Part shown: one piece after another, positions 1-26,763 of the stretch
Numbering within the stretch: position 1 is the first letter of the stretch
Layout of the letters: each line of letters opens with the position of its first letter
Virus record (IMG/VR): IMGVR_UViG_3300032328_000237
Span: 1-26,763 of that record
Direction: 5' to 3' (one strand)
DNA length: 26,763 nt
Origin: a virus
Taxonomy: Duplodnaviria; Caudoviricetes
Program-made: the position numbers and the translations under genes
Notes under the pieces: model-generated
Seen by the model: only the letters and a program-made list of their open reading frames with translations
Database searches by the model: none
Told to the model about the DNA's origin: nothing

Positions 1-1
1 G

Positions 2-136
2 GGTAGTGGGTATACAGCAGGTGGAGTATATACAGTTTCTGGTAGTGTGGTTGTTCCAGTAGGGGCAACATATAGTGTAGCTCCTCAAATTACAGCTGGA
101 ACAACCACTCTTTCTGCTTGGTATGAACTTCGTTAA
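2..136 (+). CDS. 3' end of a probable tail fibre/receptor-binding protein (partial, begins before window)
   Basis: Frame 2 is open from the edge: GSGYTAGGVYTVSGSVVVPVGATYSVAPQITAGTTTLSAWYELR*, stop TAA 134-136. The VPxGATYSV...WxELR* ending is typical of phage tail-fibre tips. Not in the ORF track. Confidence 0.65.
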   Translation, partial: GSGYTAGGVYTVSGSVVVPVGATYSVAPQITAGTTTLSAWYELR

Positions 137-147
137 GGATAAATAAA

Positions 148-357
148 ATGATTAAAACTATTCAAGACTCGATGGACGGGGGCGAATTTAAACCACGCCA
201 TACGATTGAAATTTACTGCCCTAACTGTGGGTACGACGTTTCTGAGGCTGAGTTAGCTGCCAAGATGTGCAGTGATTGTGGACATAGCCTTGAAGAACCA
301 GAGCAACACGTAGCTATCGTGGTTGCCAATATGTCATTTGGTGGTTCAACACTCTGA
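148..357 (+). CDS. small zinc-ribbon protein, function unknown
   Basis: Two CxxC pairs (CPNC, CSDC); AAGGA RBS overlaps the upstream stop; co-oriented with the late arm. Confidence 0.75.
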   Translation: MIKTIQDSMDGGEFKPRHTIEIYCPNCGYDVSEAELAAKMCSDCGHSLEEPEQHVAIVVANMSFGGSTL

Positions 358-375
358 GGCAAAGAACAGTGAGAT

Positions 376-828
376 ATGTCAGACGAACTCGGGTTATCGG
401 CTGGTGCCAAGGGGATCAGCGAGGGGCTTAAGACTGGGCGTGAGGCTGGGCGAGAGATTGGTAAGAACATCGAGGATGTTCAGAAGGAAGCAGTAGATGT
501 TGCAAAAGAACGGGCAAACGCAAGAATCCGTGAACGCAGGGAAGCAGAGTTTAAGAAGGAACGGGCTATATTTAAAGCTCTTGAGGAGTACCGACACCGT
601 AAACAAATCACGGATGAGGAGTACAAATTAAGGGTAGAGTTTATAAAGAAGTTCGGTACTAAAGAGTGGGATAAGGTCATTCAGATTAAGACCGAGATTG
701 AAAAGATAGAAAAGGCAGACAAGGATTACTTTGATGCCGAGTTATCAAAAGTAAGATGGGTGCAATTTTGGTGCTTTTTGGCGGCAGGTTGGATTGCTTA
801 TTTTATTGTATGGGGGAGTAAAAAATGA
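376..828 (+). CDS. coiled-coil protein with C-terminal transmembrane helix (lysis-cassette associated?)
   Basis: Charged helical body followed by hydrophobic WVQFWCFLAAGWIAYFIVW; ATGA overlap with the holin. Confidence 0.7.
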   Translation: MSDELGLSAGAKGISEGLKTGREAGREIGKNIEDVQKEAVDVAKERANARIRERREAEFKKERAIFKALEEYRHRKQITDEEYKLRVEFIKKFGTKEWDKVIQIKTEIEKIEKADKDYFDAELSKVRWVQFWCFLAAGWIAYFIVWGSKK

Positions 829-1238
829 TTCCGTTAATGGCACTAGTAGACGTTGGGATGAAAGTCCTAGACAAGTTTATCCCTGACCCTGAAGCCAAGG
901 CAAAGGCTCAAAAAGAGTTATTACAGATGCAACAAGAAGGCAGGTTGGCTGAACTTAATGCCGACAATATAGAAGCTCAAGAACTCACTAAGCGCCAAGA
1001 AGCGGATATGAGTTCAGACTCTTGGCTATCTAAAAACATCCGCCCTATGACGCTTGTTTTTATTTTGGTTGTTTACACTAGTTTTGCTGGTCTATCCGCT
1101 GCCGATATTGAGGTAAACAACAACTATGTAGAACTGCTTGGGCAGTGGGGCATGCTCATTATGTCGTTTTACTTTGGTGGTCGCACCCTTGAGAAGATTA
1201 TGGACATGAAAGCAAAAGAGAAAAATGAATCTAAGTGA
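825..1238 (+). CDS. holin (GTA-type '3TM holin' family)
   Basis: LDKFIPDP...SDSWLSKNIRP...hydrophobic segments...FYFGGRTLEK family signature; GGGAG RBS; directly upstream of the endolysin. Confidence 0.85.
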   Translation: MIPLMALVDVGMKVLDKFIPDPEAKAKAQKELLQMQQEGRLAELNADNIEAQELTKRQEADMSSDSWLSKNIRPMTLVFILVVYTSFAGLSAADIEVNNNYVELLGQWGMLIMSFYFGGRTLEKIMDMKAKEKNESK

Positions 1239-1653
1239 ACACTTTACCTTTGAAGAGCTAACGCACACAGACCATCGTGAGTTTGACAATACCCCAAATG
1301 TAGAAGAAACCGAAAATTTGACTCGATTAGCAGGGTTCTTAGAGCAAGTTAAAGAGGTGTTGGGTGGTAAACCAATTATGGTTAACTCCGCTTTTAGGTC
1401 AGAAGCCGTGAATACTGCCGTTGGAAGTCGCAACACCTCACAACATCGTATTGGTTGTGCTGCTGATATTAGAGTACCAGGCATGACGCCAGATGAAGTA
1501 GTTAAAGCCGTGATTGCATCAGGTATTGGTTATGACCAAATAATCCGTGAGTTTGACCGTTGGACACATATCTCAGTTCCTAACACAAAAGACATGACAC
1601 CAAGGCGGCAAGCCCTTATCATTGACAAATCAGGAACACGTCAATACGTCTAA
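1225..1653 (+). CDS. endolysin, Zn-dependent peptidase M15 family
   Basis: LSEHFTFEEL start, SAFRS..VN.AVG, SQH..GCAADI and WTHIS metal-binding motifs; overlaps the holin stop. Confidence 0.9.
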   Translation: MNLSEHFTFEELTHTDHREFDNTPNVEETENLTRLAGFLEQVKEVLGGKPIMVNSAFRSEAVNTAVGSRNTSQHRIGCAADIRVPGMTPDEVVKAVIASGIGYDQIIREFDRWTHISVPNTKDMTPRRQALIIDKSGTRQYV

Positions 1654-1665
1654 GGGTAAACCCGC

Positions 1666-3843
1666 ATGCCATTACAAAAACTTCAATTTAGACCAGGACT
1701 TAACCGAGAAGGCACAGATTACTCCAACGAGGGTGGTTGGTACGATGCCGACAAGGTGCGTTTTCGTTCTGGCTTTCCTGAAAAAATTGGCGGCTGGACC
1801 CGTATGGCTAATGCTCAGTTTTTGGGGTTGGCACGAGCGTTATGGAACTGGCTTGCACTTAGTGGCTCTAACTTTCTGGGTGTTGGCACAAATCTTAAAT
1901 ACTATATTGAGCAAGGCGGCACTTATAACGACATTACTCCTGTAGTATTTACTTCAGCTAACGTGGCTAATGCATTTACGATTACCAGCGGATCAAACTC
2001 CATGGTTGTTGTGGATGGGGGGTATAGCCCAAGCGTGGGTGATTTTCTTACTATTTCTAATGCCGCTAATATTAGTACAAGTAACGTAACCGCAACTGTT
2101 TTAAATGCAGAATATTCTGTAATTTCTATAATAAATACAACGGCTTACACGGTTACGTTACCTGTAACAGCAAACGCTTCTGCAAATGGTGGAGGGAGTG
2201 CTACTGATATTGCCTATCAACAACCTATTGGTCTTAACACATATACTTTAGGTACGGGGTGGGGCGCAGGTCCTTGGCCTGTTACAGGAACAACAACTAA
2301 TCTAACCAACCCTTTTGCTACAACTAATGGCAGTAATTCTGTCGTAGTAACCCAGACAGCCCACGGCTTAATTAACGGAAAAGCGGTTATTTTTGCTAAT
2401 GCTGTGGCAACAGGCGGCGTTTCAGCAGTCCTTCTAAATACATTGTTCTATCCCACAGTAGCTAATGCCAACGCATATACCATTACTGTTCAGGCTAATG
2501 CCACATCTAACGTAGCTGCAGGCGGTGGTAACGTTATTGCTTATACCGAAACAGGTAGCCATGGTTGGGGTCAAGGGTTTACATCAGGTATTGGTCAGCA
2601 GTTACGCCTTTGGACTAACGACAATTTTGGACAAGATTTAGTGCTTGCTCCCCGTGGTGGTTCTGTTTTTTATTGGGAAGCAACTACTGGTTTATCAGTG
2701 CGGGCACAACTTTTATCTACTTTATCAAATGCAGCAGCTTTTTCAGGACAGTTTGTTCCTAACACAACTAATCAAGTTGTAGCTTCGGCAATTCAGCGTT
2801 TTGTTATTTGTTTTGGTGCAAATCCATATGATCCCCTTAATGCTAATACAACCTTTGACCCCTTATTAGTTCGTTGGTCAGATCAAGAAAACCCTTATGA
2901 ATGGGTGCCTGCAGTAACTAACCAGTCAGGTGAATTTAGACTGTCTAGCGGTTCTTTCATTATGTGCGCTAGAAATACCCGTCAAGAAATTTTGGTTTGG
3001 TCGGATTCTGCCATTTATTCTATGCAGTACCTAGGACCCCCCTATGTTTGGGGCTTTCAAATCCTAATGGATAACATCTCCATTATGTCGCCCAATGCGG
3101 CTATTACAATTAATAACGTAACGTACTGGATGGGTGTTGATAAGTTCTATATTTATTCTGGACGGGTAGAAACCCTACCTTGCGCCTTGTGGCAATACAT
3201 TTTTAATGATATTAATAAAGAACAAGCATTCCAAGTGTTCTGTGGGTCTAACGAAGGCTACAGCGAGATCTGGTGGTTCTATTGCTCTGTAGGCTCAAAT
3301 ACTATAGATAAATACGTAATTTACAACTACTTAGAACGTGTCTGGGCATATGGCACAATGGAACGCACGGCTTGGTTAGATTCGGGTATTCGCCAATATC
3401 CTATGGCTGCAGACTATAACAACCGCATTCTTTTTCATGAGTCTGCTGTAGATGACGTGTCTGGTACACAGCCTGTAGCTATTGATGCTTATATTCAGTC
3501 TTCTGACTTTGACATTGGTGATGGGCATAACTTTGGCTTTGTATGGCGCATACTGCCTGACATTAACTTTAATGGCTCTAACGTTAATAATCCGTTTGTA
3601 ACTATGCAGGTCAAACCTCGTAGGAACTCAGGTGCTCCCTATGGCACATCAGATGATCCAGAAGTTATAAGCGCAGACAACTTTGCTAATTCTGCTTCTT
3701 ATGACATTCAAGAGTTTACAGGGCAGGTCTATACCCGCCTAAGAGGGCGCCAGCTTGCTTTTAGAATTCAGTCAGACAGCCTTGGAGTTAAGTGGCAGCT
3801 AGGTAGTCCACGAATTGATATTCGCAACGACGGACGCAGATAA
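1666..3843 (+). CDS. tail nozzle / virion stabilisation protein (P22 gp10-like) with two inserted beta-rich repeats
   Basis: MPLQKLQFRPG...DKVRFRSG.PEKIGGW start, VRWSDQEN propeller-like motif and RIDIRNDGRR* end; lies upstream of the ejection-protein genes. Confidence 0.75.
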   Translation: MPLQKLQFRPGLNREGTDYSNEGGWYDADKVRFRSGFPEKIGGWTRMANAQFLGLARALWNWLALSGSNFLGVGTNLKYYIEQGGTYNDITPVVFTSANVANAFTITSGSNSMVVVDGGYSPSVGDFLTISNAANISTSNVTATVLNAEYSVISIINTTAYTVTLPVTANASANGGGSATDIAYQQPIGLNTYTLGTGWGAGPWPVTGTTTNLTNPFATTNGSNSVVVTQTAHGLINGKAVIFANAVATGGVSAVLLNTLFYPTVANANAYTITVQANATSNVAAGGGNVIAYTETGSHGWGQGFTSGIGQQLRLWTNDNFGQDLVLAPRGGSVFYWEATTGLSVRAQLLSTLSNAAAFSGQFVPNTTNQVVASAIQRFVICFGANPYDPLNANTTFDPLLVRWSDQENPYEWVPAVTNQSGEFRLSSGSFIMCARNTRQEILVWSDSAIYSMQYLGPPYVWGFQILMDNISIMSPNAAITINNVTYWMGVDKFYIYSGRVETLPCALWQYIFNDINKEQAFQVFCGSNEGYSEIWWFYCSVGSNTIDKYVIYNYLERVWAYGTMERTAWLDSGIRQYPMAADYNNRILFHESAVDDVSGTQPVAIDAYIQSSDFDIGDGHNFGFVWRILPDINFNGSNVNNPFVTMQVKPRRNSGAPYGTSDDPEVISADNFANSASYDIQEFTGQVYTRLRGRQLAFRIQSDSLGVKWQLGSPRIDIRNDGRR

Positions 3844-4721
3844 TGGCAGTTAATCCCCAGATTAAGACCCTAGATCTTAGACCGCCAAAGGCGCCTAATC
3901 TACCCATTGCGCCAGTAGAGTACCGCCAGCTTTACCTAGACCAGCTTTTAAATGCCCTGCGTCTGTACTTTAATCAAATAGATAACTTTTGCCAGCCATT
4001 TAGCTCTGATACGGGCGGGGCGTTTTTAAAGTTCCCAAATGGTGCATTTCATCAAGATGGGTTTACGACTCTAACTAACACCATACCAAACTCAAGTTCA
4101 ACTGCGGCTATTGTGGTTGGTTCTACCGCTATGTTTGCGTCCGCTGGTACGATTTTAATTGGTAAAGAATTAATTAGTTATACAGGCAAAACTGCTACCT
4201 CATTTACAGGCATTACCCGTTCACAGTACGGTTCTAGTGGCGCCTCTCACGCAGCGGGGGTTTATGTAACCGAAGCTCAGGCAGTGCCATCTGCAACTAC
4301 GGCTTTAGCTGTTCCGTTTGATACTACAGATGTTAGCAATTCAGTATCTATAGATATAGCAGATAACACCAAAATTGTCTTTGCCGTAGCTGGTTACTAC
4401 AACATACAGTTTAGCGCACAGCTTCTTAATCCCAGAAGTTCACTAGATAACGTTACTTTTTGGTTTAGAAAAAATACGGTCGATATACCCTTTTCTGCGG
4501 GTGTTGTTACAGTTCCAACAGGACCTAGTGCTAATTTAGGCGCTTTATTAACCTCTTGGAACATAGTAACATCTGTAAATGCTGGGGATAATATCCAGTT
4601 AATGATGTCTTCAGTTTCAGGAGATTCGGTATTAGGCACATACCCTCCTGGTACAGCCCCAGTTAGCCCAGCTTCTCCCTCTGTAATTCTTACCGCAACG
4701 TTTGTTTCGGCGCTATATTAA
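3843..4721 (+). CDS. tail needle/tip-like protein with C-terminal C1q/TNF-like domain
   Basis: N-terminal helical PNLPIAP.EY...LRLYFNQID, central beta-rich insert, C-terminal FDTTD...IVFAVAGYYNIQFS pattern; TAATG coupling to the previous gene. Confidence 0.6.
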   Translation: MAVNPQIKTLDLRPPKAPNLPIAPVEYRQLYLDQLLNALRLYFNQIDNFCQPFSSDTGGAFLKFPNGAFHQDGFTTLTNTIPNSSSTAAIVVGSTAMFASAGTILIGKELISYTGKTATSFTGITRSQYGSSGASHAAGVYVTEAQAVPSATTALAVPFDTTDVSNSVSIDIADNTKIVFAVAGYYNIQFSAQLLNPRSSLDNVTFWFRKNTVDIPFSAGVVTVPTGPSANLGALLTSWNIVTSVNAGDNIQLMMSSVSGDSVLGTYPPGTAPVSPASPSVILTATFVSALY

Positions 4722-4758
4722 TGATAAAGTACTACTTAAATTAGGCGAGGTATATCTT

Positions 4759-6078
4759 ATGGGAACCGGTGTAGGCGAAGCGATGTTAATTGGGGCTGCT
4801 GTTGGCGGCGGCTCCTCTGCTCTTACGGGTGGCGACCCTTTAAAAGGTGCCCTGATAGGTGCTGCGGGGGGTGGTATTGGTTCTGCTATTGGTGCTGCGG
4901 GTGCTGCATTTGATCCAACGGCTTTAGCTGGGGCAACTGAACTTGGTTCTGTAGCTGGTACAAGTTCATTAAATACTGCAATAGACCCTGGTTTAGCTAG
5001 TGTTAATTTTGGCACAATGACCCCACAAGCTTTGAGTCAGGGCGTTTCTCAAGGCACAATTCCTATAGAAGCTGCTAACCAATATGGTCAATCTTTCAGT
5101 CAAGCTTTTGAAGGTATTAAACCGACAAATACACCCTTTTCAATTAGAGACTTACTTAGCAAAGCCCCAACACCGGATATTACAGGAAACCCAGAGGCTC
5201 AAAAACAGGCTGCTCAAGCAACAGGTAAAAATATTCTTGGCTATATGCCTGGAGACAAAGGGTTTTTGTCTGACCCTACGTTAGCCGCAATTGGTGGTGG
5301 TAGCGCCCTTTTAGGAAGAAAAGATTCTTCAGGTTTGCCTGGCGAAGAAGACTATGTAAGTAGTTTTGACCCATCTAAATTTATACGATCTACCCCAACA
5401 TACGCCCCTGGAAGCGTGTATGTGCCTGAGTATAAAACTTATGCTGCCGAGGGTGGAATTATGCAAGCCTATCAAGCTGGTGGTCCTGTAGAGCGTATGT
5501 CTATGATGAACACGGCTATGAATCCTCAAGGTGGCATGTACCCCCAGGGTATGGTTGATAAGACCCAGTACGCCACTCCTACCCAACGCCCAGTAAGTGC
5601 TGAGATGGTAGATGAAGCCCCTGCCTATGAGCGGTCTAGCCCAATGCTAATGGCTGGTGGTGGTATTGCAGGAATCCTAGAAGGTGCAAAAGCCCAAGGA
5701 TATACCCCTATGGAGTACGACCAAATCTATGGACGGGGTAATGCTTTACAGGAAATGCAGGCAGCCATGAAACAGGCTAAATACGCTAGTGGTGGTATTT
5801 CATCTTTAGGGGGCTACTCAGATGGCGGCAGAATGCTTAAAGGTCCTGGTGATGGCATGTCCGACTCTATTCCTGGCGTTATTGCTAATAAACAACCTGC
5901 CCGTTTAGCGGATGGTGAGTTTGTGGTACCAGCCGACGTGGTTAGTCATTTAGGTAACGGCTCTACCGATGCTGGTGCTAAGCAGTTATACGCCATGATG
6001 GACAAAGTACGTAAGGCTAGGACAGGTAAAAAGAAACAGGCTCCAGCAGTTAAAGCTAACCGATACATGCCTGCCTAA
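4759..6078 (+). CDS. putative internal virion/ejection protein with xxxGG repeats and C-terminal GPGxGxSDSIP domain
   Basis: Start moved to ATG 4759 (GAGGT RBS). Gly/Ala-rich hydrophobic N-terminus; C-terminal GPGDGMSDSIP...LADGEFVVPADVV motif of the kind seen in tape-measure proteins. Confidence 0.7.
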   Translation: MGTGVGEAMLIGAAVGGGSSALTGGDPLKGALIGAAGGGIGSAIGAAGAAFDPTALAGATELGSVAGTSSLNTAIDPGLASVNFGTMTPQALSQGVSQGTIPIEAANQYGQSFSQAFEGIKPTNTPFSIRDLLSKAPTPDITGNPEAQKQAAQATGKNILGYMPGDKGFLSDPTLAAIGGGSALLGRKDSSGLPGEEDYVSSFDPSKFIRSTPTYAPGSVYVPEYKTYAAEGGIMQAYQAGGPVERMSMMNTAMNPQGGMYPQGMVDKTQYATPTQRPVSAEMVDEAPAYERSSPMLMAGGGIAGILEGAKAQGYTPMEYDQIYGRGNALQEMQAAMKQAKYASGGISSLGGYSDGGRMLKGPGDGMSDSIPGVIANKQPARLADGEFVVPADVVSHLGNGSTDAGAKQLYAMMDKVRKARTGKKKQAPAVKANRYMPA

Positions 6079-6509
6079 TGGATTTAAGAATACAGCCAGT
6101 CGGAGTTGATTACGTAGCGCAGACTTGGCCTTTTGTAGAAACATATTTGAAGGAAGCGTTAGAAAAAGGAGAGCCGGTACCTGAGTGGAGCGACAATTAC
6201 GACATTTCCCATGTGCAAGGATTTTTGACTTCTGGGATGTGGACGTTGCTAGTTGCTACAGATGATAGTAACCAAGTGCATGGGGCGGCAACTGTGTCAT
6301 TTGCTAATTATCCTAAGAACCGAGTCGCTTTTATAACGCTTATTGGCGGAAAATTAATATCTAATAAAGATACGTTTGAACAGATGAGCAACATATTAAG
6401 ACTTGCTGGAGCAACAAAGATTCAAGGAATGGCTCGTCCCGCTATAGCCAGATTGTGGAAGCGGTATGGGTTTGAAGAACGCACTACTTTGGTGGAAGTA
6501 AAACTATGA
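6078..6509 (+). CDS. GNAT-fold-like virion assembly protein (position of P22 gp14 / T7 gp13)
   Basis: 143 aa ending GATKIQG.ARPAIARLWKRYGFEE, resembling GNAT motif B; coupled on both sides (TAATG, ATGA). Confidence 0.55.
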   Translation: MDLRIQPVGVDYVAQTWPFVETYLKEALEKGEPVPEWSDNYDISHVQGFLTSGMWTLLVATDDSNQVHGAATVSFANYPKNRVAFITLIGGKLISNKDTFEQMSNILRLAGATKIQGMARPAIARLWKRYGFEERTTLVEVKL

Positions 6510-8899
6510 GCATATTACGATACAAACAAAAGCTTTTGCCTTACGGTAATCCTATGGGTGGTAGCTCGGGTGGTGGTGGCGGACAACCTACTCAAAATAC
6601 TTCTTACAATACAAACGTTCCTGAATATGCTAAGCCTTATGTAGAAACGATGTTGGGCGCTGCACAAAAGCAGGCTTATAAATATGACAATTCCGGCAAC
6701 ATTGTAGGTTTCCAACCTTATGTACCTTATGGTGCTACCGTAGGTCCTAGTGGGGAGATTACTAATACAGCACAAGAACAAGCAAAAGCAGCAGTGGCTG
6801 GGTTTAGTCCTATGCAGGAACAAGCATTTCAACAAACTGCTAATTTACAAGTTCCAGGTCAGTATGGGGTCGGCAGTCAATTTGTTGGTGCAGGCGGTAT
6901 GGGTGCGGCGAATATTGCTCAACAAGCTGCTGGTATTGGGCAAGGATATTATGGGATGGCTACTGATCCTCTTGCCCAGCAATCGTTTATGTCTCCCTAC
7001 ATGCAAAATGTGGTGGATGTTCAAAAACAAGAAGCTACTAGGGATTATTTAAAAACGTTACCTAGCATGCAGGCACAAGCTACTCGTCAAGGTGCGTTTG
7101 GTGGTTCTCGTTCTGCTATTGAAGCAGCTGAAGCCCGTCGTAATTTAGGCACACAGCTAGGACAAATTCAAGCTCAAGGGTCACAAAAAGCATTTGAAGC
7201 TGGTCAACAAGCTCAACAGTTTGGCGCTAACTTAGGTCTTCAAGGCTATGGTACTGCACTGCAAGGTACTGGGCAATTAAGTCAAGCTGGTAGGTCATTA
7301 GCCGATATTGGTGGGCAAGAACTACAAGCTCGTCAAGGGATTATTGGTCTTCAATCTCAGGCTGGTGCACAGCAACAAACTCTTGAACAACAACGAATTA
7401 ATCAGGCTATTCAGAATTACGCTTTGCAACAACAAAACCCACAGATGCAGTTGTCTTTAATGAGCAGTTTGCTACGGGGTTTGCCTTTACAACAAGCTAC
7501 TACACAAACATATCAAGCACCTCCAAGTGCTATTTCTCAGTTTGCTGGTCTTGGTGCCGCAGGTATGGGTATGTATGGTATGGGTCGCTCAGCGGGTGTT
7601 TTTGGTAAAGAAGGTGGACATGTTAAGAAGTTAGCTAGTGGTGGTATTACAGGAATGTCTAAAAAGGTATTGTTAAACCCTGAAGACTTTTCTACCCAGC
7701 AAGTTAAAAGCATGACTGATAAGGGTATGATTTCCCAGTTAGTGGGCGCTCCTATTCTTGATGCCAAGATGAAAGACGAGCAACGCATGAAGCTTGCTCA
7801 AGCCGCCCAACAACCTAAACCTATTGATACTATTGCCGCTGATATTATGGCTAGAGCCGCAGCTAGCCAAGGTATTGATAATGCCCCAAGTAATCTACCT
7901 GTTATGTCCGCATTTGATGGCGGTATTGTCGCCATGGCTGATGGTGGTGAGGTAGATGACGATGGAGTAGCACGATTCCAAGAAGGTGGTAGATCAGCGT
8001 TCATGGAAGATATAAGTCGCTTTGGAGACTATGCAGTACCAAACCTAGGTATTACTAAAAGATTAAAAGAGTTAGGTAGTTATTTTACTAAGCCTCGTCA
8101 ATCTACCATGTCTCCTGGTGACGTTGACGTACAGTCAGGATATACCCCAAGTTCAGCTCCAGCTCCGTTTCCTCCAGATGCACCAAAACCACGAATACTT
8201 GAGGATTCTAGAGCAAGTGCAGCTGCACCCGCAGCTCCAACCCCTTCTGTTGCAGATACAGGTGGTAAGGGTATTGCCGACATCCTTAAGCGGTTTGAAG
8301 AGACACTTGGTAAGGGCGAACAAAGGGATACAGAAGCTAAAAAGATGGCGTTCTGGTCTTCGTTGGCTCAGCTTGGCTTTGGTGCTATGGGTGGTACTTC
8401 TCGTGACGCTCTTACTAATATTGGTCAAGCAGGTGCTCCAGCCGTAGCTTCTGGTATGAAAGCATTAACTGATATTGAAGGACGCCAAGAAAAACGTGGT
8501 CTTGCTTCGCTCCAAGCTGCTCTTGAAGGTGAAAAACTTAAAGCCGAATACAGCAAACTTGGCATGATGCAGCCATACTATAAAGAATACGCAAATTATC
8601 TTGCTCGTCGCCAAGGTTCTACAGGCACGGCTGGTTTAGGTAACGTTACGCCTGCAGTAGCAGATAAAGTTATGACAAGATTTCAAGGATATGAAGCTGA
8701 TCCTAAGACCGCACCATTTTTTGGGCAGCTACCTAAAGATGTTCAGACAGGTCTAACTAAGTACAAACCTGGAACTGAATCATATAACCGTTCTATGGAA
8801 GAGTTTAGAAAATATAATGACAGAGCTAAGCAAAACTACTTAAATAATTTAAGAGGTTTGAGCGCTAAAACTACTGTATCTGCCGACGAAGAAAGTTAA
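6506..8899 (+). CDS. putative DNA ejection/pilot protein
   Basis: Short leader then GGSSGGGGG, followed by VPEYAKPY, FMSPYMQNVVD and GAFGGSR motifs; Gln/Gly/Ala-rich coiled coil typical of podovirus DNA-transfer proteins. Confidence 0.7.
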   Translation: MSILRYKQKLLPYGNPMGGSSGGGGGQPTQNTSYNTNVPEYAKPYVETMLGAAQKQAYKYDNSGNIVGFQPYVPYGATVGPSGEITNTAQEQAKAAVAGFSPMQEQAFQQTANLQVPGQYGVGSQFVGAGGMGAANIAQQAAGIGQGYYGMATDPLAQQSFMSPYMQNVVDVQKQEATRDYLKTLPSMQAQATRQGAFGGSRSAIEAAEARRNLGTQLGQIQAQGSQKAFEAGQQAQQFGANLGLQGYGTALQGTGQLSQAGRSLADIGGQELQARQGIIGLQSQAGAQQQTLEQQRINQAIQNYALQQQNPQMQLSLMSSLLRGLPLQQATTQTYQAPPSAISQFAGLGAAGMGMYGMGRSAGVFGKEGGHVKKLASGGITGMSKKVLLNPEDFSTQQVKSMTDKGMISQLVGAPILDAKMKDEQRMKLAQAAQQPKPIDTIAADIMARAAASQGIDNAPSNLPVMSAFDGGIVAMADGGEVDDDGVARFQEGGRSAFMEDISRFGDYAVPNLGITKRLKELGSYFTKPRQSTMSPGDVDVQSGYTPSSAPAPFPPDAPKPRILEDSRASAAAPAAPTPSVADTGGKGIADILKRFEETLGKGEQRDTEAKKMAFWSSLAQLGFGAMGGTSRDALTNIGQAGAPAVASGMKALTDIEGRQEKRGLASLQAALEGEKLKAEYSKLGMMQPYYKEYANYLARRQGSTGTAGLGNVTPAVADKVMTRFQGYEADPKTAPFFGQLPKDVQTGLTKYKPGTESYNRSMEEFRKYNDRAKQNYLNNLRGLSAKTTVSADEES

Positions 8900-8908
8900 G
8901 GAGCATTT

Positions 8909-11900
8909 ATGCCACGAGTAGAAATACCGGGTGTAGGGATTGTACGCTTTCCAGATAACATGTCTCGTGAAGACATTATGTCTCAAGCTACGGCTATGCA
9001 GCAAAAGGCTAGCCAACCTTTACTTGACCCTAAAGAATTACCTACTTCTGAACTTGTTAAAGGTGGATTTAGCCGTGGCATTGAAGGATTAAAAGGTACA
9101 GCGTTTGATTTACTCCCTGCGCTAGGTGCTTCATTAATTGGTAAAGACGCTTACGCTAAAGAACAGCTAAAAGAATATAGCGATCGTATGGCAGCTGCGC
9201 AAGAAGAATCGCCTATTGCATATAAGTCCTATAAAGATATTGGCAGTATTGGTAACATGTTTGATTTTGCTGCTGAGACATTTGGTGAAATTGGACCTGA
9301 TATTGCCTCGTTTATGGTGGGTGCTGGTGTTGGCAGTGTCGCTGGTAAAACGATTGCTAAAAAAGCCTTAGAAAAACAAATTCGTGAGCAAGCATCCGAG
9401 ACCGCTGCAAAGCGTGGGTTAGATGATGTGGCTGAAAAAGCCCTAGCAGAACGTTTAATGTCCCGTGCCAAGCAGGGTGCTGTCGGTGTTAAAGCAACCG
9501 AGGCTGGTGCTAATGTAGGTTTAAAGACGGGTTTATTTGGTACATCTTTTGGTATTAACATACCTGACGTACTTAATAGTGTGTACGAAGATACTGGCGA
9601 GTTATCACCTGGTATTGCTTTAACGATCGGCTCCCTGGTTGCAGCGTTAGATACCTATCTCCCACAAAAGATCTTAAGCCAACTTAGCCCATCTGCTAAA
9701 GAGCGGATTGCTGCTCAAATGCTTGAAAAATCTGCCCTTGTTCCAACCACGTTTAAAAGAGCTTTTGGCGCAGAGATATTAAAGACAAGTGCTGGTGAAG
9801 CATTAACTGAGAGTGCACAGGAAGCCATTACTAAGCTTGGCTCGCAGATTGCTGGTGACAAAGACCCATTCTTTTCCCAAGAAAACATTGATCAGATTCT
9901 TACTGCATCATTAAAAGGATTTATTGGTGGTGGTACGTATGGCGCCCCCGGTGCCGCTTTTGAAGCTAAGCGTATTAAAGATGAACGAAATCGTCAGATT
10001 GCCGAGAGAGAAGCGCAACAAACTCCTCCAACTACGCCGGGTGCGACAACAGATGCTGCACCAACTGAAGCCGAGCTTACTCCTGCACAAATACGTGAAC
10101 AGAAACAACTCGCTGCACGACAACAAATTTATGGGGATCTTTTTGGTGAACCTGTACCTGCTGGTACACGTGGCGCTCCTACTTTTCCAGTTGACGGATC
10201 TGTTCCAGTAGAAGAAGGGGTACCTGCCCGCCCAGCCGAAACCGTTGCAGCACAACAAGAATTAGACTTAGGTACGGCACCCGTTCAAGGTGAATTAGGT
10301 CTTGAACAATCTACACAAGTTACACCTGCCCCCGCTCAATTTGCCACAGTATTAACTCCAGAAGTTTTAAAAGACACTGGTCTCAAACCACAATCCGGGT
10401 TTTATAAAAAACTTCTTAACAAGGACATGGCTAATCCAGAGGACCAGGCAACCGTACGGGATACACTTATAGAAGTTAGACAAAATAAAAACCTAACCGA
10501 TTCGACCAAAGAAGCTACAGAACGTATTGCTATGCAGGCGTTTGGTGCGTTAGCTCAGCAACAAGAAATGTTTGGTCCTCGTGGTGGGGTTTTAAAAGGA
10601 GCCGAATATGGAGGAGTTCAACCTAAACCTGTCGGTGGAGCTGGTGGAGCAGGCGTTCCTGTTCCTAGTGAACGAGAGGGCGAAGGAGCCCCCGCAGGAG
10701 TTACAACACCTGGAGAGCAAGGATTGGCTCCAACTACAGAGGCTGCTGATGTCACTACAGATAGAGAAGAGTTACAGCCGAGTGCACTAACTGCGGAGGA
10801 GCAAGATGCGCTACAACAAGAATTGGCTACGGAAATGGGGGGAGAACCTACAACGCAAACTGCGCCCGCACCTCAAGCCCCTGCTGTGGGAGTTAGTGAA
10901 GGAGTTCCTGAAGGAGTTAGTCCGGCAGTCACTGCGCCTGTTACTCAAGTTACCCCTGCCGAAGCGGTGGCATCAAAAGCTGCTTCTAAAGCTCCTAAAA
11001 CTATAAGGAATGAAAAAGGCAGCTTAGAGTTTCAAGAACTTGGTCGCCCAAGTGAGACTAACTTTACACAGTTCTTGGGTAAAGGCTATCTTGGATTTGC
11101 TACTGAAGACATACAGGACATTGACGATACCTTAAAAATTACCGATGTCGTGCAAGGTAAATTCGGTGTTAATCCGATGCTCAATGCGGCTAAGATTTAC
11201 TTTAGCAAGATGCCCCGCACGGTTGATAACCTTATCAATATTGCGTTTGATATGGCGTTTGATACCCCAGCTTTCCGTCAAAGTCCTGACGATCCACTAG
11301 CTGCTGACGAAGTAGCATTTTTCCGTGGTATGGGTGGTAAGAATGCACGGTTTGCCCATACTTGGGTGCTACAAAACTTAAGCCCTGAAGCCCAGCAAAA
11401 AATGCGTGATTTTATCCGAGGCTTTGAAATAGCTCGTGATAATTACAGTAATGAGCAATTAATGGACTTAATTCGTAGTGGTATTTCTGGAGTAAGAGAA
11501 AACTATAACAACGAAACGGCTAAGAGTTATGTTGAGGGCCAAGCAGCCGAAAACGCCGCTGCTCGCACCCGTGCACAACGTCGTGCCATATTCCCAAATA
11601 AAGAAGAACGTAGAAAAACTATTGCTGAGCAAGAAACGTTTGAAAAAGAATTAGCCGAGATTAAAGGTAAGAAAGTTAAAAAAGCTCTAGCAGGTCCAAT
11701 ATCTCAGTTATCTATGCCTTTGCATCCAGCAATTGCGGCTAGATTAGTTGCTGGTGATTTAGTAGGTGCTTTGCGTATGTTGTCGGCTAACCCCAACAAC
11801 TTTATTGCACGTGCTGCTTCTCGTCTAGCTAATGTTAATTTACAGACAAAACTTGTTATACAGGAAAACCTCTACAACGATGCCGGCAAACCTGTACCTG

Positions 11901-14900
11901 GCTACTATGACCCTAACAACGACACAATTTACATCGACCCTAACTCGGGCATGAATGTACATACGTTGCTACATGAGGCAGGACACGCAGCTACATCGCA
12001 TGTAATGGATAATCCAAGCCACCCCCTTACAAAACAAGTTACAAACCTACTAAATAAGATTCGGGATAGTCTTGGCTCAGCTTATGGTGCTACTAACCCA
12101 GATGAGTTCCTTGCTGAAGCTCAGTCAAATCCAGAGTTTAAAGCGTTGCTTCAGTCTATTTATCCTGATGGCAAACCAATTAGTGCTTGGGATCAGTTAG
12201 TCCGCATGATTAGTAACTTTATGCGTCGTCTGTTTCGTATGAAGCCACGTCCGTTAGAATCTGCTTTTGATCAAGTAGACCGTTTTATTAATGGTATTAT
12301 CTCTCCAGCCCCTGAATCTCGTGATGCTGGCATCTTATATTCGGCTGCAAATACTGGCGTAGCGAACAAAGTATTTGACCGTTTAGGCGCATCCCTAGAA
12401 GCTCTACCCGGCATGACCCCAGCTCGTGCAGATAACGTCCACGAGTTCTTAAAGAATACCGTTGGTGGTAACTTCCGTAACTTTACGCTGTCCTTGCTAC
12501 CATTAAACGCTTTATCCGACGTAGCTAAACAAAAAGGGCTGAAAGATGCTCCATTGGTTGACCGTTTAGTAAACGAGCGTGGTGGTTACGAGTACAAACT
12601 AAATGAGAAGATTGAGCCTGTAGTTAAACAAGCTGAAGACTTTGCCAAGAAAGAAAGCCAAGCTCAGATAGATCTGTTTAACAAGGTTGTTTACGACAGC
12701 ACCCTCAATAAAGTCGATCCGACCAAACTTCGTACTGACTATAAAACACCTGAAGAACAGAAATCTTATGACGAAGTTAAAGCTAACTACGACAAACTAG
12801 GTGGTGCTGGTAGGGCGCTTTACGTCACAATGCGTGACGCTTACAAAGAAATGTATCAACGTATTATTGATACGATTAATGAACGGATTGATGCATCGGT
12901 TACTGATCCAGCGAGAGCTAGCATAATTAAAAAAGATATTTATGAGCGTTTAATTACCAAAGGTAGGATTGATCCTTATTTCCCATTAGCACGTTATGGC
13001 AAGTACTGGTTATCATACTCGGCCCGGGATGACGCTGGACAGATGGAATTTTACGTTGAAGCGTTTGAAACTGAACGTGAACGTGCCCGCTACATGCAGC
13101 AATTAGAGCAATCAGGTGCGCAAAATGTTCAGGCTTTCTCCAATCTATCTGAATTAGACTATCGTAAAACACCATCTGGTTCATTTGTTAATGGCGTATT
13201 ACAAGTTATGGAGCTTAATAAAGTTCCACCAGAAGCCATTGAAGAAGTGCTACGTTTATTCTTAAGTAGTTTGCCAGAAACAGCGTTTGCTCAATCCTTT
13301 CAACGTCGTAAAGAAACGCTTGGTTTTAACAGAGACGCTATCCGTGCTTTGCGTGAACGGGTTTACCGCACATCCCATCAATTAGCCAGCATGCGCTATG
13401 CGTCTAAGTTAAATGAAGTTTTAGATAAGATGAAAGAATATGCTCGTGGTGTAGGTAAAGGTGCTGGTGATGAAGCACAACGAGACAATCGTGTAATTAA
13501 TGAGTACGTTAAAGAGTTTGAAAAGCGTATTAGTTATATCAATAATCCAACCGTATCTAAGTGGTCGCAAGTTGCAACCTCGTTTGGTTTTAATATGACT
13601 CTTGGCTTTAACGTATCGTCTGCCGTTATTAACTTAACCCAGATTCCGTTAATTCTTTACCCATACCTAGCCGGAACTTACGGTTATGGTGAGACAAGCA
13701 GAGCTATTAGCGACGCCTACAAGATTTATTTAAATAGTGGTTTTAATCGTGAAGTAGAACTTATAGGCTCTAATGGGCAGCGTGTACGCCAAAAAGCTAT
13801 GCCAGCTTTAGATAACTATAACTTTGACGATCCTAATTTACCTCCGCAAATTAAACGTTTAAAAACTTTATCCCGTGTTGCTAGAGATCAAGGGCAGCTT
13901 AATCGCTCGCAGTTGTATGACATCCTAGAAGTAGATGAGCGTAACAATGCTTTGTCTAAAGTTAATGCCGCTTCTGGTTTTATCTTCCATCATGGTGAGC
14001 GATTAAATCGTCAAATAGCTTTAATTGCTGCGTATAACCTTGACCTTAACAGGATGATGACTAAGCCAACCAAGGAAGAGGCTGGTCTAACTCAAGAGCA
14101 GAAAGAAGAAAAAGCAGCTAATAATGCGATATACACCACAGAATTAACTAATGGTGGAATTTCTGCAGCTGCGGCACCACGTATTGCTCAAAGCTCGCTA
14201 GGTAAAGTTTTGTTTATGTTTAAACGCTATGGCGTTTCTATGTATTACTTGTTATTTAAGACCGCTCGTGAAGCTTTAAAAGGTGAAACACCTGAAATAC
14301 GTCAAGCCGCTATGCGTCAAATCGCTGGTATTTACGGTACTTCGGCATTATTTGCTGGTATTCAAGGTGTGCCAATGTTTGGTGTTGTAGCTATGATTTA
14401 TAACGCATTTGCAGATGATGATGAAGATGATTTAGAAACCGCTACTCGTAAATACTTAGGTGAATTACCTTATAAAGGCTTACTTAACTACGTAACTAAC
14501 GTTGAGATTGCAAGCCGTACAGGACTGAGTGACTTAATTATTCGTGATTCTGGTAAGCAAGATTCTCAGACAATTGCCTTGACTATGATGGAGATGCTTG
14601 GTGGTCCTGTATTTGGTGTTGCATCTAGAGTTGAGCGTGGTTTAGACATGATCCGTGACGGCAATGTTCAACGTGGTATTGAGAACATATTGCCATCGTC
14701 TTTAGGTAACATACTAAAGGGTATCCGATACTCAACCGAAGGCACTACAACTTTACGTGGTGATCCAATTACTGGAGAAGTTAACCCATGGAACGTGGCT
14801 GCCCAAGCGTTTGGCTTTGCTCCTGCCGATTACACCCGCCAGCTTGAAATTAACAATCGTCAAAAAGGTATTGATAAATCGGTTAATCAAGAAGAAACTA

Positions 14901-15148
14901 AGCTAAAACGTCAATACTATACGGCAACCCGCATGGGGGATAGCCAAGGAAGAAAAGAAGCTCGTGACAAACTTTTAGAGTTAGGTGCTAAACATCCATC
15001 CCTAGAGATCAATGCTGATACGATTGGTGATGTTTTAGACCGATCTATTGAAGCGCAGAAACGAGTAACTGATCGTATGCGTAACGGGGTAGCTTACAGT
15101 CCGAAGATGCTTAAAGAGATCGAACAAAACCTTAAAGAATATGACTAG
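8909..15148 (+). CDS. giant internal virion / large polyvalent protein with zincin metallopeptidase and PLxRFG-like domains
   Basis: 2079 aa; AAGGAG RBS; LLHEAGHAAT...DEFLAEA near 11970-12120; YFPLARYG near 12980; Pro/Ala-rich linker ~10020-11000; last gene of the late arm. Confidence 0.75.
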   Translation: MPRVEIPGVGIVRFPDNMSREDIMSQATAMQQKASQPLLDPKELPTSELVKGGFSRGIEGLKGTAFDLLPALGASLIGKDAYAKEQLKEYSDRMAAAQEESPIAYKSYKDIGSIGNMFDFAAETFGEIGPDIASFMVGAGVGSVAGKTIAKKALEKQIREQASETAAKRGLDDVAEKALAERLMSRAKQGAVGVKATEAGANVGLKTGLFGTSFGINIPDVLNSVYEDTGELSPGIALTIGSLVAALDTYLPQKILSQLSPSAKERIAAQMLEKSALVPTTFKRAFGAEILKTSAGEALTESAQEAITKLGSQIAGDKDPFFSQENIDQILTASLKGFIGGGTYGAPGAAFEAKRIKDERNRQIAEREAQQTPPTTPGATTDAAPTEAELTPAQIREQKQLAARQQIYGDLFGEPVPAGTRGAPTFPVDGSVPVEEGVPARPAETVAAQQELDLGTAPVQGELGLEQSTQVTPAPAQFATVLTPEVLKDTGLKPQSGFYKKLLNKDMANPEDQATVRDTLIEVRQNKNLTDSTKEATERIAMQAFGALAQQQEMFGPRGGVLKGAEYGGVQPKPVGGAGGAGVPVPSEREGEGAPAGVTTPGEQGLAPTTEAADVTTDREELQPSALTAEEQDALQQELATEMGGEPTTQTAPAPQAPAVGVSEGVPEGVSPAVTAPVTQVTPAEAVASKAASKAPKTIRNEKGSLEFQELGRPSETNFTQFLGKGYLGFATEDIQDIDDTLKITDVVQGKFGVNPMLNAAKIYFSKMPRTVDNLINIAFDMAFDTPAFRQSPDDPLAADEVAFFRGMGGKNARFAHTWVLQNLSPEAQQKMRDFIRGFEIARDNYSNEQLMDLIRSGISGVRENYNNETAKSYVEGQAAENAAARTRAQRRAIFPNKEERRKTIAEQETFEKELAEIKGKKVKKALAGPISQLSMPLHPAIAARLVAGDLVGALRMLSANPNNFIARAASRLANVNLQTKLVIQENLYNDAGKPVPGYYDPNNDTIYIDPNSGMNVHTLLHEAGHAATSHVMDNPSHPLTKQVTNLLNKIRDSLGSAYGATNPDEFLAEAQSNPEFKALLQSIYPDGKPISAWDQLVRMISNFMRRLFRMKPRPLESAFDQVDRFINGIISPAPESRDAGILYSAANTGVANKVFDRLGASLEALPGMTPARADNVHEFLKNTVGGNFRNFTLSLLPLNALSDVAKQKGLKDAPLVDRLVNERGGYEYKLNEKIEPVVKQAEDFAKKESQAQIDLFNKVVYDSTLNKVDPTKLRTDYKTPEEQKSYDEVKANYDKLGGAGRALYVTMRDAYKEMYQRIIDTINERIDASVTDPARASIIKKDIYERLITKGRIDPYFPLARYGKYWLSYSARDDAGQMEFYVEAFETERERARYMQQLEQSGAQNVQAFSNLSELDYRKTPSGSFVNGVLQVMELNKVPPEAIEEVLRLFLSSLPETAFAQSFQRRKETLGFNRDAIRALRERVYRTSHQLASMRYASKLNEVLDKMKEYARGVGKGAGDEAQRDNRVINEYVKEFEKRISYINNPTVSKWSQVATSFGFNMTLGFNVSSAVINLTQIPLILYPYLAGTYGYGETSRAISDAYKIYLNSGFNREVELIGSNGQRVRQKAMPALDNYNFDDPNLPPQIKRLKTLSRVARDQGQLNRSQLYDILEVDERNNALSKVNAASGFIFHHGERLNRQIALIAAYNLDLNRMMTKPTKEEAGLTQEQKEEKAANNAIYTTELTNGGISAAAAPRIAQSSLGKVLFMFKRYGVSMYYLLFKTAREALKGETPEIRQAAMRQIAGIYGTSALFAGIQGVPMFGVVAMIYNAFADDDEDDLETATRKYLGELPYKGLLNYVTNVEIASRTGLSDLIIRDSGKQDSQTIALTMMEMLGGPVFGVASRVERGLDMIRDGNVQRGIENILPSSLGNILKGIRYSTEGTTTLRGDPITGEVNPWNVAAQAFGFAPADYTRQLEINNRQKGIDKSVNQEETKLKRQYYTATRMGDSQGRKEARDKLLELGAKHPSLEINADTIGDVLDRSIEAQKRVTDRMRNGVAYSPKMLKEIEQNLKEYD
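10608..10790 (+). CDS. candidate nested (+1 frame) 60-aa gene inside the giant virion gene
   Basis: AAGGAG at 10596-10601, 6 nt before the ATG; protein-like amphipathic helical sequence; overlaps a low-complexity linker of the host ORF. Confidence 0.5.
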   Translation: MEEFNLNLSVELVEQAFLFLVNERAKEPPQELQHLESKDWLQLQRLLMSLQIEKSYSRVH

Positions 15149-15149
15149 G

Positions 15150-15176
15150 AAAAAAACCCCCGAACTAGTCGGGGGT
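15150..15176 (-). terminator. intrinsic terminator for - strand transcription
   Basis: ACCCCCGA-5 nt loop-TCGGGGGT stem with A7 at 15150-15156 (U-tract on the - strand); no U-tract on the + side. Confidence 0.85.
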
Positions 15177-15225
15177 CAAAGGGTTCTTCACGTTTCGGAG
15201 AACTAAAGCAACAGGAGAATGTTGC
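15150..15225 (-). ncRNA. candidate small antisense RNA (three hairpins, anti-Shine-Dalgarno loop)
   Basis: SL1 GCAACA-UUCUCC-UGUUGC, SL2 GUUCU...AGAAC, then the terminator; TATACT -10-like hexamer at 15237-15232; 13-nt perfect complement to the RBS at 19952-19964. Confidence 0.55.
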
Positions 15226-15237
15226 AACTGCAGTATA

Positions 15238-15513
15238 TTACAAAATTCGCCAAAAACGCATTCCTAATTTCCCACCTTCAATCCTGTCGTAGCCTTTCAG
15301 TTTAATTTCCTTTTCCTTTGCTACTATTTGCATCTGTTTGTTTAATTCTGCTAAGTTAATAGCAGGAATAAAAATTGATGCTCCTACAACAAAATCGTCC
15401 CAATTTACTTTAATAACCACTCCATCAGGGCAGACTTGACCCTTCTGTCGTATCACCTTCAAGGGCAGCTTTATGTTCTGCAACGGCTGTGAGGGCTTGT
15501 TCTCTGTCGTCAT
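15238..15513 (-). CDS. hypothetical protein downstream of the primase-helicase
   Basis: Protein-like C-terminal half (WDDFVVGASIFIP...GMRFWR); overlaps the primase 3' end; start uncertain. Confidence 0.65.
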   Translation of the reverse strand: MTTENKPSQPLQNIKLPLKVIRQKGQVCPDGVVIKVNWDDFVVGASIFIPAINLAELNKQMQIVAKEKEIKLKGYDRIEGGKLGMRFWRIL

Positions 15514-18304
15514 CTAAAAATCCTTCCGCATTAATATGCCATACATTTAGGGATGGCAAGCTCATATGAGTGCCCTTAGCCATACGTTTCTTATCTAGCT
15601 TAGCTTTGGTTCGCCCACGTTTTAGGGAATCAGTTAGCCATTCGTAATTAATCTGACGCTCTGTGCACCACTTTCTCAGTGGGTTTGGGTATATAAACAG
15701 TAACTTTACGTCGTATTCGTAACGTGCCACAAACGTTAGTTTCGGCGTTGCATCAGGAATTATAAGATGGTCTATTAAGTCAGACGTGCGAGTAATACGA
15801 GAGTCCTCGGTGCTTTTAATACGTAAGATATTGTTGTAGTTCTCAGCCAAGAAGTTAGATAAGACACCCTCAGCATCAACATCCAAAGAATTAACCTGCT
15901 CCTTAATATTCTCGGTAAGGCTTTTAAGCCATTTAACTACAAGACCAATGTCGTAATTAATTAAGCCAACCTTTTTAGCAACCATTAAACCCATAATTCC
16001 ATCGGCTGCTAAAACTGAATGATACCGGTCTGCTGGATTAAAGCCACACAGCTTATCTAGTTTTTTCTGTGTTACCTTGTACATAGTTTTAATACCCTTA
16101 ATATCATTCATAATGTATTGCAGGTAGGGCAGATACGCATGCCCGTAGTTATTAGCCAAACGCTCACTAAGTATGTCGGTGTCTTCTTTCTCCAAACCTG
16201 GTACAGGCTTAGCCCGTACTTCTAACAGACGCATAGCCTCACCCTTGGGGATTGCTTTATACGCACTCATTTTCTCCATCAAAGACGCATTACCTGTGCT
16301 GACCGCATTCTGTTTCCAAGGTTCACCACGAACCCTTTCTTCATTACCATTTGCTGACATACGGTTTCTTTGTGAGCCAGATGTGTATTGGTAAACAAAG
16401 TCGCTAGTCTCTTTAGCAGATGCGTTGGTAACTTCATCCAAGGGTAGGAATATGTTTTTGTACTTCTCGGCACGGTTCATCTTTGACGCTGCCGTATCCG
16501 ACTCTTTCAGCACCAGCTTCTGTGGATTACCCCATATGCTTGCGCCAGCTACAAGAGCCGTAGTTTTACCAATACCTGATTCAGGACTATAAATATGGAA
16601 TAAACATCCCGCAACCGGAGTAAATTCGGAAAAGATTGAACCAAAAGCTAGCCCAATAGCAAACTGATGGATCTCCATGCCGGGTCTATTAAAGAAGTCC
16701 ATGGCTTCTTTCCACTCCTCAAACGAACCTTTTGAGGTAAACGCACTAAATAACTGTGACGTCGCTGCTGAGGGTGGGTTATGGTCGACTCGATCCGCAC
16801 AAACTTCTTTGTCTCCTACGACAAAAGCTTCACACTTTTCATCTGTCCAACCGAACTGTCTACGAGCTTTATCAGCTTTATTAGTAAATTGCAAATGATT
16901 AACCCAAGTTGTTACATATGACATAATTTCGTCCGTTTTTGAAATGGCTACACCTTTGGAAGACATATACTTTCTTAATTCGTCTTTAGAAGTAACAGCA
17001 GATAAGGGAACTGTAAACTCCCTAACCCCGTCTTGTGGCAGGTGCAATCGAACAACTACAGCTTCACCTACATCCGAGTCTTCTAAACGACGAGTTACGT
17101 ATAAGTCGTTGTGATAAATCATTACTTCGACTTCATCTTCTTCTTTAATTACTCGTTTAAAGATACCACCGTTCTTACCACGGAAGTATGGATCAGGATA
17201 TTTAGGGATGATGTAAGTCTGAGTATGCCCTTGATTTACGTAGGCTGGCGAATCCTCAACAATATTGTCCTCGTCTGTAGCCTCCTGTACTTCACGACCT
17301 AGCACTATAGGCGACTTGATTACACCTTTATGAGGGCATCCGTCGCATCCACCAGAGTTGTACTCTTCAAATTTAATACAGGTATAAGGACCTCCTTTGA
17401 TACCACGCACCTTACGATCAGCCATCATGGGACTGTATTCAGGGTGCCCACTAGATATTTTTTCTATGGCTACGTCAGCATCAATACAGAACTTAGCGAT
17501 AGATAGCCCTGCCCTCCACATTGGTTCAGACATGGTAGCCTGATGCTCAATAATGTATTTAAGCTGATTACATCCTTCACCCTTAACTGTCTTAAGCATG
17601 ATGGTCTTAAACCGATTTGTATAGTTTCCAAGCAGAGCTTTGGTAACTTCGTCCATCTCGCCACGAGGAATATATGACGGTCTGACTAGGACTGGTTCTC
17701 CTATAATATCTTTTAGTGTGTTGTACTCCAGTGGCTCACCAGGCTCACTAAGTAACTTAACCTCTCTAGGTTCGTCGTTCTTGTAATTTAACGTTCCTGG
17801 CACACGGAGAATCCGCACCGAATCTGCCGTTACAACGGGGTCGGCAAACAAGTCATGCTCGTCACAAAGCCGTTTTAGTTGCTCGGCTAGGGGTGTCCAT
17901 GTTTCACGTGAAACAGGTTCGGTTAGAGCCCAATAAGCATGCACACCACCACCAGAATTAACTAGTGAAGGTTTAGGTAGTTTTGTTGCTTTACAAAAAG
18001 CTTTTAACGCTACAAGTGCTTCTGCCTGTGTTTGATATGGCTTGTCTGGGCCGCAGTCTAAGTCGACATATAACGACTTAAGTTGTTTAACGTTTGCGGT
18101 TTTCCTAGACTTGCCGTCTTCAAACGTGGCTAGTGCGTAGTACGCATCATAGCCCTCGTCTTTTAAATTGTTAGCAACTTCTACTGCTTGATCAAGCGTT
18201 TTAAAGAACTTTTGTACTGGTTTGTCTGAGTTCTTTTTTAGCCCAACTATACAGTAGTATCCTTCGTCTCCTAGGACTTGCCGTAAAAATTCTAAATTGT
18301 TCAT
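15425..18304 (-). CDS. primase-helicase fusion: AEP (RepB-like) primase, Cys-rich domain, DUF927/AAA+-type helicase
   Basis: AEP motifs LYVDLD, SGGGVHAYW and RILRVPGT; QFGW; Walker A SGIGKTT; Walker B LPLDEV. Confidence 0.85.
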   Translation of the reverse strand: MNNLEFLRQVLGDEGYYCIVGLKKNSDKPVQKFFKTLDQAVEVANNLKDEGYDAYYALATFEDGKSRKTANVKQLKSLYVDLDCGPDKPYQTQAEALVALKAFCKATKLPKPSLVNSGGGVHAYWALTEPVSRETWTPLAEQLKRLCDEHDLFADPVVTADSVRILRVPGTLNYKNDEPREVKLLSEPGEPLEYNTLKDIIGEPVLVRPSYIPRGEMDEVTKALLGNYTNRFKTIMLKTVKGEGCNQLKYIIEHQATMSEPMWRAGLSIAKFCIDADVAIEKISSGHPEYSPMMADRKVRGIKGGPYTCIKFEEYNSGGCDGCPHKGVIKSPIVLGREVQEATDEDNIVEDSPAYVNQGHTQTYIIPKYPDPYFRGKNGGIFKRVIKEEDEVEVMIYHNDLYVTRRLEDSDVGEAVVVRLHLPQDGVREFTVPLSAVTSKDELRKYMSSKGVAISKTDEIMSYVTTWVNHLQFTNKADKARRQFGWTDEKCEAFVVGDKEVCADRVDHNPPSAATSQLFSAFTSKGSFEEWKEAMDFFNRPGMEIHQFAIGLAFGSIFSEFTPVAGCLFHIYSPESGIGKTTALVAGASIWGNPQKLVLKESDTAASKMNRAEKYKNIFLPLDEVTNASAKETSDFVYQYTSGSQRNRMSANGNEERVRGEPWKQNAVSTGNASLMEKMSAYKAIPKGEAMRLLEVRAKPVPGLEKEDTDILSERLANNYGHAYLPYLQYIMNDIKGIKTMYKVTQKKLDKLCGFNPADRYHSVLAADGIMGLMVAKKVGLINYDIGLVVKWLKSLTENIKEQVNSLDVDAEGVLSNFLAENYNNILRIKSTEDSRITRTSDLIDHLIIPDATPKLTFVARYEYDVKLLFIYPNPLRKWCTERQINYEWLTDSLKRGRTKAKLDKKRMAKGTHMSLPSLNVWHINAEGFLDDDREQALTAVAEHKAALEGDTTEGSSLP
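17900..17915. promoter_or_regulatory. parS: perfect parS palindrome (ParB-binding site) within the primase CDS
   Basis: TGTTTCACGTGAAACA is an exact match to the widespread bacterial chromosomal parS consensus; it encodes VSRET in the primase frame. Confidence 0.75.
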
Positions 18305-18322
18305 TAGCCACCCTTGTTAGGC

Positions 18323-18379
18323 GGGGTACTCGTGCGACATGTATGTGAAGCATGTCTAGTGTGAAATGCACTTTCCCCC
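18323..18379 (-). promoter_or_regulatory. structured RNA element in the primase-helicase 5' leader
   Basis: Nested stems GGGG/CCCC, GUGC/GCAC and GACAUG/CAUGUC, with a GAA/AGUA loop-E-like internal loop. Confidence 0.6.
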
Positions 18380-18391
18380 TTAAAACGTTAT

Positions 18392-19258
18392 TTAAGCATC
18401 ATCCCATTCACCAACTAAATCCTCTAATTTAGGCTCGGCAGTAACGGCTGCCTTCTTGGGTGCGGCTTTCTTTGGTTCTTCAATTTCCTCAGCTTCCGCT
18501 TTTGGTGCGGCTAGTGCAGGCTTTTTATCCTTAACACCATCGGTCTGTGCAACCGTCATGGTAATTGCGGAAACGGCTTCGGAAGAATCCTTCAAGGTTT
18601 GGATTACCTCAAATTCTTCTTCAGTCACTGGACGTACTGGTTTAAATATCAGCTTAGGTGTAGGGCTTGCTGTGTCAAACCGCATCTCAGTAACCACCCC
18701 CGTTATGGGTGTACCATGATTTTTCAGGTGGCGGGCGTAAGCCTGCAGTGGGAGTTTACCTTTCTCACCATCACCAAATACCGAAGTAGGTGGCAATACA
18801 AGTTGGTAAACTTCCTCTTTGTCAATCTCACCATCAAGAACAACGGCTAAGCGTTGTTGATAACGACAAGCACGACTATCACCTTGACCACTACCTTTGA
18901 TGTTTTGTGGACAATTCAAGCAGGTGGCTGATTGCTTTTCTTTGACCTTTTCATCAGGGCGTTGGCTGTCGGCTGACCAGCAAGTTGGGGACACGGTTTC
19001 GCCTTCTACATAAGTACCTGCGTAGAAAATCCGTGAAACTTTTGGTGCGGCTTTAATAATTACCACACTCATAGAGCGCTCTTCCGATACACGGTATTCT
19101 TTACCACCGATAAATTCACGGAATACACCACCTTTGATGCTAATACGACGTGCGCCTAAACCGCCTTCGCCTGTGCCTGCTAAAGCATTAGTTGCATCAT
19201 CGGCTGTACCTTTTAAATAGGCAGGTAAACCACCTTTAAATAATGTTAAATCACTCAT
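18392..19258 (-). CDS. putative single-stranded DNA-binding protein with four-Cys cluster
   Basis: Located in the replication module; Lys/Ala/Pro linker and acidic-aromatic tail EDLVGEWDDA; TCWS...TCLNC...RACR; AAGGAG RBS. Confidence 0.65.
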   Translation of the reverse strand: MSDLTLFKGGLPAYLKGTADDATNALAGTGEGGLGARRISIKGGVFREFIGGKEYRVSEERSMSVVIIKAAPKVSRIFYAGTYVEGETVSPTCWSADSQRPDEKVKEKQSATCLNCPQNIKGSGQGDSRACRYQQRLAVVLDGEIDKEEVYQLVLPPTSVFGDGEKGKLPLQAYARHLKNHGTPITGVVTEMRFDTASPTPKLIFKPVRPVTEEEFEVIQTLKDSSEAVSAITMTVAQTDGVKDKKPALAAPKAEAEEIEEPKKAAPKKAAVTAEPKLEDLVGEWDDA

Positions 19259-19270
19259 TTGACGTTCTCC

Positions 19271-19540
19271 TTAAATATCATCGTCAGGGTTAAAATTAAG
19301 TACTGCTTGCTTAGGGTCTTTATTTGTTACTGTGAGGCTCCCATCTGCTTCCTCTCTTACAAGTTCTCCGCCGTTTAGTCTTCGTAGGGCTGACTCGACT
19401 TCACTAATCTTGAAACGGTAAACACCGCCCAGTTTTAGCGAAGGGATTAAGTCCTGTCGAATCCATGCACGGACGGTTGATACCGAAAGCGAAAAGTGTT
19501 TAGCCACGTCCTCTATCGGCACAAACGGTTCATCCGACAT
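19271..19540 (-). CDS. excisionase/MerR-like helix-turn-helix DNA-binding protein
   Basis: IEDVAKHFSLSVSTVRAWIRQDLIPSLKLGGVYRF winged-HTH pattern; AAGGAGG RBS. Confidence 0.85.
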   Translation of the reverse strand: MSDEPFVPIEDVAKHFSLSVSTVRAWIRQDLIPSLKLGGVYRFKISEVESALRRLNGGELVREEADGSLTVTNKDPKQAVLNFNPDDDI

Positions 19541-19951
19541 TTAGTTCCTCCTTATAGTTACTGAATATTCAGCGTTTGAATTTAGCCCCGGTGGAAGCAG
19601 TTCAGGGTTCTCCTCTAAAAAAGCCCGCATATTGGTTTGTTGAAGCCGCTTCTCCAATAATTCAGGCACACCATGTTCAAGAATAAACTTGTGCATGGAT
19701 TCCCAATCAGAAGTTGAATACGTAGTCTTAACGGTACGATAAACAGTTCCTGAATTAGTTCTTAGACTCTCTACTCCAGAGTCTTTCATGTGTTGAAGAA
19801 TAGCCACTTTAACGGTTTTCATATCAGCTTCAATTTTACTGATCTGCTCTTCCATCTCGTGGACAACTTCATATTTTTTATCACGCATTTTGATGTAGAT
19901 GCGAGTGAGCTTTTCTAAGGGGGGCTCTACCCCTGTCTTGTTTTCTGACAT
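19541..19951 (-). CDS. phage replication-module protein (coiled coil plus DW...LPPG), function unknown
   Basis: Start moved to ATG 19951 (AGGAG RBS), giving 136 aa; first gene after the predicted promoter. Confidence 0.75.
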   Translation of the reverse strand: MSENKTGVEPPLEKLTRIYIKMRDKKYEVVHEMEEQISKIEADMKTVKVAILQHMKDSGVESLRTNSGTVYRTVKTTYSTSDWESMHKFILEHGVPELLEKRLQQTNMRAFLEENPELLPPGLNSNAEYSVTIRRN

Positions 19952-20009
19952 ACATTCTCCTGTTTTAAAATAATAACGGCTTGGTTTTATTCTCGTTATC
20001 GGTATTACT

Positions 20010-20038
20010 ACTGTACTACTAAACTTTATCTTTATCAA
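20010..20038 (-). promoter_or_regulatory. sigma70-type promoter for the HTH/SSB/primase operon
   Basis: TTGATA (20038-20033), 17-nt spacer, TACAGT (20015-20010); upstream of a ~50-nt leader and RBS. Confidence 0.6.
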
Positions 20039-21569
20039 GTAAGTTGTTATAAAGTTCAACTAATTTTGAATGATCTGTAATGCGGTTGTCAAGCATTTTA
20101 TATAGGTGTTTCTCCGCATTCGATCCTTGTAATCTTACGACTGTTACTGGATGCTTCTGTCCTGCTCGATGCGCACGTGCATTCGCTTGTGCGTATATTT
20201 CTAAACTAGGTGTTGGTCCCCACCAAACAATTGTATCGGCAGCGGTAAGTGTTACACCATGTGCCGCAGCTTGTGGTTGAATAATTAAAATACGTGGGTT
20301 TGGGCTTTCTTGAAAGCGTTTAAATATATCTGCACGATTAGAAGCAGTCACATCACCATTAATAATTTCTGTACTAAACCCATCATCAATTAGTTTTTTA
20401 GTTAGTATTTTAATTGTGTTTTTAAATGGTACAAATATTAAGATCTTTTGCTGTGTCTCGTCAGTTACTTCTCTTAACACCTTATAACGATTTTGAATAT
20501 CAAACTCCAAAGTCTCCCCTGAATCGGAATATACCGCACCGCAAGATATTTGTAGTAGTTTGCTTAATCCAACCGCAGCATTTACCGCAGTGACTTGCTC
20601 GCCCACCGCTTGCATAACCAAGCGTTTTCGTAGGGTATCGTAATATTTTTTCTGTTGCGCAGTAAGTTCGACTTCACGGGTTACATAAATTAACTCAGGC
20701 AAATCTAAGCACTCGTCCTTGGTAAATCGGATGGCTGGTTGTAAGGCTTCAAACACTACTTTATCTGCGTTGGGTTTATTGACCCACTTAAATTTGGATA
20801 TTTTATACATCACCATGTCTTTGAAGCTACCAAAGAAACGGGGTACATTTTTTGGATTAATTAATTTAGCCAAACCATAGGCGTCTACTGGCGATTGAGC
20901 CGCAGGGGTTCCCGTTAGCATCCATAACCATGTGTCAGGCTTGAGTAGCCGATTAAGGGTTTTCCAGCGAGCCGTCTGTGAGTTCTTGTAAGCGTTGGCT
21001 TCATCGACCACAATTAGGTCAAAATTACCATTAGTAATAGCCTCTTGAACAATCTCAACACCGTCATAGTTAATAATTACAAACTCAGTATCTGAATTAA
21101 TAATACGCTGACGTTTTTCTTTTGAACCATAAGCAATATCGACCGAACGATGCATAGCAAATTTAAATAGGTCTGCTCTCCATGCGCTATCCATAATCGA
21201 CAACGGGCATATGACAAGCACACGTTTTATCTTTTTCATCTTCATTAGATAGTCTGCCGCCCATATAACAGAACCTGTCTTGCCTGTACCTTGTTCGTTG
21301 AGGCAAAAGGCACGAGGATTTAAAGTTAAAAAAGACGAAGTAACTTTTTGATGGTCAAACGGTTTATGTAGTCCAGGCCAATCGTACTGTCCCATGATAG
21401 GTGATGGGATGTTTTTTATTTGTAGGTTTTTAAGAACCCGAGTTTCGTCTAAGCCCCATTTAACGGCGACTTGGTTTTCCCCAACCATCTTACTTTTGGG
21501 TATTAAAGTTGTAACTTTATTTGGATTACGAAGATTTAATAAAAGAACTTTGTTGTCTATTATTTCCAT
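20019..21569 (-). CDS. SNF2-family (SF2) helicase
   Basis: Motifs EQGTGKT, VVDEA, LTGTP, GVTLTAA and QANARAHRAGQ. Confidence 0.9.
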   Translation of the reverse strand: MEIIDNKVLLLNLRNPNKVTTLIPKSKMVGENQVAVKWGLDETRVLKNLQIKNIPSPIMGQYDWPGLHKPFDHQKVTSSFLTLNPRAFCLNEQGTGKTGSVIWAADYLMKMKKIKRVLVICPLSIMDSAWRADLFKFAMHRSVDIAYGSKEKRQRIINSDTEFVIINYDGVEIVQEAITNGNFDLIVVDEANAYKNSQTARWKTLNRLLKPDTWLWMLTGTPAAQSPVDAYGLAKLINPKNVPRFFGSFKDMVMYKISKFKWVNKPNADKVVFEALQPAIRFTKDECLDLPELIYVTREVELTAQQKKYYDTLRKRLVMQAVGEQVTAVNAAVGLSKLLQISCGAVYSDSGETLEFDIQNRYKVLREVTDETQQKILIFVPFKNTIKILTKKLIDDGFSTEIINGDVTASNRADIFKRFQESPNPRILIIQPQAAAHGVTLTAADTIVWWGPTPSLEIYAQANARAHRAGQKHPVTVVRLQGSNAEKHLYKMLDNRITDHSKLVELYNNLLDKDKV

Positions 21570-21884
21570 TTATTTCTTTTTTCTCTCACGTTTGCTAGTT
21601 TCCGACACTAGGTTACTTTTTTTGTCTCTTTTAAAAGATCTATTTTTTGATGGTGTTGTAATGTATGTGCCATCTTTATTTGTACCGCCTTTATCCATAG
21701 CTTTTTTATGGGCTATATCTTTACCTTCACGAGCATCGGCTTTACCGTTGCCGTTGTTATCAGGCATTTTTTTATCAACCGCACGTCTAGCACGTTGACG
21801 CTCCATGCGATTAGGGTGCTCGCTACGAGCCTTCTGTTGCTCGTATTCTTTAGCATATGGTCTTGGTTTATTTACGTATGGCAT
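21570..21884 (-). CDS. basic HNH-endonuclease-like protein
   Basis: DIAHKK...GGTN...NRS resembles a beta-beta-alpha-metal core; TAAATG coupling on both sides. Confidence 0.6.
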   Translation of the reverse strand: MPYVNKPRPYAKEYEQQKARSEHPNRMERQRARRAVDKKMPDNNGNGKADAREGKDIAHKKAMDKGGTNKDGTYITTPSKNRSFKRDKKSNLVSETSKRERKKK

Positions 21885-22553
21885 TTAATTTCTCCCATTA
21901 TGTGCACACTCAAGAACTAAACAGTGCTTCTTACAAAGCCCACTAGGACGAGGGTTCCATACATTATTTTCGTACGAAAACTTCATCCTGTTGTACTCAC
22001 TAATCCACTTATGCCACATCTTATCCTGATTTTCAAAAGAATACGAGTCCTTTATAAAATTTTTAGATACGACAAAAAGTAGCCCCGCCTTGACTTTTTT
22101 GACTTGGGGAAAGTGCTTAAATATGGCAAGTGCCATCAACTCTAGTTGATCGGTATCGGCATATTTGGCAGACTTTCCAGTCTTGTAATCAAGCACTCGT
22201 GCCTCTTCGCCGTTGATAACTAGTAAATCAGCAACACCCCGCCACCACATATTTGGATCTTTAAATCCGCATGCGTCAAGATTCTCTGTTAGCCCCATTT
22301 CATGCTCGCAATACTTATCACCATTTAACTGCTTTAAGTTATCTAAGGCGCTCTTTACAAAGTTAAACTGTGGTGGTAGTGGTACGTTATCCCGTACGTA
22401 GTGTTCCGCCGCCGAATGAAACTCTTTCCCGTACATAATAGCTTCCGTAGGAGGTTCTTTAACATCTTTAACCACCCGTAAATGATAGTACTTCTTGGGA
22501 CATTGATCGTAGAGCTTGATACTCGAGTACGACCAAGAGATTGATTTATTCAT
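21885..22553 (-). CDS. PD-(D/E)XK exonuclease, Cas4/RecB-like
   Basis: WSYSS...CPKKY, GVADLL, LDYKTGK, QLELMA and C-terminal CKKHC...C; start moved to ATG 22553. Confidence 0.88.
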   Translation of the reverse strand: MNKSISWSYSSIKLYDQCPKKYYHLRVVKDVKEPPTEAIMYGKEFHSAAEHYVRDNVPLPPQFNFVKSALDNLKQLNGDKYCEHEMGLTENLDACGFKDPNMWWRGVADLLVINGEEARVLDYKTGKSAKYADTDQLELMALAIFKHFPQVKKVKAGLLFVVSKNFIKDSYSFENQDKMWHKWISEYNRMKFSYENNVWNPRPSGLCKKHCLVLECAHNGRN

Positions 22554-22728
22554 TAATAGGAATCCATGTTTTAACCGCACCACTCATTAATCTAATTTCT
22601 ACTTGAGCATTCAGACAATGATCATAAGCATCTTGAAATTTGTTTGCCACTAACGCATCATGAGCCTTACGAATTTCCTGCATAGCATGTAAATAAAAAT
22701 TTGAATACTCCACTTTAGCACTCGCCAT
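22546..22728 (-). CDS. small helical hypothetical protein
   Basis: Fills the gap between polymerase and exonuclease, overlapping both; start uncertain (ATG 22728 or GTG 22713). Confidence 0.65.
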   Translation of the reverse strand: MASAKVEYSNFYLHAMQEIRKAHDALVANKFQDAYDHCLNAQVEIRLMSGAVKTWIPINE

Positions 22729-24544
22729 AATTCTTCCCATATCCTGATTCACAATTAACAGGCAAACCTTTAGCCCATGCGGGTGTCCAACGCATGCACT
22801 CCTCTACATAAACTTGAGCTTCCTTAGCCTCTTCTTCTTTGGCAATACAGGCAACCGCATCGTGTACGGTGAGTACAACGTTATATCTTTTTGAGATCTG
22901 TATCATTTGCTCGCCGATGATACAACGAGCGATAGCTTGGCATACGTTCTCGATCACCTTACCACCATAAATTTTATTCCAACCATACCGAGTTTTGTAT
23001 TGGTACTGTATACCCTTCTCATCCCGCACGGTTATTAGCCCATCATAACGTAATAACAAACCGCTTGGTAGTCGTATTGACCGCTCTTCTGGGACCAGCG
23101 CAAGTACACCATCACGCCCTAAACTTGTTGTACTGTCCTTAGTTAAAGCCTCTAGGGCCAATTGAGCTTCTCGCCACAACCTAACTACATTCGGGTACGT
23201 TTCTCGGTAGACTTGGATGATGTGCCTCGCTTCTTCATCCGTAACCTCAGTGCCAAATGTTTTAAGTTGCGCTTTGAATTTCGGAGCGCCCATCCCGTAC
23301 CCAGCACCCAAAATCGTCGTCTTGCCGACAAACCTTTCTTCCTTTGTGATTTCGCTAGTTCCCTTACCATATATAGCCGAAGCCATGATCTTGTATACGT
23401 CTTCTCCATTCTTAAAAGCCTCCACTAAGTCATTCTGTTCTGCAAGCCAAGCAAGCACCCGTGCTTCAATCTGTGCCGAGTCTGCGTCAATAATGACGTA
23501 ACCCTCAGGGGCTTCAATAGCTTTCTTTAGCTTACCTGCGTTGTCGCCACGTGAGGGAAGGTTCTGCAAATTAACACTGTCGCTACCACCCCACCGTCCT
23601 GTGTGAGCCGCATAGTATTTCAGGGGAACTGGCATCAACCCTCGTTTGGAAATACCGATAAATCGTTCTGTCCTAGTTTCTTCAAGCGTAGACTTTGTAC
23701 CAAGGCGAGCTGCTACCAACGCTTGCACTATCACATCAGGATGTTCAGCTAAAGCCTTGAACTCTTCGTCATTTTTGGCAAGCGCATAGGTTTCTTTACC
23801 TGTCGTTGGGCTAATCTTCATGGGCGGTTCTACACCCACAGATTTAAGTAGCTCGGCAAACTTCGGGTTACTAGCCAAAGACTCTTTATCAACCTTAGCC
23901 ACGTTAAGAAGTTGAGCCTTTTTCGCTTTGACCTCGTGTAGATGTTGCTCTAATAAGTTTAGGTTTAAATCTAGTTTCGGCTGACAGAACATACGCACAG
24001 TTAAATCAATCAGCTTCATCTCCGTCTTGGGGAAACCCTTTTTGAGCATGTCATGAAATAATTTATACGTGAGTTCTACGTCATTTACACAGTAGTCACC
24101 ATATCTATCAAGATCTTCGGGTGAGAAATCTTCACGGTTCTTCCCGGAAGCGGCAATAACTTCGTCTCCCTTAACACCTAGTTTGTATCTTTCGGCTAAG
24201 GCAGCTAGGCTGCTACTCACTTCGACACCATGTAACGCACGTCCCATAGACAGAGTATCCGCATAGGCTTTAGGGTGGATGTCAAATATCTCGTTGAGGA
24301 TAAAGCCATCAAACATCATGTTATGAGCAACTGCCATAGAGTCTGCCCAAGGGTAGGTATCTAACCAACTCTTAATTTGTTCGTGTGTGCCACTACCCCA
24401 TTCGGTCTCGCCATCGTTTACTTTAACGGCTACACCAATCACTTCAAAGCGATCACTACGCACGTACTCTTCTGTTGTCAGCTTTGATAGGCTGAAGGTA
24501 GACTTCTCATAGAAAGTTTCAAAGTCTATTGTTATCAGGTTCAC
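22715..24544 (-). CDS. polA: family A DNA polymerase with 3'-5' exonuclease domain
   Basis: ExoI DFET, ExoII AHNMMFD, ExoIII YCVND; HTGRWGG, NLQNLP, motif A DSAQIEAR, motif B GKTTILGAGYG, motif C VHDA. Likely GTG start at 24544 (GGGAG RBS). Confidence 0.95.
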   Translation of the reverse strand: MNLITIDFETFYEKSTFSLSKLTTEEYVRSDRFEVIGVAVKVNDGETEWGSGTHEQIKSWLDTYPWADSMAVAHNMMFDGFILNEIFDIHPKAYADTLSMGRALHGVEVSSSLAALAERYKLGVKGDEVIAASGKNREDFSPEDLDRYGDYCVNDVELTYKLFHDMLKKGFPKTEMKLIDLTVRMFCQPKLDLNLNLLEQHLHEVKAKKAQLLNVAKVDKESLASNPKFAELLKSVGVEPPMKISPTTGKETYALAKNDEEFKALAEHPDVIVQALVAARLGTKSTLEETRTERFIGISKRGLMPVPLKYYAAHTGRWGGSDSVNLQNLPSRGDNAGKLKKAIEAPEGYVIIDADSAQIEARVLAWLAEQNDLVEAFKNGEDVYKIMASAIYGKGTSEITKEERFVGKTTILGAGYGMGAPKFKAQLKTFGTEVTDEEARHIIQVYRETYPNVVRLWREAQLALEALTKDSTTSLGRDGVLALVPEERSIRLPSGLLLRYDGLITVRDEKGIQYQYKTRYGWNKIYGGKVIENVCQAIARCIIGEQMIQISKRYNVVLTVHDAVACIAKEEEAKEAQVYVEECMRWTPAWAKGLPVNCESGYGKNYGEC

Positions 24545-24720
24545 TAACATCTCCCGTCTATGTCTTCGTTGTCTCTTTTGTTTTGCTCTTCTAAATAATT
24601 TATGTAGTTAGCCACAACTCGTATCATCATGGTTAATCGTTTGCTTTCGTCTGAGGGTATACGCTCTGATAATCTACCTATATTAAAAAAGGCTTCTTGG
24701 CACTCTGTTTTTAAACTCAT
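24544..24720 (-). CDS. 58-aa hypothetical protein (not in ORF track)
   Basis: MSLKTECQEAFFNIGRLSERIPSDESKRLTMMIRVVANYINYLEEQNKRDNEDIDGRC*; AGGAG RBS, ATGA overlap upstream and TAGTG overlap with the polymerase start. Confidence 0.75.
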   Translation of the reverse strand: MSLKTECQEAFFNIGRLSERIPSDESKRLTMMIRVVANYINYLEEQNKRDNEDIDGRC

Positions 24721-24947
24721 TCATTTTCTCCTAACGCTCGTAGCTTACGTTTTAATCGTTGATTCTCAGCTTGCACGGTTTGCAACTGCTCATTTATTAA
24801 ATGCAACTGATCCCGTAACATCTGTTCTGTGTCTTCTTTATCTTGTGTGTTGACGTACCCTGCAAATGGAATCGGCTCAACTAAAACTTCTACATCTTTT
24901 GATACTATTTTGTTTTCTACGTAATCTTTCAATGTAAACGTTGTCAT
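24717..24947 (-). CDS. small protein with C-terminal coiled coil
   Basis: AAGGAG RBS, ATGA overlaps, heptad-like LQTVQAENQRLKRKL. Confidence 0.7.
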   Translation of the reverse strand: MTTFTLKDYVENKIVSKDVEVLVEPIPFAGYVNTQDKEDTEQMLRDQLHLINEQLQTVQAENQRLKRKLRALGENE

Positions 24948-25153
24948 ACTTTCTCCTTAGATTTGTAAAGTCTTCTACTTGCATTGACTAAACATGTGCC
25001 ACATTTCCACCGTCTAATCTTACCTTCTAACATCTTACCCAAAGTCGCAGGTTGCATACTTTGACAACTTGAACAAAATTTCTTACCCGTTAAACTAAGT
25101 TCAGCTTTACGAATACGTTTTGTAACTTCATTCATCTCAATTTTTTCGGACAT
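24944..25153 (-). CDS. small basic zinc-ribbon protein
   Basis: KFCSSC...RWKCGTC; start uncertain (25153 or 25135). Confidence 0.7.
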   Translation of the reverse strand: MSEKIEMNEVTKRIRKAELSLTGKKFCSSCQSMQPATLGKMLEGKIRRWKCGTCLVNASRRLYKSKEKV

Positions 25154-25334
25154 ATCTTTTCTTTTTAATTGCAACAATACCATCTTCTTCTATTTCATCT
25201 TCCATCATAGCTTTAGCCATAGCTTTAGCCTTAGATGGTATTTCTTCAGGACTATAATCCCCATTCATTAAATAACCAATCATGGCAAACCCTGCATAAA
25301 TTGCTTCAAGATGTTCCTTATCTTGCTCAGTCAT
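25137..25334 (-). CDS. small hypothetical protein
   Basis: GGGAG RBS, ATGA overlap; YAGFAMIG...AKAMAKAMM helical pattern. Confidence 0.7.
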   Translation of the reverse strand: MTEQDKEHLEAIYAGFAMIGYLMNGDYSPEEIPSKAKAMAKAMMEDEIEEDGIVAIKKKRYVRKN

Positions 25335-26053
25335 TTAGCACTCCCATGTGTGGCTAAGTTGTTCTGTCCTAGCTGTTGTATTTTGTAGCCGTGACCTTCT
25401 AGGTATTCAAGCAATGCTTTACGTTTAGGTTCAAACCATGGCTTCCATGTCCATGCTTCAAAGATAATTGGTGGGTAGTTGTTTGCCTTGATGGTTTTGA
25501 TGCCACCCTTAATTACTTCTAGTTCATGACCTTCTACGTCAATTTTAATTAAGCGTACGTTTTTGTGTGCGCCTGAGTCCAAGGTAAATACTACTAATGG
25601 TTCTTTGACACCCTCGGTTTTACACTCGTAATCATTATCACGAACTTCTTTGTCCATACTAAACGCACCAATGTTGCCTTCATTAGCGTAGTCAGGCATG
25701 GTAAGTACCATCCGTTCTTCTTTATCAGACAACCCAAAGTTATGGCAATGGATATTATCTAGCCCGTTAATAAACGTATTGGCACATAGTTGGTAATGTA
25801 TTATCCGTTGTGGCTCAAAGGCATGATATGTATGCTTTGATGCTTTTTTAGCAAGGGGTATACAAAACGTACCTAGGTTTGCACCAATGTCTAGCACCAC
25901 TCCTTCAGGTGCATCCATTAATAACTTAAGGCTTAGTTGATGTATATCGTTCTCGTACAGTTCTTGTTTTAAATGGGTTGATATTAAGTCTTGCCCTTTG
26001 AACACAAGGAACTGTGTGCCGTCTACTTTTACTAGTTCGCAATTAGGTAACAT
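25331..26053 (-). CDS. FkbM-family SAM-dependent methyltransferase
   Basis: VLDIGANLG, AFEP, LIKIDVEGHELEVIKG and PIIFE motifs. Confidence 0.92.
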   Translation of the reverse strand: MLPNCELVKVDGTQFLVFKGQDLISTHLKQELYENDIHQLSLKLLMDAPEGVVLDIGANLGTFCIPLAKKASKHTYHAFEPQRIIHYQLCANTFINGLDNIHCHNFGLSDKEERMVLTMPDYANEGNIGAFSMDKEVRDNDYECKTEGVKEPLVVFTLDSGAHKNVRLIKIDVEGHELEVIKGGIKTIKANNYPPIIFEAWTWKPWFEPKRKALLEYLEGHGYKIQQLGQNNLATHGSAK

Positions 26054-26054
26054 C

Positions 26055-26762
26055 TTAACCCCTTGGTAGTTGACCGCTAAAGTTGTAAGTCCCGCTATGG
26101 GTTAGATTCGCCCAAGGTGCGGCATAGACTTTGAAGCCAGCTTTGCGAGCAATCTTACAGAAGTGGTAGTCTTCTGAGAGCAATCGGTTAGACTCTTCAT
26201 CAATGCTGGTATCAAAGAACTCGTGAATAATCTTTTTCTGTGGGTTCTTATCAACAATTAAGATCATGTCGTTGGTGTAAGTTGGCACTAATGGTTTTAA
26301 AGTATCAAAAACATTACGCTTAATCAGCATAAACCCTGTACCGCCGTTATCAATCTCCATGGGTTCGTTAATGTTGCCTACTGTTTCGTGTACACCGCCT
26401 ACTAAGTTAACCACAAACGATCCTGTGTAATTACCCAAGTCTTTGTAGTCCACACCCTTCTTAACCGCATCCGATACTAACTGCCAGTTAATCTCTTTCT
26501 TTGGGTACAATCCACAGATAATATCTTTGTCAGCATCAATCATACGCACAATGTCTTTTGGGTCAAAACTAATGTCCGCATCAATAAACATTAAGTGCGT
26601 AGCATCTGACTGCATAAAGTCATAAGCCATGCCGTTACGGGCACGGGTAATCAAAGACTCATTCATCATATATGAGTAATACATCTGAATACCTCGTGGC
26701 GAGAACGTCTGTACAGTATTCAGAATACCCATGGTGTAACCGCCTACACATAGCCCACCGTA
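26055..26762 (-). CDS. GT-A fold glycosyltransferase-like protein (5' partial)
   Basis: Frame is open to the window edge (YGGLCVGGYTM...); SLITRARN, FIDADI (DxD), GTGFMLIKR, SEDYHFC and H.G motifs. Confidence 0.8.
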   Translation of the reverse strand, partial: YGGLCVGGYTMGILNTVQTFSPRGIQMYYSYMMNESLITRARNGMAYDFMQSDATHLMFIDADISFDPKDIVRMIDADKDIICGLYPKKEINWQLVSDAVKKGVDYKDLGNYTGSFVVNLVGGVHETVGNINEPMEIDNGGTGFMLIKRNVFDTLKPLVPTYTNDMILIVDKNPQKKIIHEFFDTSIDEESNRLLSEDYHFCKIARKAGFKVYAAPWANLTHSGTYNFSGQLPRG

Positions 26763-26763
26763 C

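What the first reader, a model, noticed from the sequence alone, without database searches (positions are those of the whole stretch)
15150..15237. Candidate multi-target anti-RBS small RNA controlling the phage replication operon
Seen: the gap between the convergent arms folds on the - strand into three tandem hairpins ending in a U-tailed terminator, and a TATACT hexamer lies 6 nt before the first base of hairpin 1. Hairpin 1 displays UUCUCC in its loop, and its ACAUUCUCCUGUU (15210-15222) is a perfect 13-nt complement of the RBS of the first operon gene (19952-19964). The next segment, UUUAGUUCUCC (15197-15207), pairs with the HTH gene RBS GGAGGAACUAAA (19540-19551) with one bulge, and over 7 nt with the SSB RBS (19264-19270). 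ACCCUU (15179-15184) complements the primase SD AAGGGU (18310-18315). The seeds roughly follow gene order. Inference: one ~76-nt RNA, or a processed 3' UTR, represses several replication genes as a timing or dormancy switch. Caveats: no good -35 box is visible, and the short matches are partly expected for any anti-SD sequence.
Basis: partly seen in the sequence, partly recalled or inferred. Interest (0 to 1): 0.9.

Follow-up and report, generated by a model that had tools for sequence, protein, structure and literature searches.

The report
Phage small RNA silencing early genes
An uncultured aquatic phage family keeps a predicted ~76-base RNA gene whose exposed seed is complementary to, and changes together with, a ribosome-binding tag on the phage's own early genes while its late genes avoid the match, so it likely turns down translation of the early genes as a group; the RNA itself has not been observed.

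Summary
It is a conserved -10 box / 5' hairpin / anti-Shine-Dalgarno seed / U-tailed terminator unit, seen as 80 distinct variants in phages with 34-100% primase identity. The seed covaries with the ribosome-binding site (RBS) of the DUF7307 gene (14:2 independent pairs) and of the SSB-like gene (12:1), but not with the HTH or primase genes. In this window only the 13-nt DUF7307 match exceeds chance. Across 13 genomes, 91 of 392 early-arm genes but 1 of 284 late-arm genes carry an 8-nt or longer exact complement, and the tag switches with the seed between clades. Best reading: an independent sRNA that dampens early-arm translation during infection, working like an RNA version of T4 RegB. No transcript, host or repression is shown. 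There is no Rfam family and no description in nine paper searches. This scan noted the same idea before on other DNA. Cluster K1 mycobacteriophages show a similar layout, which makes their unexplained start-associated sequences testable.

The parts
15150..15225 (-). Predicted sRNA, about 76 nt, from inferred +1 (G15225) to the end of the U-tract
   Evidence: one strong copy per genome with model R1
15232..15237 (-). -10-like hexamer directly after the stop codon (15238-15240) of the small gene, followed by a 6-nt variable spacer; no good -35
   Evidence: TAnnnT in 69 of 80 variants vs 7 of 372 other stop codons; best -35 match 2 of 6 or less in 55 of 80
15208..15225 (-). Hairpin 1 carrying seed 1 (15210-15222), loop UUCUCC
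   Evidence: 97% of cells paired, 13 G-U cells on this strand, 2 pairs with changes on both sides
15183..15207 (-). Seed 2 (15197-15207) and weak hairpin 2; variable; target in this genome unresolved
   Evidence: pairs the SSB-like RBS in sister lineages L008/L009
15150..15177 (-). Intrinsic terminator, one-directional, shared with the early operon
   Evidence: 0 of 80 variants have an A-run before the stem
19952..19964 (-). Main predicted target: RBS of the DUF7307 (Pam3 gp33-like) gene
   Evidence: 13-bp match, best net binding in the window, -13.4 kcal/mol; covariation
19541..19951 (-). DUF7307 gene, 136 aa, long N-terminal helix plus beta domain; function unknown
20010..20038 (-). Conserved sigma70-type promoter heading the DUF7307-HTH-SSB-like-primase-small gene unit
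   Evidence: -35 match of 4 of 6 or better in 61 of 78 relatives
19264..19270 (-). RBS of the SSB-like gene: a family-level target, only a chance-level 7-nt match here
19540..19551 (-). HTH gene RBS: match present, not supported as a target
18310..18315 (-). Primase SD: match present, not supported as a target in this clade
15238..15513 (-). Small conserved gene ending the early arm; its last codons carry the sRNA promoter region
8909..15148 (+). DarB-like internal virion protein gene ending the convergent late arm

Best explanation
The gap holds a conserved promoter-like-to-terminator unit whose seed is complementary to, and covaries with, the RBS tag of the phage's early genes; it is likely transcribed as a ~76-nt sRNA that would pair over these sites and block their translation during infection. 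Shown: anatomy, conservation, complementarity, covariation with the DUF7307 and SSB-like RBSs, early-arm enrichment and late-arm avoidance. Inferred: a 5' end at 15225 from its own -10; loop-initiated pairing that opens hairpin 1; ribosome exclusion, strongest on DUF7307, the first gene of its promoter unit; action while late genes are translated, i.e. an early shut-off or negative-feedback timer.
For: Unit present in 51 of 52 distinct gap entries with no terminator filter. TAnnnT in 69 of 80 vs 7 of 372 control stops; CUCC in 80 of 80. Independent pairs at tree distance 0.4 or more, helix length: DUF7307 14 better: 2 worse (p 0.002), SSB-like 12:1 (p 0.002). Pairing runs 5 nt or more past GGAG into the spacer in 40 of 74 own pairs vs 7% of distant foreign pairs. 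Exact complement of 8 nt or more: early 91 of 392, late 1 of 284 (summed over 13 genomes); early genes vs own sRNA 86 of 316, vs other-clade sRNA 124 of 2376; late genes 1 of 259 vs 73 of 1912. The fifth SD base flips with the seed: clade A early GGAGA 91 of 118, late 21 of 81; clade C early GGAGC 22 of 35, late 4 of 26. Strand: 13 G-U cells in hairpin 1, one-way terminator. No tyrosine integrase in 13 records, 8 of them near-complete.
Against: No transcript or repression data exist for it. At tree distance 0.15 the energy measure was not significant (DUF7307 15:9, p 0.15; SSB-like 14:9) and SNF2 was 8:4 at best. In the window only 2 of 12 early SD genes reach 8 nt. The plus strand of the window folds better (-30.3 vs -26.5); wobble asymmetry in sRNA-target pairs is weak (15 vs 8) and whole-RNA G-U counts are even (27 vs 24). 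Genome counts rest on my own simple gene caller with arm set by strand, and on related genomes, so p-values are overstated. The weak -35 gives no timing information, and its profile matched no other promoter. DNA polymerase and primase families show no 8-nt match (0 of 12, 0 of 13).
Confidence: 0.65

Rival explanations
1. Same RNA and pairing, but it serves dormancy: constitutive expression from a carrier or plasmid-like state would keep lytic genes off and block superinfecting kin, as c4 does for P1/P7.
For: An extended -10 (TG) in 46 of 80 variants could work without an activator; seeds diverge between clades like immunity types.
Against: Late genes avoid their own seed, which is needless if they are not expressed. 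No tyrosine integrase; no repressor or partition family among 85 of 90 G001 proteins vs PHROGs or 60 selected proteins vs Pfam. Serine recombinases were not searched separately.
Confidence: 0.12
2. The working molecule is the plus strand, the 3' end of the late transcript, which copies the RBS tag and would act as a decoy for a protein that binds the tag, or as a sponge for the minus-strand RNA.
For: Plus strand folds well with the tag in a loop; no plus-strand intrinsic terminator, so late transcripts may run through; a shared tag alone would also produce covariation. Likeness to CsrA sites is recalled, not tested.
Against: Promoter signature, U-tract and hairpin-1 G-U pairs are all on the minus strand; mismatches lean towards wobble (weak).
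Confidence: 0.1
3. The regulator is the 3' UTR of the early operon mRNA, or a fragment cut from it, giving dose-dependent feedback without its own promoter.
For: Shares the operon terminator; -35 is poor.
Against: Fixed TAnnnT plus a 6-nt freely varying spacer plus purine (63 of 80) before hairpin 1 is a promoter pattern.
Confidence: 0.08
4. A generic anti-SD RNA aimed at host mRNAs, like the toxic small RNAs of Burkholderia.
For: Invariant CUCC core; sub-threshold likeness to anti-hemB.
Against: Only 4 of 128 SD genes in 400 kb of the candidate host MAG reach 8 nt vs 10 of 20 early genes of the phage contig in it; covariation is with phage spacers. Host is uncertain.
Confidence: 0.03
5. Only a terminator region with chance anti-SD matches.
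Against: Covariation outside the SD core, promoter signature and arm bias.
Confidence: 0.02

Closest known systems
c4 antisense RNA of phages P1/P7 (PMC12197685, passage)
   Same: Phage RNA of 77 nt acting in trans on the RBS region of the phage's own mRNA, with seeds probably in loops.
   Different: c4 targets the antirepressor mRNA for immunity. Here many early genes share the target tag, no antirepressor or integrase was seen, and there is no Rfam C4 match.
T4 RegB endoribonuclease (PMC1702504, start of abstract in search listing)
   Same: Class-wide inactivation of early mRNAs through a GGAG-containing motif.
   Different: RegB is a protein nuclease needing S1; here the proposed agent is a pairing RNA. 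Functional analogy only.
Start-associated sequences (SAS) of Cluster K mycobacteriophages (PMC3203893, PMC11373665, PMC12699233; passages)
   Same: Extended SD tag limited to non-structural genes, with one reverse copy. I found that copy in a hairpin loop in the gap where late transcription is reported to start.
   Different: Unrelated phages and sequence; the SAS is nearly invariant, and the loop sits in a long leader. It is absent in 4 of 10 phages examined, including Pixie with 18 SAS. SAS function is unknown in print.
anti-hemB (RF02837) and betaproteobacterial toxic small RNAs (RF02278) (PMC1950547, PMC4603805; passages)
   Same: Short hairpin RNA ending in a terminator; the Rfam anti-hemB consensus has a CU-rich loop.
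   Different: Chromosomal; score 21.5 bits vs cut-off 49.5; no phage targets described in the passages read.

Membership tests
Trans-acting anti-RBS sRNA (general kind) | Own promoter signature and intrinsic terminator | tested here: met
Trans-acting anti-RBS sRNA (general kind) | Seed complementary to distant RBSs and covarying with them | tested here: met
   DUF7307 and SSB-like genes
Trans-acting anti-RBS sRNA (general kind) | Discrete transcript detected | not testable with these tools
   No usable RNA run
Trans-acting anti-RBS sRNA (general kind) | Pairing-dependent repression | not testable with these tools
   Needs reporters
c4 antisense RNA (Rfam C4) | Match to the covariance model | tested here: not met
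   No C4 match at E 5 or below in the window; none at gathering score in 18 related loci
c4 antisense RNA (Rfam C4) | Targets an antirepressor mRNA in a temperate immunity region | tested here: inconclusive
   No antirepressor or tyrosine integrase found, but many early proteins are unannotated
anti-hemB / toxic small RNA | Rfam gathering score | tested here: not met
   21.5 vs 49.5 bits, E 0.55
SAS-type tag of Cluster K | Extended SD tag restricted to non-structural genes, with one reverse copy | tested here: met
   same layout, not homology
SAS-type tag of Cluster K | The 13-nt SAS consensus | not tested
   Pattern searched only in mycobacteriophage loci; the tags printed differ from it
RegB-type early mRNA decay | RegB nuclease gene and cleavage | tested here: inconclusive
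   No RegB-named hit among proteins scanned; no dedicated search

The most novel reading that the evidence does not exclude
Phages can label a whole temporal gene class with a private extended Shine-Dalgarno tag and switch the class off with one co-evolving small RNA, an RNA-guided counterpart of T4 RegB. The same logic would explain the start-associated sequences of Cluster K mycobacteriophages, whose single reverse copy lies in a hairpin loop where late transcription starts.
Probability: 0.45. Interest if true: 0.9.

Novelty: new variant of a known kind. Interest (0 to 1): 0.78.

Why it matters
The phage sRNAs in the review parts I read act mostly on single switch genes or on host genes of temperate phages. 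This one appears to address a large set of its own early genes through a shared tag, in a common aquatic family with no integrase found (about 4600 IMG/VR stretches match patterns of one marker gene). If true it adds an RNA layer to the early-to-late transition. It also gives a direct test for SAS function, called ill-defined in 2024 and unverified in 2025, in a cultured phage with existing RNA-seq. The natural seed-tag pairs from different clades are ready-made orthogonal translation switches.

Tried and rejected
Expression: no RNA holder listed; the one run laid was contigs, probably DNA; this is no evidence either way. BLASTN against cultured phages: no match. Distant cultured relatives Rollin, KPP25 and RHph_TM27A (Rollin and TM27A primase 24-28%): no such unit at the junction, no shared early tag with a unique complement, best model hit E 0.27. 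Two Pelistega copies also lack it. Search for the missing early arm of close kin through the last window gene failed, as that gene sits in diverse backgrounds. Search for other promoters like the sRNA promoter: only itself. A cryptic plus-strand gene behind the tag copy: ORF of 40 aa or more in 5 of 80, rejected. Protein function: DUF7307 gave coiled-coil hits only in PDB and unnamed viral folds, one labelled Siphovirus Gp157; SSB-like gave no significant hit. Model R1 got a poor consensus structure (7 pairs) and missed the most distant clades, so it was used only for copy number. Host: the closest bacterial record is a Ca. Methylopumilus MAG contig (85% SSB-like identity) in which I saw no host genes, so this is binning only. 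The last value is an edge artefact and was ignored. An earlier count gave a wrong coordinate, corrected in entry 5.

Full report
Setting. The window is a 26.8-kb fragment of an uncultured tailed phage; complete relatives are 60-66 kb. A plus-strand late arm ends in a DarB-like 2079-aa gene at 15148. A minus-strand arm carries DNA polymerase A, exonuclease, SNF2 helicase, a DUF7307 gene (ATG at 19951), an HTH gene, an SSB-like gene, a DUF927 primase/helicase and a 91-aa gene ending at 15238. The SSB label stays unconfirmed.

Observation. The 76-nt minus strand folds into three hairpins (z -4.3), though the plus strand folds slightly better. With the SD core fixed and the rest of each RBS shuffled, only the 13-nt DUF7307 match beats chance (p about 0.001); SSB-like, HTH, primase and SNF2 do not. 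With unfolding costs included, DUF7307 is the best site in the window (-13.4 kcal/mol) while HTH (-6.2), SSB-like (-5.0) and primase (-3.3) are ordinary. Rfam gives only sub-threshold hits and none in 18 related loci.

Conservation. Relatives came from IMG/VR and GTDB scans. Without any terminator filter, 51 of 52 distinct gap entries show the unit; L039 gave no gap. For the larger set I kept loci with primase and small-gene hits and a U-tailed hairpin: 139 loci, 80 distinct RNAs. I did not tally loci lost to that filter; L187, L209, L228 and L260 are seen failures. TA follows the stop codon in 76 of 80 and TAnnnT in 69 of 80, against 32 and 7 of 372 other stops. The six following bases vary freely (46 variants) and a purine comes next in 63 of 80. 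The -35 is poor (55 of 80 at 2 of 6 or less), unlike the promoter before DUF7307 (61 of 78 at 4 of 6 or more), and 46 of 80 have an extended -10. CUCC is in all 80. The 5' hairpin varies greatly between clades, and in many distant ones the seed lies in a single-stranded linker. Hairpin 1 keeps 97% pairing with 13 G-U cells on the minus strand, and no variant has an opposite-strand U-tract.

Covariation. On the first 46 variants, own sRNA-RBS pairs beat permuted pairs for DUF7307 (z -9.3), SSB-like (-5.9) and SNF2 (-4.9), not HTH (+1.1), primase (+1.8) or the small gene (+0.5); this ignores kinship. With independent pairs on a primase tree at distance 0.4 or more, helix length favoured own pairs 14:2 for DUF7307 and 12:1 for SSB-like, but 8:4 for SNF2, 4:7 for HTH, 10:5 for primase and 9:4 for the small gene. 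At distance 0.15 only the DUF7307 helix measure stayed significant (15:3). The signal lies outside the SD core: pairing extends 5 nt or more into the spacer in 40 of 74 own DUF7307 pairs, 7% of distant foreign pairs, and 0 of 49 HTH pairs. L205, L219 and L237 each match their own different spacer over 13-16 nt, and L238 has changed the core on both sides. L005 changes seed 2 without a change in the HTH site. Primase is matched only in two distant clades. Seed 2 pairs the SSB-like site in L008/L009 and an endonuclease gene site in G002, so in this genome its partner may lie beyond the window end; that is inference.

Regulon. In the window and 12 related records, using my own gene caller and strand as arm, 91 of 392 early SD genes and 1 of 284 late SD genes carry an exact complement of 8 nt or more. 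Early genes match their own RNA at 86 of 316 and other clades' RNAs at 124 of 2376; late genes at 1 of 259 and 73 of 1912 (threshold 7: 15 of 259 vs 185 of 1912). Early genes of clade A use GGAGA and those of clade C use GGAGC, each matching its seed. Recurrent targets are DUF7307 (11 of 13), SSB-like and SNF2 (7 of 13 each), a DUF2201 peptidase-like gene (6 of 11) and several unknown genes; polymerase and primase families never reach 8 nt. These genomes are related, so the p-values are optimistic. Background in 400 kb of the candidate host MAG is 4 of 128.

Mechanism. Shown: unit, complementarity, covariation, arm bias. Inferred: transcription from the -10 box, pairing begun at the CU-rich loop, ribosome exclusion. 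Late-gene avoidance implies the RNA is present while late genes are translated, which favours a shut-off or feedback timer over dormancy; so does the lack of a tyrosine integrase in 13 records. What turns the weak promoter on is unknown; the HTH protein is a guess. A plus-strand decoy cannot be excluded, since wobble asymmetry is weak (15 vs 8).

Known systems. It works like c4 (trans pairing on the phage's own RBS) with a RegB-like reach, but is a member of neither family. Papers seen: PMC12197685 parts 1-2 of 6 plus passages; passages of PMC3203893, PMC11373665, PMC12699233, PMC4603805 and PMC1950547; PMC1702504 as a search listing only. Nine searches showed no description of such a phage RNA. 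The library lacks most subscription papers, I read no supplements (the review lists 38 further phage sRNAs in one), and candidate catalogues outside Rfam were not checked.

SAS parallel. The lead came from an earlier scan note and I tested it. The single reverse SAS of Anaya and Adephagia forms the loop of a long hairpin (z -4.4 and -7.5) behind a -10-like hexamer, in the gene 92-93 gap where Adephagia late transcription is reported to start. The loop is exact in 4 of 10 phages examined, CU-rich in 2 and absent in 4, including Pixie. This is an analogy with exceptions, not evidence for the window element.

Verdict. A real, conserved, co-evolving anti-RBS RNA candidate with a broader and partly different target set than first proposed. 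New variant of a known kind; interest 0.78. Earlier notes of this scan report the same idea on other DNA; they are unchecked and were not counted as support.

Noticed in passing
L274:31850-31905 (Anaya) and L275:8662-8718 (Adephagia): The reverse start-associated sequence is the loop of a strong hairpin in the gap where late transcription is reported to begin; kept exactly in 4 of 10 Cluster K phages examined, absent in Pixie, TBond007, Marshawn and MarkPhew.
   Followed up: partly
window 19964-20010 (- strand): The DUF7307 leader has a conserved hairpin just upstream of the RBS in most close relatives, which leaves the target site open; some lineages have lost it.
   Followed up: partly
window 18305-18391 (- strand): The primase SD is buried in a conserved C-rich/G-rich hairpin with an alternative G-run upstream, a possible cis control of primase translation; in distant clades a terminator-like hairpin sits here.
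   Followed up: no
window 15238-15304: The 91-aa small gene overlaps the primase end by about 89 nt and is conserved down to about 33% identity; no family hit.
   Followed up: no
window 15150-15180 (+ strand): The late arm has no intrinsic terminator here in any of 80 variants, so late transcripts may run antisense over the sRNA and primase genes.
   Followed up: partly
L264 (Rhizobium phage RHph_TM27A), starts at 5458, 6660, 7138, 9226, 18769, 22345, 24324 and gap 30684-30705: Several early RBSs lie inside a repeated short inverted repeat, and a similar repeat lies at the arm junction; a different tag system.
   Followed up: no
window 25331-26732: An FkbM methyltransferase and an Anp1-like gene occur at over 90% protein identity (for the latter) in phages whose polymerase and helicase DNA is only about 65-70% identical, suggesting a mobile cassette.
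   Followed up: partly
L266:3518-6223: DNA polymerase of the phage contig in the Methylopumilus MAG is 901 aa with a split Pfam match, suggesting an intein or other insertion.
   Followed up: no
L138-L141, L135, L136: In these distant clades a second segment pairs over 10 nt or more with a primase start region lacking a classical SD.
   Followed up: partly
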